From positions 18,446-82,445 of the IMG/VR virus record IMGVR_UViG_3300048838_001252: DNA of 64,000 bases, one strand, 5' to 3'. Made by a program: the position numbers and the translations under genes. Positions 1-64,000 of the stretch are shown here, in pieces. This DNA comes from a virus. Every line of letters begins with the position of its first letter. Position 1 is the stretch's first letter. The notes below the pieces were generated by a model, which saw only the letters and a list, made by a program, of their open reading frames with translations, was not told the DNA's origin and did not search any database.

Positions 1-298
1 GGAATATAAAAGCAGTTCGATTATTATGGGAGATAAAATTGCTTTGATTTCACATACCGGAGAACCACAATTTAAGGCAGCAGACCTTAATCTCGAAGAC
101 AGAGAAAGAATTTTTGATGAAGGACACCCAATTGCAAGGGGTGATGTTCTTGTTGAAGCATTGAATATTCTTAGAAAAGCACTTGTAAACCACATTCATG
201 GTTATTCAAATCTTCCAGCAGATAAAAATTCTGTCATTAATGATTTAGAAAACATTAATTTCGAAGCAATTTTACAAAAAAATATTGTAACTAACTAA
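1..298 (+). CDS. C-terminal part of a baseplate spike/gp5-like protein (5' truncated)
   Basis: Frame is open back to the window edge; ends with GD.LV..L...LVNHIH, an HxH motif typical of spike tips. Confidence 0.45.
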   Translation, partial: EYKSSSIIMGDKIALISHTGEPQFKAADLNLEDRERIFDEGHPIARGDVLVEALNILRKALVNHIHGYSNLPADKNSVINDLENINFEAILQKNIVTN

Positions 299-318
299 AA
301 TTTTGTATATTTGCTCAC

Positions 319-1107
319 ATGAATAACACGATAATACCAAGCGAATTATTTACCGCTTTTAACGATATTACGTTTTACGATGAACCACACAAATATTTTC
401 TTGAAAATCAGGAACTTATTTCTGTTACTACATTAATTCACAAGTATCAAGAAGAATTTAATGAAGACTATTGGTCAAACTATAAAGCCGACCAATTTTT
501 TTTAACACAAAGAGAAATTTTACGTGGATGGAACTTCATTAATAAAAAGGGAACTATTAAAGGTTCTGCAATTCATGATTATGCCGAAAATCTATTTTTA
601 AATAAAAAATACGAATACCCCAAAGACATTATTTTAAATGAATTTGGTTTTGACCCGGTTCACAGGGAATATGATATAACCAAAAAACACGTAAATAAAT
701 TTTATGATGATGTTAAGGGTAAATTAATTCCAATTAAAACCGAATTGGTTATTTATGATAAAGAATCATTAATTGCGGGAATGCTTGATATGTTATTTTA
801 TAATGTAAAATATAAAGTTTTTCAATTATTTGATTGGAAAACAAATAAAGATTTTACGTTTGAAATGAAAAGTAGACATTTACTTGATGATTTATGTGTG
901 ATTGAGGATTGTGATTTGGAAATTTATTCGCTTCAGCTTGGATTATACAAATATATTATTGAGAAAAATACTGGAATAAAACTCGGTAAATCATATCTGG
1001 TGTGGTTTTCACATAACAATCCAAATTATCAGATTATTGAAGCAAAGGACAGGTCTGTTTATGTTAAAATGATTGTTAATAACAGAATTCAGGAATTAGC
1101 AGCATAA
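319..1107 (+). CDS. PD-(D/E)XK exonuclease (Cas4-like/lambda-exonuclease-like)
   Basis: SVTT, G..IH, AG.LD and DWKT motifs, QL..Y. Confidence 0.8.
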   Translation: MNNTIIPSELFTAFNDITFYDEPHKYFLENQELISVTTLIHKYQEEFNEDYWSNYKADQFFLTQREILRGWNFINKKGTIKGSAIHDYAENLFLNKKYEYPKDIILNEFGFDPVHREYDITKKHVNKFYDDVKGKLIPIKTELVIYDKESLIAGMLDMLFYNVKYKVFQLFDWKTNKDFTFEMKSRHLLDDLCVIEDCDLEIYSLQLGLYKYIIEKNTGIKLGKSYLVWFSHNNPNYQIIEAKDRSVYVKMIVNNRIQELAA

Positions 1108-1111
1108 AACA

Positions 1112-1137
1112 AAAAAGCCACAATAATGTGACTTTTC
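1112..1137. terminator. Bidirectional intrinsic terminator
   Basis: AAAAAGCCACA-ataa-TGTGACTTTT between convergent genes. Confidence 0.55.
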
Positions 1138-1156
1138 GTAAATCTCTTTGCGTTTC

Positions 1157-1648
1157 TTAAAGATTGAGAATACATCTCCAAGGCTGGATTTCAAGTGTGA
1201 TGTTTGTTAATTCATCATTACCATAATCATTTTCTCCAAAGTCAATTGATGTAATCATACATTGCTCCAAGAACCATTTTTCAACTTCAACTCCCGTTGG
1301 GTCTAACGATTTCAACAGAATATTTTTCTTGTATCCTGCTGCGTAACCCATACGACCTGTAAGTGATTCAGCATGTAAACGAACCCATTCCATGAGTTGT
1401 TGTGATGTTGAAGGACCGATTGGGTCAAGGAATGTAATTGACATCGAATCCCAAGTATATCTACCTGCGACATAGTTTTTCTCGTTCATGTAGTCAATTT
1501 CAACCTTATTAATTTTCATTGAAGGTCTTTTGAATTTCTGAACTTTCCAGACTTCAACGCCTAATTCATCTGCAAATTCTGCGAAGAATCTGTTTGCACG
1601 TTTTGGTTCGTATTCGAATGGGATACCCCTAATCATTTCTCCTGCCAT
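1157..1648 (-). CDS. Tail tube protein (T4 gp19-like)
   Basis: EPKRANRF, YVAGRYTW, W.L..C.I.SIDFG; two genes downstream of sheath. Confidence 0.85.
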   Translation of the reverse strand: MAGEMIRGIPFEYEPKRANRFFAEFADELGVEVWKVQKFKRPSMKINKVEIDYMNEKNYVAGRYTWDSMSITFLDPIGPSTSQQLMEWVRLHAESLTGRMGYAAGYKKNILLKSLDPTGVEVEKWFLEQCMITSIDFGENDYGNDELTNITLEIQPWRCILNL

Positions 1649-1719
1649 TTTATTATCTGTTTTTGTATATGCTTTTTATTTTATAATAAATACTTATGAT
1701 GTTGAAAACAATTCATTAA

Positions 1720-2094
1720 TTATTCCGGTAATTTACCAGTTCTTCTATAATGTCTCAATTCTGCAACACTTAATTCAGCAATAGTTTTTTTTCTTACTGT
1801 TATTTCTTCCTGAATAATTTCTTCAATTTCTTTTTTAAGGTCAACACCAAATTTTTCATCAAGGTCTTTCACATCTTCTTCAAGAAATGTTATTTTAATT
1901 GAAGGTACTTCGATTTCACCATCTTCTTCACCGTCATCTTCATAAACTGGAGATTCTATTTCTTCATCAACTTCTGGCATTTCTGCTTTTAGATTAATGC
2001 TAATTGGTTCACATTCAACAACCTCTTCTTTTTTTATTTCTGGTTGTTCTTTCACGTTTTGGTTCAGAACAGCCTTTCTATTTCTTTTTGCCAT
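1720..2094 (-). CDS. Acidic hypothetical late protein
   Basis: Start moved to MAKRNRK (2094), just downstream of late motif at 2128-2135. Confidence 0.6.
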   Translation of the reverse strand: MAKRNRKAVLNQNVKEQPEIKKEEVVECEPISINLKAEMPEVDEEIESPVYEDDGEEDGEIEVPSIKITFLEEDVKDLDEKFGVDLKKEIEEIIQEEITVRKKTIAELSVAELRHYRRTGKLPE

Positions 2095-2144
2095 AATTTT
2101 TATATAAAATTTAACAATTATTTTTACATAAATACTCATAAATA

Positions 2145-2173
2145 AAAAAAGACCCACAAATATGTGGGTCTTT
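2145..2173 (-). terminator. Intrinsic terminator after sheath gene
   Basis: AAAGACCCACA-aata-TGTGGGTCTTT with A-run. Confidence 0.7.
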
Positions 2174-2190
2174 AGTAATTAGTGTATTAA

Positions 2191-4914
2191 TTATGCACCT
2201 ACGTCTGCGAAACTTGCTCCAGAAGGTGTAATTGTAAACGTGATTCCAATAAATTCGAGAGCACGTGTTGGCTTCAAGAATATTTCACCGTATAATTCGT
2301 TTCTGTCACGACTTTCTGGTGAATTGTTACTATCGTCCATTTTGATTCTGAACTCCTGTAAACCTCTTTCTCTTTTAATTGTGTCGAGAACCGGAGTTGC
2401 TTTTTGTAAGAATTGGTCAATAGTTGCTTGGTCATTTTGTTCAAACACAAGTCTGATTGCGATATTAGCGATAAGAACTTTAATTTGAAGTAAAAGTCTA
2501 CGAACGTTAATTCTGTTAAGCGCACTTTCTTTAACCTGTAAAGTTTTTTGTCCGAAAATTGCTGTTCCTGCATCTGCAAAGTCAGCCAATGGATTAATTC
2601 TACCTGAGTAAAGAATATCACGAGCGTCAAGACTTAATTTATATTTAGATTTTCTTGCAGCAGTTACACCACGAGTTAAACCAGCAGGTGCAAACCAAGG
2701 GAATTTTGTGTTATCAGTAAACGCCATCGCTTTCACTACCTCACCTGTTGGTGGAAGATAAACATTAACGTTATTCTGGGTGTCACGCATTTGAATCCAA
2801 GGGAAGTAAGTACATGCGTAGCTACTATCGATTTCTGCTGTGTCAAGCAATTCTACGATATCCTGTGCAGCAACAACATCAGATTTGGTTTCACCAATGA
2901 TTTGCTGAATATTACTATCAGGAGAATCGATTATATATAAAGTATCGGTTCTTTCCTGTTCAAGCATTTCAATTGTGTTCTGAACCAAGATATTCTGGTC
3001 ACTCCAGTTAATACCGGGAGTTGCAAATAAGTTGATTGTAACTTCTTCTGGGTTTGCGAAAGTATTAATACCTGTTTCCCATGCTTGGAAGTCATTTCTT
3101 GGGTTTCCGTTAGGAACAACACCATCATAAATTCCATTTAGACGATAAAGGTCACCATAAGAACGACTTGTTCTGTGAACATCCCAACCATCAAAACCAC
3201 CAGCAGGTACAAAAGTGAATTTTCTTGTTACCGTTTCAAAATATGGATTTTCTGGGTCAACAACATCTTCGACTGTTCTAAATCTACCAGCACCTACTTC
3301 AAATTCGAAGTCATTATATGTTCCGGTAGCACCGCTATCCATGTGGAATCCTTTGCTGTTAACAAAACCACCATAACCATTGAAGTTAAAGAAGTTCTGG
3401 TTTACTCCTGAACCAAGTAAACTATTGTCGTCTGCATCATAACCATGTTCAGAAATACCAAGATAAATTTTTCTTGCTCTTTCATCATCATCATATTTGG
3501 TTTTGTAGTAGATTTTTGGTGTTACACCACTAAAATCTGAGAAGTCTTTAAAATTGTAACCCTCAAAACCTGCAGGGAATACACCGGGTTCAATCTCACC
3601 AGCCAATTCAACCATAATATATCTGCTCTGAAGGTCATATTCGCCATCAGAAGTACCGATACGCTGTGCAATGTAACCAGTAGTACCAACTGTTAAATTA
3701 CATCTTGAGAATGTTTCAAGAATTCTTACGCTGTCGTCAGTATCGTTAAAGTCACGAACAACAACATCAAATTCCAATGTAATTGGGTTAATATTTACAA
3801 TACTGATTTTAATTTCTTGGTTTGCAGCATCACCATCAGAAATGCTGATGAATTTGAATAATCTGTCAACACTGCTACCTTTTAATTGTGATACAATCCA
3901 AGGAGTTTCAGGTGTTCTGAATGCAGCACTACCACCAGCAGGTCTGTAGTTGGTAAATACATCATCAGTACAGTTAAGTATTGTTGTGTTTATTCCATAT
4001 GCAATACCATCAGCATCCAATTTTTTAATTAAATCGGCATAAATAGCTTCAACCCAAATTTTTGTATTTTTGTCTTTTGGTTCATAACCCACAACATTTG
4101 GTAAGAAGCTACTTGAATTCGGATTCAATGTAGCAACATATGTTTCAGTGCTTGCAGTACTTGATGCAATTAATGTAAATTGACCAAACAAATCACCAGT
4201 ACTTATATTAGTTGTATTACCAGTCATTGTAAGACTTGTGGTTTCAAAAACAGTCTTTGGAGTTGCATTCACTTGGTCTTGAACATAACCTCTACTTCTT
4301 AAAACTGCAAGTACCATACCTTCATATTCTGTATATGATGTACCAGACAATAAAGTTACTTTATCAGTTACTGTTCCACCAGTTGTAGTTTTGGTTGTTG
4401 CAGTGAACTCATGTAAATAACCTTCAAATTCTGTTGCACTTACTTTTGTGAATCCACTGAAATAAGAGCCAGTGTCCCCGGTTGCATTTAACGCAACACC
4501 TAAATAGTAACCATCAGTAAAAGGTACTCCAGTATTTGTAATTACAGTAGTAGTTGCACCTGTGGTTTCTGGGTCAACGCCAGCGTTTAAGGTAATCGCC
4601 CATGCAGTTCCTGCATCATATCCGCTCAAACCCAATACTCTGGTTACCCATAATTGATTTGATTCTTCTAAGTATGCATTTGCTACATATGGTAATTGAT
4701 ATTGTAGATTTCCATTTGAAAATCTTTTTGTGTTCTGTGCACCAAACCTTTGAGCGAACTGTGTTTTATCTTGAATAAAAACGGGTTCGAATGCCGGACC
4801 TTTTAATGTCTCGCCTACAAGACCTAAAGTGGTTACACCAACATTACGTGTTACAAATGTCAAGTCACGTTCTCTAAATTTTACTCCCGGAGAGGTAAAT
4901 ACGAATTCTGCCAT
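2191..4914 (-). CDS. Tail sheath protein (T4 gp18-like)
   Basis: SPGV N-terminus, PWFAPAG..RG, INVRRLL, FEQND, P...LEFI. Confidence 0.95.
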   Translation of the reverse strand: MAEFVFTSPGVKFRERDLTFVTRNVGVTTLGLVGETLKGPAFEPVFIQDKTQFAQRFGAQNTKRFSNGNLQYQLPYVANAYLEESNQLWVTRVLGLSGYDAGTAWAITLNAGVDPETTGATTTVITNTGVPFTDGYYLGVALNATGDTGSYFSGFTKVSATEFEGYLHEFTATTKTTTGGTVTDKVTLLSGTSYTEYEGMVLAVLRSRGYVQDQVNATPKTVFETTSLTMTGNTTNISTGDLFGQFTLIASSTASTETYVATLNPNSSSFLPNVVGYEPKDKNTKIWVEAIYADLIKKLDADGIAYGINTTILNCTDDVFTNYRPAGGSAAFRTPETPWIVSQLKGSSVDRLFKFISISDGDAANQEIKISIVNINPITLEFDVVVRDFNDTDDSVRILETFSRCNLTVGTTGYIAQRIGTSDGEYDLQSRYIMVELAGEIEPGVFPAGFEGYNFKDFSDFSGVTPKIYYKTKYDDDERARKIYLGISEHGYDADDNSLLGSGVNQNFFNFNGYGGFVNSKGFHMDSGATGTYNDFEFEVGAGRFRTVEDVVDPENPYFETVTRKFTFVPAGGFDGWDVHRTSRSYGDLYRLNGIYDGVVPNGNPRNDFQAWETGINTFANPEEVTINLFATPGINWSDQNILVQNTIEMLEQERTDTLYIIDSPDSNIQQIIGETKSDVVAAQDIVELLDTAEIDSSYACTYFPWIQMRDTQNNVNVYLPPTGEVVKAMAFTDNTKFPWFAPAGLTRGVTAARKSKYKLSLDARDILYSGRINPLADFADAGTAIFGQKTLQVKESALNRINVRRLLLQIKVLIANIAIRLVFEQNDQATIDQFLQKATPVLDTIKRERGLQEFRIKMDDSNNSPESRDRNELYGEIFLKPTRALEFIGITFTITPSGASFADVGA

Positions 4915-5213
4915 GTTAATTAGTTATTTAATTTTTATATTTATTTTTCATTCTAAGCAATGCTTAATCTTTTTCAATAAATACTGAAAAATTATCGAAA
5001 AGGTGTTTTGTGCTAATTATTATAGTATTGCCACAGACGACCATAAACCCCAATTTTTATCGATTTTAAATTTTTTACTCTATATTTTAAAAAAAAACGA
5101 TTTTTTTGGTTTAAATTTCTGTGGATTTCTTTAAAAAAAAATTTAAAAATTTTTGATTTTTTTTCTTCCGGTATGGTTTTTCTTAAATTAGTATTTATGG
5201 AAAAGCATTATAT

Positions 5214-7322
5214 ATGAATAGGTCACAACGAATTTATTTGGATGTTAATTCTCTTGATGTAGATAATCACATTAAAATAAAACTCGAACAAGAAACAGAC
5301 AGTCTTGAATTTTTAAGCATGAGCATCGATACCAAAGATGTTTATCAGGATTTTAATGCTGATTATGGTGTTTTGGTGGGTAGAGTTATAGCAAATGGTG
5401 GTATAGGTATCCCAAATGCCAAAATAAGCATTTTTATGCCCCTTACAGACGATGATGCTGAGAATGGTGAGATATACAGTATATACCCCTATAAGACTCC
5501 CAGAGACAAGAATATAGAGGGAAAACGATATAATTTATTACCAAGGGTAGGTAAAAAAAATCCTGCCACACAAGAAGTAAAACCTAAACAACCATTTGGC
5601 AGTTTTCCAATCAAAGAAGAAATTGTAACAAATGAACCGTTTTTAAATGTTTATAAAAAATACTATAAATATACTGCTACCACAAATGATGCTGGTGATT
5701 ACATGATATTCGGTGTTCCAATTGGTACACAAACTGTTCACCTTAGTGTTGATATTACCGATATTGGTAAATATAGCATGACACCAGCAGCTATGGTAAC
5801 AAACTTAGGCTATTCACCAAACCTATTTACTGATGGTGGCAGTAAAATTAAACCAAGTAATGACTTAGGTGACCTACCACACATTGAAACACAAGAAATT
5901 AGTGTTGATATCATACCGTTTTGGGGTGATGTTGAAAATTTTGAAATAGGTATTACTCGTCAGGATTTCAGAATTAGGTCAGTATTATCAAATACATTTA
6001 CAATTTTTGGTAGTATTTTCACAGATGGTGATAATTCAATGTGGGGTGCTAATAATGAAGATGGTAGAACAATTAGAGAGTTATATAAACTTAGAAGTAA
6101 TACCAGTGAAAATAAAGGAATGGTATCGAAAAGAATCGGAATTGTTACAGAAAAAATTTATTACTATCCCGCTTCCATAAATGATAGTGAAATAAGTACT
6201 GCCGACCCTAAAACAGATATGTTACTTTTAGACCCAACGCAATATTCTGCATATAAAAGAGATGGTGATTTTGTTTTTATTATTAATTGTAATAGAGGTA
6301 GGGTTATTACTGATGAATTTGGTAATGAAACACCTGTAGATGAAAATTCTTCCACAGGTGTTTATACTAAGTTTAAAGGTTTTATGACATTAGAAGCAAC
6401 TGTTGATGATATACCCATGAATTTCACCGGAGATTTAGGTAGTAGTACCACATTAAGACCAATTAGATATAAATTTAAATTTCCACAATTTGCTTCTGAA
6501 GGTCGAGGACTCAGAAGAGACAACCGTGACTCACAATCACAAGCAGATGTTCAAACATGGAGAAAACAACACTATACATTTTCTGGCGGTGGTTTTTATA
6601 GTGTTTCAAGATTTCATGGTGTTGTATATAATGCGCATAATAATGAAAACGAAAATAATGATTTTGATGACCACACAAATAATGCGTTTTCAAACAGGGA
6701 CGCAATAAATGACCCAAAGGATAGAGATACAAATTGGGATGTTGGAATTATTCAAACCAATGATGTTGATGTTACTGGTAACACACAGTATGGAATGGTT
6801 TATAATACAACATATTCAACACAACAACTTTTTGGTGCAAACTGGTTAAATTTTGCAATACATTTACCACAGGTAGCATTTTTATCGAACGGATATTCAT
6901 ATGTAGAAAATTGGCGTTCAAATACCAATTTCACTCATGATTTTAAAAGCACACATTTCTTTGGGGATAATAGTCAGATAATTGCAGGTAATGACTTCAA
7001 CACTAAATTCATGGCACGTTCCGACTTGCACTGGACTGACTTTATTCATGTGCCAAAAGAAGACCTTCCTGAATTAAAGAATATGCCAAAAGGGTTTAAA
7101 GGTACAGGAACAAATGGAAATTCTATACCGGGTTATACACTTAAAGGTAAATATCGTAATGGTAAATATATACCATCGGGTTGGACTGCAGCCTGTCCTT
7201 TAAAGGGTGGAAGATTAAATGGTGATGCCGATGTTAGTACACAAGACCCAAATACCTACTTTTACAAAGGTTTTGATACTGCGGATTGTATTGATTATTT
7301 ATATTTATTAGGACTTGTTTAA
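5214..7322 (+). CDS. Virion structural (baseplate-associated) protein
   Basis: 702 aa ORF, late motif at 5192, GRVIAN..IPNAKIS and TN..GDYMIFGVP.G prealbumin-like segment. Confidence 0.55.
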   Translation: MNRSQRIYLDVNSLDVDNHIKIKLEQETDSLEFLSMSIDTKDVYQDFNADYGVLVGRVIANGGIGIPNAKISIFMPLTDDDAENGEIYSIYPYKTPRDKNIEGKRYNLLPRVGKKNPATQEVKPKQPFGSFPIKEEIVTNEPFLNVYKKYYKYTATTNDAGDYMIFGVPIGTQTVHLSVDITDIGKYSMTPAAMVTNLGYSPNLFTDGGSKIKPSNDLGDLPHIETQEISVDIIPFWGDVENFEIGITRQDFRIRSVLSNTFTIFGSIFTDGDNSMWGANNEDGRTIRELYKLRSNTSENKGMVSKRIGIVTEKIYYYPASINDSEISTADPKTDMLLLDPTQYSAYKRDGDFVFIINCNRGRVITDEFGNETPVDENSSTGVYTKFKGFMTLEATVDDIPMNFTGDLGSSTTLRPIRYKFKFPQFASEGRGLRRDNRDSQSQADVQTWRKQHYTFSGGGFYSVSRFHGVVYNAHNNENENNDFDDHTNNAFSNRDAINDPKDRDTNWDVGIIQTNDVDVTGNTQYGMVYNTTYSTQQLFGANWLNFAIHLPQVAFLSNGYSYVENWRSNTNFTHDFKSTHFFGDNSQIIAGNDFNTKFMARSDLHWTDFIHVPKEDLPELKNMPKGFKGTGTNGNSIPGYTLKGKYRNGKYIPSGWTAACPLKGGRLNGDADVSTQDPNTYFYKGFDTADCIDYLYLLGLV

Positions 7323-7324
7323 AA

Positions 7325-7354
7325 CAAAAAACCCCTCGATATTGAGGGGTTTTT
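7325..7354. terminator. Bidirectional terminator
   Basis: AAAAACCCCTCGAT-ATTGAGGGGTTTTT. Confidence 0.75.
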
Positions 7355-7366
7355 AATTGTATATTA

Positions 7367-7822
7367 TTAACGTTCAAGGGTATAAATACCATTAATGGGG
7401 GTATCACTCTTCACACAATCAATGAGTTTCAATTTAAGTACAGTACCGTTAAAGGTTTCGGCATTAAGAATTTGAAGTTCAATTTGGTCTTCAAAATTAA
7501 TCACCAAATCATTAAGAGTATAGTTATATTCTGCTTCCCAGACACCATCATTATTATCAAAATATGGGTCATTAAGGGTTGCGGTGGCTGTGGTAACATC
7601 CAAAAGACTTAGACCAACAAGGTCGTAGGTTTCATTTAGTGTCCAGAGTTCAGCTTCTGTGTCATAGACAGTTCCGTTAAATTCCAGAGAAACGAAATTC
7701 CAGTCACCAAGCAAATCCTGAACGGTAATCTGGTCTTCAACAATAGGGTCTTCTTTTTCGCAGCTAAAACTCATCAGAGTAATTGCGAGAACAACAGTCA
7801 GTAAATAAGCAAATTTTTTCAT
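7367..7822 (-). CDS. Bacteroidota-type lipoprotein (lipocalin-like)
   Basis: Signal peptide II ending FS-C, followed by acidic EKED; L.GDW beta motif. Confidence 0.7.
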   Translation of the reverse strand: MKKFAYLLTVVLAITLMSFSCEKEDPIVEDQITVQDLLGDWNFVSLEFNGTVYDTEAELWTLNETYDLVGLSLLDVTTATATLNDPYFDNNDGVWEAEYNYTLNDLVINFEDQIELQILNAETFNGTVLKLKLIDCVKSDTPINGIYTLER

Positions 7823-7864
7823 AATTTCAAATTTTAGTTAAACATTTTTGTTTGCTACACGCTT

Positions 7865-7891
7865 ATACGTAATGTATTTAAAAATGTTACA
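7865..7891 (-). promoter_or_regulatory. TGTAAC-N16-CGTAT promoter-like motif
   Basis: Same motif and 16-nt spacer at 37155-37181(-), 46654-46680(+), 54966-54992(+). Confidence 0.6.
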
Positions 7892-7927
7892 AAAAATCAT
7901 AAAAATTTTTGAAGGTATTTATATGAT

Positions 7928-9577
7928 ATGGATGAAAACATCAAAATATTGCTTAATAGTAATCAGAACATTGATTCGGTAAACGTGAATAGTTACAATA
8001 AAATAGAACTGCAAAACAAACGTTTACCTATTCTTGAATATGACATCAGAAATGTATTAAGTGCAACGGAAATATTTGATATTGAAAGAGAAACAAATGA
8101 GATTTACAGGATTTACGGTAAAATCGAATACATGTCGCTTTTAAATGGTTTAAGAACAGGATATAGTAAACTTGAACATTTCTTTTTACCTTTACAGAAT
8201 TTAACAACTTCAAAAAACCTATTGAATTCTTTTGATTTTTATCTCGTTAGACCAGCAGTTAGCGGATATACGACTTTTGGTGGAAATACTGGTACAAGCA
8301 CAACATTTTATTATGTAAATGAAGACTTTGATGATTGGATAACAAGCACCCCAAGTGACTATCCTGCTGGTTGGACTGTCAGTGTTGGTGTTGGTAGTTA
8401 TGTTGAACAAACTGTAACAAATCAAGCTAAATTTGTTCTTGGAAACAATCCTTTTATTAATTTAATTACATTATCAAAAGAATTAACTACTCCTGCATAT
8501 GGTGATATCACAATTGAAACAGTTGTTGACATCTTACCGAATTTAATTCCGGGGACAGATTTATTTACAATAATCTTATTCAACGGAAGTAACATATTAC
8601 ATAGTTTCAATACTCTTTCAGGTAGTACTGGATTGAAAACATATCAAGTTAATGTTCCTATCGGTACACCAGTAACTAAAGTCACTATTATTGCAAACAG
8701 TACAAATAAAAGTATTTTCATGGATTATTTTAAAATGTATACCGGAACATTTGGTGGCGCAAGTAATACAGGATTCATAAGATACTTTCAAGTAGTGGCA
8801 ACACCGAATGAATTTGAATTATTTCCTGTCGGTTTTGCAAACAACATTTATAACGAACAAACATATGGATTCAGTTTTAATACGGATTTTGATGTTAGTA
8901 ATTATGTTGATAATTTTGGTTTTCCATTAACTGAGTTGTTTTTATATGCAGCATATAAAAAATGGAATTCACCAGCAGAAACCCTTTCATTTACAAGGTT
9001 TTCTACAGGCGGTACTGCAACAAAAGTTGCGTTTTCAACAACTTCTTTAAATATTGGTGATTATGTTAAAACCACTACGGGTGAAAAAATCGGGGATGTT
9101 GTAGAATATTCCAAACCAGATTTTTATCAGGCACAATTAACACCGCAAACATTTTACATAAGAACACCATATGTTGATGGCTTTACAAGTAAGGCACTTA
9201 TCTGGAAATACAATCCATTTATTCCATTTAGATTAAGATATTTTAGTAATGAAATATATAAAACAAACATTAATAACTCATCATATGAACAGGTAATGTC
9301 AATACCTTATTATGCAACAGCATTGGATAGTGGTAATTATGTCTGGAGAACCATATTACCTCAAGGCTATGTTGACCCATTAACTGGTATAGGGGTAGAT
9401 TATCCCTTTGTAAATAAAAAAAGGTATTTATTTTCAACAATTATACTTGATGTAGTTCCAGACTTAACTGATGCTTTAACATATACCGCATTTAAAGACA
9501 TAAAATTTGGAACACCAACGAATTTAAACATTACACCTATGAGTGATTTGAATAATATCGGAAAGCCATGTCTATAA
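7928..9577 (+). CDS. Virion structural protein
   Basis: 549 aa, late motif at 7915, Thr/Gly-rich beta insert, C-terminal VDYPF.N..RY. Confidence 0.5.
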   Translation: MDENIKILLNSNQNIDSVNVNSYNKIELQNKRLPILEYDIRNVLSATEIFDIERETNEIYRIYGKIEYMSLLNGLRTGYSKLEHFFLPLQNLTTSKNLLNSFDFYLVRPAVSGYTTFGGNTGTSTTFYYVNEDFDDWITSTPSDYPAGWTVSVGVGSYVEQTVTNQAKFVLGNNPFINLITLSKELTTPAYGDITIETVVDILPNLIPGTDLFTIILFNGSNILHSFNTLSGSTGLKTYQVNVPIGTPVTKVTIIANSTNKSIFMDYFKMYTGTFGGASNTGFIRYFQVVATPNEFELFPVGFANNIYNEQTYGFSFNTDFDVSNYVDNFGFPLTELFLYAAYKKWNSPAETLSFTRFSTGGTATKVAFSTTSLNIGDYVKTTTGEKIGDVVEYSKPDFYQAQLTPQTFYIRTPYVDGFTSKALIWKYNPFIPFRLRYFSNEIYKTNINNSSYEQVMSIPYYATALDSGNYVWRTILPQGYVDPLTGIGVDYPFVNKKRYLFSTIILDVVPDLTDALTYTAFKDIKFGTPTNLNITPMSDLNNIGKPCL

Positions 9578-10368
9578 TCAGAGAAGTTGTAAAATATAAT
9601 CAAACCGATATTAATATCAAAATACCTATTGGAATAACTGATGGATTTTCGGGATATCAGCAGGAAATTGAAAAACTTACATCATTTTCTGCAACAAATT
9701 TGGTTAACCCGGAGAACGATATTGAGGTGAGAAGGTTTAAATATTACACCACAACAAACTCAACAATGCAGTTTCAGTTTTATAATGGCTCGAATTATAG
9801 TACAAATTTTACATATGCCGGATTTGCTTCAGCAGAAATAAATCCAAGTAATGGAAAAATAACCAATAGTTTTTTTATTCTGGATTTTTATGATTCGTTC
9901 GACCCATATAATCAAAATAAAATATTTTCAACGTACCAAACCAAATTGGTAACTGGTACAAGTAAGACAGCCAATTATAAAATCATCACCTCACAATTTT
10001 ATAATTTTTATGTTCCCATTAATTATATTAATTCTTTCACAGGAACAACGGTGATTGGATATAGTAAATTCAGTTTTTATAATGCTAAAACCGGAAAAAT
10101 TCAGTTATTTTTTAATAATGATAATAGTAGTATGCTCTTATCACCAGAAAAACTATATTATAAAACTGAATTAAATTTAACTGCAAAGACATGGAGATTT
10201 ATCACTTCCTCATCTCCAAACATGATTGCAAAAGAAATACCTTACACAACCAACACAGAATATAGTGATAAGGTAAATAACACTTTTGATAAATTCAATA
10301 GTAAAGCACAAGATTACCCAAGTGGCAATACGTTTAACTTTGAAGACGGAACTTATGATATAACGTAA
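9568..10368 (+). CDS. Virion structural protein
   Basis: Overlaps the end of the previous gene; SFFILDFYDS...KFSFYNAKTG. Confidence 0.5.
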   Translation: MSIIREVVKYNQTDINIKIPIGITDGFSGYQQEIEKLTSFSATNLVNPENDIEVRRFKYYTTTNSTMQFQFYNGSNYSTNFTYAGFASAEINPSNGKITNSFFILDFYDSFDPYNQNKIFSTYQTKLVTGTSKTANYKIITSQFYNFYVPINYINSFTGTTVIGYSKFSFYNAKTGKIQLFFNNDNSSMLLSPEKLYYKTELNLTAKTWRFITSSSPNMIAKEIPYTTNTEYSDKVNNTFDKFNSKAQDYPSGNTFNFEDGTYDIT

Positions 10369-11117
10369 CCAATTTTTGGTTTTCTGGTCGTTTTAACTAT
10401 CTCAAATTCTTTTTCGTCCTGAATAAAACCAAGAACTTTAAGTGCGTACTTAGATACGAAGAATCTATCACCGTCAATGTTTTCAATCGGGTTGCTCTCT
10501 GCAAATCCCTCAAAATGTAATGGAAGTGGATTTCCTTTTACAAACAAATAGTCTTGACGACTGGCAAAATTTCTTAAAACCTGTTCATCGTACTGGTTCA
10601 CATCAACCCTGTATTTGGTGAATAATGCTGCTTCATAGATTAAGTCAACATTCACGGGTTCTGGCATTCTGAATTGCAAGTAAATAACTTCACCATTATC
10701 CAGTATAGGAACGTTCATATATCTGAACTTGCGTGCCTGTGGAACACGATACTTACCACCAATACGAGTTCCGGGTTGTTTATCAATACGTCTCACCGTA
10801 ATATATGGGGTTGGTACGTTATTATCATTATCCATGAACTTCCATGTCTTACTAAATTCTCCCCAACGGTCATTATCAAGATAAAATGTCGGGACGATTT
10901 TGTTGTCAATCACACATTTCATGTTGTCCTGATTGACATAATCAAAAACAGCTTGGTCTAAATCTTCAAATGCAATGGTTCTTGGTAAGAATTTAGTTTT
11001 TGTGTCGGTCTGACGCATAAGTTCTTCAATTCTATCCATACCATATTTAAGGTATTCTGTACCAACACTTGGTGGATTAGTGTCCAGAGTAAGTTTTACT
11101 TTTTTTGGAAGTGACAT
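10353..11117 (-). CDS. Tail terminator/sheath stabiliser (gp15-like)
   Basis: P.PVNVDLIYE motif, late motif at 11133. Confidence 0.55.
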   Translation of the reverse strand: MSLPKKVKLTLDTNPPSVGTEYLKYGMDRIEELMRQTDTKTKFLPRTIAFEDLDQAVFDYVNQDNMKCVIDNKIVPTFYLDNDRWGEFSKTWKFMDNDNNVPTPYITVRRIDKQPGTRIGGKYRVPQARKFRYMNVPILDNGEVIYLQFRMPEPVNVDLIYEAALFTKYRVDVNQYDEQVLRNFASRQDYLFVKGNPLPLHFEGFAESNPIENIDGDRFFVSKYALKVLGFIQDEKEFEIVKTTRKPKIGYVIS

Positions 11118-11193
11118 TTATTCTTTTTTATTATAAATACTCTTGCACTTTAATTCTTAATGCACTATATTTGTTTTCTAAAAATATGTCATT

Positions 11194-11529
11194 ATGCTTG
11201 TAGAACGCAAAGAAGTTAAAAATGAAGATGATAGTATTGGATACATAGAATCAATTTTTAAATCAGATAACATACTAAAAACCACATATTTTCCTGCAAT
11301 GCAGAGACTTTATATTGCTTTTAGCAGGGGTCATACGTATTCATATGGAAACATATCACCGGATTTTTATGAAGAATTTGAGGAAGCCGAATCTCATGGA
11401 AAATTCTTTCACCAGTACATAAATAACAAGACAAAATATCCTTATCGTAAGGAATTTACACTATATCCTACGGAAATAAACGAAGTTAGACAAATAATCG
11501 AAGAAAATAAAGCCGAAGATAATGAATAG
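11194..11529 (+). CDS. KTSC-domain protein
   Basis: S.NI....Y....L.I.F..G..YSY..I....Y..F..AESHGKFF. Confidence 0.75.
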   Translation: MLVERKEVKNEDDSIGYIESIFKSDNILKTTYFPAMQRLYIAFSRGHTYSYGNISPDFYEEFEEAESHGKFFHQYINNKTKYPYRKEFTLYPTEINEVRQIIEENKAEDNE

Positions 11530-11836
11530 TATGGAAGACTATCAAAACATAATTGAAATGCTTAAACAAGCATTATCTTTTTATGCAAATCCTGATAATT
11601 ATAGACAGAAACACCCAATAAATCACGAATTGTTTTCATATATTGAAATGGATAGTGGTTCTCAGGCAAATTTCGCACTAAATAAACTCAGAGATTTAGA
11701 AAATTTAAATAAAAACATGGAAGAAGTGTTTGTAAAAAACATGACCAATGCGATTGAAACCGGAGAAAGCGTTGAAAATATTCAAAAAATGATTGAAGAG
11801 TTTAAAAATTTAAGTGAGAATGATAACAACGTTTAA
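11522..11836 (+). CDS. Hypothetical protein
   Basis: Coupled ORF in early operon. Confidence 0.55.
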   Translation: MNSMEDYQNIIEMLKQALSFYANPDNYRQKHPINHELFSYIEMDSGSQANFALNKLRDLENLNKNMEEVFVKNMTNAIETGESVENIQKMIEEFKNLSENDNNV

Positions 11837-12194
11837 CGAATATCAGAAAGAAGCAAATTTTCTTAAAATATCTTTAGATAAATTTATCGAAGAACATCCA
11901 GATACCCCAAAAGATGTAAAATTACTACTTGCGGTGGCTTATGATGGTTTGGGATTGGGTGAAGCGGGTGAAGTTCAGGGTAAAATAAAGAAAATTATAC
12001 GTGATAATGGCGGTAAAATTACACGTGAACACGTCATTGAAATAAAAAAAGAATTGGGTGATATACTTTGGTATGTAGCATCAATGTGCGATAATCTTGA
12101 AATTAGTTTGGAAGACGTTGCCACCGGAAATATTGAGAAATTAAAGGGTAGACGTGACAGAGGTACATTACATGGAAGTGGAGATAATCGATAA
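11814..12194 (+). CDS. MazG-like NTP pyrophosphohydrolase
   Basis: GEAGEV..KIKK, ELGDILWY, GSGDNR C-terminus. Confidence 0.85.
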   Translation: MRMITTFNEYQKEANFLKISLDKFIEEHPDTPKDVKLLLAVAYDGLGLGEAGEVQGKIKKIIRDNGGKITREHVIEIKKELGDILWYVASMCDNLEISLEDVATGNIEKLKGRRDRGTLHGSGDNR

Positions 12195-12196
12195 TC

Positions 12197-12589
12197 ATGA
12201 GATATAATTGGTCATTAAGAAGATTTTGGTGGTCTTGGTTAAAACAAGATTATAAAAAACTTTTTTATAAAATCCTGTATGGATGGAAAATGGGTGCATT
12301 TGATGGTACAATGTTGCCAGATACTGGAAAGGGGAAATATGTTTCGGTTTATCGAAAAGGCGATATTATCCAGATTAAACACGAAAGTGGATATGAAGAT
12401 TTACAATTTGATGAAATCAGAATCATCCCGTATCAACCCAATCATGGTGTAATGGTTGAAAGATGGAAAGACGGTAAAATGTATAATAGACATCATCTTG
12501 ATATTAAACAATTAAGTAAAAGCATAATATATGCTTCAAATGTTGAGGCATTAGCAAGTAAAAAGAAAAATAATGGAAATCAGATTTAA
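12197..12589 (+). CDS. Hypothetical protein
   Basis: Operon-coupled ORF. Confidence 0.5.
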   Translation: MRYNWSLRRFWWSWLKQDYKKLFYKILYGWKMGAFDGTMLPDTGKGKYVSVYRKGDIIQIKHESGYEDLQFDEIRIIPYQPNHGVMVERWKDGKMYNRHHLDIKQLSKSIIYASNVEALASKKKNNGNQI

Positions 12590-13049
12590 AAAATTAATAC
12601 CGGAAGCAAAAACACCATACAAAGCCATTGATATTGACGCTGGTTTTGATTTATTTGCGACAACAATTGATGAAAATGAGAATTTCATTCAATACGGAAC
12701 TGGAATTGCCGTTGAAATACCTGAAGGGTATGTTGGATTAGTGTTTCCCAGAAGTTCAGTCACCAAATATGATTTGATGCTTAAAAACGGTGTTGGTGTA
12801 ATTGATGCATCATATCGGGGAGAAATAATGTGTAGATTCACACCAATTATCAATAATAATATCAAGGACATTGTGATTGACGAACGTGGTTTTGATTTCA
12901 TGTTTGATGAAAATAAACGCTACAATATTGGTGACCGTGTGGCACAAATAGTATTCATGGAAATTCCAAAAATAACATTAGTTGAAGCACAAGAACTATC
13001 AGATACTGAACGTGGTGATGGTGGCTTCGGGTCAACTGGTAGTAAATAA
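12573..13049 (+). CDS. dut: dUTPase (trimeric)
   Basis: AGFDL, PRSS, GVIDASYRGE, RGDGGFGSTG. Confidence 0.95.
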   Translation: MEIRFKKLIPEAKTPYKAIDIDAGFDLFATTIDENENFIQYGTGIAVEIPEGYVGLVFPRSSVTKYDLMLKNGVGVIDASYRGEIMCRFTPIINNNIKDIVIDERGFDFMFDENKRYNIGDRVAQIVFMEIPKITLVEAQELSDTERGDGGFGSTGSK

Positions 13050-13071
13050 ATAATAATAATATTAATAAATC

Positions 13072-13281
13072 TTGATTATGAAGGGTACAACTGGAATCAG
13101 AATTAGAAGAGAAAGTGCAAGAAAAGCACTTGAAGCACAATTGGTGCGTGGCACAAAGCCAGAAAAAATAAATGGTAAGACTACCAGTAACATGGTCGCA
13201 CTTACAGATGGTGATAAAAAACGTATTGAACGTGAAATCGAGACATTGAGTAAGTCAAAGAATAAAACTGTATTGACGTAA
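13072..13281 (+). CDS. Small basic hypothetical protein
   Basis: Fills gap; stop overlaps thyA start. Confidence 0.5.
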   Translation: MIMKGTTGIRIRRESARKALEAQLVRGTKPEKINGKTTSNMVALTDGDKKRIEREIETLSKSKNKTVLT

Positions 13282-14339
13282 TGAAACAATATCTGGACTT
13301 ATTACAAAACATCGTTGATAACGGTGTGGAAAAGGAAAGTGGTAGAGCAAATATGCCAAATACCATAGGTATATCACACGGTGTGATTAAAATGGATTTA
13401 CAAGAAGGATTTCCACTGCTAACCACAAAGAAAATGTACTGGAAAGGCATTGTACATGAACTTCTTTGGTTTCTCAGAGGTGATACAAACATTAAATATC
13501 TTGTTGATAACAACGTGAACATCTGGAATGGTGATGCTTATCGCTGGTATTTGAAATGGTGGGAAGAAGAAGGTAAAGATGTTATCGGCAATAGAAAATG
13601 CGATTCAATTGAAGAATTTATCACAGAAGTTAAACAAAATCGTGCCCTTTACCCATTTCCGTGGAAAGGACATGGAGAATATATGATAGGTGATTTAGGT
13701 AAAGTCTATGGTTATCAATGGCGTAATCAGAATGGTGTTGACCAAATAAAAGAGGTTATCGAAGGTTTGAAGTCAAATCCTTATAGCAGGTATCATATAA
13801 TTGATGCGTGGCAGAAATCAGATTTTAAGGAAATGGCACTTCCACCATGTCACCTTCTTTATCAGTTTATTGTAAGACCTTTGAGTCAAAAAGAAAGAGT
13901 TGAATGGTATTTCAATGAATTTAAGCCATTATTACCTCTTATTAAAAAAGATGTTGATATGGTATTAAATAATACTAATGTTCCGAAATTCTATCTCGAC
14001 TTGAACATGTATCAAAGGTCGGTAGATACACCGCTTGGTTGTCCATATAATTTAGCGTCAATGTCATTACTATTAATGATATTTGCGAAAGCAAGTAATA
14101 TGATTGCGGGTGTTGCTACTTGGATTGGTGGTGATACACATATTTATGTTAATCAACTCGATGGAGTTAATGAACAATTAAAAAGAGAACCATATAAGTT
14201 ACCTCAAATGGTAATAAATAAGGAGTTAAATTCACTTGAAGATATTTTATTATTAACTATTGATGATTTTGAGTTAGTTGATTATGTCTCGCACCCAACA
14301 ATTAAATTCGAATTATCTGTGGGTTTAAAAAAGGTGTAG
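13281..14339 (+). CDS. thyA: Thymidylate synthase
   Basis: FPLLTTKK, ELLWFL.G, ALPPCH, YQRSVD, GDTHIY. Confidence 0.95.
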   Translation: MKQYLDLLQNIVDNGVEKESGRANMPNTIGISHGVIKMDLQEGFPLLTTKKMYWKGIVHELLWFLRGDTNIKYLVDNNVNIWNGDAYRWYLKWWEEEGKDVIGNRKCDSIEEFITEVKQNRALYPFPWKGHGEYMIGDLGKVYGYQWRNQNGVDQIKEVIEGLKSNPYSRYHIIDAWQKSDFKEMALPPCHLLYQFIVRPLSQKERVEWYFNEFKPLLPLIKKDVDMVLNNTNVPKFYLDLNMYQRSVDTPLGCPYNLASMSLLLMIFAKASNMIAGVATWIGGDTHIYVNQLDGVNEQLKREPYKLPQMVINKELNSLEDILLLTIDDFELVDYVSHPTIKFELSVGLKKV

Positions 14340-14390
14340 GACTACCATTCAATTTTTCATTATTGGAGTATTTATGATGAAAGAAATGTT

Positions 14391-15122
14391 ATGACTGGAA
14401 TATATAAAATCAGAAATAAAATAAACAATAAATGTTATTATGGTTCAGCAAAAAACATTAAAAGACGATGGGCGAGACATAAATCTCAACTAAAACATAA
14501 CAGACATGAGAATATTGTCTTGCAGAGGGCATGGAATAAATATGGTGAAGAAAATTTTGAATTTGTAGTAGTTGAGATATGTGATGAAAATAATTTATTA
14601 ATTTCTGAACAAAATTATTTAGATTTAAAACCAGAATATAATATTGGTAGACAAGCATCTGGTGGTGATAATTTAACTAATCACCCAAATCGAAATGACA
14701 TTATTTGTGAAAGAAAAGTTAGTAATAGAAGAAGAATTGATGAAATGTCTGATAATGATAGAAAGAGAATATGGTCAAGACCTAAAGAAAATAATGGAAA
14801 ATGGAGTGGAGGTGTTTCAATCAAATATTGTGTCTGTGGTAAACAAATTGCGTCCGAACATAAATATTGTATTGAATGTCTACCAAGAAATGGTGAAAAT
14901 AATCCATTTTATAATAAACATCATACCGAAAAAACTAAAAGAGAACTATCTGAACTACGAAAAGGAAAGTATAATGGTACACAAAATATTAAATTTATGA
15001 TTGATGATGTCGAATACTTTTCTCTCGGTGATGCTCATATTAAATTAGGTACACCTATAGCAACAATATTATGGAGATTAAAATCAAAAAATAAGAAATT
15101 TGAAAATTATAAATATTTGTAA
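14391..15122 (+). CDS. Free-standing GIY-YIG homing endonuclease with NUMOD3
   Basis: GIYKI..N.KCYYGSA...RW..H; NPFYNKHHTEKTK. Confidence 0.85.
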   Translation: MTGIYKIRNKINNKCYYGSAKNIKRRWARHKSQLKHNRHENIVLQRAWNKYGEENFEFVVVEICDENNLLISEQNYLDLKPEYNIGRQASGGDNLTNHPNRNDIICERKVSNRRRIDEMSDNDRKRIWSRPKENNGKWSGGVSIKYCVCGKQIASEHKYCIECLPRNGENNPFYNKHHTEKTKRELSELRKGKYNGTQNIKFMIDDVEYFSLGDAHIKLGTPIATILWRLKSKNKKFENYKYL

Positions 15123-15124
15123 TA

Positions 15125-15658
15125 ATGAACGATTTTAAAACAGGTGGCTATTGCCCCACGTGCTTACATGCAACTTCAGGATGTACTTGTATGAAAGATT
15201 ACTGGAATATTGTTGGAAATAATGAAATAAATAAGGTGTTCAAAATACATGTTGGTGATATTTCAGAAGATGAAAAAGAAAAAATCATAAAAAAATGGAA
15301 ATCATCGGGATTATTAGAAGGTCTTACTGATAATTTTGATGAAAATATCGCCAGAGTCTTTGATTTTAATAAACGACAAATTATAATGGATGAAAGATTA
15401 AAAGATGTTAACCTCTTAGATGAATTAAGAGAAACAATGGAAGACGTTGAAATTCAACTTTTCGAAGATGAGAAACGTTGGGGTGATACGTGGAAAGAAC
15501 GTGGTTTGGTTTATAATGGAATGAATCAGGAAACACGTTGGTTTTACAAAATGCAAGACTATTTCCAAGATTTTATGGATAATGGCACACCAATTCCTTG
15601 GGATAAGGTTATTGGTGAAGCACATATTGCCAAAGTAAGAGAAAAGAAACTTAAATAA
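15125..15658 (+). CDS. Hypothetical protein with capsid N-terminus-like segment
   Basis: KKWKSSGLLEGL..FDENIARVFD resembles MCP NRWEKIGLLEGL..VKENCAQLFE. Confidence 0.55.
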   Translation: MNDFKTGGYCPTCLHATSGCTCMKDYWNIVGNNEINKVFKIHVGDISEDEKEKIIKKWKSSGLLEGLTDNFDENIARVFDFNKRQIIMDERLKDVNLLDELRETMEDVEIQLFEDEKRWGDTWKERGLVYNGMNQETRWFYKMQDYFQDFMDNGTPIPWDKVIGEAHIAKVREKKLK

Positions 15659-15662
15659 TTGA

Positions 15663-15905
15663 ATGTTTATACTGTATATAGTGATATTAATATTAGTGGT
15701 AATAGTATTACTACTTGTAATATCACTATATTTTCTTGTCAGGAAAACCACCTATTTTTCTGACAAAGAAAAGGAATTCATTGTCTTCGTGATTGACATA
15801 TTTAAGGAATATGGTGATGACTTAGGTATTCAATCCAAAGAACAGCATAAAAAATTGGTTGAAGAACTTGAAAAAATAAAAAAGAAAATAAATGACAAAA
15901 CTTGA
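15663..15905 (+). CDS. Small membrane protein
   Basis: N-terminal hydrophobic helix. Confidence 0.55.
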   Translation: MFILYIVILILVVIVLLLVISLYFLVRKTTYFSDKEKEFIVFVIDIFKEYGDDLGIQSKEQHKKLVEELEKIKKKINDKT

Positions 15906-16167
15906 ACAAATTGTAGAATGGTATCCAGATGAAGAATTACTTTCTGCTGATGGATTTGAAGACTGTGTAATCGGTGTGACCCTTGATAAGTCTACTGCTG
16001 TGTATAAACTTGTGTACTCCACATCTAAATGTATTGAAGTCCTGATTACCAGAGACAAAATGAGTAAGGAAGAAGCAGAGGAATTCTTTGACTTTAATGT
16101 TGAGGGTGCATATATGGGTGAAAAAACACCAATATTTGTTGATGATTTTATGTTTTATTGTGAATAA
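15892..16167 (+). CDS. Conserved phage hypothetical protein
   Basis: ADGFEDC.IG...EA.EFFDFNV.GAYMGEKTPIFV. Confidence 0.65.
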   Translation: MTKLEQIVEWYPDEELLSADGFEDCVIGVTLDKSTAVYKLVYSTSKCIEVLITRDKMSKEEAEEFFDFNVEGAYMGEKTPIFVDDFMFYCE

Positions 16168-16178
16168 AAAAGGGAGTG

Positions 16179-16730
16179 TTAACTCCCTTTTGTTTCTGAT
16201 AAAAACGGAACAACATCTTCTTTCACCGGAACTCCAGTTATTCGTTTCCAATACGGTTTAAAACCACCAATTGTTTTTTTAGTTTCATCTGTAACATTAT
16301 TTGCGGATTCAACTTCATAATATCTACTTTTTTCACCACTCATGTTATATTCAATAATGTCACCCCTATCAATTTCGATTTGTTTTTCTTCTAATTCTTT
16401 AAGATAAACACCAAAACTAATATTTCCGGTATCATCCCTAACAATACCACCGGGATTACCACCATAAAAGTCTTGTTTCCCTTCTTCAATACTCACCATT
16501 ACCGAAATTCGAACTGGTGGCATGAACTTTTTATCTTTTGTCTTGGCTTGACCATATAAATTATGTGATTTGGTTTCAATTATATTGATTTTGTGTATTA
16601 TAACTTCCTGTGCATTATCTGTTTGTAAGAAGTTTCTGCCGTACATAACATCCAAATCGAAAGAATTGTCTGTCATAAACAAACCCATTCTTTGTTCTTC
16701 AAGGTCAATTATTTGTTTTTTCTTCTTCAT
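16179..16730 (-). CDS. Neck/head-completion protein (gp14-like)
   Basis: Directly after gp13-like gene; NLYG, GDII.Y, YYEV; probable start MKKKK. Confidence 0.55.
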   Translation of the reverse strand: MKKKKQIIDLEEQRMGLFMTDNSFDLDVMYGRNFLQTDNAQEVIIHKINIIETKSHNLYGQAKTKDKKFMPPVRISVMVSIEEGKQDFYGGNPGGIVRDDTGNISFGVYLKELEEKQIEIDRGDIIEYNMSGEKSRYYEVESANNVTDETKKTIGGFKPYWKRITGVPVKEDVVPFLSETKGS

Positions 16731-16731
16731 A

Positions 16732-17850
16732 TTAAATCGCAATTATTGGGAACATAGGTGGTTGATAGCCACGTTCTTTATTAACGTTTTCTGCAATTTC
16801 TGCACGAATCTTAGTCATGTTTTCCTGACTCAATTTATCTAATTGGTCAAGAATTAATTTTTCCATGTCCTCTTTTAATTTTGTGCCTTCATCCAATAGG
16901 TGACGATAGTCCATAGTTAATTGCTTGTCTGCAACACCGAGTTCACCACTATAAAAACCTCTAATTCCACCAATTACTATTTTTACTTTGGCTATAAGTA
17001 AATTTCTTATTTGCTGACGAGCAACATCATTCATGTTGTCCCATCTCAATACTTTTGTTGGGGAATCTGAAGGTAATTTAATAATATCACTATTTTCTTC
17101 CAAACACTTATCTCTACCAACATCATTTGTGTCGTAATACCAATACCAAACTTTTCTTCCGGCATAATGTTTACCCCACGAACTACTTATTTCATATCGG
17201 TCTCCGGGAACTGGATATAGATGTAATATTTTTTCACCACTTGCCAAACCCGTAATACGATATGTAAGCACAGATTGTAAAACTCTTTGTTTCATTCTTC
17301 TATCCTGTGCAGATAAAAGTGTTGAGAATGTTGGCTGCACATACATTGCTGGACGACCCATATACGACCAACCAACCATACCGGGAGTCCACGCATTTAA
17401 TGCAAAGGGGTCAACTAAGCCACTATCTATCTGTGGTGGTGTTTCCCATAATACTTCATTTACTTCTCTCCCTGCGGGGATTATATAGTGCTGTGTGTGT
17501 GCAGATGTAACAATATAGTCACGTTTTAATTCCCAACCAGTTGCTGCGGGTGCATTTGTACCCAAACCAACCTGTCTTGAATAAGCATATGTGAAACTTT
17601 CCATATATGCATTTGATTTAGTTGTAAATGCTGCGAGAAAATCACTATTTTCTTTACTTAAACCCTCTAAACTAATCCATTGCTGTTGTATTAACCATTG
17701 ATTAACAAGCGATGAATAGTCTTCCACCACCATCTCCAAATAAGAATCCATCATTTCATCTTTAATTTCAAATGGTCTCAACGGATGTCCTAATTCATGT
17801 TTAACATGAAGAAATAGTTTGTTTTTATCTGCTACTGTTATTAGTGCCAT
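16732..17850 (-). CDS. Neck protein (gp13-like)
   Basis: LG.P...EI.DE N-terminus; G.IRG.YSG; late motif at 17870. Confidence 0.7.
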   Translation of the reverse strand: MALITVADKNKLFLHVKHELGHPLRPFEIKDEMMDSYLEMVVEDYSSLVNQWLIQQQWISLEGLSKENSDFLAAFTTKSNAYMESFTYAYSRQVGLGTNAPAATGWELKRDYIVTSAHTQHYIIPAGREVNEVLWETPPQIDSGLVDPFALNAWTPGMVGWSYMGRPAMYVQPTFSTLLSAQDRRMKQRVLQSVLTYRITGLASGEKILHLYPVPGDRYEISSSWGKHYAGRKVWYWYYDTNDVGRDKCLEENSDIIKLPSDSPTKVLRWDNMNDVARQQIRNLLIAKVKIVIGGIRGFYSGELGVADKQLTMDYRHLLDEGTKLKEDMEKLILDQLDKLSQENMTKIRAEIAENVNKERGYQPPMFPIIAI

Positions 17851-17950
17851 GATATTGCTTTATTTTAATATAAATACTAAAAAGTTTTTTTAAATAATTG
17901 CTATGATTTAGAATTTTTTTGATATATTTGTGGTTATCAATATTTAAGAT

Positions 17951-18400
17951 ATGCATAAAATAGAGTATGATTTAGATTTAAATGATGAAGGTAGACCCTG
18001 TATTCAATTATCAGATAATTACGAAGATAAACCGGAAGACAAGTTTTTTGCAATTGAAATATCCAGATACATTATACATGATGTTTTGTCTCGAAGAAGC
18101 GCAGAATTTGACCAAGAAACAAGTGAAAAACTAAATGAATGTCTGAATATGCTTGGACAAATTGGTGATGAAATTGCAGCTTTATTGTGGGAAAACATGA
18201 AGATGTTAGGAGATGTAGACCTTATGATTAATAAAAATTATAATATCATGGTAACATCACTCGAAAACAGAGATAATCTGGGTAAATATGTTTCCTCAAA
18301 CGGAAAAATATATGAAAAAGTAGACGGATTCAAAGTACTTGTTACTGAAGAAATGAAAATATATGAATTTAAAGACGAAAACTGGAACGAAATAATATGA
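17951..18400 (+). CDS. Hypothetical protein
   Basis: ORF after TATATTTG promoter at 17923. Confidence 0.6.
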   Translation: MHKIEYDLDLNDEGRPCIQLSDNYEDKPEDKFFAIEISRYIIHDVLSRRSAEFDQETSEKLNECLNMLGQIGDEIAALLWENMKMLGDVDLMINKNYNIMVTSLENRDNLGKYVSSNGKIYEKVDGFKVLVTEEMKIYEFKDENWNEII

Positions 18401-19884
18401 ATTTTAAACCAACCCCAGAACAAGAAAGAATATTCTTATTCACAAAGAAAAGACCGGAAAATATTTTAATCAAGGCATATGCTGGTGCAGGAAAAACTTC
18501 AACAATCGTTGAAGCCGTAAAATTATTGCCTAAAGACAAATCAATTATGTTTTTGGCATTTAATAAACACATTCAGGAAGAATTAAAAACAAGACTCCCG
18601 GAACACGTTCGTTGTTATACCACTTATGGTCTTGGTACTGCAGCAATCAAAAGAAAATATGGCGATAAAATCAGGTTTGATGAATTCAAGGTTGATAAAA
18701 TCATACAAAAAAAAGCCAAATCTTGGGGATTAGATGATGAGTTTAAAAATGATGAAGCAATTACAAATTATCTTACAAGTATAAAGAAGTTAGTTGATTT
18801 GTGTCGTTTGACATTAACTTTAAAGCCGGAATACATTCCATATATCACCGAAAGATACGATATAAGTATCAACAAACCCAAGGACATAAAGAGAGTACTT
18901 AAAGTATTGGATGAGGTCACAACAGATAGAACCAGTTTTGATTATACTGATATGATTTATCTTCCTGCTGTTGATAATGGTATCTGGATGTTTCCACAGG
19001 ATTATGTTTTTGTTGATGAGGTTCAAGACCTAAACCGTTGTCAAATCAGAATAATTGAAAAGGTACTTAAAAAAGATAAATTATCTGGTAAACTAACTGG
19101 TCGATTAATATGTGTTGGCGATTTCTTTCAGGGAATCTATGGTTTCAATGCTGCCGATGAAAAATCGTTTGAATGGTTTGAGAAGTTTCAAAACACTAAA
19201 GTTCTTCCATTATCAGTATCGTTCAGATGCTCACAGGCAGTAATAAGAAAAGCACAGGAAATTGTGCCGGATATCAAAGCACTTCCAGATGCACCAGAGG
19301 GTTGTGTTAGGGATGGTGATGTTTTAAAGGAGGCACAAAGCGGTGATTTCATTCTATGTAGAACAACAATGCCATTGGTTAAACTATTTTTCGAATTTTT
19401 GGTGCAACATAAAAAGGCAATAATAAAAGGTAGCGATATTGGAATACACTTAATTGAATTAATTGGTAAAATTAACAACATACCAAAACTAAACCAGTTC
19501 TGGGAACAAGAGTTGTCGAATTTTAGAACCGAATTAAAGAAAAGTGGTGTTTTAAACCCAAACGAACATACAGCTTATGTTGCATTAGAAGATAAGGTGA
19601 CTACACTATTGTTTTTGGCTAAACTTGCTGATAGCATTGAGGACTTAAAAAATAAAATAAGAAGCATTTTCACTGATGAAATTCAGGGAATTGTATTAAG
19701 TACCGTTCATAAAATCAAAGGTTTGGAAGCAAACCGAGTATTTATTATCAGACCGGATTTATTGCCAATGAAGGCACAAAAATCTTGGCAACACATACAG
19801 GAGAAAAACCTTGAATATGTTGCATACACAAGGGCAAAACTGGAATTAATTTTTGATAGAACATGGACAGACGAAGAAGAATGA
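18397..19884 (+). CDS. UvrD/Rep-like SF1 helicase
   Basis: AGAGKT, VDEVQD, VGD..Q.IYGF, STVHKIKGLE, YVAYTRAK. Confidence 0.92.
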   Translation: MNFKPTPEQERIFLFTKKRPENILIKAYAGAGKTSTIVEAVKLLPKDKSIMFLAFNKHIQEELKTRLPEHVRCYTTYGLGTAAIKRKYGDKIRFDEFKVDKIIQKKAKSWGLDDEFKNDEAITNYLTSIKKLVDLCRLTLTLKPEYIPYITERYDISINKPKDIKRVLKVLDEVTTDRTSFDYTDMIYLPAVDNGIWMFPQDYVFVDEVQDLNRCQIRIIEKVLKKDKLSGKLTGRLICVGDFFQGIYGFNAADEKSFEWFEKFQNTKVLPLSVSFRCSQAVIRKAQEIVPDIKALPDAPEGCVRDGDVLKEAQSGDFILCRTTMPLVKLFFEFLVQHKKAIIKGSDIGIHLIELIGKINNIPKLNQFWEQELSNFRTELKKSGVLNPNEHTAYVALEDKVTTLLFLAKLADSIEDLKNKIRSIFTDEIQGIVLSTVHKIKGLEANRVFIIRPDLLPMKAQKSWQHIQEKNLEYVAYTRAKLELIFDRTWTDEEE

Positions 19885-20025
19885 ATTCAAACCCATACGA
19901 TTTGGGACAATTGGGAATGGGATTTAATCAACCATGTCCTAAATGTGGACTTGAAATTGATAGAAGGGCAAGTCCTTATGAACCCATAGGTTTTAAAAAA
20001 TATTGTAAATGTAAACGCTGATATT

Positions 20026-20304
20026 ATGGAATGGATAGTTAAAATAGAAGAACAACCAAATCAAAGAATTATGGTTAGGTTCAATCCCAAAAATGAAGAA
20101 ATTTATTTTTATGGACAATATAAACCTAAAAATAAAGAATGGGTGGATTTTAGCGAAGAAACAAGTTCAATGGAAATTGATTTGGAGACAATTCAAACTC
20201 TTTTATTAAAAACCTATGAGAAATTGAAGGAAAGACTTAAAGCATATGAAAATCTTTCAGAGGGTTTTGATGTAATTAAAGTAATTGAAATCAGTGAAGA
20301 TTAA
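20026..20304 (+). CDS. Hypothetical protein
   Basis: ORF track. Confidence 0.55.
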   Translation: MEWIVKIEEQPNQRIMVRFNPKNEEIYFYGQYKPKNKEWVDFSEETSSMEIDLETIQTLLLKTYEKLKERLKAYENLSEGFDVIKVIEISED

Positions 20305-20633
20305 TCACCTTTTACCGAAGCAAGATTAGAGTTGTCTTTAACTATTGGTTGTTTTTCTGAAGAACCTATATTAATTTTTAATTCAGTAATTTCCTTTGTG
20401 AAAGTTTTATTTAGTTCTTTCTGTTCTTGATACATTTTTTCATAGTTTTTTTCCATGTTTTCCATTCTCGGCATAATAACAAGCATATAAAAACCAAAAA
20501 AGATTCCAATCATACTGCCGATTAATGCAAAAAAACTTTTAATTGTAAATATAATTTGTGTGTTGCCACCAATTGATGTTGCTGTGACGTTTCTCGCAGT
20601 TACTGTGCTTGTTGCCTTAACCATATAAACCAA
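20301..20633 (-). CDS. Membrane protein with coiled coil (late)
   Basis: One TM helix; late motif at 20642. Confidence 0.5.
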   Translation of the reverse strand: MVYMVKATSTVTARNVTATSIGGNTQIIFTIKSFFALIGSMIGIFFGFYMLVIMPRMENMEKNYEKMYQEQKELNKTFTKEITELKINIGSSEKQPIVKDNSNLASVKGD

Positions 20634-20656
20634 ATTTTAGAATAAATACTATATAA

Positions 20657-20689
20657 TAAAAAAAGGTGGTCAAATTGACCACCTTTTTT
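20657..20689 (-). terminator. Terminator after major capsid gene
   Basis: AAAAAAGGTGGTCAA-a-TTGACCACCTTTTTT. Confidence 0.8.
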
Positions 20690-20705
20690 ATTCTATATCC
20701 AGTGA

Positions 20706-22361
20706 TTACTGTAAGTCACCAATTCCGAAAGTCTGAAGACCATCGCAGAAAATTCTACCGTAGTAACGGTTAAGAACCATTTTCTTTGCATAACGAGTCA
20801 TGATACCACGAATCGGAGTGAAATCGAATGGGTTGTACATAACCGGAGTCAACTGCATCGGTACGTAAGGAGCGTAAATGTAACCAGTCTCAAGGATTGA
20901 TGTACCTTTATGTCCAATAAGTACGGTGTTAGCAGGTGCGTATGGGTCACGATAAACGATGTAACGTCCACTAAGAGTACCAATTTTTTCAATACCCATG
21001 TTATACTTATCCTGTTCAGGACTTGCATTACTTACGTGGAAGTACTCAAGGTCATCGAATACTGCACTAACTTCAGGAGATACAACTACCCATGATGCAC
21101 CACCACGAAGAGTTGCTTTGTGAATCTGTGCTGAAATCTGGTTGATTTTTGTAACCAATGTCTGATTCCAGTCTTTCTGTGTACCGTAGTATGCAGTAGA
21201 TTGTCTACGAAGACCATTATAGTCCCAACGAGCAGTCCATGCAGCACCTCTACGAAGGTCACGAAGAATTTCACGGTCGATTTCAGCAGCCATTTGTTCT
21301 GAAAGAAGAGCAGTTAACTCAGCTTCAGCGTCAATGTTGTGGAATGCACTAACGTCCTGTGCAAGTTCTGGTGTCCACATAGCACGCATTTTACGTGTTT
21401 CAACAGATACTGTTACTTGGTCAAGTACGAAAGTTACTTCAGCCATTCTTGAATCTTCTTCAAGGTCAGAGTATACTCTGTAAGTTACAGAGAAAGTAGG
21501 TGTGCTTGCAGCACTCATTGCTTGATAACCATCAGTTCCAGCGTACTGTAAGTCAGCGATAAGAACGATTTGACCATCTGAGTTAACAATTGGCTGTCCG
21601 TATTTCTGAACTTTTACGTTGAAAGGAATAGCATCACCAGCAGCGATACCTTCAAAACCAGCAGGTGCAGTTAATGCAACATCTGCAAATACTTTCAATC
21701 CAGCAAGGAAAGTTTCAGTATCCATAGGAACACCAGCAGGACCGATTAATTTACCCTGTGAATCGGTAGCGAAACCACCAACTGTTAAGGTAACGAATTT
21801 ATCAGTACCAAGTACAAATGTAGCTGCTGTAGTAGCACCTGTGATTACGTCAATCTGACCCCTTGAACGGTCGAACAATGAAGTACCTTCTTCACCATAT
21901 TCAGTTGCATAGAATGCATCGTATAATGAACGTTCTTCAAATCCGGTTCTGTTAGTGTTAGTTGCTGCGTTCTGGTATGCACCATTTGGTGATGTATGAA
22001 TTCCAGTTTCAGCATCAGTTACTCTAACGCTTGCTTTAGGGTTGATGTAGTATAATTTACCAATAGGTAAATTGAGAGCCTGTACAGAAACGATGTCGTT
22101 TGCTAAAAGTTTAGCAAATACCCTACGAATAACAGGGAATGCAACAGTTTCAAACTGACCTGACGCTGCAGAATCAGTAGATTCGTTAATCATGTGTGAA
22201 AGCTGGTTTTCGAATAACTGCGCACAGTTTTCTTTAACATTACCTTCAAGTCCTTCAAGAAGACCAATCTTTTCCCACCTGTTGGTGGTTATTTCTCTTT
22301 GCTCACGAAGTTGTTTTAATCCAATATTACCAACTTCTGCGCTTTCCATTAAAAATCCCAT
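20706..22361 (-). CDS. Major capsid protein (T4 gp23-like)
   Basis: RKMRA.WTPELAQD..A.H.IDAEAEL, EIDREIL, YAPYVP, GIMTRY. Confidence 0.97.
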   Translation of the reverse strand: MGFLMESAEVGNIGLKQLREQREITTNRWEKIGLLEGLEGNVKENCAQLFENQLSHMINESTDSAASGQFETVAFPVIRRVFAKLLANDIVSVQALNLPIGKLYYINPKASVRVTDAETGIHTSPNGAYQNAATNTNRTGFEERSLYDAFYATEYGEEGTSLFDRSRGQIDVITGATTAATFVLGTDKFVTLTVGGFATDSQGKLIGPAGVPMDTETFLAGLKVFADVALTAPAGFEGIAAGDAIPFNVKVQKYGQPIVNSDGQIVLIADLQYAGTDGYQAMSAASTPTFSVTYRVYSDLEEDSRMAEVTFVLDQVTVSVETRKMRAMWTPELAQDVSAFHNIDAEAELTALLSEQMAAEIDREILRDLRRGAAWTARWDYNGLRRQSTAYYGTQKDWNQTLVTKINQISAQIHKATLRGGASWVVVSPEVSAVFDDLEYFHVSNASPEQDKYNMGIEKIGTLSGRYIVYRDPYAPANTVLIGHKGTSILETGYIYAPYVPMQLTPVMYNPFDFTPIRGIMTRYAKKMVLNRYYGRIFCDGLQTFGIGDLQ

Positions 22362-22382
22362 TGTATGAATGTTTTAAATTTT

Positions 22383-23939
22383 TTAAAGATTATTTTTTTT
22401 GCCTCTATGTTCTACGTATTCAATAAGTTTTTTCATTTTCTGAATATGTTTATCGTTTTCGTAGGCTGTTTTTTCCACTACTTCGTCAAGTTTTTGTTTT
22501 GAAGACGGTTGAATTGAGGCGTTCACCTTTTCTTCAATACTTTCAGTTAAAGTTTTTTTGCTTTCTTTCATTTCTGTAAGAACTGCTTTATACTTCTTCT
22601 GTGATTCAGTAATGCTATCAACTTTTTTAAATTCGTTGATAATTTTAATTTTATCTTCCTGAGTCAATGCCAATTCTTCATTTACCAAAAGGTTATTTAC
22701 ATGTGCCAAATTGGTATTAAAAACTGCCATCTCCTTCAATTGATTACGATACTTGTCAAGTGCGGTCTTATAGCTTTCAACTAAAGTTCCAACGGATTCC
22801 TTGTACTTCTTTGTTTCGTTCATTTTCTTGGTCAACTTCTTGTTTTCCTCAAGTAAACTTTCAAACTTTTTCTCAGTACTTTCGTTTTGTGGATTGTTTA
22901 CACTACCATAACGTTTGTGACGCTGTGGTGCGAAATCTTTTCCCGGTAAATGGTCACCAGCTACATGTTTGCTTGTACTGTGAGCCATACCAGATGCTTC
23001 ATCAACAGATTGCTCTGCAGGTGCACCCAATACTGCTTCAATATCAGCATCAGTAATTGGTTCTTCATCAATCATCTGAGTGGTAGGACCACCATTTTCA
23101 CGACCGGGGATACTTTGTTTTCCACCTTGGTTCTTCTGTTCTTCTACAGGTAATTCTTCGTCAATCATTTGAGTGGTCGGACCACCATTTTCACGACCCG
23201 GAATACTCTGTTTTCCACCTTGATTTTTCTGCTCTTCAACGCCAAACCCTTTAATCATTTCATCGAGTTTGTTTCTCATGTTAACAAGTTCTGAATATGG
23301 GTCACTATCTTTAGCTTCTTCCATAGCATTCATCCCGTTAAGGTTTTCCATGCTTGCAATTTCGCTTTCAATTTCTTCCATTGTTAGAACTTCGTCTTCA
23401 TCATCAGCATTTTCCAAAGCAGAACCGACACTATCAACATCGAGTTCTGTTACATCAAATTCTTCAGAAATGTTTGAAATCGGTTTTCCTGAACTTGGAT
23501 TTACTTTATCGGTGAAGATGTTACCTTTCTCGGTTTCACCTTTTCCCTGATTTGGCGTATCGCTTTCGATATCAGCCATAAATTCTTTCTCACGTTCTTC
23601 TTTAACGGTTTCAAGTCCTTTTGCTTTTTCATCAAAGGGTTTTCCTTCTCCAGCATTTTCTTTTACAACCTTTTTGGTCTCTTTAGTTTGATTCTTCATA
23701 ACAGATTCTTTATTTGTTTCAACATCATCTGATTCCTCAGATTCTTTCTTTACATCCAATTTTTTATAGGATTCTTTTTTTGATTTATTTTTATTTATTT
23801 CTTCCTTTAATAAGCTACTAAACTTTTCAGGAAATTCTTCGGCTAATTTCTTTTTAGCATTAGTTTCCGCAGCCTCCTTGATTGCATTGTAATCAGTTAA
23901 GGCTTCTTTAATAATCGATGATTTTTTATCGTCTTTCAT
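22383..23939 (-). CDS. Prohead scaffold/core protein (gp22-like)
   Basis: Acidic coiled coil between protease and MCP; many L/I-x-E sites. Confidence 0.7.
   Translation of the reverse strand: MKDDKKSSIIKEALTDYNAIKEAAETNAKKKLAEEFPEKFSSLLKEEINKNKSKKESYKKLDVKKESEESDDVETNKESVMKNQTKETKKVVKENAGEGKPFDEKAKGLETVKEEREKEFMADIESDTPNQGKGETEKGNIFTDKVNPSSGKPISNISEEFDVTELDVDSVGSALENADDEDEVLTMEEIESEIASMENLNGMNAMEEAKDSDPYSELVNMRNKLDEMIKGFGVEEQKNQGGKQSIPGRENGGPTTQMIDEELPVEEQKNQGGKQSIPGRENGGPTTQMIDEEPITDADIEAVLGAPAEQSVDEASGMAHSTSKHVAGDHLPGKDFAPQRHKRYGSVNNPQNESTEKKFESLLEENKKLTKKMNETKKYKESVGTLVESYKTALDKYRNQLKEMAVFNTNLAHVNNLLVNEELALTQEDKIKIINEFKKVDSITESQKKYKAVLTEMKESKKTLTESIEEKVNASIQPSSKQKLDEVVEKTAYENDKHIQKMKKLIEYVEHRGKKNNL
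23061..23240 (-). repeat. Tandem 93-bp in-frame duplication in scaffold gene
   Basis: VEEQKNQGGKQSIPGRENGGPTTQMIDEE twice, with synonymous differences. Confidence 0.9.
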
Positions 23940-24066
23940 GTTGTTAATAAGTCGTATCTAATACTATAATTTTTATATAAATACATTCTCATTGCGAAAA
24001 AGTATGTTTTTTTATAAAATTCTTGATGTTTCCGAATTTTATCATTATTTTTGCCACCATTTTTTC

Positions 24067-24768
24067 TTATAATAAGAATCGATTTACGGCTGTTATTATT
24101 TTACTGTCCTCTTCTTTTAAATAAATACCGTTCTTGTTCACATAGTTCTCACCGAATCCAACGCTATTTTGTTTTTCTGGAAATAAATATGCACCGGGAG
24201 TACTTGGCGTAGCTACAAGGTCGAAACCGATTAATTCAAAATCATTCTGAACCATGTTTTCACCATTAACTTCTTTGAGTGTACCAACACCACGACTGGA
24301 AATACCTAACTTAATTTTATTTTGTAGGTACAATACAATCTTATCACCAACTACTGAAACAACACCATATTTTATGTATCCCGGAGAAACAATTAATTTC
24401 AACTGACCATATAAAACATTTTCTTGCTCATTACTTCCCCACCACATCTTTGTAATCATGTGAGAGATATTTTGAAGCGATATGATACTACTATCTGGGT
24501 GGTCGGCTTCTGAAACAGCACTGTTTGTTTTAACCAATTCCTGATAAACGTCAACTTGTGGTATTAAAACGTCTTTGGGGTAGATACGACCGTTTTTGTT
24601 TTTAACGCCCCATTTTTGTAAAATACAGTTAACTAATACAGGTTGTCCGGGTTTTAACTCAAAACTTTCGGTTAAAATATCCTTGTTGATTTCACTATTA
24701 ATATATCCAGCATCATGTTCAATCAGAATTCCGAATCCAACATCACCTGCTTGTAATATCTTGCTCAT
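24067..24768 (-). CDS. Prohead protease (T4 gp21-like)
   Basis: KNKNGRIYP, EADHP, GISSRGVG, DLVATPSTPGA. Confidence 0.93.
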   Translation of the reverse strand: MSKILQAGDVGFGILIEHDAGYINSEINKDILTESFELKPGQPVLVNCILQKWGVKNKNGRIYPKDVLIPQVDVYQELVKTNSAVSEADHPDSSIISLQNISHMITKMWWGSNEQENVLYGQLKLIVSPGYIKYGVVSVVGDKIVLYLQNKIKLGISSRGVGTLKEVNGENMVQNDFELIGFDLVATPSTPGAYLFPEKQNSVGFGENYVNKNGIYLKEEDSKIITAVNRFLL

Positions 24769-24797
24769 AATAATTTCTTTAATATAAATAGTTTTGT

Positions 24798-24953
24798 TTA
24801 TCGTTTTTTATTGTCACCGTTTTTTGATGTCGATAAACTCACAATTTTTCCCGCATTATTAATGTTTAATAAAAAAGCACGGGTTTCTAATTTTGCAATA
24901 GCTTCTTCAAGAACTAAATTAATTTCCTTGAGTTTTTTAATTTTTTCCGGCAT
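24798..24953 (-). CDS. Small hypothetical protein (51 aa)
   Basis: MPEKIKKLKEINLVLEEAIAKLE... fills the gap; below ORF-track cutoff. Confidence 0.35.
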   Translation of the reverse strand: MPEKIKKLKEINLVLEEAIAKLETRAFLLNINNAGKIVSLSTSKNGDNKKR

Positions 24954-24966
24954 GTCGATAAAAATA

Positions 24967-25446
24967 TTATTCTGTTTTCGTTAACTTTTCTAACTTTCCT
25001 TGAATCTCATCAAGTTTTGTTAAAATTTCGTTGGTTTGAAAACTCTCTATCTTTCCTTGAATATCTCCAAGAAGTTTCATAATTTTTTCGGATTCAACTT
25101 TCCCAATTTTCTCACTTAAATCAAGAAGAACAGATACACCATTTAATACATACAGGGTTTCTTTTTCACTTTCCATCCACTGTCGTGTTCTTTCTTCTTC
25201 ACGTTTAAGCATTTCCAATCTAATTTTCTCCAGTGTTTCATTATGTTCTTTTCTGATATTGTCTACTTTTGCAATTTGTTGGTCTTGCATTAATTTAAAA
25301 TCTGCGCTTTTCTTTCTAAAGACACGTATGTAATATATCCACGAAATCATAGTGACTATGGTGGATAAGATAAACAGGTAAAAGAAAGCGTTATAGTACC
25401 AAATCGGATGGTGAACAACTAATATCGTTTGTAGGATTGAACTCAT
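24967..25446 (-). CDS. Membrane-anchored coiled-coil protein (possible lysis accessory)
   Basis: TM helix then coiled coil; late-type motif at 25462. Confidence 0.5.
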   Translation of the reverse strand: MSSILQTILVVHHPIWYYNAFFYLFILSTIVTMISWIYYIRVFRKKSADFKLMQDQQIAKVDNIRKEHNETLEKIRLEMLKREEERTRQWMESEKETLYVLNGVSVLLDLSEKIGKVESEKIMKLLGDIQGKIESFQTNEILTKLDEIQGKLEKLTKTE

Positions 25447-25541
25447 TTTTTCGTTTTAATAATAAATAGTTTAAATAGTTCAAATGTTTTGTCTATTTTT
25501 ATATTTTTTACTGTGAGGTATTTATATTTAAAATCAAAAGA

Positions 25542-28500
25542 ATGGCAAGTAATGTAGAACTTATTGACCCGAATGTGGTTGCGACAAAAGGAAATCCACA
25601 TGTTAACGGTATACCACAATATCAGGACATGTATATTTTTGCCGAACTAACTGCAAAGAGTAGAGGTAGGACTGTTGTTATAACCACAAACGATGGGAAT
25701 ATAAGTAAAGGAACATTTAAAACAGGTTTAGAAAAACCAAGAAACGTTAATCTATTAGGTGTGAATCAAATAGAAGATGACCCAAACTATCTTAATTTTA
25801 CCACGAATTATTATGATGGTAGTACTGGAAATTATACACAATATGAAAGTTTTGGTATTAATAATATTAAGGTAATTATCAATTCATCGTTTGTTCCACA
25901 AGTAAACGTACAATTTGTTGATATAAGGGGTTTATCTTTCTTCAATCAAGAAGGTTCTCCATATAGAATGCTTTTTGATTTTCCACCACCAGTTTTTGAA
26001 TTATCAATTAAGGGATATTATGGTAAAACACTTACATATCAACTACATCTCGTAAAATATACCACAGAATTTCAATCTGATACCGGAAACTTTGTTATTG
26101 ATGCACAATTTGTGGCAGTTACATTTGCGCCACTAAGCGATGTATTATTTAGATATGTTGTAAATGGTGCATTAATAGATAGAAATGTTTCATTATCACC
26201 CGAACCCGGAACTCCACCAAATAATACATTTGAATTAATAACCAAATTAAAAAATTTATATACTCCACTTCCAGAATTTGTAAAAACAGATGTTGAGGTT
26301 AAAGAATATGATAATGCAAATGCCGATATAAAGGGTATTGAAACATTGGTTTCTATAATTCGAAATTTTAAAGCAGACCCTGCCTTGGAAAAACTTGGCA
26401 ATACATTTTTAATTGCCAAACAAAACGACCCAAAAAATTTTGTTCAGGTTGAAGTAACACCTGTTGTTGAAGACGATGACAATATTATTATATTAGAATC
26501 GTTATCTCAATATGATGATATTATAAAAAGTCTTGCAACCGATAGTATTCCCACAACAATGACAAATAGATTGTATATTGTGACACCTACACAATATAAT
26601 ACAAGTCCCGAAGAAAAATACAATCCTTTCGCCACAGGCGATAATCCAATAAAAAGTTTTCCCGAACTACTTCCCGGTAAAATTAATAGTGAGAGATTGG
26701 CTTTTGATTCATTTAAAAATAAACTTGTTAAAAGAACAACAGAAATACTTGGAAGCACAGAATCTGTAACCCAATCGCAAATATCTGATATTATATTTGA
26801 TAACTATAAAAATGTTTCAACCAATAAATTACAAAAAGAAACAACAAAATATATAGGTATTGATATCACTGACTATTATTTGAAACTATATAAAACAAAT
26901 TTTTCGTTAAATAAGGATAAAGCCACGCTTTCAAAAAATATCGCAACAAAAATAAATAACATGATATCCCAAAATCTGGGTATGATGCCAACAATTTATA
27001 ATGTTTTTAAAATAATATTGGATGATGTTGATACATTTTTTGAAAAATTAAGAGATACTTCGAAGGAAGCAGAAGTCAAACATAATGAATCTTCAAGCAG
27101 AAACATTATTATTGGTGATAGTTATAAGGACAATCAAGATAAAATATTTGCATTTCCGTTAATTGTTGATACACAAAAAGTTGTTTGTGGTGGAAATAAA
27201 GAAGAAAGAATAGCACCAATAGAATTAAGTAAAAAAACCACATTTCCTGAAATGGATTTAGTAAATAAATTTATTAAAACATTTTTTGACCAACAGAAAT
27301 TGGAGATTTTAAATACAATGCGTGAGAAAAAAAATGCTGAAGGTGTTAACGAGTGGTTACCAGTATCACCAGCAGATTCAACCATTGGCTCAAAAGATAC
27401 CAAGAGTCCTTATGCTGGTGTTGATACCACAACGGGTATACCTAATTTATCTGAAGATAATAGGTTGTCACAAATATTAAAGATTGTTTTAAAGCGATAC
27501 TACGCATTATCTCAGGGTATTATACCAAATGCTTTTTATAATACATATAATGGTCGTGTAAATGATGCTTATGTTAAATTATATGCTGAATCTGAAGCAG
27601 TAAACCTTGCAACATCTGCAACAAATTCTGAATATGGAAATCTTTTAAAATCAAACGCTGCAATTTATAAGGATAATATTAATGGTATAAATGGTTTTTA
27701 TACGCTATTACAGAATACCGTTCCAGATTTTTATGGGTTCGATAATGATGTGGTGACCTCTATCAATATTACAGATACTAATGATGTGTATGTGGATAAA
27801 AATAATCCAAATTTTGAGGGAGTTATAATATACAGAAATGATATAAGCGAACAACAAGTAGATAAAAACTCAAATAGACCAATAGATAAATTCAAAGCGG
27901 GGGTACAAAAAACTTTTTTCACCACAACAAAAAAAGAAGAATATTATACCTTCACAGAGGAAAACGTTCAATTCATTGCAGATAAAAGAAGAAATAAAAG
28001 TGGTGAAGATAAAAGACAAAATAAGGACGATGGGAAGGGTAATAACATTATTACCAGATTTTTGACTGATGTGGAAATGAAAGTTGAAAATATCAACGAA
28101 ACTGATGACTATCCAACTGTTCAACAATTATTAAATAGCGGTAATGCTGTTTGGGGATATTTGGGTACAAGTGCAGCTAAACAAAACATTAATCGATTTG
28201 AAAATATTATCGACATATGGGTTGACCAATTATCCAGTAAATATGGTGGTCAATTTTTTGATAATTTAATACATGATGAAATAATTAATACTCGTTCAAA
28301 ATTAAGTGCAATGTTTATTCTTTCGAATTTTGGACATGCACTCGCAACATTCAATGTAAAACCAAGTGCTTTAAATGAACTTATATTTACCACACCCGCA
28401 GTAGTTGAAGTTCCAAGATTTTTACCTGCATATATTGGTGCACTTATTGATGCTAAAGAAGATGGGTGGGATAATGAAATTATTGATTTTTTTACTGCCG

Positions 28501-30068
28501 GAACGGGTTCGAAATTCTACAATAATGGCTGCTTAATAATTGCAGATTATGTTGACGTGAATAAATATATTTCTAAAAAAGACAAAGAAATTTTTAGGCA
28601 AGAGTTTCTCGATTATTATTCGAATGGTGCAGAACGTGGAGAGTATTATAGATATGCATCAAGACTAAAAAATTTATATGACAGTGTTAATAGTGGCAAT
28701 AAAGATAAAAAAGATACATATGAGGAATATTTAAATACTACAGGTGATTATTATGATGGTGTCATATTACCAATGATTGAAAGAACAAATCTTGCAATTT
28801 TTAGTGAAAGAACATTCAGGAGAGTAACCACATATCCTGCCACATACAGGTCGATAAAAAATATGACAGGTAAAACAGAAAGTGAAACAAATATAAATTA
28901 TTTTAAGGTCTTCTTGACCAAACTAAATGATGAAATTCTTAAAAAGGATGAAGAATTAAAGGAGCAGGAAGTTGAAGAAGAAAAAAAGAAAAGCGATAAG
29001 GACATTATAACCCAAACATACTATTCATTTAAAAATATTAATGATAAGTGGTTAACAGGTCCTACTCAAAGCAATACCTATGGATATCCGTTTAATAGAA
29101 CTAACAGAGCAAGACTAATTGATTCGTTTGTATTTGTTGATAGAGCAATGAATCCTATCGGTGACACTATACTCAATGCTGAAATACTTATTGATTTATT
29201 TGAAGACCCTAACGTAAGTTTATTCAGTGTTTTATCACAACTTTTATCGCTTAATGGATTTGAGTTTTTTCCACTACAAAATTTTATGTCATATACTAAT
29301 GACTCGTGGGAAGATTCTTTCAGAATTGATACAAGTGGTGATGCTGGTCAAAGAACCGCATTTGTGTGTATGTATATAGGTGGCACATCAAGTTATCCCT
29401 CAACAGGTAGTAATGATTTTATTAATGATGGAATAGTTGATTTAGGAAATACTGATGCCAAAGATTTCAGCACTACTGAAGAAAATTGTGAACAATTTCC
29501 AGATTTTGATAATCAAGTAGCATCTAACGAAGATTTTCCTTATAGAAAAGTCAGAGCATTTCGTGTTAGATTTGGAGAACAAAATCAATCGATGTTTATT
29601 AACATGAAAATCGATAGTAAGGAATATCCAGAAACAAACGAAAGCATTCAAATTTTATCAAGATTGGCTGGTGATAATAGAGAGCAAGCACCCATACCTA
29701 AAGGACAAAATTTATATAATCTGTACGAAAATAGGGCGTATAGCGCAACAATTACTGGTCTGGGAAATGCTATGATTCAACCAACACAATATTTTCAATT
29801 AGAAAACATTCCTATATTTAACGGAGCGTATCTTATATTAAGTGTTGAGCATTCAATTACTGCGAATAAAATGACTACGAGTTTTACTGGCACTAAAATT
29901 ATGAAATATCCGATGCCAAGAGTAACATCACCATTTGCTTTTGCAGGTTTTGATGGTGAGTTGGATTTAAGCGAATTAACTCCGGGAGAACTTACACAGG
30001 CTGCAAATGCAATTAATACAGAACAAAAGGCACAATTTAACTCAATGTATGAATTCAAAATTCAATAA
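25542..30068 (+). CDS. Large baseplate hub-like structural protein
   Basis: 1508 aa; C-terminal LGNAMIQPTQYF.L.NIP.FNGAY.I.SV.HSI hub-like motif; late motif at 25518. Confidence 0.65.
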   Translation: MASNVELIDPNVVATKGNPHVNGIPQYQDMYIFAELTAKSRGRTVVITTNDGNISKGTFKTGLEKPRNVNLLGVNQIEDDPNYLNFTTNYYDGSTGNYTQYESFGINNIKVIINSSFVPQVNVQFVDIRGLSFFNQEGSPYRMLFDFPPPVFELSIKGYYGKTLTYQLHLVKYTTEFQSDTGNFVIDAQFVAVTFAPLSDVLFRYVVNGALIDRNVSLSPEPGTPPNNTFELITKLKNLYTPLPEFVKTDVEVKEYDNANADIKGIETLVSIIRNFKADPALEKLGNTFLIAKQNDPKNFVQVEVTPVVEDDDNIIILESLSQYDDIIKSLATDSIPTTMTNRLYIVTPTQYNTSPEEKYNPFATGDNPIKSFPELLPGKINSERLAFDSFKNKLVKRTTEILGSTESVTQSQISDIIFDNYKNVSTNKLQKETTKYIGIDITDYYLKLYKTNFSLNKDKATLSKNIATKINNMISQNLGMMPTIYNVFKIILDDVDTFFEKLRDTSKEAEVKHNESSSRNIIIGDSYKDNQDKIFAFPLIVDTQKVVCGGNKEERIAPIELSKKTTFPEMDLVNKFIKTFFDQQKLEILNTMREKKNAEGVNEWLPVSPADSTIGSKDTKSPYAGVDTTTGIPNLSEDNRLSQILKIVLKRYYALSQGIIPNAFYNTYNGRVNDAYVKLYAESEAVNLATSATNSEYGNLLKSNAAIYKDNINGINGFYTLLQNTVPDFYGFDNDVVTSINITDTNDVYVDKNNPNFEGVIIYRNDISEQQVDKNSNRPIDKFKAGVQKTFFTTTKKEEYYTFTEENVQFIADKRRNKSGEDKRQNKDDGKGNNIITRFLTDVEMKVENINETDDYPTVQQLLNSGNAVWGYLGTSAAKQNINRFENIIDIWVDQLSSKYGGQFFDNLIHDEIINTRSKLSAMFILSNFGHALATFNVKPSALNELIFTTPAVVEVPRFLPAYIGALIDAKEDGWDNEIIDFFTAGTGSKFYNNGCLIIADYVDVNKYISKKDKEIFRQEFLDYYSNGAERGEYYRYASRLKNLYDSVNSGNKDKKDTYEEYLNTTGDYYDGVILPMIERTNLAIFSERTFRRVTTYPATYRSIKNMTGKTESETNINYFKVFLTKLNDEILKKDEELKEQEVEEEKKKSDKDIITQTYYSFKNINDKWLTGPTQSNTYGYPFNRTNRARLIDSFVFVDRAMNPIGDTILNAEILIDLFEDPNVSLFSVLSQLLSLNGFEFFPLQNFMSYTNDSWEDSFRIDTSGDAGQRTAFVCMYIGGTSSYPSTGSNDFINDGIVDLGNTDAKDFSTTEENCEQFPDFDNQVASNEDFPYRKVRAFRVRFGEQNQSMFINMKIDSKEYPETNESIQILSRLAGDNREQAPIPKGQNLYNLYENRAYSATITGLGNAMIQPTQYFQLENIPIFNGAYLILSVEHSITANKMTTSFTGTKIMKYPMPRVTSPFAFAGFDGELDLSELTPGELTQAANAINTEQKAQFNSMYEFKIQ

Positions 30069-30070
30069 TC

Positions 30071-31021
30071 ATGGCATATAGACAATTAACAGAAGAGGGT
30101 AAAAGTTTCATTAGAAAAATTTGTGAAGGTAATGGTAATAGCTTACTTTCTGGAAAGAGTCGATTTAAAATCAAAGACCCCACCAACAAATTGTACAACC
30201 CTAATGGAGTTTTACCCTATTGTACCCCAGAAACACCTGCAACAAAAATCTGGACATCAAATGCTAAGTATGAAGGTAGTTTAATTACAACAAATGCTGC
30301 TCTGGGTGAAGCACTTATTAAGTGGTATGACAAATACGGAAAAATATATGAAATGGATGCTAATGTTTTAGCAGCGCAAGCATTTCAGGAATCTGGCTAT
30401 TATATTTGGAATTATGCATTAACAAGCACGGCTTCCGGTATTAGTCAATTTACTGCCGATACACTTTGGGGAATTATTATAAATAATAATCATCCAAATA
30501 TTACACCTTTATTTACTGACGATGAAATTAATGCAATAGCAAATAACATCACAGACAATAAATTTGATAAAAATTCATATACTGTTAAAAGTGATAGTAA
30601 TGGTAGAAAAAATAGGGCAATAATACATCAAAATGTTATCGATAACCCAGAAATAATGATTAAAGCACAATTTAGATACATGAAGTACATTGCAAACAAA
30701 TGCGATGGATTGGCAAGTTCAACATTATTGGGTTATAGTAGGGGGGACGGTCTTGCAACTAAATCATATGCTGAATCCATAAATAAAGTAATTAATTATG
30801 GAGTAAAAAAAGAAATGGATGAATATGAAAAAGAAGGTATTGACTACGTTTTTAAAATCTTTGCTTTATTAGGCGATAAAAATAACGAACTTACAAGTTC
30901 AAAACCCCAAGGTTATTATTTTGGTTATGATAAGGGAACACTGGATTTGAAAATGAGAAGTGGTGTTGTTTTTGATGCTCAAACCGCATTGGCTATTGAT
31001 TCTAACGTGAGATACCAATAA
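30071..31021 (+). CDS. Lysozyme-fold/lytic transglycosylase (tail-associated?)
   Basis: LAAQAFQES...ASGISQF SLT-type motif. Confidence 0.7.
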   Translation: MAYRQLTEEGKSFIRKICEGNGNSLLSGKSRFKIKDPTNKLYNPNGVLPYCTPETPATKIWTSNAKYEGSLITTNAALGEALIKWYDKYGKIYEMDANVLAAQAFQESGYYIWNYALTSTASGISQFTADTLWGIIINNNHPNITPLFTDDEINAIANNITDNKFDKNSYTVKSDSNGRKNRAIIHQNVIDNPEIMIKAQFRYMKYIANKCDGLASSTLLGYSRGDGLATKSYAESINKVINYGVKKEMDEYEKEGIDYVFKIFALLGDKNNELTSSKPQGYYFGYDKGTLDLKMRSGVVFDAQTALAIDSNVRYQ

Positions 31022-31044
31022 AAAATGCCACATTGTGGCATTTT
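31020..31044. terminator. Bidirectional terminator
   Basis: AAAATGCCACA-t-TGTGGCATTTT. Confidence 0.7.
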
Positions 31045-31822
31045 AAAGTAATTCTTTTTTCAGTTCATGTAGTGAGATTATGTCCTCGTCTACTTTATCT
31101 TCTTTATACACCATTTCCTTAATCTTCTCAATTGCTTTCGTTATACTGTCTTTAACACTTTCTTTATTTAATCCTTCTAAAATACTGAGGCTCTCGTTCT
31201 TATATGCTTCAAGTAATTCCTCTTTTTCTTTATTGTTTGATTTAATTAAAGTGTGAAGTAGATTTTTGTCATCTTCATTTAATGAATTATATTTTTCGTT
31301 AAATTTATCAATCGCTATCTCAATAACGTCTTCATTTATTGGTTCAACATCAACGTTCTCGATTAAATTTTTCTTAGCAGTTCTTACATGATTTAGAACA
31401 AAACTAAATGATTCGTGAATTGCATCAACATCGATTTTATCGTAGTCATTTAATGATTCTGTAATTAATCTGTCAATTGCAGTGTATAATTGAACCCTAT
31501 TATCCTCAACCGGAAGATTTTCCTCACTAATAAACGCATTTAACTTCTCACGTTCAGCATCGATTTCTTCAATGGTGTACACTTCAAATAACTTGATATT
31601 ATTATCAATATATCTGGTAGCAACCAATTCGTTATCTATGTGTTTGTTTTCGATGTTGTTAAAAACCTTAAACTCTAACTGTAGAATTGGAGATTCCTTT
31701 ACTACATCGAAAAAATCAACAGTTAACTTTTTCGATTCCTCAATTAAACTACTATTAAAATAAGAATCTTTTAATTTGTTTGAAATTATCAAATTAGCAA
31801 TTCCTATGTTGAAATTTTTCAT
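31043..31822 (-). CDS. Hypothetical late protein next to portal
   Basis: 259 aa helical ORF; late motif at 31843. Confidence 0.6.
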   Translation of the reverse strand: MKNFNIGIANLIISNKLKDSYFNSSLIEESKKLTVDFFDVVKESPILQLEFKVFNNIENKHIDNELVATRYIDNNIKLFEVYTIEEIDAEREKLNAFISEENLPVEDNRVQLYTAIDRLITESLNDYDKIDVDAIHESFSFVLNHVRTAKKNLIENVDVEPINEDVIEIAIDKFNEKYNSLNEDDKNLLHTLIKSNNKEKEELLEAYKNESLSILEGLNKESVKDSITKAIEKIKEMVYKEDKVDEDIISLHELKKELL

Positions 31823-31898
31823 ACGGTTTAATTCGATTTATTATAAATACTCTAATTAATTATAAACGTTTATTTAACATCAATTTTATTAAATACTT

Positions 31899-33905
31899 TT
31901 AGTTTTCATCTAAATCAATGGATTCAAGTGTTTCGAAATCAATATCTTCTGCTTCGTTTGTTCTTTGAATTGCATTAATACTTTCCGAACTTTTTAGTAA
32001 TTCATCGATTTCATTTATCATGTTTTGTGCATTTTGGTTCAATTTATCGTTGATTTGATTATTTTCATTGATAATTCTCTTCTGTTTGCTAATCTTTTTT
32101 CTTTCTGGTTCTTGACTATAACCAAAAACCATTTTTTCTACATGATTACTATATTCTTCATCTGTCATTTTACTGCTTTCTGCTAATGCTGGTGGCATTT
32201 CTCCACCACCCATTCCACCACCACCTAATGGTGCTGCTCCTGCTCCCGGAGGTGGCATTTCTCCACCTGCTGCTGGTGGTGCTGGTGGCATTCCACCACC
32301 TTCAGGTGGCATTCCACCTTGTTCTGTTCCACCCGTATCTGCAGCAACTGGCATACCCTCAACAGGCTCACCGAATCTTTTATCAATGTCGGTAAATAAA
32401 CCGGATTTCTTAATTGTAACTGGAGAATCAACAAGTTCTTGCATAACAACCTTTTCCATTTTCTGTTGTTTCAAGTCTTCAACAATTTCTCTGTCACTCA
32501 TGTTGAATACCATACGTTTTGCAGTTGTATGTGACATTGCAGCAATACCGCCTTCAGCACGTGTTAATTCAGTATATGTTTGTGCTTTCTCACGTAATAA
32601 TTCTGATTTGAGTAATTCCTGTTGTGTAGAAGGATTTGTAAGCGTCAATGTAAAACTATTCAAGTCCTCACCACTATAACCCAACAAGAATAAATGTATC
32701 ATTGCCATTTTATTGAGTTCCTGTATCATGGCTTGCTGAATACGATTAACCTTTTTTGCAAATCTGATATCATATTGTGCCATGTTTTTGCCAGCACCTG
32801 CAGCATCCTGAAAACTCAAGAATGGTTTTGGAATACCAAGTCCGATGAATAGATTATCTCTAAGATATTCAATATCTTGAATCTGGTCGAGATTTGATGC
32901 ACCCGCTAAAGTATCAATACCTGTTTGAGTATTTGCGTTTCTTACGGGTAGGAAATAATCTTCATCGTTTCCCAATATATTGAAACGGTAATCAATTTGA
33001 CCATCAGTGGGAGACACCTGTGCAATCTTTTTAAACTTGGTAGCAACTTTGTAAATATAATCCTCAATATCGTCTTCATCTATGTTTCCAACGTCAATTT
33101 TAAAAACCTTCTTTTCACCTGCACGAATAATACGGTAGGTAAGCATAGCGTCTTCTGCCATTACTAATTGACGGAAAACTCTTCTGACTTTATTTAAAAC
33201 CGATGAACCATATGGCAAGTACTTATCATCTCCAAGAAGTCTGAAGTGAGCAATTTCGAAAGTATTAAATTCGTCACCAGTCATTCTTTCTTTAAACTTC
33301 ACAATTGGTTTACCGTTTTGTATTCTTTCGAGTCTTTCAATTTCATAATTAACCAATTGTTTTACGTGTGTAATACCTTTCTTACGTTCACCATAGAGTA
33401 ATACAAAATTATCACCATATTTCACAAGATTTCTTACCCAGAACGGTAAGTTTACATTCACGTTAACAGTATCGAAGAAAAATTCTTCAAGTAATGTTTT
33501 AATCCTTTCCTTATTCGAATATATGTTAAGCATTTTACCATTTAAACCAATGGTGGTTGCTTCTTCCATAAATAAATCCAATGCAGAAGAAATAATTGGG
33601 TAATATTCCATACCCTCATAGTCGATATATGCTGGAAGTCTGGCAGCTTCATATTGTAATGCCTTTTGAAAACCCCTATCGGTTGTCCTGAAGAATTTAT
33701 TCTGAAGTTCTTTCTTCTGTTCTAACTCCAAACCCTTCCTATGTATTTCTTCGGGAGTATTACCTTTTATAATAACCTTTGGTTGTTTTGCTATTGGAGT
33801 TGATTGTGATACGGCAGGTTGTGAATCCTGAAAACCAAAACCATCCAAATTCAACATTTTGTTGAGTTGTTGATATAATGTGCCTTTTTGTTCCTTTTCA
33901 GCCAT
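31899..33905 (-). CDS. Portal protein (T4 gp20-like)
   Basis: EDAML.YRI.RA.E.KVFKIDVGN, EDYFLP, DIEYL. Confidence 0.93.
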   Translation of the reverse strand: MAEKEQKGTLYQQLNKMLNLDGFGFQDSQPAVSQSTPIAKQPKVIIKGNTPEEIHRKGLELEQKKELQNKFFRTTDRGFQKALQYEAARLPAYIDYEGMEYYPIISSALDLFMEEATTIGLNGKMLNIYSNKERIKTLLEEFFFDTVNVNVNLPFWVRNLVKYGDNFVLLYGERKKGITHVKQLVNYEIERLERIQNGKPIVKFKERMTGDEFNTFEIAHFRLLGDDKYLPYGSSVLNKVRRVFRQLVMAEDAMLTYRIIRAGEKKVFKIDVGNIDEDDIEDYIYKVATKFKKIAQVSPTDGQIDYRFNILGNDEDYFLPVRNANTQTGIDTLAGASNLDQIQDIEYLRDNLFIGLGIPKPFLSFQDAAGAGKNMAQYDIRFAKKVNRIQQAMIQELNKMAMIHLFLLGYSGEDLNSFTLTLTNPSTQQELLKSELLREKAQTYTELTRAEGGIAAMSHTTAKRMVFNMSDREIVEDLKQQKMEKVVMQELVDSPVTIKKSGLFTDIDKRFGEPVEGMPVAADTGGTEQGGMPPEGGGMPPAPPAAGGEMPPPGAGAAPLGGGGMGGGEMPPALAESSKMTDEEYSNHVEKMVFGYSQEPERKKISKQKRIINENNQINDKLNQNAQNMINEIDELLKSSESINAIQRTNEAEDIDFETLESIDLDEN

Positions 33906-33981
33906 TTTTATAATTTTTTATACTTTTTTATAAATACTACACTTTTCTTGAAAAGTCGTTCATAGATATAAATACATTTGA

Positions 33982-36033
33982 TTATTTCTTTTTCTTATCT
34001 AATCCATCAAATAACCATGAATGTGCAAGATATGGATTCATCGATGATGGACTATTGGGGGAAATCATTGGTTTATTTTTTATGTCTTGTTTTCTTCCTA
34101 TTTCAGAAATATCGTTATTGGTAATGATGGCATTAAGCATTTTTTCAGTAACACCCTTACTTTGCTTAAATCTTGCCATATCAAAATTCAAAACATATAA
34201 TCCAATTGACAATCCCATTATACTATCATCGTGAAAACTACGTTTATGGTCAGCCACACGATTTCCGGGAATCGTGACGAATGTTTTTAATTCATTCAAT
34301 AATCTTACTGACCTAATAATCACGTCTTCCAAATGCACTGCTCTTTGCATTTCAAGAAGCACCGAAGCACGGTTATTTCCAATAAAGAATCCGGGAATCA
34401 GGTCAACATTTACGACAGAACCATCTGCCATTGTTTTCTGACCCTTTTTAATATATCCTTGTAACCTATCTCTTGAAGGTTTATGTGTAACTTCTGCAAA
34501 GTGAACACTATCGTACCCAAATTCAAGTAATTTTTCCACGCTTTGCACACCATAACCACCAGTTATATCAACAACCGCATATGCATTATTATATCGTTTT
34601 CCATATTGATATGCAATTTCTGCAAGCATTTGTGGTGTTACTTTTCCATAGTATTCCGCAACCTGTTCAACTTTATGTCTTCTGATTTTAACTTTTTTTA
34701 TTTTATCGCCCTTTTTAATAACCTTTTCTTCAATTACTTCAACAGTTTTCAACATATTCAATGTTGAATTGTCATCACCGTGTCCCGGAGACGCATCGAG
34801 TGCTATAATGTAATCTTCTCCCGGTAATGGGTCTTCAAAAATCCACATATTTAAGTCGGTGTATTCTTGACGAATAGGTGTACGTACTTCATTTTCCTGA
34901 ATACGTTTAAGATATTCTTCAGCGATAAAGTTATCACCAGAACCCAAGAATGAACATAAAAGTTCTTGCGCAATTTTACGCATATCTCCGTTTGCATCTC
35001 TAACTTGTTCTTCAAACCAAGGACTGCTGGCTTCCCAACCGTCTTCCATCATTTGAATTCTGGTTTTTTTATCCCAATTTTGGTCAATTAATTTCTTTTC
35101 GTTTTCTTTACCTTTATTTTTCAACCAGCACAAATCTTTATTATATCTTGGGTCATTATACCACCATAGTTCAACCGCTTTAAAGTTATTTTCGTTTCTT
35201 CGTGCACCATCAAATGTTTTGTAGAATACTGCATCAAGACCGGAAGGAGTACTAACCATAATCGCAGCACCACCAGTTTGAAGTGTTGGTTTCGCTGCAG
35301 TCCAGAATTTATCTCCCTTTTCTGTCCATGCAGTTTCGTCCCAGAAAATAAGTGTTGGTGTCATACCACGAAGACCTTTAGAAGAGAAAGCACCTAATCT
35401 TGAATTATTATCGTAAATTTTTAATTTTTGTGTGTCCTTGAAATTACCAACAGCTTCTCTACCAGTTTTTGGTCTAAGCCAATCCGGGCAACCTTCAATA
35501 AATAAAACCACATCACTCATAATTTCATCACGTGCGGTTTCAAGTTTATCTGCAACAATTGCAACCTGTCTGTTCGGGTTGAACATCACATACCATGCTA
35601 TATATGCACAAGTTGTCGTGGATATACCTGCCTGACGATATTTGTTGGCAACCACAAATCTATTATCTCGATATGTTTGGATTAATTCTTTCTGAAAATC
35701 AAAAAGTTTGAATGGTACAATCATACCAGCCATACCCTGTGTCTGGTCAAAAATTGTTAAATATGTCTCAATAAAATATACGGGGTCTGTTGCACACCTA
35801 ATGATTTCCTGCTTTTGTTCTGTGATTGTTAATTCACTGGCTCTCTTAGCAATACCGTCTTTAGTAACAACAATTGGTTCAATCTTAGCAGATTGTTTTC
35901 TGAGTTCTGCAGCTAATTTCCTAATCTGTTCCTTTTCTTTTTCCCTCTGAACATCAATGGGTATTACTGGAACGTGTTCTGGAAATATATCTTCGATTTC
36001 TTTCTTTTCAACCTTTTCTTTATCAGTACTCAT
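33982..36033 (-). CDS. Terminase large subunit (T4 gp17-like)
   Basis: DPVYFIE.Y, KYRQAGIST, DETAW, VSTPSG, HDD..M. Confidence 0.95.
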   Translation of the reverse strand: MSTDKEKVEKKEIEDIFPEHVPVIPIDVQREKEKEQIRKLAAELRKQSAKIEPIVVTKDGIAKRASELTITEQKQEIIRCATDPVYFIETYLTIFDQTQGMAGMIVPFKLFDFQKELIQTYRDNRFVVANKYRQAGISTTTCAYIAWYVMFNPNRQVAIVADKLETARDEIMSDVVLFIEGCPDWLRPKTGREAVGNFKDTQKLKIYDNNSRLGAFSSKGLRGMTPTLIFWDETAWTEKGDKFWTAAKPTLQTGGAAIMVSTPSGLDAVFYKTFDGARRNENNFKAVELWWYNDPRYNKDLCWLKNKGKENEKKLIDQNWDKKTRIQMMEDGWEASSPWFEEQVRDANGDMRKIAQELLCSFLGSGDNFIAEEYLKRIQENEVRTPIRQEYTDLNMWIFEDPLPGEDYIIALDASPGHGDDNSTLNMLKTVEVIEEKVIKKGDKIKKVKIRRHKVEQVAEYYGKVTPQMLAEIAYQYGKRYNNAYAVVDITGGYGVQSVEKLLEFGYDSVHFAEVTHKPSRDRLQGYIKKGQKTMADGSVVNVDLIPGFFIGNNRASVLLEMQRAVHLEDVIIRSVRLLNELKTFVTIPGNRVADHKRSFHDDSIMGLSIGLYVLNFDMARFKQSKGVTEKMLNAIITNNDISEIGRKQDIKNKPMISPNSPSSMNPYLAHSWLFDGLDKKKK

Positions 36034-36064
36034 TTATAATATTTTATAAATAAATACTTTCCAG

Positions 36065-36220
36065 TATAAAAACCGCAGAGCACGGTATGAATCTGGTCAT
36101 ATCGTGCTCCGAAACCTTTTCTCCCTAATCTGGTGAGATAGGCAATTTAAATTTGCAGGAAACGTATAATGTCTTGATTTACGATTCCCGATTTCCTTCT
36201 TCCAAATGGAAAGATGAACT
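36065..36220 (-). ncRNA. Candidate late small RNA upstream of terL
   Basis: Own late motif at 36228-36235, no ORF, 3' GAGCACG/CGTGCTC hairpin then T-run. Confidence 0.4.
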
Positions 36221-36234
36221 TAAAAATATAAATA

Positions 36235-36720
36235 CTATATTTTTAATGAAGAAACCTCAACAAATTCATTATCTTTTGCAATAATTTTTCTTGAGTTCAA
36301 CATTTCTTTTATTTTTGCAAGTGTTATTCCGTAGTGGAAAACTAATAATGGCGTGTCATCGTCTTCATTTTCAAACATTTTCTGATAATCACTATAGCCA
36401 TTAGTATCATCTTCTGGTGGTGGAATTTCGTATGCTAAAGCATGAATTGTGTGATAACCATGCATATATTCTCTATCTACTGCTTCGTGCAGACAAAATA
36501 AATCAAATGTGCTGGTTTTTAAGTTATAAATTGAATTGATGAATTCTTCTGTTGGGGGCATTGCATTGTCGCAAGCAGGAGACATATCCCAACACCAACC
36601 TTCAATATCGATATTTGATGGGTCAAATGAAAAAATAAATTCAAACAACCCTTCGCCTTTTGCGTTATAACCAATTTTATTTACGTAAATTAGTTTTAAC
36701 TTTTTATCGTCATTCTCCAT
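36235..36720 (-). CDS. Conserved hypothetical late protein
   Basis: KLIYVNKIG...FEFIFS; late motif at 36734. Confidence 0.6.
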   Translation of the reverse strand: MENDDKKLKLIYVNKIGYNAKGEGLFEFIFSFDPSNIDIEGWCWDMSPACDNAMPPTEEFINSIYNLKTSTFDLFCLHEAVDREYMHGYHTIHALAYEIPPPEDDTNGYSDYQKMFENEDDDTPLLVFHYGITLAKIKEMLNSRKIIAKDNEFVEVSSLKI

Positions 36721-36759
36721 ATTATCTTTATTGATAAATACTGAGAATAATGAAACGTT

Positions 36760-37146
36760 TTATTGGTTCGATAATAATATACCATAATCCTCAAATATAA
36801 CAATATCAACAATTTTGAGTGAAAACAAATACATTTTAATCCTGTTGGCAAGTCTTTTTCCCCAATAAATTTTAAGGAATTGAAAGAGAATTGATGTAGA
36901 GAATAATGATATGCTAAACACCGGAAATTGATATAAAATGAGGGCAAAAATAATTAGTATCCAAGATATTATTTCTGATACCTTTTTTCTACTAAAAAAG
37001 ACGTGTAAATCGGCTTCACGTTCTTCAATAAGAAGTCTCCTGTATTCAAAATCCCTTTTTGCCTCTGCAAGTTTTACCAGTTCAGCATTTCGGTTTTTAC
37101 CACGTGAGATTCTCAGTGTTGTGTATGTTCTATTAATATTTTTCAT
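36760..37146 (-). CDS. Two-TM membrane protein
   Basis: Hydrophobic hairpin; TGTAAC-N16-CGTAT upstream. Confidence 0.55.
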   Translation of the reverse strand: MKNINRTYTTLRISRGKNRNAELVKLAEAKRDFEYRRLLIEEREADLHVFFSRKKVSEIISWILIIFALILYQFPVFSISLFSTSILFQFLKIYWGKRLANRIKMYLFSLKIVDIVIFEDYGILLSNQ

Positions 37147-37216
37147 AAAGACTTATACGTAAAGAGAAAAAAAATGTTACAAAAAAACCGGACTTTTTTG
37201 CCCGGTTTTTATTTTT

Positions 37217-39622
37217 TTAAGTACCTAATCTACTTCTGCCTCTCGCAAAATCACTTGGTCCTCCAACCTCACTATGGTCTACTGGAATGTATTCCACAAA
37301 ATTGTTTTTTCCAATCTTTAATTTACCCAAACCACTTGGGTCTGCTGCTGCTTGTTGTAGAATTACTAATTTATTTTCTGCTGGTGTTCTTGAGAGATAT
37401 CTTTCAATACCACCTTCGAAATCAATTTTAAATGTTTTATTAAGCCAATGATTTAATTCGTGTGGCTCTTCAACAGATAGTGAAGGTAAAACTGCTTTTA
37501 AGTCTTTTTGTTTTTTTAATCTACCTTCTGCCCATTGAGATGCTTTACCCATCCAATCGGTAATACCTTCATCTACAACTTCATCTTTTTTTTTAGACAC
37601 AACAGATTCATATAGACCAAACTGTTCGTCAATTATTTTATCGAGTCTTTTAAGTGTATCAGATTTTTTATCTTCGTTAAGACTTGCTTTTTTCAAACCA
37701 GCTTTAACTTCAAGACGTTCACGAATGTATTTTCTAATCTTTTTTTCTGATTCACTCATTGTAACATTAACAGTTTTATTCTGAGCATCGACATTTACAT
37801 CAACTCCTGTTGTTGGAGCACCTGCAGGTTTAACTGTATCTACACCAAGTGTTTGTGAATCTGGGGCGAAACCGATTTCAGGCGTACCTTCATCGTCAAT
37901 TTCTTCAGCACCGTCTTCCATTAATGCATTTGGTTGAACTTCAACACCTGCCGGGTCAACACCTTCTGCAGCAAATTTACTTAAATTAGCAGTACCAGCT
38001 TTACTTCCAAGTTGATTTTGAATAGTTGCTAAAATACTTCTAACATTAACTGGTTGTTTTCCGGCTTTTTCTAATCTTGTATTTAATGCAGCAATTTGTT
38101 TACCCAAACTTGCAGCAACGGTTTCAAGTTTTTTTATTTCCCCCGGTACTTCACCTGTATGATATGCTTGTTTTACGTCAGTAGCGTATTGTCCTACTGC
38201 TTGTCCTGCCTTTTGTGCAGCACCCGCAACAGCACCACCTACTTTTTGTGCAGCACCTGCAACAGCCTGTCCTGCCTTCTGAGCACCTGCTTTAATATCA
38301 CCACCTACTTTTCCAAATGCTTGTTTCATACCGCCCCAAAGTTCATCAATTTGTGCAGCTTTATCTTCCTCACTTGCTTCACTTAATGAGTTAACCATTG
38401 GTTCTAATTGACTTGCGTATTCGTCATGTCCATAATCACCTTTTAATTTATCCATGATTTCCGGTGTGATAAACAATGCAACTGCTTTGAAATCGCCATC
38501 ATTCTGACCTTCACCATGTGCGTTTGCATAGCCACTAACCAAGTTAGCCATTTCTTCTTCACCACATTCCATAATTGATTCTCTGGTATAGCCACGTGAT
38601 TCTGCGTACATTCCAAAGCTACCACATTCTGAACATTTTGCTTCTTCAACTTCTTCAGGTTCGTCAACAGACATATCATCACCAACTTCAATATCTTCGA
38701 TATCTTCATCAGGAACAACCTTTAAAATTTTATCTGCCATTGCTTTTCTGTCTTCAATTTCTACTTCATCAAACTTGTCTTTAAATGCAGTAAGAAATGA
38801 ATTTACATATGATTTAACCTGTGCAGGTTCTAATTCTGTTTTTCTGATTTTATTTGTTAATTTACCGAGACCCTTTTCAATTTCGGTTGTGGTAAGGTCT
38901 TTTTCTTCTGCGGGTGCAGCATCGCCTTCTCCACCTTCTGGTTCTTCTTCGCCACCCATTTCTGCTGGCATTTCTTCTCCACCTTCTGGTTCTTCTTCGC
39001 CACCCATTTCTGCTGGCATTTCTTCTCCACCTTCTTCGCTACCCATGTCGGCAGGTAATTCTTCACCACCTTCGGGTGCAGGTTCATCAACAGGCATTTC
39101 TTCGCCACCCATTTCTGCTGGCATTTCTTCATCACCCATTGGTTCTCCACTAAAATCAGGTTCTGGTTCGGCAGGAACTTCAGTTGCAGCAGTTGCAGCT
39201 TCCAAGTCACCTACTTTACTTGCAGCCATTTCAATTTCTTCACCAGCTTTGTCTTCATGAAGTTTTTGTTTTTTACTGCCAGTTTTACTTGGTTTCAATG
39301 TGACTGCCTCATTAATAACTTGAAACAACATGTTTCTTTGTTTATCAGCTTCAGCCAATGATTTGTATTGGTGTTTTGTAATGTTTTCTAAACCACCTAT
39401 ATATGCGAAATCAGATACGTTTGGGTCTTGTTTTAAACCACCCTTTTTAACAAAATATTGGTGATTTTCTTTCACAATTCCATAAGCAACTCCATCTGCT
39501 GCTCTTTTGTAATCTATTAAAGTACCCAAATTACGAGTAGATTCTTTTATTGTGGGTTTCTTTACTTCTGCTAATTGCTGAAGCCTTTGGTAAAACGCTT
39601 CTTGTGAATTATGTTTCTTCAT
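37217..39622 (-). CDS. Large acidic internal head protein
   Basis: 801 aa, low-complexity repeats, L-x-E sites, late motif at 39664. Confidence 0.6.
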   Translation of the reverse strand: MKKHNSQEAFYQRLQQLAEVKKPTIKESTRNLGTLIDYKRAADGVAYGIVKENHQYFVKKGGLKQDPNVSDFAYIGGLENITKHQYKSLAEADKQRNMLFQVINEAVTLKPSKTGSKKQKLHEDKAGEEIEMAASKVGDLEAATAATEVPAEPEPDFSGEPMGDEEMPAEMGGEEMPVDEPAPEGGEELPADMGSEEGGEEMPAEMGGEEEPEGGEEMPAEMGGEEEPEGGEGDAAPAEEKDLTTTEIEKGLGKLTNKIRKTELEPAQVKSYVNSFLTAFKDKFDEVEIEDRKAMADKILKVVPDEDIEDIEVGDDMSVDEPEEVEEAKCSECGSFGMYAESRGYTRESIMECGEEEMANLVSGYANAHGEGQNDGDFKAVALFITPEIMDKLKGDYGHDEYASQLEPMVNSLSEASEEDKAAQIDELWGGMKQAFGKVGGDIKAGAQKAGQAVAGAAQKVGGAVAGAAQKAGQAVGQYATDVKQAYHTGEVPGEIKKLETVAASLGKQIAALNTRLEKAGKQPVNVRSILATIQNQLGSKAGTANLSKFAAEGVDPAGVEVQPNALMEDGAEEIDDEGTPEIGFAPDSQTLGVDTVKPAGAPTTGVDVNVDAQNKTVNVTMSESEKKIRKYIRERLEVKAGLKKASLNEDKKSDTLKRLDKIIDEQFGLYESVVSKKKDEVVDEGITDWMGKASQWAEGRLKKQKDLKAVLPSLSVEEPHELNHWLNKTFKIDFEGGIERYLSRTPAENKLVILQQAAADPSGLGKLKIGKNNFVEYIPVDHSEVGGPSDFARGRSRLGT
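38925..39135 (-). repeat. In-frame EEMPAEMGGEEEPEGG repeats
   Basis: 48-bp near-exact tandem copies plus degenerate copies. Confidence 0.85.
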
Positions 39623-39698
39623 TTTTATATTTTTTTATGCCTATAATTTAGTTACATTTTTTTATAAATACTTAATTAAGAACAAAAAAATGGAAATG

Positions 39699-39947
39699 TT
39701 AAATTATTTCCCATTTTTCATTGATAATTTTATGTTTGACAAGCATTTCTTGAACTCTCGGTGTGATTAAATTCCTTCTACGAAAATCGTCAATTATCGA
39801 CTGGTTCGCTTTTTTTTCTGAAACGTTCTCATTTAAAAACTTAGCGTTTTTATGAAGACTTTCAATAACAGAATAGAAAATCTTTTCCGCTTTCTTCTTT
39901 TCTACGAATTCATCTAATTGCTTGCGTGTAACGATTATTCTCTTCAT
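39699..39947 (-). CDS. Hypothetical protein
   Basis: MKRIIVT..QL N-terminus; coupled to upstream gene. Confidence 0.55.
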   Translation of the reverse strand: MKRIIVTRKQLDEFVEKKKAEKIFYSVIESLHKNAKFLNENVSEKKANQSIIDDFRRRNLITPRVQEMLVKHKIINEKWEII

Positions 39948-40948
39948 GTTAAAAATTCATTTAAACTCAATTCTTTGGTTAAATAGTCGTTCTTGATTTC
40001 AACCATTCTACCAAGATACCCGGTATTCCTTAATATTTTAAATACGAGATTTTCTGTTGAAAATTCTCCACCCGTATCAAGTCCGGTTTGTCTATATTTT
40101 TTTATTTTATTTTTTAATGCCTCATGCCTTTTTATAAAGTCTTTTTGGGTAATGTGACTTTCCAAATCTTCAATAGCATTCATTAAGTCTGCTGCCTTCA
40201 ACTGTACGTCTGCAGTATCAATGTTGACAATTTTTTTTGTTGGTTTTCTAAGCCATTCGTCTTTAATTAAAGAATATGTTCCAGATGAATGATGTGGTTC
40301 TGCGCTATCTTGAAAATACATTTCAACATCATGTCCTTTTATCTGGATTGGTAATTTCTCTGCCCATAACTGTTTTTTCATTTTAAAGAAATCACCAACA
40401 AAATCCTTATTCTCTGAAATCTGATTAAAATCCAATATAACATGAACATCTAAATCAGAATTCTCATTATAATTATAGTTGGACATACTACCAGTTAAAA
40501 TTATGTCGTTGAATTTAAGATTTTCTGCATCACAAAATTCAATAAACCTTTTGGCGTTCATTAATAATGATTTCCTGACTTCAGTTTTCATTTTTTCATC
40601 GGATTCCCAGATAAGTGGACATAGTGTGTCATGCATTTGAATTGAAGACACGTCAACAACATCTGGTTCAACAATTTCTTTTAAAATATCTGAAACATTA
40701 TTTCTCGACCAGAATTTACATGACCAATAACGTGGAGTTGTTTTATCTTTGGCAGTGTCACACTTATGACGAGCACGAAAACTTTTACGTCTTTCTGGGT
40801 CATCACGTTTAATCTCCATATTAGGGTCACCAAAATTAACCTTTTTAACGTTATCTGTGCTTGGGTCTTTAACAAAGACCTTATACTTTTTAACGTCACC
40901 CTTCGTAGGTTTATTTAATTCGACACTATTTCCTTGATATTCTGCCAT
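39944..40948 (-). CDS. Pol-beta-family nucleotidyltransferase with extra basic N-terminal domain
   Basis: LTGS..NYNY...SDLDVH, VEMY; N-terminal FGDP...RRKSFRARHKC...YWSC. Confidence 0.75.
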   Translation of the reverse strand: MAEYQGNSVELNKPTKGDVKKYKVFVKDPSTDNVKKVNFGDPNMEIKRDDPERRKSFRARHKCDTAKDKTTPRYWSCKFWSRNNVSDILKEIVEPDVVDVSSIQMHDTLCPLIWESDEKMKTEVRKSLLMNAKRFIEFCDAENLKFNDIILTGSMSNYNYNENSDLDVHVILDFNQISENKDFVGDFFKMKKQLWAEKLPIQIKGHDVEMYFQDSAEPHHSSGTYSLIKDEWLRKPTKKIVNIDTADVQLKAADLMNAIEDLESHITQKDFIKRHEALKNKIKKYRQTGLDTGGEFSTENLVFKILRNTGYLGRMVEIKNDYLTKELSLNEFLT

Positions 40949-40963
40949 AATATTCTTTTCAAT

Positions 40964-41308
40964 TTAATTAATATATGTGGTTAATTCGTATTTACCACTT
41001 TCCATTCGATAAATTATAATTTGTAGTGCTTTTCTCTGCTCCTTACCGTCTTTATATATCGCAATACTACCACGTTTAGTTTCACCATATCCAACACCAC
41101 CAGTACCAAATTGATTAAATAATTCGTCATTGTCAACAGTAAATCCTCTACTTTCAGCCATTTGAACTGCTGCTTCAAGTGCTGCGCTTAATGTTTCAAA
41201 ATATGTTTCTGGTTTAAATGTTGAAATTTCATTTAAATTATCTTTAAATGATTTATCAACTTTTGACATAACCTCAAAAAGTCTCTGTTTATTATCAACT
41301 TTTTTCAT
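40964..41308 (-). CDS. Putative internal head protein (RLFEVM leader)
   Basis: MKKVDNKQRLFEVMSKVDKSFKDNLNE. Confidence 0.6.
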   Translation of the reverse strand: MKKVDNKQRLFEVMSKVDKSFKDNLNEISTFKPETYFETLSAALEAAVQMAESRGFTVDNDELFNQFGTGGVGYGETKRGSIAIYKDGKEQRKALQIIIYRMESGKYELTTYIN

Positions 41309-41325
41309 AAAGAATTTTTTAAACT

Positions 41326-41760
41326 TTATTTTCCAACTTTTGCAATATCAACAACTGGAATTTTTGATTTTTTTTCTTCTTCGGCAGGTGCTTCATCATT
41401 TTCTTCAGCTTCTGGTTCGTCATCATCCATTTTACGACTTGAACCTTCTTCTTCGCCTTCTTTTTCTTCTTCTTCACCGTGCATCCAACCATAAACATCA
41501 TTAAGATGCTCTTTAGCTATAACAATTTTATCTTGCACCCATGAAGGTAAATCACCTTCAGGTAATCCTTCATATGCTTTTTTTGCTAAATCAACAAGTT
41601 CTTCTAATTTGGCTTTATATGATGCACCTTCTTTTCCGTGTTCCTGTGGTTCTACAGAAATTTCTTCTTTTTCTTCAAACTCTTCATTTAAATTAGGTTT
41701 AAATGTTTTGTCGAGTCTACCCATGACTTCGAAAAGTCTTACTTTTGTATTTTTTTTCAT
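41326..41760 (-). CDS. Putative internal head protein (RLFEVM leader)
   Basis: MKKNTKVRLFEVMGRLDKTFKPNLNEE; LPSWVQDKI..AKEHL. Confidence 0.6.
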   Translation of the reverse strand: MKKNTKVRLFEVMGRLDKTFKPNLNEEFEEKEEISVEPQEHGKEGASYKAKLEELVDLAKKAYEGLPEGDLPSWVQDKIVIAKEHLNDVYGWMHGEEEEKEGEEEGSSRKMDDDEPEAEENDEAPAEEEKKSKIPVVDIAKVGK

Positions 41761-41788
41761 GTTTTTATTTTTCTATAAATACTTATAA

Positions 41789-42979
41789 TTAATGTATTAA
41801 CAAATATACCCCAAGTACATCTTTTCGATGTGCTGCAGTATCTGCATCTGAAGGTGTTACGATAACATTCCAAAGATTTGTTCCTTGCTCTGGTTTTTTC
41901 AACATTTCGTCAGAAGATATAATTGTATTTCTATCAATATCGTAGAATGTTGCCATAAAATCTTTTAACTGATTAAGTGCTTCTGGTGATTTGTAACGGT
42001 AAATATTTTTATATTCGGGTTTACCTTGTTTCATTACCTGCTCACCCTTTTTATTTAGGACTGGTTTCTTAATTACATTAATATAGTCTTTAAAGACATG
42101 TTTTGGAACAACATCTGCGTGCTTATCTTTTAGTTTGTCTATTAAATGTGTTTCTGGAGAACCGGGGTCAACCGAGAACCGGAATACAAAATTATCTGGA
42201 ACATCTGCTTTTTTTGCAGAAGAAACCATTTTTGTATATGCATAATGTAAAACATTTGGCGTTCTTCTTGCAATGTCCATAGCTAATTCAAGGTATTTGT
42301 CAGAAATAAAATCTCCAGAATCATGCCATCTAACTATTGTCGTTAAACCCTTTTTTTCATTGTTAATTCTGGCAGTTTCAATTTCATCAATAACTTTATA
42401 TCTAAACTCATCCCAATGATTTAAAAGAAAATTTAAAATTCTTGATTTGCTCATTGCAGCATCATTGTACATTACAGACCTACCTTTTTGCTGAAAACAG
42501 TAATCTTTACAATGACCAGCGTTTGGGCAAGTATCCACAACTTTAAATTCTTTATTTTTTTCGTCAAAGAACAAACCCTTATATGCAGGTAATGAAATTT
42601 TTAATATGTTGGTTTTTCCAACCTTATCATTTGTACCTAAAATTGTTAATGGTCTTTGCGTAAATTCTTGTGCTAATTTTTTATCGTCAATTACGTTTCC
42701 ACCCATGTCAACAATTTCAATTGTTTTTTTATGAATGTATGGGTCTTCCCTATCACGGGGAGCATCACTTTTTCTTTTATCTGTAATTGTTTGTACATCT
42801 GCAGGTCTTAATCCAACCCCCTCAATATCTTCTTCAAGATTAGGGGTTTTCGCAAAACTTTCTAAATCGATGAAATCGCTACCATCAAAACCCGGTGGTA
42901 ATGAACCAGCTTCGTTTAATTTCATACCTGCGACTCTTTCCATCATTTCAAAAAGTCGCTTTTTAGTATCCTTTATCAT
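41789..42979 (-). CDS. Gp88-like (radical-SAM-related) protein with RLFEMM leader
   Basis: CPNAGHCKDYC, VRWHDSGDF, YAYTK; start at MIKDTKK because 42997 overlaps the promoter. Confidence 0.65.
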   Translation of the reverse strand: MIKDTKKRLFEMMERVAGMKLNEAGSLPPGFDGSDFIDLESFAKTPNLEEDIEGVGLRPADVQTITDKRKSDAPRDREDPYIHKKTIEIVDMGGNVIDDKKLAQEFTQRPLTILGTNDKVGKTNILKISLPAYKGLFFDEKNKEFKVVDTCPNAGHCKDYCFQQKGRSVMYNDAAMSKSRILNFLLNHWDEFRYKVIDEIETARINNEKKGLTTIVRWHDSGDFISDKYLELAMDIARRTPNVLHYAYTKMVSSAKKADVPDNFVFRFSVDPGSPETHLIDKLKDKHADVVPKHVFKDYINVIKKPVLNKKGEQVMKQGKPEYKNIYRYKSPEALNQLKDFMATFYDIDRNTIISSDEMLKKPEQGTNLWNVIVTPSDADTAAHRKDVLGVYLLIH

Positions 42980-43052
42980 TCTGAAATCATTTTTCATAAA
43001 TACTTCAATATATTCAAATACAAATAGTATTTATATTAAATTCTTGTACAAA

Positions 43053-44909
43053 ATGAATTTAGAATGCTTAAACGACATAATAACCGATAATTTGGCTATA
43101 CATATTGACCTAACGAACGTTAAGTCATGGGACTTAAATACGGGGTTCACATCAATTAGTTTAACTAAATGGTCTGGTGCAGTTTCTGATAATCTGGACT
43201 TAATTGATTTCGGTTTAACTGGTTTTGATAACGGCAGAACCGATAAAATGTGGGAAGGAATTAAATTTACACCCAAAGATACATTATTTACTATGTATCG
43301 TATAGGGTATAACGTAGTTGATAATCCAACAAGCGGTGAAACAAGTGGTGTTACGGTTTCAACCGAATTTGACTTATATCCAATAAGTGCCATAACCACC
43401 GGAGCAAGCGGAAACTACTTTGAACTTGCTGGTGGGTATTTACAAGGATTTTTCAAATTAGACCAATATAATTACGAACTTCTACCCGCAAGATATAATA
43501 ATGGTATAACCATAGAAACACTATTATACTTACACCCAAATTCTCAGGGTATTTTTTACATGATGGGTGCACGTGCGGAAGATAAGTATAATCCATACTT
43601 TAGTGGAGAAACCATTACAGGTATCACTTCAACTGGTGTCACTACAAGTTTTGACAACTATCTCGATGCTATTAAGGAAAAGGAAACTGTAAAAAGTGGT
43701 TTTGGTGTGTATGAAGACAGAATGGAAATAACACCGGAACAAGTAAATCCAATTGAAAATATAAAAAATAATGTGATTGCTTTTGCAATGACCGAAGATA
43801 AAAAATTAGCGTACAAGTACATTAATAATGAAGGATTAGTTGTGGTTAACACATCGCCTTCTGCAATTAGTAGAACCGGATTTACGTGGATTACGATTGG
43901 TTTTGCACCCGATAGCGTGATAGATGACCCAGATTTACTTATTTGTGCAGAACAAAGAAAAGGAAGATTAACGTTCTATATCAATGGTCGTGCTTTCTGG
44001 ACATTAAAAGAATTTCCAGAATTCTTTTTCAAATCGTTTGCAAATGACAAAGAAAAACAAATAGGTGTACCATATTCTATTAGTTGGGGTGGTGGTTCAT
44101 TTGGATTAAAACACTCGTGGCACTATGATTATCAGACATATAATATCTATACTGGTCAAGACGATGATTACTTAAACAACACTTTTTTAATTCAAGGAGA
44201 CCCAATCCCTAACGAATGTAACCCAACACCAAGTGAGCAATATTTACCGGGATTGTCATTAAGTGCTGATAGTACTACTTTCAGCGTTATTGATGAATGT
44301 AATCCAGAGGTAGAAACTCCATTGACTGTAATGAGGATTGAACATACCGGAAATACAGCAACAACTTATTTTATTAAGTTCAACCAACCAGTTTCAGTAT
44401 TATCGAACAGAAATTATGTTGTTGACATGTCAGTATATAACGATAATTTCTTCACATATCTTGCTCAAAATAAGAAAATAACAATTTTGGTTTACAGCGA
44501 TACTGTAGATGTGAGTATTATAGAAAGTGTTGAATACACCAAGAATTCGTTTGTTGGTACATGGATGCCACTTAAAACTGTTTTCAGAACTGAAGAAAAT
44601 AGTGGACAACATTTTGTTTATATTGGTATTCTTATTGAGTCCGACCTCGAATTTAATCTAAATTCACCATTATTTGTAAGAGATTTTACATATACTGGTG
44701 CTGATATTCTTGTGATTGATGAAAGAAAAGATGATTTGTTGATTGAACAAAACTTTGACTCAGGCTTCATTGGTGGAATTCAAAAACTACGTATATATGA
44801 TACAGCGTTGACCTCAACAGAAGTTCTACATAATATCTATTGGGAAACCAGAAATAATCCGGGTCAGAACATTGTTGTCAGCAAGGGTGGAAGAATAATA
44901 TATCGTTAA
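43053..44909 (+). CDS. Virion structural protein with LamG/ConA-like domain
   Basis: Start MNLECL after late motif at 43027; LTFYING, FIGGIQKLRIYD.AL. Confidence 0.6.
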   Translation: MNLECLNDIITDNLAIHIDLTNVKSWDLNTGFTSISLTKWSGAVSDNLDLIDFGLTGFDNGRTDKMWEGIKFTPKDTLFTMYRIGYNVVDNPTSGETSGVTVSTEFDLYPISAITTGASGNYFELAGGYLQGFFKLDQYNYELLPARYNNGITIETLLYLHPNSQGIFYMMGARAEDKYNPYFSGETITGITSTGVTTSFDNYLDAIKEKETVKSGFGVYEDRMEITPEQVNPIENIKNNVIAFAMTEDKKLAYKYINNEGLVVVNTSPSAISRTGFTWITIGFAPDSVIDDPDLLICAEQRKGRLTFYINGRAFWTLKEFPEFFFKSFANDKEKQIGVPYSISWGGGSFGLKHSWHYDYQTYNIYTGQDDDYLNNTFLIQGDPIPNECNPTPSEQYLPGLSLSADSTTFSVIDECNPEVETPLTVMRIEHTGNTATTYFIKFNQPVSVLSNRNYVVDMSVYNDNFFTYLAQNKKITILVYSDTVDVSIIESVEYTKNSFVGTWMPLKTVFRTEENSGQHFVYIGILIESDLEFNLNSPLFVRDFTYTGADILVIDERKDDLLIEQNFDSGFIGGIQKLRIYDTALTSTEVLHNIYWETRNNPGQNIVVSKGGRIIYR

Positions 44910-45113
44910 ATGAGCAGACTACTTGAAATTTACGAAGGCTGGAAAAATTACACGTTTCCAAATGCTGAAGTTGAAAAGCAAGCCAAGGAAAGAATGAAAA
45001 TTTGTATAGACTGTAAAATGATAAAGAAAAATAACGTCTGCATGATGTGCGGTTGTTATATGCCAGCCAAGGTCAGAAGTCCAAAATCCAGTTGTAAGTT
45101 AAAAAAATGGTAG
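44910..45113 (+). CDS. Small Cys-rich protein
   Basis: R..IC..C...C..CGC...AK.....SC...KW. Confidence 0.65.
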   Translation: MSRLLEIYEGWKNYTFPNAEVEKQAKERMKICIDCKMIKKNNVCMMCGCYMPAKVRSPKSSCKLKKW

Positions 45114-45114
45114 T

Positions 45115-45531
45115 TTAAATTGTACTTGTTGTGAGAACATATGAGTTTTCAAGTGCTTTCCCTTCAAAAACATCATCATCTAAACACATCTTATTGTATT
45201 GTTCGAGAATTTTAGTTTCACCGTGAATAATAATTTCGAGACGACCATTCAAACATGTAATACAACCAATATATTCTCTCTTTTTAAGGTCAAAATATGC
45301 ACCCTTGGGAATGTAAAAGAAAATTGTTTTTTCTTGAGGTTTGTCTGTATTAACAACCTTTTTATATTTAATTTGGGTATTATCTTCACAGTTGTCCCAA
45401 TATGTGAAAAAACGAATAATAATACCATCATCAACTTCGTGAACAACAGGAAGTTGTTGAATTAGCAATTCTTTTCTTTTGTCGATTAAATCATTAATTT
45501 TTTTTAATATTTCCCTTTTTTCATTGTTCAT
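45115..45531 (-). CDS. Hypothetical protein (cupin-like?)
   Basis: ORF track; beta-rich C-terminus. Confidence 0.5.
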   Translation of the reverse strand: MNNEKREILKKINDLIDKRKELLIQQLPVVHEVDDGIIIRFFTYWDNCEDNTQIKYKKVVNTDKPQEKTIFFYIPKGAYFDLKKREYIGCITCLNGRLEIIIHGETKILEQYNKMCLDDDVFEGKALENSYVLTTSTI

Positions 45532-45535
45532 CTTT

Positions 45536-46189
45536 TTAACAATATGGTGCTTTACTTAAATTCTTAAATTCCCTACTATTATCTTCAATACCTAAACTAT
45601 TGCTTTCGATATAGCCTTCAGTATATTCTTTAATAAATAGTGTTCTGATATTATGTGGTGCTCTTTGAAATGCGGTAAATTTAATTTCATCGCCATCGCT
45701 TGAAAACAATGAAACCTCAACATCGTCCCAATCCAAATAATTAAAATATGCTTCGCCAGAAGGTTCAATTGCATCTGCCATAGTACCACCCCAATTACCG
45801 GGGTCATAATATCCACCTTTACCAATCGAGATTCTGTCTGAGTTGAAAAATAAATTGAATTTTAGGGGTTCTTTGTATTGGTCGTACTTATAGGTTATCT
45901 CTAAATTATAATCTAAGGTGATGTAGGAAGCATCGTCAAAATCATCTTCCCAATTTCCACCGATACTTGCATCTTCAACTTTTATTCCAATTTTGGAATT
46001 TCTTGCCGTCTTTTTATTGTCGCTAACACTTAATAAAGAATCACAAATAAATTGTTTTTGGAAATCTTCGTTGCTTAACAAATCCAAGACTTCCTGTTCT
46101 TTAAGGTATGCATCATTACCTAAAAAATCAAAATTCGAAACTTCTTCGTTAATGATTTTAATTAAATCTTTCTTTTTCACAGAAATCAT
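45536..46189 (-). CDS. Putative internal head protein (IINEE leader)
   Basis: MISVKKKDLIKIINEEV; late motif at 46198. Confidence 0.55.
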   Translation of the reverse strand: MISVKKKDLIKIINEEVSNFDFLGNDAYLKEQEVLDLLSNEDFQKQFICDSLLSVSDNKKTARNSKIGIKVEDASIGGNWEDDFDDASYITLDYNLEITYKYDQYKEPLKFNLFFNSDRISIGKGGYYDPGNWGGTMADAIEPSGEAYFNYLDWDDVEVSLFSSDGDEIKFTAFQRAPHNIRTLFIKEYTEGYIESNSLGIEDNSREFKNLSKAPYC

Positions 46190-46261
46190 TTTTAATAATA
46201 AATACTTATAACTTTATATAAAATCAAAAACATTTTTGTCACTTGAAAGTATTTATGTAAA

Positions 46262-46417
46262 GAAAGTCATTGCTTAATTTAGAATTAAGTTAGGTCTGAT
46301 AAAGTCAGGAATGATTTTTAAAATTAAATACCACATCGCCCGACAGGGGTTAGGTAAAATTTTAAGAACTTGACTTCAAAATTATAATTGCATCACAGTG
46401 TGGTGCAATTATTTTTT
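46262..46417 (+). ncRNA. Candidate late small RNA
   Basis: Late motif at 46249, no ORF, several hairpins, terminator AATTGCATCAC/GTGGTGCAATT+T-run. Confidence 0.45.
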
Positions 46418-46446
46418 AAAATATTTTTCATTTTTTTTGAAAAAAG

Positions 46447-46477
46447 TTTGTATTTATGATTTTAATGCATATATTTG
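46447..46477 (+). promoter_or_regulatory. Bacteroidota housekeeping promoter for tRNA array 1
   Basis: TTTG-N19-TATATTTG. Confidence 0.8.
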
Positions 46478-46520
46478 CATCGAAGTTTTTAGTTAAACAT
46501 AGTTGTTAGAGTTTTGAGTT

Positions 46521-46595
46521 ATGAAAAATTTAGTGTACATAGTGCCCCAACCGCAACAACATCCACAGGATGGTGAATGGGGAAAGTACGCTTAA
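46521..46595 (+). CDS. Attenuator leader peptide 1, MKNLVYIVPQPQQHPQDGEWGKYA
   Basis: Run CCC CAA CCG CAA CAA CAT CCA CAG; lies between promoter and terminator. Confidence 0.8.
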   Translation: MKNLVYIVPQPQQHPQDGEWGKYA

Positions 46596-46622
46596 ATTTT
46601 TCGTGAAAGTTTAAGGTGAAGT

Positions 46623-46654
46623 AGACCCCATTCTGAAAAGAGTGGGGTTTTTTT
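46623..46654 (+). terminator. Attenuator terminator 1
   Basis: AGACCCCATTCT-gaaa-AGAGTGGGGTTT+T-run; left arm can pair instead with GAATGGGG at 46575-46582. Confidence 0.85.
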
Positions 46655-46703
46655 GTAACATTTTTTTCGTTCTTTCGTATAATGAGTTTTGAAATATATA
46701 AAA

Positions 46704-47135
46704 ATGAATAAGATTTGTACAAAATGTAAGAGTTCTTTGAATATTGATGAATTTCCCATTGTTAATGGAAAAACAAAAAAACGTAGTTCAATGTGTTTGA
46801 CGTGTAAAAGAGAGTATGATAGGGAATATCATAAGAAATATGCCGAAAAACGTAATGAACTAAAAAGAAAAACACAATTAAAGAATAGACTTAGAAATAG
46901 AAAGTTTATTGTTGATTATTTAAAAGAAAATCCGTGCGTTGATTGCGGGGAAAATGATTTTATTGTGCTTGAATTTGACCACAAATACGATAAAAAATTT
47001 AACCTTGCTGACGCAGCCAGACGTGGGTATTCTTTGAAAACAATAAAAAAAGAAATTGAAAAGTGTGATGTTGTTTGTGCCAATTGTCATAGACGCAGAA
47101 CAGCAAAACAATTTAATTATTATATCAGGGTGTGA
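46704..47135 (+). CDS. HNH endonuclease (zinc-binding)
   Basis: C..C, C.DCG, LEFDH, KC.VVCANCH. Confidence 0.85.
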   Translation: MNKICTKCKSSLNIDEFPIVNGKTKKRSSMCLTCKREYDREYHKKYAEKRNELKRKTQLKNRLRNRKFIVDYLKENPCVDCGENDFIVLEFDHKYDKKFNLADAARRGYSLKTIKKEIEKCDVVCANCHRRRTAKQFNYYIRV

Positions 47136-47219
47136 GCGAGAGGTTGAAGCTACTGGTCTTGGAAACCAGTGACGGCACAAAGGCGTTGTCGTCCGTGGGT
47201 TCGAACCCCACCACCCTGA
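47126..47219 (+). tRNA. tRNA-Pro(TGG) with long variable arm (atypical)
   Basis: CAGGGTG/CACCCTG-A acceptor, CTGGT-CTTGGAA-ACCAG, 7-bp variable stem. Confidence 0.7.
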
Positions 47220-47295
47220 CAAACCGCCCCAAACGGTATATAAAATTGTAATCAAGCAGTGCGCATTTAGTGCTAATTACATATTTGGGACACAT

Positions 47296-47371
47296 GGTGA
47301 TTGTAGAGGAATTGGTAGACTCACCTGACTGTGAATCAGGAATCTTGCGGGTTCAAGTCCCGTCTTTCACC
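47296..47371 (+). tRNA. tRNA-His(GTG)
   Basis: CCTGA-CTGTGAA-TCAGG, G-1, C73. Confidence 0.85.
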
Positions 47372-47400
47372 CAAATAGTGTTCATTGAAATATTGTTTTT

Positions 47401-47473
47401 CGGGATGTGGTGTAGTTGGTAACATGCGTGCTTTGGGAGCATGAGACCGTGGGTTCGAGTCCCGCCATCCCGA
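47401..47473 (+). tRNA. tRNA-Pro(TGG)
   Basis: CGGGATG/CATCCCG, CGTGC-TTTGGGA-GCATG. Confidence 0.9.
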
Positions 47474-47475
47474 CT

Positions 47476-47549
47476 GTGTTAGTGGACTGTTGGTTTGTCC
47501 GTCAAGATTGTGACTCTTGTTGACGGGGGTTCGATTCCCCTCTAACACC
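47476..47549 (+). tRNA. tRNA-His(GTG)
   Basis: GTGTTAG/CTAACAC-C, CAAGA-TTGTGAC-TCTTG. Confidence 0.8.
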
Positions 47550-47565
47550 CAAAAATACATGATAT

Positions 47566-47638
47566 TGTCTCATGGTGTAATTGGCAACACGTTTGACTCT
47601 GAATCAAAAGAGTGGGGGTTCGAAACCCTCTGAGACAA
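47566..47638 (+). tRNA. tRNA-Gln(CTG)
   Basis: TGTCTCA/TGAGACA, TTTGA-CTCTGAA-TCAAA. Confidence 0.9.
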
Positions 47639-47643
47639 CAAAT

Positions 47644-47752
47644 GGTCTTCTGGTGGAATTGGAAGACATACCCTTTAAGGGGGCGAAGGTAATAACAGGT
47701 GTTCCAATAGAACAGAATAACTTCATTGCAGGTTCGAATCCTGTGAAGACCA
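47644..47752 (+). ncRNA. tRNA-like RNA with truncated anticodon arm and large insert
   Basis: GGTCTTC/GAAGACC acceptor, normal D and T arms, CCCT-TTAA-GGGG mini hairpin. Confidence 0.55.
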
Positions 47753-47797
47753 CGAATGCCGAAATGCGGAGCAGAAATGCGCCAAATTACGGAATAT

Positions 47798-47878
47798 TAT
47801 CCTCTGGCAGAATGGTTATTGCATCGCCCTTTGAAGGCGACACCGAAAGGTTTGCAGGTTCGAGTCCTGCGGGGATAA
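47798..47878 (+). tRNA. tRNA-Gln(TTG) with variable arm (atypical)
   Basis: TATCCTC/GGGGATA, TCGCC-CTTTGAA-GGCGA, ACC-GAAA-GGT arm. Confidence 0.75.
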
Positions 47879-47924
47879 CAAAAAATTTTGAAAATTCAAT
47901 TTTTTTTCTACCTTTGTAAAAAAT

Positions 47925-47997
47925 TGACCTGTGGTGTAATTGGCAACACGTCAGATTTTGGTTCTGAAGTCTCTGAGTTCGAGTCTCAGCAGGTCAA
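47925..47997 (+). tRNA. tRNA-Gln(TTG)
   Basis: TGACCTG/CAGGTCA, TCAGA-TTTTGGT-TCTGA; TACCTTTG promoter-like site at 47909. Confidence 0.9.
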
Positions 47998-48013
47998 CTA
48001 ATTTTCTTGGAAT

Positions 48014-48241
48014 ATGGATGAATTAGAAATATTACGAAAAGAAAACGAAGATTTAAAAGACAAACTAACCGATTTGACTTTCGAATTGAATTACAATAAA
48101 CAAACGGAGTTAATTGAATTCGTTCGTGAATTATATCAATCATTAGGCAATGTTGGTAAAAATCTTACAAAAAAAGAATTGGTTGAAAATCTGAGAAACT
48201 ATATTAGAGAGTTTACAAAAAATAATAAAATACAATTATGA
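48014..48241 (+). CDS. Hypothetical coiled-coil protein
   Basis: ORF track. Confidence 0.55.
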   Translation: MDELEILRKENEDLKDKLTDLTFELNYNKQTELIEFVRELYQSLGNVGKNLTKKELVENLRNYIREFTKNNKIQL

Positions 48242-48672
48242 GTTACAATTTATTTCTTGACGATGTTCGTATGCCGAAGGATGCCTTCGAATACATGAAA
48301 CAACCAATTTATATTTCGGTTGAATGGATTGTTGTCAGGAATTATTATGCCTTCATCACACTAATTGAGAATAAGGGTGTCCCGGAAATCATATCGTTTG
48401 ACCACGACCTTGCCGATGAGCATTACGATTATCAAGAACAGTTTGGCAACAACGAAATCTACGATGTTATGACCGAAAAAACCGGATATCATTGTGCAAA
48501 GTGGCTTATTGATTACTGTATTGATAATGAAAAGGAACTTCCTGCCGAAATCATCATTCATTCAATGAATCCTGCAGGAAGTATGAACATCAAGTCATTA
48601 TTTAACACCTACATCAAAGTACATGGAAAAAAGCCAATTGATGTTTATGTATTACCTTCTTCCAGAAGATGA
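48238..48672 (+). CDS. Cyclic-phosphate-processing receiver-like domain protein
   Basis: LFLDD.R.P, ISFDHDL, TGY.CAKW, IHSMNP.G. Confidence 0.75.
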   Translation: MSYNLFLDDVRMPKDAFEYMKQPIYISVEWIVVRNYYAFITLIENKGVPEIISFDHDLADEHYDYQEQFGNNEIYDVMTEKTGYHCAKWLIDYCIDNEKELPAEIIIHSMNPAGSMNIKSLFNTYIKVHGKKPIDVYVLPSSRR

Positions 48673-49518
48673 ACGGCTTGAACCAGTAGAACTTCCTGTA
48701 CTTCTATTTACTGTCCCACTATTTGAACTCCTTGATTGCGTTGGTTGTGAATAACTACGTGGCGTTGTATTTGTCGTTCTATTTGTCGGTGCAACTGACG
48801 GTGCTCTTGTCGGTGCAGTACGTGAATATGAGGGAGCAGTTGAGGGTGCTCTTGAGGGAGCAGTTCTCGTTGGTGTACTATAAGTACGTGATTGAGTACT
48901 TGTAGTTGTACGTGTTGTTGTACTTCGAGTTGTATTAGTATTATTATATGCTGGACGTGTGCTCATGCGTGGTGAACTATAGGTCGGCTTGTAAGTTCTC
49001 GCATCATCAGTGCGAGTTTCTTGTCTCTGTAGAGTAGATGTTCTCCTTTGTGGTTGATTATAAACAGACCTACTTGAAGTCACATATCTATTTCTATGAC
49101 CGTAATTATAGCTAACATATTGTCTATTATGACCCCAATACCCATAATTATAGCTAATATAGTATCTATTGTAGTGCCAATAGTTATATCTATAATAAGG
49201 AGTGTACCAGTAATCATAGAAGAAAGGGTCGTAATAACTATAATATGGCTGATAATAGTATGGGTATCGGTAGCCGAAAGTCAATAAAAAACGATAATTT
49301 GGCTCGTTATAATCTCTACAATAATTGTTAATTATCACTGGTTCAGATTTTTCCTTAACAACAATATAAACAGTATCTATTTTTGTTGTGTCAGGAGTAC
49401 CATATAATTCTTTGTCTTTCTCCAGACGATATTTCTCGTAATTTGAGAGTTCTCTTTCCTGTGCAATTAATGTAAATGCAAAGAGAATTGCGAGTAGTGT
49501 TAATAGTATCTTTTTCAT
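48652..49518 (-). CDS. Secreted protein with Tyr-rich core and Ser/Thr/Arg-rich tail
   Basis: Signal peptide ending LIA-Q; YYxPYY repeats; SSGRR end. Confidence 0.65.
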   Translation of the reverse strand: MKKILLTLLAILFAFTLIAQERELSNYEKYRLEKDKELYGTPDTTKIDTVYIVVKEKSEPVIINNYCRDYNEPNYRFLLTFGYRYPYYYQPYYSYYDPFFYDYWYTPYYRYNYWHYNRYYISYNYGYWGHNRQYVSYNYGHRNRYVTSSRSVYNQPQRRTSTLQRQETRTDDARTYKPTYSSPRMSTRPAYNNTNTTRSTTTRTTTSTQSRTYSTPTRTAPSRAPSTAPSYSRTAPTRAPSVAPTNRTTNTTPRSYSQPTQSRSSNSGTVNRSTGSSTGSSRSSSGRR

Positions 49519-49603
49519 GACTTGTGTGTTTTTAATTAAAAGGCAATTAACGTGCCAGATTTTTTATAAATAGATTGGTATTTATGTAAAAAATATTCTT
49601 TCA

Positions 49604-50191
49604 ATGAAACAAAATGATAAAGAAAGGCTTTTTGAAGTCATGCATAAAGTTGCTGGACTACCATTAATCAATGAGAATATTGAAGAAAACAATGTTCCAA
49701 AATTAGGTTCTGTATATAAGGAAGGGGAAAGCTATCTTTGGAAAAACCAAAAAGTATTTGTCGATGAAAATAAAGAAACATTAATATTTGAACTTTTAAT
49801 TTCTGAGGTCATAAAATATGTTGCACCGGAATTAACACAGAAAATGAATATAGTTGGTAATCAAGTATTAAATTTACCATCATTTGACGACCAATTAACT
49901 CGAAATCAAGAATATTCGTCCATGTATCGACAATCGGGTGGTGATGAATTCTATAAAAAATACGATAAAATAAGTAAAACAATCTATAGAATCTTAAATT
50001 ATAACATCAATCTTACGGTGGTTATGGAAAAATCTCAAGCCAACCCCAAAGACTTTGTTCCTGTTGAACATATTTCAGGATTTAACAAAGCCATTGAAGA
50101 AATTAGTAAAGTTTTTAATGTTAATAAAATTGATTTAAGTATTGATATTGGAAAATTGTTACAGAAAAATTTTATAGAAATTGACAATTAA
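49604..50191 (+). CDS. Putative internal head protein (RLFEVM leader)
   Basis: MKQNDKERLFEVMHKVAGLPLINE; late motif at 49578. Confidence 0.6.
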   Translation: MKQNDKERLFEVMHKVAGLPLINENIEENNVPKLGSVYKEGESYLWKNQKVFVDENKETLIFELLISEVIKYVAPELTQKMNIVGNQVLNLPSFDDQLTRNQEYSSMYRQSGGDEFYKKYDKISKTIYRILNYNINLTVVMEKSQANPKDFVPVEHISGFNKAIEEISKVFNVNKIDLSIDIGKLLQKNFIEIDN

Positions 50192-50202
50192 ATACATGAT
50201 TT

Positions 50203-51234
50203 ATGAAACAAAATGATAAACAAAGACTTTTTGAAGTCATGACAAGGCTCGATAAAACATTCAAACCCAAATTGAATGAAGAAACATTTCGTGATAAAAA
50301 TTTCAAGTTTCATGAAGGAGATGAAGTTACGTTTTTAAAAGACGGAAAACAAATTGATGGTATTATTTCAGATTATGATTATCATATGATGACTTGGAAA
50401 CCCACATATAATATTGATTATATGCAAGATGGTAGAAAAATGACCATAATTGGTGTTTCAGAGGATAACATTACACTAAAAAAATCCGGGTCAGAAGAAG
50501 AGTATCAAAAAAGATTTAATCAAAATAAAATGATACATAAAATGCAAGATGGTTTAGAAGAAGAAGCAAACAACAACCAATATTTTCCAATAACAACACC
50601 TGTTAGTAGTGAAGACGATAAATTATTTACCGGATTGGTTAATCAGGGAATTGATTCGCATCTTGAAGGATTCACCAAAAGTACATTTGATGTAAAAGAT
50701 AGTGGTTTGGGAAAACGTAGGGTTTTTAATTTCCACACATCGGAACTTCCAATATTATTAAGAAGACTTGAAGAACTTGGAACGGAAGAAGCACTCCAAT
50801 GGAAAGACGATATTGAAAATTATGATAATAATATCAATGAAATGAATATTGGAGAAATGAGAGATGATGAATTTAAATATTTTCATCAAAGCGAAGGAAC
50901 ACCAATTACTAAACATAATGTTCTTGATTGGTTAAGAGACCATCCAGAAGATTTTGATAAATATAAACATTTATTAAATCCAAAGAGTACTGATACCATG
51001 AGACGTTTATTAATTACGCATCCTCAATTCGTCAATAAATTAAATTGGTATTTTAATCGTTTGGGTAGTGTTGACCTTAATCATATGTTAAATAAACGAC
51101 CAGAATTAATTGATGCAGTCGAATTACCATTAGAACATTTAGGTAGGAGAGATTTATTCTCGATATTGAAAAATCATCCTGAATTAAATAATCACCCTAA
51201 ACTACAACAAATAAAACAAAAATACGTAATATAA
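50203..51234 (+). CDS. Putative internal head protein (RLFEVM leader)
   Basis: MKQNDKQRLFEVMTRLDKTFKPKLNEE. Confidence 0.6.
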   Translation: MKQNDKQRLFEVMTRLDKTFKPKLNEETFRDKNFKFHEGDEVTFLKDGKQIDGIISDYDYHMMTWKPTYNIDYMQDGRKMTIIGVSEDNITLKKSGSEEEYQKRFNQNKMIHKMQDGLEEEANNNQYFPITTPVSSEDDKLFTGLVNQGIDSHLEGFTKSTFDVKDSGLGKRRVFNFHTSELPILLRRLEELGTEEALQWKDDIENYDNNINEMNIGEMRDDEFKYFHQSEGTPITKHNVLDWLRDHPEDFDKYKHLLNPKSTDTMRRLLITHPQFVNKLNWYFNRLGSVDLNHMLNKRPELIDAVELPLEHLGRRDLFSILKNHPELNNHPKLQQIKQKYVI

Positions 51235-51289
51235 AAACACGTTAATTATCAATCATTTATAAAAAAAATAAAAAATAATTTAAAAAAAG

Positions 51290-51320
51290 TTTGGAATTGT
51301 TGTAACATTTTATACCTTTG
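51290..51320 (+). promoter_or_regulatory. Bacteroidota housekeeping promoter for tRNA array 2
   Basis: TTTG-N19-TACCTTTG; overlapping TGTAAC-N17-CGTAT. Confidence 0.75.
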
Positions 51321-51361
51321 TAACGTATTTAGATAAAAACGATTTAATTATAAAAAAGAAA

Positions 51362-51457
51362 ATGAAAAATTTACTCGACATATTAATGGTAGCGGTAGCC
51401 TTGGAAGCAGACCTATTATGGGTGGCTGATGAGGATATGCTATGCGGAGTCGGGTAA
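51362..51457 (+). CDS. Attenuator leader peptide 2, MKNLLDILMVAVALEADLLWVADEDMLCGVG
   Basis: 23 of residues 4-27 are L/D/M/V/A/E/W; last codons carry the antiterminator strand. Confidence 0.8.
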   Translation: MKNLLDILMVAVALEADLLWVADEDMLCGVG

Positions 51458-51493
51458 TAAAAGTTTTTTTAATACCTCCTTTCTTTTAAAAAG

Positions 51494-51531
51494 AAAACCC
51501 GACTCCCCGAAAAAGTCGGGTTTTTTGTTTT
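51494..51531 (+). terminator. Attenuator terminator 2
   Basis: AAAACCCGACT/AGTCGGGTTTT+T-run; competing 10-bp pair GGAGTCGGGT(51446-55)/ACCCGACTCC(51497-506). Confidence 0.88.
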
Positions 51532-51561
51532 GGGGGTGGTTCTTTGACATGTTGGAAATTT

Positions 51562-51636
51562 GGTGCTGTAGTTCAGCTTGGTTAGAATGCCTGCCTGTCA
51601 CGCAGGAGGTCGTGGGTTCGAGTCCCATCAGCACCG
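51562..51636 (+). tRNA. tRNA-Asp(GTC)
   Basis: CCTGC-CTGTCAC-GCAGG, canonical. Confidence 0.92.
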
Positions 51637-51711
51637 CAAATGGTCTTCTCTGGAAGTGCACAACTATTCGTGATATCAAATAGTCTCGAATCCAGAGGTG
51701 ACCGCCACATT

Positions 51712-51789
51712 GGTCTTATGTGCTTGACTGGCGTGCAGGATTTGGGTTGTCGCCCCACAAAAACGAGGGTTCGAATCCCTCTAAGACCG
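51712..51789 (+). tRNA. tRNA-Asp(GTC), divergent
   Basis: GGTCTTA/TAAGACC-G, TGGG-TTGTCGC-CCCA; odd D arm. Confidence 0.6.
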
Positions 51790-51931
51790 CAATGCTTTGC
51801 TGTCGGCTCATACTTAGAGGGTATGGGGTACGAAGATACACGGGTTAGTGTAATAAACACGTCTGCTTAATAACCAGATAACTGTGACATGAAAAAGTCA
51901 TCATCCGTAACAAGTGGCAAAGTATTTCAAC

Positions 51932-52001
51932 GATTCCGTAGTGTAATGGTTAACATCCCGCACTGTCTATGCGGGGAAGGGGTTCGAGTCCCACGGGGTC
52001 G
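51932..52001 (+). tRNA. tRNA-Asp(GTC)
   Basis: CCGCA-CTGTCTA-TGCGG. Confidence 0.7.
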
Positions 52002-52016
52002 GCAAAATTTAAAACA

Positions 52017-52127
52017 ATGAAAAAGAAAGAAACATCTGGAATCTCCAGAAAAAAGGTTGAGTTTAAATTAATTTCAAAGGAAGAACTTCAGAAAAATAGA
52101 AGTAATGCCTACGAATATTTGGTTTAA
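52017..52127 (+). CDS. Small basic peptide (36 aa)
   Basis: MKKKETSGISRKKVEFKLISKEELQKNRSNAYEYLV after A-rich upstream sequence. Confidence 0.35.
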   Translation: MKKKETSGISRKKVEFKLISKEELQKNRSNAYEYLV

Positions 52128-52148
52128 GTCTGGAATTTCCAGACAATC

Positions 52149-52249
52149 TACCGTTTTAGCAGTAAAAAGTGTAATATATGATACTTTTAGTTAACATTTT
52201 AGCCAAAAGTACCGTTTTAACAGTAAAAAGTGCAATATATGATACTTTT
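52149..52249. repeat. Two 40-bp direct repeats, 61-bp period
   Basis: TACCGTTTTA(G/A)CAGTAAAAAGTG(T/C)AATATATGATACTTTT. Confidence 0.8.
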
Positions 52250-52413
52250 GCATGCAAATACATATAATTGCATAAAAACAATTAAATTCATATGCTTTTG
52301 CATATAAAAGATAGTGATGACCGATGTAAAAAACTGCACGAGAAACAGACACGAGTGGGTTAAGAGATGTTTTAATACTCACAAGGGTTGCCAGTACCCA
52401 AGGTCATCCAAAT

Positions 52414-52488
52414 GCTGCGGTTGGCAAATTAGGTTAAGCCACCAGACCTTCAATCTGGTCATTGCGGGTTCGATTCCCGTCCGCAGTA
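52414..52488 (+). tRNA. tRNA-Glu(TTC), C33 variant
   Basis: CCAGA-CCTTCAA-TCTGG. Confidence 0.7.
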
Positions 52489-52537
52489 CCCTTGGTCGTT
52501 TTCTGTACTTTCTCGTATTTATGGGAAAGTATAGATT

Positions 52538-53200
52538 ATGGCAAGAAAAGAAAAGAAGTATCATTTAATCTACAAGACCACGAATATCTTAACTGGTCGA
52601 TATTATTATGGAATGCATAGCACCGATAATCTCGATGATGGTTATTTGGGGTCAGGTAAGAGATTAAAATACTCAATTAATAAATATGGCAAGGATGTTC
52701 ATAAACGAGAAATTGTTGAATTTTGTTCAAATCGTGAATTATTGAATAACAAAGAAAAAGAAGTTATCACCCTCAATGAAATAGGAAAAAAAGATTGTAT
52801 GAATTTAATTGTTGGTGGTCAAGGTGGTGATGGTGGATTAAGCAATGTATCACCAGAAAAAATTCAAAACATTCGCAAAGGTGCATCAGATTTCATGAAC
52901 AGACTATGGAAAGACCCAAAATTTATTGAAGGTCATAAACAAAGGACAATAGAGATTTTAAAGAAAAGACATCAAAGGGGTGAGGTTAAATATGATACGT
53001 TCACAGGAAAAAAACATAGTGAGGAAACTAAGATAAAAATGAGTAATCTTAAAAGAGGAAAAGGTGTTGGTAATAATAATTCACAATTTGGTACTTGTTG
53101 GATAACAAAAAACGGTAATGATAAAAAAATAAAAAAAGAATACCTTCAAGAATATCTTTCTGAAGGTTGGATTAAGGGTAGATATGTTCGGGTCTTCTAA
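52538..53200 (+). CDS. GIY-YIG (Seg-like) homing endonuclease
   Basis: IYKTTN...YYYGMHS....DGYLGSG; GKKHSEETK; late motif at 52515. Confidence 0.85.
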   Translation: MARKEKKYHLIYKTTNILTGRYYYGMHSTDNLDDGYLGSGKRLKYSINKYGKDVHKREIVEFCSNRELLNNKEKEVITLNEIGKKDCMNLIVGGQGGDGGLSNVSPEKIQNIRKGASDFMNRLWKDPKFIEGHKQRTIEILKKRHQRGEVKYDTFTGKKHSEETKIKMSNLKRGKGVGNNNSQFGTCWITKNGNDKKIKKEYLQEYLSEGWIKGRYVRVF

Positions 53201-53257
53201 CGGTCAGGAATCTGGGTTTTCATCCCAGCAATCGGGGTTCGATTCCCCGTCCGAATA
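53186..53257 (+). tRNA. tRNA-Glu(TTC)
   Basis: CTGGG-TTTTCAT-CCCAG; overlaps endonuclease stop codon. Confidence 0.85.
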
Positions 53258-53267
53258 CAAATCAATC

Positions 53268-53341
53268 GCTTCCTTAACTCAGTCCGGGAGAGTGTTTGCT
53301 CGACATGCAAAAAGTCGTAGGTTCAAATCCTACAGGAAGTA
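53268..53341 (+). tRNA. tRNA-Val(GAC), C33 variant
   Basis: TTTGC-TCGACAT-GCAAA. Confidence 0.8.
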
Positions 53342-53463
53342 CAAAAAATGCCGTAAACTTGGGATAACATTCTCTTAAAAGGAAACCGGAGTAGCGAATA
53401 GCTTAAAGCGAAGGGGTTTCATAGTGAGCGGTAACAGCGAAAAGTTAGCCACTTAGTAGTTGT

Positions 53464-53532
53464 TGGGTGATAGTGTAGTGGTAGCACGCCCGTGTGAAAA
53501 CGGGTAGGTCGGGTTCGAGTCCCAACACCCCT
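53464..53532 (+). pseudogene. Degenerate tRNA (anticodon uncertain)
   Basis: D and T arms present; CCCGT-GTGAAA-ACGGG 6-nt loop; weak acceptor. Confidence 0.5.
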
Positions 53533-53536
53533 TAAT

Positions 53537-53611
53537 GCTTCCTTAACTCAGTTGGTTCAGAGTGCCACCCTTACAAGGTGGAAGTCGTAGGTTCGACCCC
53601 TACAGGAAGCA
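53537..53611 (+). tRNA. tRNA-Val(TAC)
   Basis: CCACC-CTTACAA-GGTGG. Confidence 0.9.
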
Positions 53612-53619
53612 CAACTAAT

Positions 53620-53700
53620 TGCAATGGTTCTTAACGGGTTCGATTCCCGCTCGTCAGAAGTAATTACCTGATGGGATGGTGTGAAATGGTACGACACAAA
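53620..53700 (+). ncRNA. Circularly permuted tRNA-like RNA (Y-RNA/YrlA-like topology)
   Basis: T arm, then loop-closed acceptor-like stem, then D arm. Confidence 0.5.
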
Positions 53701-53701
53701 T

Positions 53702-53776
53702 AGTCCCTTAGTTTAGTTGGTAAAAACGTCTGGCTTACATCCAGAAGATGCACTGGTTCGAATCCAGTAGGGACTA
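53702..53776 (+). tRNA. tRNA-Val(TAC)
   Basis: TCTGG-CTTACAT-CCAGA. Confidence 0.88.
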
Positions 53777-53788
53777 CAAAATAAATTT

Positions 53789-53870
53789 CTCGCAGTGTTG
53801 TAACTGGTAGCCAAGCTGGTCTAAGAAGCCAGTGTCGAAAGACGTGTGGGTTCGACTCCCACCTGCGAGA
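53789..53870 (+). tRNA. tRNA-Leu(AAG)
   Basis: CTGGT-CTAAGAA-GCCAG, GTC-GAAA-GAC variable arm, A73. Confidence 0.8.
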
Positions 53871-53876
53871 CGATAT

Positions 53877-53950
53877 GCGGACGTGCCGGAACTGGCATAC
53901 GGGTTAGTCTTAGAAACTAAATTTTGTGGGTTCGATTCCCACCGTCCGTA
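53877..53950 (+). tRNA. tRNA-Leu(TAG), short variable loop
   Basis: TTAGT-CTTAGAA-ACTAA. Confidence 0.85.
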
Positions 53951-54182
53951 CAAAGATGTTAATAAATAGTGTTGAAGGGCAGTAAGAGTGGTAATACGAC
54001 AAGTCCTAAGAACCACCACCAGTTTATTAACATTGAGAGAGGCGCATGACAGACTCAAGCAGGGGTGACTGCGTAGCCTGTACCGAGTGTTCTTAAAAGT
54101 GAAGGAGTAATACCTTCAAACACATTATTTCGAACTGCAAAGGGGTAATGGTTGAACTACTAATAAGGTACTACTCTCATTT

Positions 54183-54256
54183 GGGGTCGTGGCAAAATTG
54201 GCTAATGCACCTGCCTTGCACGCAGGGGATTGAGGGTTCGAGTCCCTTCGACTCCA
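54183..54256 (+). tRNA. tRNA-Ala(TGC)
   Basis: G3:U70, CCTGC-CTTGCAC-GCAGG. Confidence 0.92.
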
Positions 54257-54345
54257 CAAAAATGAAAGTGAATGGCACACTACCATTTAATGATTACCGA
54301 CAAGTTGAAAGAGTCTTGGGTTATAACAGCTTTCATTTTTACCAC

Positions 54346-54418
54346 GGGGCAGTGGTGACAAAGGCTAACACGATAGGTTTGCAACCTTTAGATACGGGTT
54401 CGATTCCCGTCTGCTCCA
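54346..54418 (+). tRNA. tRNA-Ala(TGC)
   Basis: G3:U70, AGG-TTTGCAA-CCT. Confidence 0.82.
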
Positions 54419-54498
54419 CAAAACTTGACAGACCCCCAAACTGTACATCGAAGTGGCGGTTTTAATACCCATGAAATGGCATGGAGTCAAGTTCTTTT

Positions 54499-54571
54499 GC
54501 CCCGTTGACGTAACTGGCAACCGTATCAGGCTTAAAATCTGAGTTTCTCAGTTCGAATCTGAGGCGGGGTA
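54499..54571 (+). tRNA. tRNA-Leu(TAA), short variable loop
   Basis: TCAGG-CTTAAAA-TCTGA. Confidence 0.82.
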
Positions 54572-54662
54572 CAAATTACCGGAAATTGCCGGATAGTAAT
54601 TAAGTACATCTGATTATCAATTAATTATGATTTTATTTTTTGCCGGATATTACCGGATATAC

Positions 54663-54735
54663 ACGTCCGTAGTTCAGTTGGTAGAATAGTGGTCTCCAAA
54701 ACCGAAGGTCGGGAGTTCGAGTCTCTCCGGGCGTG
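54663..54735 (+). tRNA. tRNA-Trp(CCA)
   Basis: GGT-CTCCAAA-ACC, G73. Confidence 0.88.
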
Positions 54736-54741
54736 CAATAT

Positions 54742-54813
54742 GTGTCTGTCATCTAATGGCTAAGATATCGGCTTCCAACCCCGATGATGAGGGTTCGACT
54801 CCTTCCAGACATG
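54742..54813 (+). tRNA. tRNA-Trp(CCA), divergent
   Basis: TCGGC-TTCCAAC-CCCGA with C:C at 31:39, G73. Confidence 0.65.
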
Positions 54814-55034
54814 CAAATTCGAAATGAAGTGGTGGTAAAAATCGCAGGTGTGTGTCAGACTCACTGTTCAAGTCCAAATTGAATACGAGACCACTGAGGG
54901 CAGAAGTGTACCCAAGAGCAATATCAGTTACTGGCACGACACCGCTTCAGAAATCCAGATAATTTTGTAACATTCCTTGTTTTTCTTCGTATAAATATCT
55001 ATTTTAGCGCAAGTATTTATGGTAAAATAAAACT

Positions 55035-55448
55035 ATGAAGAAAATATTTTTAATGATTATGTTGATAATTTTCACATTATCAGCATTTTCGCAGGAAACA
55101 TTACGAAAAAAAGAAACATACTACCAACAAGCATTTGCTTTACTTATTGGTGGTGAAACAGAAATGATATTAAAAGACCGTACACGTGTTGATATAGTAA
55201 CTGAAACACATGCGATTGAAGTCGATTTTGCTGAAAAATGGGCAGAAAGTATTGGACAAGCATTACATTATGAAGGAATGACTGGAAAAAAAGCTGGTGT
55301 TTTACTTGTAATAAAAGGACGTGAGGATGAAAGATTTCTTGATAGATTAATGGGTGTTGCAGCAAAACACGGAATTGATGTTTGGGTCTGGGATTGGACA
55401 CAGGATACTTGGAGTAAGGTTGATTATAAAATCGAATACATATATTAA
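55035..55448 (+). CDS. Signal-peptide protein with PD-(D/E)XK-like fold
   Basis: SAFS-Q signal; RVDI.T..HAIEVDF..KWAESIGQALHY. Confidence 0.6.
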   Translation: MKKIFLMIMLIIFTLSAFSQETLRKKETYYQQAFALLIGGETEMILKDRTRVDIVTETHAIEVDFAEKWAESIGQALHYEGMTGKKAGVLLVIKGREDERFLDRLMGVAAKHGIDVWVWDWTQDTWSKVDYKIEYIY

Positions 55449-56170
55449 TGTACATAATTTCAAAACATAAAGATTATTATGATGGTGTTGTCGGTACTGT
55501 TGGTATGGACAAGACACTGGTCTATGAACGTGAAAGCGAAGAAATCACTGAAGGCAAATTAATGCCAAAAGAATTTCAAGGCACACGTAATAGCGGTTGG
55601 CATGGTGTTAATCGTGACAATCCCTTTTTAAATATTGGATATGCTGATATTGATAGAAAAAAGACAAAGAAATATACCGGAAGAAGTTTTTTCATAGTAG
55701 GATTTTGTGGAAAACTCTATTTGGGTTGGAAATTATATTATGAGGTAAAGGAAGTTGTTGATAACCAATTTAAAGAAGTAGTGAAAGTTGATATCGTTTA
55801 TGGTTATGAGAACGTCAAAGACTTCATTAGAGAAAGCTACTGGAGGGGAAATCTTAATGATGATGTTGAATATGTTTTGAGTTACAACGCAATTGATATT
55901 TTCAGAAACATTAATGCACCTGTTTTTGTTTATGATACCAACAGAGATGCACCACGAAATTCAGATACGTTCTTTATAAATCCAATACTAAAGGATTGGG
56001 AATTCTATAAGGTTGTTGATAGTTTCACAGCTTTTCAGGAAATTCAAATGTTTATTGGTGGGGTGCTTGGTAGGGGTGAAAAGGAAATCGTTGTTGTTGA
56101 AGATAAATATAAGATTGCACAACACGGATTTGATAAATGGAGTTTTAGAAAAGAACCACAAAATAAATAA
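55448..56170 (+). CDS. Conserved phage hypothetical protein
   Basis: ISKHKDYYD...TAFQEIQMFI...HGFDKWSFRK. Confidence 0.7.
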   Translation: MYIISKHKDYYDGVVGTVGMDKTLVYERESEEITEGKLMPKEFQGTRNSGWHGVNRDNPFLNIGYADIDRKKTKKYTGRSFFIVGFCGKLYLGWKLYYEVKEVVDNQFKEVVKVDIVYGYENVKDFIRESYWRGNLNDDVEYVLSYNAIDIFRNINAPVFVYDTNRDAPRNSDTFFINPILKDWEFYKVVDSFTAFQEIQMFIGGVLGRGEKEIVVVEDKYKIAQHGFDKWSFRKEPQNK

Positions 56171-56173
56171 ATT

Positions 56174-56536
56174 ATGAGCGCATTATATCCACAAGACGAA
56201 AACTTTCAAAGAAGAGTACAGGAAATTATTTCTGAAAGAAAACAAGAAATTTTTTCTAAAAGACAACAAGAAAGTCAACTTTTCTCACCAAGAAAAACCA
56301 GCGATGAAATAAAAATCAGTGTTTTAACTGAAGAAAATGAAAAACTGAGAAAACAGTATGCCGACTTAGTTCAAAAGGCAAATAGATTAGTTGCTGCATA
56401 TCGAGAACTGGAAGTTGAAAATAAAGAATTAAAAGCGAAGAACAATAAACGTGATTCGGTTGTTAAAACCGTTGAGAACTCAAAGAATTTTTTCAGAAAC
56501 ATCTGGAATAATTTTATTAATTGGCTTAATACGTAA
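56174..56536 (+). CDS. Coiled-coil hypothetical protein
   Basis: ORF track, coupled. Confidence 0.55.
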   Translation: MSALYPQDENFQRRVQEIISERKQEIFSKRQQESQLFSPRKTSDEIKISVLTEENEKLRKQYADLVQKANRLVAAYRELEVENKELKAKNNKRDSVVKTVENSKNFFRNIWNNFINWLNT

Positions 56537-56796
56537 TGGAAAAAGAAATACATTCAATTGATATTATACCTGCAGTATTTGTTAAATACCGGGAAGACGG
56601 TAACGTAGTTTTAAGATGTTTACAGGGTGAAAAAACTGTTAATAGAGCATTTGAACCACACTTGTTTAAAAATATACCGGAACTAAAGTATTTATTTTTG
56701 GGAATTATAACTGGTGTTGGATACATGCAATTGAATGTTTGTGATGGAAATGAATTCGAGTACTTATTCAAGAAGAAATGGAAGGAGTTATTATGA
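56536..56796 (+). CDS. Hypothetical protein
   Basis: TAATG coupling. Confidence 0.55.
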   Translation: MEKEIHSIDIIPAVFVKYREDGNVVLRCLQGEKTVNRAFEPHLFKNIPELKYLFLGIITGVGYMQLNVCDGNEFEYLFKKKWKELL

Positions 56797-56984
56797 AAAT
56801 GATTAATGAAATAAAACAAGATATCATTGCTGCTCTTTACGATGGGCGCATAAGCGATTTATCTGACATTGGAAACGAGATTGGAATTGTAATTGGAAAA
56901 TATACTGATGATGAAAATACGATTGAAGATTTCATTCGAGGCGTAAAACACGGAGTATCGTTGGCTGACGGTACACATCCATAA
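56793..56984 (+). CDS. Hypothetical protein
   Basis: ATGA overlap with previous stop. Confidence 0.45.
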   Translation: MKMINEIKQDIIAALYDGRISDLSDIGNEIGIVIGKYTDDENTIEDFIRGVKHGVSLADGTHP

Positions 56985-57195
56985 TTTCGAAAATCATTAA
57001 TAATTAATAATATAATGGAAAAGCACGAAGAAATTTTAAAAGAATTGGAACGGAAAAGAAAGGCAAATAATCGACATTGTGAATTAAATGATTGTCCTGC
57101 AACACCATATATGGAAGGTGCAAATCGTGTTCTCGATGAAATGATTGAATTTGTTAAATGTTTAACAAATAAATGAATAAGTTCTTTAAAATAAT

Positions 57196-57559
57196 GGGGC
57201 AGACTGGTTTTGACTTCATGTCAGACTTGGTAATGTAAGCAAGTCGTAGTTGAATCGGACTACGTTAAAAAGGTTCAAAACAACAAATGCAGAGGATATA
57301 ATGTCCATTCCAACGTCTCTTACAAGAGGCAAAAGCGTTTTTGCGAGAAATACTGAACTCGCATTTGCTGCGTAGGAACAATAAAACAGTAAAAACAACG
57401 GGTAGTCATCCTGAGTTGATTTGTTCTCAAGGATGTGGCGTTGAAAAATAGAAAACTGAAAAAATAAAATATTTTGCTGGTTTAGAAAAACCGGATAAAC
57501 TTGTAGAAAACTTATTAATCACATGAAACACAGGGGTTCGACTCCCCTCTGCTCCACCA
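57196..57559 (+). ncRNA. ssrA: tmRNA
   Basis: GGGGCAG...TTGAC 5' end, GGTTCGACTCC...CTGCTCCACCA 3' end with G3:U70, tag ORF 57289-57375 ending LAFAA. Confidence 0.92.
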
Positions 57560-57577
57560 ATATTGTAAGTTAAATAA

Positions 57578-58012
57578 TTGATTATGAAACCTGATTACGA
57601 AGGAATGTTGAAAAAAATGGATGAATGGGTAGAATCTGATGATGGTAAAGCCTATTTTGAGAATCTTAGAAAGAAAAATGAGATTCAAGAAGGTCGTTAT
57701 AGACGTTTTGAAAAATGGTTAGAGCAAAATGATTTTGATACGTTAATATATAAATTGATTTATGAACACGGAGAAGAATGGCGAGAAAAGTGTTGGCATA
57801 ATGGCTGTGAAGTTTATCCAAATAATAAACTACAATTTATAATTGATTATGTTTTCGATAACTATGCACCCATTAGTGTCCCACAACTTGAAAATATGTT
57901 CACCACAGATATTAGATTTTTTAAAGGATATTATTTCAGAATAATGCACGGACAAGGTTCTGTATTTGATTTATATAATGGAGATGATTTTCAACACCTG
58001 TTAAGCGCATGA
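57578..58012 (+). CDS. Hypothetical protein
   Basis: ORF track; MHGQGS motif. Confidence 0.6.
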   Translation: MIMKPDYEGMLKKMDEWVESDDGKAYFENLRKKNEIQEGRYRRFEKWLEQNDFDTLIYKLIYEHGEEWREKCWHNGCEVYPNNKLQFIIDYVFDNYAPISVPQLENMFTTDIRFFKGYYFRIMHGQGSVFDLYNGDDFQHLLSA

Positions 58013-58320
58013 CAACATACAATAAATTAGTACGGGATAAAATAGTTAAAATATTAAAGAAATCCAGCATTGGTTATAAGTACCATATCGCTAAAGATGA
58101 TACAGAATTTCTCGAAAAACTATATGAAAAACTTCAGGAAGAAATACAAGAATTTCGTGAAAAACCAAGTCTTGAAGAATTTGCAGATATACTGCAAGTA
58201 CTGGAAGCCATTGCAAAATTCAACGAGTTTGATTTAAATAAAATTAAAGAAGCAAAAGCAAATAAACTTCATAACAAAGGCGGTTTCAATAATAGAATTA
58301 TTTTGGAAGAAACGAAATAA
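58009..58320 (+). CDS. MazG-superfamily (PRA-PH-like) pyrophosphohydrolase
   Basis: YNKLVRDKI, KL.EE..EF, EEFADI..V, K...KGGF. Confidence 0.8.
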   Translation: MTTYNKLVRDKIVKILKKSSIGYKYHIAKDDTEFLEKLYEKLQEEIQEFREKPSLEEFADILQVLEAIAKFNEFDLNKIKEAKANKLHNKGGFNNRIILEETK

Positions 58321-58350
58321 TAACTATCTTTGTTCTGTGTTTTTTGAAAT

Positions 58351-58436
58351 GGCGGGATGTCGTAATTGGTAGCCGAGACAGACTTAAAATCTGTTGAACC
58401 TTTGTGTTCGTGTGGGTTCGAGTCCCATTCCCGCTA
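58351..58436 (+). tRNA. tRNA-Leu(TAA)
   Basis: ACAGA-CTTAAAA-TCTGT with long variable arm; promoter TTTG-N19-TATCTTTG upstream. Confidence 0.9.
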
Positions 58437-58444
58437 CTAAACAT

Positions 58445-58534
58445 TTGGTGGCATTGCTACAAATTAACAAAGGCGGGTTTGGTTTCCCAACATCGGTGAA
58501 AATCGGTAACATGAGTTCGAGTCTCACCACCGAA
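58445..58534 (+). pseudogene. Degenerate tRNA-like element
   Basis: TTGGTGG/CCACCGA acceptor and TGAG-TTCGAGT-CTCA T arm; anticodon arm unclear. Confidence 0.4.
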
Positions 58535-58821
58535 TGTTTTTAAATAAAAATGATATGAAAGAAATTAAAAAAGCAATACGGAATGAAATTCGTAAGGATT
58601 GTCGTGAGGAAGCTAAGAAAATTCTTGAACTTGGTGACGATAAAGACCGTGGAGATTTTATGAAATATCATGAAGAAGATAAGGGAAACATTTGTTGTCT
58701 TGTTCTGGACTTTGCAAAGAAAAAATTAATTGAAGCCGGAAAATGGGAGTTTAATGAGAATGATTGTTTTAACGACCAGTTTAGATTTTTGGAAGATGAA
58801 GACAGTAAAGAAACTGAATAA
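58534..58821 (+). CDS. Hypothetical protein
   Basis: ORF track. Confidence 0.5.
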   Translation: MFLNKNDMKEIKKAIRNEIRKDCREEAKKILELGDDKDRGDFMKYHEEDKGNICCLVLDFAKKKLIEAGKWEFNENDCFNDQFRFLEDEDSKETE

Positions 58822-58908
58822 TGACAATTGTTGTGGGAAACCACTAAAGGTTGTTGACCCCAGAAGGAAAAAAGATTTGGGGATTAAAAAAGTAATTAAG
58901 AAGAGAAC

Positions 58909-58982
58909 GCCCGGATGACGGAACTGGCATACGTATTAGATTCAAAACCTAAGTTTTGTGGGTTCGACTCCCACTCTGGGCA
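58909..58982 (+). tRNA. tRNA-Leu(CAA), short variable loop
   Basis: TTAG(A)-TTCAAAA-(C)CTAA; body close to Leu(TAG) at 53877. Confidence 0.82.
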
Positions 58983-59069
58983 CAAATTAGTATTTATATA
59001 AAACTGCATTTTATCATGAAAGAAAAATTTAAAGTCCTGTAACGCAACTCAAATGGTGCGTTCAGGAAA

Positions 59070-59372
59070 ATGGGAAACAAAAACATTGTAGATAATACCA
59101 CGAATCGTGGTGAATTCAACCGTGCTTACAAAAGATATCTTGAAGGCAAGGGAAAAATCAGTTGTACTTATTGCCGTTATCATCGTAACGAAAACGGTAA
59201 AGGTAGAGGATATTATGGTGGATATGAAAGAACCAACGGTCATGTCAAAATAATTTATCCAAACTGGAAACTTGTTTCAAGTAACCGTAAGCAATGGATG
59301 AAAAAATCGATGAAAGTCGTTGAAAAAACTGTGCGCTGGTCAGGCGCAAAATACATCGACATTACTTGGTAA
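59070..59372 (+). CDS. Basic hypothetical protein
   Basis: C..C..H, PNWK...NRKQW. Confidence 0.55.
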   Translation: MGNKNIVDNTTNRGEFNRAYKRYLEGKGKISCTYCRYHRNENGKGRGYYGGYERTNGHVKIIYPNWKLVSSNRKQWMKKSMKVVEKTVRWSGAKYIDITW

Positions 59373-59382
59373 TGTCGATTAT

Positions 59383-59455
59383 GGCGGGATAGCTTAGTTG
59401 GTAAAGCACTTGAGTCATAACCAAGAGACCGAGGGTTCGAGTCCCTCTCCCGCTA
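59383..59455 (+). tRNA. tRNA-Met(CAT), elongator (Ile2 not excluded)
   Basis: GGCGGGA/TCCCGCT-A, CTTG(A)-GTCATAA-(C)CAAG. Confidence 0.8.
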
Positions 59456-59460
59456 CAAAT

Positions 59461-59487
59461 AAAAAACCCATCGAATTCGATGGGTTT
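59461..59487. terminator. Terminator closing tRNA array 2
   Basis: AAACCCATCGAA-TTCGATGGGTTT. Confidence 0.7.
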
Positions 59488-59501
59488 AAATTTCCAACAT
59501 G

Positions 59502-59774
59502 TTATTTCTTCTTTTTGTTCAGCCATTCGAACAATCTGTACATGCCATAGGCAGCAGATATAAACAACCAGAGTCCAAGAATTGTTTCTGCACCGGGAAC
59601 TCCTTTTTCATATATCATTGAATATGCTGTAAATATCACAACATAACTAATGGTAATCATCCAATTATTTTTAAACCATTCTTTTACTGCTCCCCATTTA
59701 GGAAGTACCCATTTTTTAATGGCTACCCATTTAGCGAGAAGCCATGTTTTAATTTTTTCCCATATTTTTTTCAT
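59502..59774 (-). CDS. Small two-TM membrane protein (holin-like?)
   Basis: Amphipathic Trp/Lys N-terminus, two TM helices, basic C-terminus. Confidence 0.5.
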   Translation of the reverse strand: MKKIWEKIKTWLLAKWVAIKKWVLPKWGAVKEWFKNNWMITISYVVIFTAYSMIYEKGVPGAETILGLWLFISAAYGMYRLFEWLNKKKK

Positions 59775-59804
59775 AATTTTCGTTTTTATATTTTTAAATA
59801 ATTT

Positions 59805-60641
59805 TTACACTATAATATGTTCAGACCACTCAGGCATATTATTTTCTTCAGATATTGTTGCTGCTTGACCTTGTACAAATTTTGCTGTTTTAATTACTCT
59901 GTCATTCAAAAGTTGTTCCAGCAATTCATCTGATATTTTAGCATAGGATATCTTAGTTCTATATGTTCGATTCGTTTTATACTTCAACAATTCCGGGTTC
60001 TTGGATTCAACTGCAGTTATCTCAACCGTATGATATTTTCCTCTTTGAACAAGTTTTTCGAATAAATTAAAAATATAATCCATATCGTTTGTGAAAACAT
60101 TTGGTGTCGTAACCGAAACAAAGAAATTACTATCAATTTCCATTATGATTGCAATAAGTGTTTTCATATTTTCTTTGGTCTTATCAGACACGCCAAAATT
60201 TTCTGTATTAAATGCTGTCACATTAAAGCCTAAACCCATGTCGTTTATTCTTTTTGCTTCATTCATAAAATTAGTTCCATGAGCATCCCAACGGTCTTGT
60301 TGACCTGTTGTTAATAATTTTACGTGAATCATTTCATGTGCTAACGTGCTTTTAAAATTACTATATGGAATTTGATAGAACCCCGACATTGCCAGATGTT
60401 GAATTTTTATCTGACCGTCATAGTTGTTTTTTAAATACTTAACATGACCCAACGAAGTTTTTCTATTGCTCCAACGCATTGGTACTCTGGGTAATTGATT
60501 ATTAAAAAGCATTGAATTATACTTATTGTATTCTTGTTGTAAATCAATACTTTGAAAATCAACGATTTCGTTATCTTCATGTTCTTTGGCTTCGCCAAGA
60601 AAACTACTAATTTCTTCCTTAATTATTATATTTAATTTCAT
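59805..60641 (-). CDS. SprT-like zinc metalloprotease
   Basis: FNN.LP...W, LAHEMIH...H...F; start MKLNIIIKEE. Confidence 0.75.
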   Translation of the reverse strand: MKLNIIIKEEISSFLGEAKEHEDNEIVDFQSIDLQQEYNKYNSMLFNNQLPRVPMRWSNRKTSLGHVKYLKNNYDGQIKIQHLAMSGFYQIPYSNFKSTLAHEMIHVKLLTTGQQDRWDAHGTNFMNEAKRINDMGLGFNVTAFNTENFGVSDKTKENMKTLIAIIMEIDSNFFVSVTTPNVFTNDMDYIFNLFEKLVQRGKYHTVEITAVESKNPELLKYKTNRTYRTKISYAKISDELLEQLLNDRVIKTAKFVQGQAATISEENNMPEWSEHIIV

Positions 60642-60642
60642 A

Positions 60643-61302
60643 TTAAAAAGATACTCTACAAATTTGATTCTTGAAATCAAAATCTAATTCATTGACATAT
60701 AATCCACTGCTTAATGCTATTGAAACATTTTCTATTTGGAAATTCCATTGGATTTCTGATACATTTTTTTCTGTTTCCTGAACCAATTCGTCACTTTGTT
60801 TGTCATATAGATTCAGCACATAGATACCCTCAACCTTATCAATTTCAACATTAAAACTCTCAATACCATATCTATTAACCCATAAATTAACACTCCAGCT
60901 TATCATTATTTTTGTTCTATTGATATCGGCTTCATAATCAGATGAAAAATATTGATAATTATAAAAATCTGCATCAACAAATGATGAAAAATGTAGTCTT
61001 TCGTCCTTAAACACAGAAGATTCTGATAAAAAATTTTGAAATTCTTCATTTATTATTTCATTAATTTTATCATATCTATGATATATGTTTTTACCGTTAA
61101 TATCAACAACACTTAAACCATAAAAACTTGAATTGAGTTTTTCTGCAATTTTTAATGCTTCGCTCGGTTCAAATTTAATAACTTCCGGGTCATTAAACGG
61201 ATTTTTACTTGATTGATAACTAAAACTATTTGGTTGAATATTAGTTATATACTTTTTTTCTCCGTTCTTAATTATCTTTATAATTACTTTTGAGGCATCC
61301 AT
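60643..61302 (-). CDS. Hypothetical late protein
   Basis: Late motif at 61318; internal IINEE. Confidence 0.55.
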   Translation of the reverse strand: MDASKVIIKIIKNGEKKYITNIQPNSFSYQSSKNPFNDPEVIKFEPSEALKIAEKLNSSFYGLSVVDINGKNIYHRYDKINEIINEEFQNFLSESSVFKDERLHFSSFVDADFYNYQYFSSDYEADINRTKIMISWSVNLWVNRYGIESFNVEIDKVEGIYVLNLYDKQSDELVQETEKNVSEIQWNFQIENVSIALSSGLYVNELDFDFKNQICRVSF

Positions 61303-61364
61303 TCATAAACATTTTTTATAAATACTCGATATGTATTAAACTTCCATTCTTTCAAAACATGAGT

Positions 61365-62279
61365 TTATATCTCTTCCCGCTCAGAAATATCTTCAGGTTC
61401 TGCTTTCGATGTTTTGTCAATTAAATTGAAATACTGAGAATACTTTTCAAATTTAAACGCAGGATTATTCCACGTTCTACCAGCACCCGCAAATCTTTTA
61501 ATTTGTTTTAATTTTAATCCTCTAAATGGAACACCTGAACCAGATGTTACTGGTTTTTCTTTTGATAAGAAACTTGGCTGAAAGTATTCTGAATATTTTT
61601 CTTTAACTTCTCTTGATTTTAATGCTTCAACCATATTACCATTTTCATCTAAAACAAGAACTATTGAAAAAGACGATTCGGGTACAACAGATACTTCTTC
61701 TTGACCACTTCTATCAAATTTTACTGCGTTAAAACCGGGTACTTCAGTATATTGCCCTTTTCTTTGTTGAATTTCCCATTCAGGATTAATTCTATCAACA
61801 TAATCTTTATATGTCATTTCCCATCTGAACAAATATTCAGTTAGTTTTAAAAATCTTCCAACCATTGGATTTTGTTTGGGTTTTGCTAAATATCTGTCCC
61901 ATACACCCGCATATTGAGCCGTTTGATAACTACCTTTCGGTGCTTTTTCTTTCCAATATTTGAAAATATCATTAATTTCTTCTGCTTCTTGACTGCTGGC
62001 AGGAATTTCTGCTTGTGTTTCTTTTCTTGTTTGCAATACATAATCAAGTGTTTGTTGTACTTCTTCAGGAGAAACTGAATAAGAATCTGCCAATGTTTGT
62101 ATATCTTTTGGTGATAAGGAAGTTCTTGTTCCAAGTAATACGTTTATATCGTTTATCATTTCTTGAGAATATGAAGATTTTTGTTCTTCCACAAAATATT
62201 CTTCTTTAATTATAAAGTCAGAATTGACTTTTTTCATCATTTCAAAAAGCATTTGCTTACTATTGGTATTTTTTTTCAT
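61365..62279 (-). CDS. Putative internal head protein (LFEMM leader)
   Basis: MKKNTNSKQMLFEMMKKVNSDFIIKEE; late motif at 62293. Confidence 0.6.
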   Translation of the reverse strand: MKKNTNSKQMLFEMMKKVNSDFIIKEEYFVEEQKSSYSQEMINDINVLLGTRTSLSPKDIQTLADSYSVSPEEVQQTLDYVLQTRKETQAEIPASSQEAEEINDIFKYWKEKAPKGSYQTAQYAGVWDRYLAKPKQNPMVGRFLKLTEYLFRWEMTYKDYVDRINPEWEIQQRKGQYTEVPGFNAVKFDRSGQEEVSVVPESSFSIVLVLDENGNMVEALKSREVKEKYSEYFQPSFLSKEKPVTSGSGVPFRGLKLKQIKRFAGAGRTWNNPAFKFEKYSQYFNLIDKTSKAEPEDISEREEI

Positions 62280-62353
62280 AACAAATTTTTTTATAAATAC
62301 TCTATGAAATTCAAAATAGTTTGATATCTTTGTGTCTCAAATGCATTTATAAA

Positions 62354-62653
62354 ATGACGAACTATTCGTACAAATTATTCAGACAATTAAAGTCTGGTGA
62401 AATTACATCGCTATTCATCAATAAAACTGAACGATTAGAAAAAGGTGTCTGGCTCGAAGCCAGAGAATTTCCAACAGCAGGTTATAAATTCAGACCATTC
62501 TGGCATTGTACTGCAAAACCGGAAGCACCACATTTAAGTGAAAAGGGTAGAATTTGGTTAAAAGTGGAAATGCAGGATTATGAAATTTTCGAAAGACCCG
62601 AACACCAAGGTGGAAAATGGTTTCTCGCAAAAAGAATAAAAATTGTTGAATGA
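62354..62653 (+). CDS. Conserved phage hypothetical protein
   Basis: YKLFR, RP.WHC...P.APHL, QGG.WFLA; TATCTTTG promoter at 62325. Confidence 0.65.
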   Translation: MTNYSYKLFRQLKSGEITSLFINKTERLEKGVWLEAREFPTAGYKFRPFWHCTAKPEAPHLSEKGRIWLKVEMQDYEIFERPEHQGGKWFLAKRIKIVE

Positions 62654-62665
62654 CGGAATAAAGTT

Positions 62666-64000
62666 TTAAAGTTTTGATAATCTACCAAGTTGTGTATTTT
62701 TAGTTCCTTTATATTCATCATGTTTTTTAATTTCAGCAGTAAATGCAAAAACATCACCTTTACTGAACCCAAATAAATCTTCAGAACCTTCAGGTGCTTG
62801 TTCGATTACAAATTTTTCTGAAAGTGTGCCAAATTTCTTTAAAATATTACCCTTATCATCAACGAATGACCACAAATACCAAGTTCCAAATTGACCATCA
62901 CCACTTCTTGCATCAACTAATTTAGCATACGGTATTCTCACTTTCTCATTAACATTTCCAATCCATTGAGAATCTTTTCTTTCTGCTGCTTCAGCACTTC
63001 TTTTCTTTTCATTTTCGAAATAATTAATTGCTGATGCTAAAAATGCTGTGTCTTTTATTCTAAAATTTGGATGCGCTATAAGTTGTTTTACTTTTGCACG
63101 ATATTCATTAAACCCAATGTTTTTATCATATTCTGTGCCGTCATACTTGTCGGTCACAATATTTGGTGGTAAGGGGTCTAATGTACTTGCAAATTCTTTA
63201 AACTCCTTAACATACTGTCCATCAATTGGATAATTATTAAAATCTTCTCTATTGTCAATAATTTTTTCTGCTTTATCTGCACTGGCTTCACCGTCATTTA
63301 GTCTATATCTTGGTGCTCTGTCCGGGTATTCCCACTCACGTTTAGTGTAACCCTCATTTTCAATATAATAATGAAGAATTGAAATAACTCTATTAATATC
63401 AACTACACGGTTTGAAGGACTCATTCTATGTCCACCGCCACCACCACCTTCATTACCACCAAAATCGTCATCTAATCCACCCATTTCTTGAGTAAAATCA
63501 CGTAAATAATCAAGGGTTCTTATATACTTAGCTGGGTTAATGCCAATATATTTTTTAACACAGGAACTACCCAATCTTAAATATTTTCCTTTATCTTCAT
63601 CTTTAACGATGAAATTTTTTCCTCTATAACGTTCTTGATGACAATAATCACAATCTCCACTGCTTTCTAAATATTCTGGTGGTACGGGTTCTGTTTCATC
63701 GATTTCAATTGAACCTCCGGTCATGTTATCAACAACAGCAACTAATTTATTGTTGCCGGGTAATTTAAACATACCTTCGACTTTAACTGTTAGGTCGTAA
63801 ATATCAATTAAATATGTATCACAAGGTGGTATTTCACAGGGTATTGCAATTTTTTTCTGATAAACAGCACCTTCAATTACTTGTGGTTCAGGTAATTTCA
63901 GTTTTCTTGCCATTTTTCTTAATGATTCAATATTCTTATCGGCAAGTCTTTTCTTATATGTTGGAACTTTAACAGTAAAATCAACACCTTTTTTGTCTTG
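62666..64000 (-). CDS. Zn-ribbon plus OB-fold-like protein (5' truncated)
   Basis: Frame open to the window edge; CDYC, GSSC, C-terminal IKKHDEYKG.KNT. Confidence 0.6.
   Translation of the reverse strand, partial: QDKKGVDFTVKVPTYKKRLADKNIESLRKMARKLKLPEPQVIEGAVYQKKIAIPCEIPPCDTYLIDIYDLTVKVEGMFKLPGNNKLVAVVDNMTGGSIEIDETEPVPPEYLESSGDCDYCHQERYRGKNFIVKDEDKGKYLRLGSSCVKKYIGINPAKYIRTLDYLRDFTQEMGGLDDDFGGNEGGGGGGHRMSPSNRVVDINRVISILHYYIENEGYTKREWEYPDRAPRYRLNDGEASADKAEKIIDNREDFNNYPIDGQYVKEFKEFASTLDPLPPNIVTDKYDGTEYDKNIGFNEYRAKVKQLIAHPNFRIKDTAFLASAINYFENEKKRSAEAAERKDSQWIGNVNEKVRIPYAKLVDARSGDGQFGTWYLWSFVDDKGNILKKFGTLSEKFVIEQAPEGSEDLFGFSKGDVFAFTAEIKKHDEYKGTKNTQLGRLSKL

Follow-up and report, generated by a model that had tools for sequence, protein, structure and literature searches.

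A short open reading frame (ORF) and a terminator-like hairpin lie in front of the second tRNA array of a large uncultured phage, raising the question of whether decoding of this ORF controls the array and, if so, whether the ORF gauges amino acid families or individual tRNA isoacceptors. The locus, attenuator 2 (positions 51,362 to 51,531), was studied within a window of 64,000 nt, the whole stretch of DNA analyzed, which covers positions 18,446 to 82,445 of the IMG/VR virus record IMGVR_UViG_3300048838_001252 on one strand. We consider attenuator 2 likely to be a ribosome-mediated (leader-peptide) transcription attenuator gating the second tRNA array, and the mix of synonymous codons in its leader looks incidental.

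The leader and its tRNA array

The leader ORF (51362..51457, plus strand) comprises 31 sense codons and a TAA stop, with codons 7 to 25 as the putative sensing stretch. About 40 nt 5' of its start codon lies a predicted promoter of the two-block type (51290..51320, plus strand; a -33 block, 19 nt, and a -7 block), matched to a consensus that we take to be that of the Bacteroidota. There are seven full matches to this consensus on the plus strand of the 64-kb window, including this site and one at 46447, 5' of leader 1, and none lies between the terminator and tRNA-Asp. Bases 51302 to 51330 are almost unchanged between the window and the related locus L002.

The composition of the leader mirrors the array behind it. 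After the start Met, 24 of 30 residues belong to the seven-amino-acid set of array 2 (background, 0.363; binomial P = 1e-6), and in the sensing stretch 18 of 19 codons specify Asp, Glu, Val, Leu, Ala, Trp, or Met. Among 307 short ATG-ORFs in the window, the leader ranks first in this composition (mean, 0.31; SD, 0.11), and the amino acids of array 1 (Pro, His, and Gln) are absent from it. The short ORF, which appears translatable, is thus placed 5' of the candidate regulated genes and enriched in matching codons. Trp and Glu are thinly represented, with one and two codons, respectively, and since several amino acids have few codons, the sensitivity to each is uncertain.

The proximal tRNA genes of array 2 (51562..54814, plus strand) are three Asp, two Glu, three Val, and one odd tRNA-like gene, followed by Leu-AAG, Leu-TAG, two Ala, Leu-TAA, and two Trp. 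A phage tmRNA gene (57196..57559; 107 bits) follows on the same strand as the attenuator, and then the distal tRNA genes (58351..59456, plus strand), which are Leu-TAA, Leu-CAA, and a tRNA with a CAT anticodon that is called Met; a hairpin at 59464 to 59487 closes the unit. The CAT-anticodon tRNA (59383 to 59456) presumably lacks initiator features, leaving elongator Met and Ile2 as candidates. An Ile2-type tRNA would read ATA, the invariant codon 7 of the leader. A weak match to Phe_leader, scoring 26 bits where the cut-off is 55, is located on the minus strand at 59458 to 59513.

The genes behind the terminator are tRNAs, the tmRNA, and small ORFs without a Pfam match above cut-off, rather than genes that make or charge the sensed amino acids. 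The Pfam search of ten ORFs of the two arrays yielded only subthreshold hits, to a GIY-YIG/NUMOD3-like homing endonuclease in an ORF within the proximal tRNA block (52538 to 53200), and no tRNA-repair enzyme. No strong plus-strand terminator was found between the attenuator and the tmRNA gene, which is presumably co-transcribed with the proximal tRNA genes. Control of the distal tRNA genes is less sure, because a promoter-like site at 58302 may also drive them. Together with a further promoter-like site at 47887, in array 1, it might allow some genes to bypass the switch.

Two mutually exclusive predicted folds

The leader is followed by a spacer (51458..51493) and an intrinsic terminator (51494..51526), which has an 11- to 12-bp stem and a T6 run and ends 36 nt 5' of the first tRNA-Asp gene. 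The terminator comprises a 5' arm (region 3; 51494 to 51504), a loop (51505 to 51513), a 3' arm (region 4; 51514 to 51524), and the T-run (51521 to 51526), all on the plus strand. Its competitor is located at the end of the ORF, where the initial annotation had placed a perfect 10-bp partner of the terminator arm, and the analysis confirms that bases 51446 to 51455, the last codons and the first stop base, are fully complementary to 51497 to 51506. The energy of this duplex is -21.1 kcal/mol, compared to a mean of -11.3 kcal/mol for shuffled tails, and is equalled by only 1 of 500 shuffles.

Region 2 (the last three codons and the stop; 51446..51457) can alternatively pair with region 1 (codons 4 to 6; 51371..51379), the 5' strand of a 1:2 helix that would act as an anti-antiterminator, sequestering the antiterminator strand. 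The computed helix energies are -8.2 kcal/mol for 1:2, -17.2 kcal/mol for 2:3, and -14.6 kcal/mol for 3:4, and whole-leader folds forced into each of the two states are nearly equal at -51.0 and -50.3 kcal/mol. Between regions 1 and 2, the coding region contains one or more inner hairpins (51389..51443, plus strand), candidates for a pause hairpin.

These helices are retained in the 16 rows of the alignment of homologous leaders. Unguided RNAalifold folding recovers the 1:2 helix along with the inner hairpin and the terminator. The nine pairs of the 1:2 helix (51371 to 51379 with 51449 to 51457) form in all 16 rows, with three changes in total, all one-sided and to G-U. The inner hairpin has 12 predicted pairs, four of which show compensatory changes in one or more of the sequences, and the 12 predicted pairs of the terminator stem are retained in every row. 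For the 2:3 helix, 90.3% of the cells are paired across the 16 sequences, compared to 18 to 49% when the partner is slid; the second-outermost pair, the outermost of nine counted, occurs as four pair types, and covariation support is thin because five of the nine never vary. The 3' end of the leader duplicates the terminator 3' arm in 16 of 16 rows.

The stop codon (51455 to 51457) lies inside region 2 in the window and likewise in 14 of 15 distinct leaders. The exception, L027, has its stop five codons further 3', still past region 2; its frame is shifted before region 2, yet the bases of region 2 are retained, indicating a constraint at the RNA level. Judging from this anatomy and the comparison, the initial description of the locus as an attenuator-type leader with mutually exclusive helices appears well founded.

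Homologous leaders and related units

A metagenome pattern scan gave 26 loci, comprising 16 family members and ten unrelated ORFs, which share only the pattern of the first nine codons (L018, L021, L026, L028, L030, L033, L034, L036, L037, and L040). Of the family members, L029 was excluded from the family set, being limited to the first 41 bases, and L020, L024, L025, L031, and L035 repeat known leaders and were used for arrays without being counted as distinct. A further locus found through a neighboring protein, L003, was dropped, since it has no tRNA gene at the locus or in its 64.8-kb record. The 21 loci examined hold 15 distinct homologous leaders, all 5' of a common Asp-Glu-Val-Leu-Ala-Leu-Trp-tmRNA-Leu-Met array, with tRNA-Asp as the first gene 3' of the terminator in 21 of 21 loci.

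The ORF is open in all 15 distinct homologues, and three of four indels are multiples of three. The N-terminal third of the peptide is conserved. In the seven core columns, the residues Ala, Val, Asp, and Glu, in varying order, fill 104 of 112 cells, so that the composition is conserved and the residue order is not. The remaining eight cells hold Asn, Thr, Ile, or Ser, outside the array set, and Gly, whose codons could be reached by a single base change, is absent. According to ARAGORN, the L042 array lacks a Val and a Trp gene and the L027 array lacks a Trp gene, yet both leaders keep those codons.

In GenBank phages, a distant-mode blastn search with 51250 to 51640 matched 407 records, none over 80% of the query, and among the 30 matches listed there is no recognizable copy of the attenuator, since only the tRNA-Asp part matched. 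Two wetland metatranscriptome runs from one study contained 5 to 6% of the sequence words, with coverage on tRNA-like parts only (85 to 99% likeness, with unlike flanks) and none over 51250 to 51546.

The window and its relatives contain four kinds of such units, each located 5' of its own array. In a nine-row composition matrix, which leaves out window leader 1 (frame 46521 to 46595), each unit is enriched only for the amino acid set of its own array, with diagonal P values of 6e-4 to 1e-10 and off-diagonal values never below 0.3. The pairing of the leader tail with the terminator 5' arm beats shuffles in six of seven units (fraction, ≤0.012); in the third unit of G001, no such pairing is found within the 42-nt tail used (fraction, 0.77).

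Codon choice in the leader

The codon content given in the initial annotation, with all four Ala codons, both Asp and both Glu codons, Val GTA, GTG, and GTC, and four Leu codons, can be read directly from the sequence. Between 51362 and 51457, Ala is encoded once each by GCG, GCC, GCA, and GCT; Asp twice each by GAC and GAT; Glu by GAA and GAG; Val twice by GTA and once each by GTG and GTC; and Leu three times by TTA, twice by CTA, and once each by TTG and CTC. This variety had been understood as purposeful sampling, by which the leader would gauge each tRNA isoacceptor rather than the amino acid, an explanation that we now think improbable.

Compared to chance under the phage's own codon usage, taken from 51 long ORFs, the window leader does show an excess, with 15 distinct Ala, Asp, Glu, Val, and Leu codons against 10.8 expected (P = 0.004), or 13 against 9.9 outside the helix-locked codons (P = 0.027), and the probability of four different Ala codons is 0.019. 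The excess is not found in the family: at free positions, none of the 14 relatives has a codon diversity above chance (P = 0.087 to 0.915), the full set of four Ala codons occurs in 1 of 15 leaders, that of the window, and 8 of 15 leaders use GCA alone. Moreover, the GCG of the window lies at the junction of a 6-nt tandem duplication (51388 to 51399) missing from the other 15 rows, and the rare codons are located in conserved helices, CTC in region 1, GTC and GGG in region 2, and GAG and a second GTC in the inner hairpin. The synonymous variety is therefore best explained by helix constraints, the duplication, and drift.

The match to the tRNA genes points the same way. ARAGORN assigns the Leu anticodons AAG, TAG, TAA (twice), and CAA to the genes downstream of the leader. 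The suggested one-to-one match of Leu codons and anticodons holds for TTA, TTG, and CTA, the Watson-Crick cognates of TAA, CAA, and TAG; it fails for CTC, which is not the Watson-Crick cognate of AAG, and by the established wobble rules its reading by that anticodon would require inosine-34. For Asp, Glu, and Ala, the array of the window has a single anticodon type each, so that the use of two or four synonymous codons gives no means of telling isoacceptors apart. Genes for Val-GAC, Leu-CAG, Leu-AAG/GAG, and Leu-CAA are present in some arrays and absent from others, and the leader codons do not change accordingly. The Val-GAC gene is found only in the array of the window, yet its leader is among the few without GTC or GTT at free positions; a Leu-CAG gene accompanies the leader of L014, which has no CTG, whereas the CTG-containing leaders of L013 and L015 have no CAG gene; and CTC is retained in lineages without an AAG or GAG gene (L013, L009, and L023). 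The opposite pattern is seen in a single case, L019, in which CTC is missing from codon 5 and present at another position.

Synonymous codons are neither conserved nor do they co-vary with the isoacceptor genes, and most core columns contain changes that are synonymous or stay within the amino acid set. The drift weighs against the sampling proposal, for which we find no support, but it is not wholly free. Family-wide codon counts, whose cells are not independent, are 0 against 15.7 expected for CTT, 2 against 13.1 for GCT, 7 against 23.7 for GTT, and 18 against 4.8 for CTA, so that A-ending codons, cognate to array-encoded U34 tRNAs, are favored and T-ending codons are avoided. Because this choice is not neutral, there may be some codon-level tuning. 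What appears selected among the 15 homologues is the amino acid family of a codon and the RNA helices, and the particular synonymous codon is not kept.

Explanations without a translation sensor

The fold could alternatively be chosen by a protein, an uncharged tRNA, or another ligand binding the leader RNA, with the ORF being incidental. Such a switch would account for the very high nucleotide conservation at codons 1 to 9, synonymous sites included, and in region 2 regardless of frame. It would also leave room for two blocks that otherwise lack an explanation: a pyrimidine-rich block in the spacer, kept in 15 of 16 rows and missing from L038, and an 18-nt block located 3' of the terminator and 5' of the first tRNA gene (51539..51556, plus strand), whose columns are invariant or at least 90% conserved in the 16 rows and which is retained even in loci with other DNA inserted 3' of it. 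However, the frame is open with mostly in-frame indels, an RNA-only sensor does not predict a variable core that stays within the amino acids of the array, and four different leaders match four different arrays. The leader ORF has no Rfam match, T-box included, at E values up to 1; the sole Rfam overlap with 51362 to 51531 is a minus-strand hit on the terminator (51452 to 51543; 19.6 bits against a cut-off of 100), at chance level. We regard a ligand-operated switch as very improbable.

In most of the 16 rows, the spacer can also pair with a G-rich stretch 3' of the T-run in a 6- to 10-bp duplex, with shuffle fractions of 0.01 to 0.46.

It is scarcely credible that the locus has no regulatory role and that the hairpin simply ends an upstream transcription unit, with an ORF that is open by chance or encodes a small acidic-hydrophobic peptide of independent function. 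In favor of this view, AT-rich phage DNA often contains short ORFs and terminators (19 sites in 14.5 kb in the terminator scan, compared to 7.9 in shuffles), and the N-terminal third of the peptide is conserved. Against it, the promoter-like site is found 5' of the leader and no full two-block match is located between the terminator and tRNA-Asp, the terminator 3' arm is duplicated at the leader end, the core keeps its composition and not its residue order, the composition match ranks first in the window, and the design is common to four arrays.

Proposed mechanism

From the anatomy, the conservation, and the match between composition and array, we infer how translation, stalling, and read-through would set the direction of control in a leader-peptide attenuator. 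Transcription would begin at the host-type promoter near 51320, and a ribosome would translate the 31-codon leader. With fast decoding, the ribosome would get to the stop codon within region 2 and mask it, so that the terminator forms and RNA polymerase halts before tRNA-Asp. If charged tRNA runs short for any one of the seven amino acids of the array, the ribosome would stall within codons 7 to 25 and leave region 2 free to pair with the terminator 5' arm over 10 bp, and transcription would continue into the Asp to Trp tRNA genes and probably as far as the tmRNA and the distal Leu and Met genes. Without translation, region 1 would hold region 2, and termination would prevail.

A stall at the codons of any of the seven amino acids should thus give read-through, the OR logic of multivalent attenuation, and the OR gate put forward in the initial annotation is consistent with a leader in which each of the seven amino acids of the array is represented by at least one codon. 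Taken together, these steps would make the switch multivalent and OR-type, gauging decoding speed by amino acid family with an output matched to its input, and the phage probably makes the array 2 tRNAs when ribosomes decode these codons slowly. Region 1 lies 5' of most sensing codons, and a ribosome stalled beyond about codon 10 leaves it uncovered; re-formation of the 1:2 helix in this situation may count as a weak point of the attenuator model.

A wider reading, which we find rather doubtful as a whole, would make leader 2 one channel of a four-channel sensor of decoding demand, whose channels divide the entire tRNA set of the phage among them and jointly account for all 20 amino acids. The channel of leader 2 would also turn on the phage tmRNA, and the codons would be tuned rather than sampled, with A-ending codons (read by the U34 tRNAs of the phage) preferred over T-ending ones (read by host-type G34 tRNAs). 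If this were true, stalled ribosomes would elicit not only the tRNAs but also their own rescue, and the gauge would report exactly those isoacceptor pools that the array is able to replenish, such as pools drained by host anticodon nucleases or by shut-off.

Comparison with known systems

Phage tRNA genes are usually seen as passive supplements to codon usage or as spares against tRNA-cleaving host defenses, and to our knowledge, their regulation is largely undescribed. If leader codons mirror the tRNA genes behind them to control these genes, the result is a direct negative feedback on decoding speed, with the phage making its tRNA set, and perhaps its tmRNA, only when ribosomes lack supply. 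This would widen a textbook mechanism from amino acid supply to the translation apparatus, offer a small natural device for sensing tRNA availability, and make the purpose of phage tRNA arrays testable by simple reporters.

T-box riboswitches also control genes of the translation apparatus by a choice between antiterminator and terminator, and they bind uncharged tRNA directly, with no need for translation. Attenuator 2 has this choice in common with them, whereas its specificity would reside in a conserved ORF and it has no T-box match. The trn operon of Anabaena sp. PCC 7120, a supernumerary tRNA array, is described as normally silent and induced on impaired translation (PMC8421152, PMC10272220), and its control is attributed there to the protein repressor TrcR (PMC10272220). 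PMC8421152 contains no words starting with "attenuat," "leader," or "terminator." Array 2 would be alike in its induction on impaired translation, and the Anabaena operon differs in its repressor control and in not being of phage origin. In our literature searches, we came across no published case of tRNA genes controlled by a leader peptide.

The multivalent attenuators of enterobacterial amino acid operons are close in logic, with Ile, Leu, and Val codons in the ilvGMEDA leader and Thr and Ile codons in the thr leader. Like these, attenuator 2 has a short leader rich in codons for several amino acids, exclusive 1:2, 2:3, and 3:4 helices, and a terminator before the genes, and a shortage of any single amino acid should relieve termination. 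It differs from them in that phage tRNA and tmRNA genes would be regulated in place of biosynthetic enzymes, that seven amino acids are involved, that region 1 is located at codons 4 to 6, 5' of most sensing codons, and that there is no sequence similarity to the Rfam leader families. The single-amino-acid attenuators trpL, hisL, and leuL use runs of two to seven consecutive codons of one type, and the leader-controlled pheST operon, encoding an aminoacyl-tRNA synthetase, illustrates that the device can govern a gene of the translation apparatus. Attenuator 2 resembles all four in its four-region logic and in a stop codon placed for the terminating ribosome to mask region 2. Unlike them, it interleaves single codons of many types, and its output would be tRNA itself, closing a direct feedback loop on decoding.

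Anatomy of the locus

The window spans bases 18446-82445 of an 82-kb IMG/VR virus record that CheckV estimates to be 27% complete, so the sequence represents only part of the genome of a large uncultured phage. The tRNA region (47.1 to 59.5 kb) carries 26 tRNA genes and one tmRNA gene, all on the plus strand. Array 2, which extends from the terminator of the unit studied here to a bounding hairpin at 59464-59487, covers the amino acids Asp, Glu, Val, Leu, Ala, Trp, and Met. The unit ahead of it, attenuator 2, is composed of a 31-codon leader ORF (51362-51457), a 36-nt spacer (51458-51493), and an intrinsic terminator (stem 51494-51504 with 51514-51524, T-run 51521-51526), all on the plus strand; the first tRNA-Asp gene starts at 51562 on the same strand, 36 nt past the terminator. 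A pattern match to a two-block promoter, which we take to be of the Bacteroidota type, is located on the plus strand at 51290-51320, and the alignment shows this promoter-like site to be nearly unchanged in one relative. The Rfam search yielded no family matching the leader itself at E-values up to 1, and the sole overlap with the unit is a minus-strand hit on the terminator at chance level (19.6 bits against a cut-off of 100).

Between the terminator and tRNA-Asp lies a stretch of 18 nt (51539-51556) that does not vary, or hardly varies, across the 16 aligned units; it is retained even with other DNA inserted behind it and does not match promoter spacing. ORFs resembling homing endonucleases, with Pfam scores under the cut-off, are found inside the tRNA units: a zinc-ribbon/HNH-looking ORF (46689-47135) between attenuator 1, a like-built unit upstream in the window, and its first tRNA gene, and an ORF with a weak GIY-YIG/NUMOD3 match (52538-53200) inside array 2. 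In the related locus L002, the first tRNA gene directly follows attenuator 1. Full promoter-pattern matches also occur inside the arrays, at 47887-47916 before tRNA-Gln (47925) and at 58302-58332 before tRNA-Leu (58351), and may be internal promoters bypassing the attenuators for a few genes. The tRNA at the end of array 2 (59383-59456) has the anticodon CAT and is called Met. Codon 7 of the leader is the Ile codon ATA, invariant in 15 of 15 leaders, which would make sense if this tRNA had a lysidine-type Ile2 identity.

Leader composition and its conservation

After the start Met, 24 of the 30 leader residues fall within the seven amino acids of array 2, compared with 36% in the proteins of this phage (P = 1e-6). 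With this fraction of 0.80, the leader ranks first among the 307 ATG-ORFs of 20 to 45 codons in the window (mean 0.31, SD 0.11). The six off-set residues are encoded by codons 2, 3, and 7 and by three of the final four codons; the latter form region 2 (51446-51457). Within codons 7 to 25, the stretch where a ribosome stall would free region 2 if the ribosome covers about 12 nt beyond the A site, 18 of 19 residues belong to the set.

Related loci were gathered through one neighbouring protein and two pattern scans, and the 21 loci with the unit (the window and 20 others) yielded 15 distinct leader ORFs. The first gene past the terminator is tRNA-Asp in all 21 loci, and wherever the contig continues, the genes follow in the order Asp, Glu, Val, Leu, Ala, Leu, Trp, tmRNA, Leu, Leu, Met. 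The first nine leader codons are near-invariant, synonymous sites included. Over seven columns of the core, Ala, Val, Asp, or Glu fills 104 of 112 cells, with an order that changes from leader to leader, and the other eight cells hold Asn, Thr, Ile, or Ser. Gly is absent from these columns, although a single base change would turn a codon for Ala, Val, Asp, or Glu into one for Gly. Constant composition with variable order is expected of a codon gauge and not of a folded peptide. Three of the four indels in the family are multiples of three. The fourth, in locus L027, shifts the frame just ahead of region 2 with the region 2 bases retained, and the ORF stops five codons later, still past region 2.

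Predicted alternative helices of the leader RNA

The perfect 10-bp competitor of the terminator arm described in the initial annotation was confirmed: the last three codons and the first stop base are fully complementary to the terminator 5' arm (region 3). The minimum-energy fold of the whole leader forms this antiterminator (2:3) helix, and the centroid structure has the terminator (3:4) in its place. The helix energies are -17.2 kcal/mol for 2:3, -14.6 kcal/mol for 3:4, and -8.2 kcal/mol for the 1:2 helix between region 1 (codons 4 to 6, 51371-51379) and region 2; folds forced into either state are 0.7 kcal/mol apart. An unguided RNAalifold run predicted the 1:2 helix, an inner hairpin, and the terminator. 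Each of the nine 1:2 pairs is paired in 16 of 16 aligned rows, with three one-sided changes to G-U, and the inner hairpin shows compensatory changes at four pairs. The 2:3 helix is 90.3% paired, compared with 18 to 49% in controls with a displaced partner strand. Of the nine pairs counted, five are invariant, and the only one with several pair types (CG, UA, AU, and GC in seven rows, unpaired in nine) is the second-outermost of the 10-bp helix and the outermost of those counted; conservation and design therefore support 2:3 more strongly than covariation does.

A conserved pyrimidine-rich block of the spacer (51458-51493) can pair with the G-rich stretch after the T-run (51527-51538), and the resulting outer helix would surround the terminator in transcripts that read through it. 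Most of the 16 relatives allow a duplex of 6 to 10 bp, with shifting registers and shuffle fractions of 0.01 to 0.46; it could be a processing site.

Parallel units and proposed mechanism

A script run over the record of the window and those of its relatives detected like-built units before three further arrays. Attenuator 1 (46521-46650 in the window) has a Pro/Gln/His-rich leader before Pro/His/Gln genes. In relatives, a Tyr/Lys-rich leader with a terminator precedes Tyr/Lys tRNA genes, and a leader rich in Thr, Ile, Asn, Ser, Arg, Gly, Phe, and Cys, also with a terminator, precedes Cys, Asn, Ile, Ser, Phe, Gly, Thr, Arg, and Ser genes (L009 16534-16723; L010 7020-7197; L016 6602-6746 and 15098-15281; L012 15335-15515, reverse strand). 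In a composition matrix of nine leader rows, which does not include the window's leader 1, each leader is enriched solely for the set of its own array (P from 6e-4 to 1e-10), and no off-diagonal P value is below 0.3. The leader tail pairs with the terminator 5' arm far better than shuffled tails in six of seven units, and between them the sets of the four units account for all 20 amino acids.

The 15 homologues and four parallel units support a multivalent leader-peptide attenuator, and with it the earlier proposal of an OR gate over seven amino acids. We infer every step from translation on: a fast ribosome would reach the stop codon inside region 2 and let the terminator form, a ribosome stalled in codons 7 to 25 would leave region 2 free for the antiterminator, and with no ribosome, region 1 would capture region 2 and the terminator would form. 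The weak points of this reading are that region 1 precedes most of the sensing codons, that several amino acids are represented by just one or two leader codons, and that two relatives seemingly lack Val and/or Trp genes (as judged by ARAGORN only) while their leaders keep the codons.

Codon choice and isoacceptors

The initial annotation correctly listed four different Ala codons, both Asp and both Glu codons, three Val, and four Leu codons, but its suggestion that such synonymous codons sample individual isoacceptors is unsupported, as the diversity is not common to relatives and the codons are untied to isoacceptor genes. The window's leader uses 15 distinct codons where 10.8 are predicted from its own codon usage (P = 0.004), and 13 against 9.9 outside helix-locked codons (P = 0.027). 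This excess is absent from the relatives, with P values of at least 0.087 at free positions in 14 of 14. All four Ala codons occur in one of 15 leaders, and GCA alone in eight. A 6-nt tandem duplication (51388-51399), not found in the other 15 rows, adds two codons (Val and Ala) to the window's leader, and GCG sits at its junction. CTC lies within region 1, GTC and GGG within region 2, and GAG and a second GTC are paired in the inner hairpin; base pairing therefore explains the rare codons.

Array 2 holds one anticodon type each for Asp, Glu, and Ala, and all codons of these amino acids therefore gauge the same tRNA. The annotated Leu anticodons AAG, TAG, TAA, and CAA were all found. Three of the four Leu codons are their Watson-Crick cognates; by the wobble rules, reading of CTC by AAG would require inosine. 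A Val-GAC gene is found in the window only, and its leader belongs to the small number that use neither GTC nor GTT at free positions. L014, whose array includes a Leu-CAG gene, lacks CTG among its leader codons; CTG does occur in the leaders of L013 and L015, which carry no CAG gene. CTC is retained without any AAG or GAG gene in L013, L009, and L023. No association between TTG and the Leu-CAA gene was seen among the leaders and arrays compared. As far as gene content indicates, leader codons do not follow isoacceptor gene differences among arrays.

Family-wide, in cells that share ancestry and lie partly inside helices, T-ending codons are scarce (CTT 0 against 15.7 expected, GCT 2 against 13.1, GTT 7 against 23.7, ATT 0 against 11.3), and CTA, GTC, GAG, and ATA are in excess. 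This bias speaks for some tuning of codon choice, as a lead only because of that ancestry and pairing.

A tmRNA gene in array 2

A phage tmRNA gene (57196-57559, plus strand) lies inside array 2. ARAGORN places a tmRNA at the same position in 12 of 14 loci whose arrays extend past that point and detects none in the L023 array. The basis for a presumed co-regulation of the tmRNA with array 2 is that a terminator scan found no strong plus-strand terminator between attenuator 2 and this gene. Should the tmRNA share the transcript, stalled ribosomes would trigger synthesis of the rescue RNA together with the tRNAs.

Comparison with known systems

The ilv and thr leaders are multivalent, and pheST also has a leader. 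A search of the open full-text literature brought up no account of leader-peptide control of tRNA genes, and the passages of PMC3082878 are unrelated to such control. The nearest case among these papers is the inducible tRNA array of Anabaena, which one paper places under the repressor TrcR (PMC10272220); words starting with "attenuat", "leader", or "terminator" are absent from the paper on the array (PMC8421152). As far as these searches reach, attenuator 2 would be an unpublished switch of a known kind in a new form.
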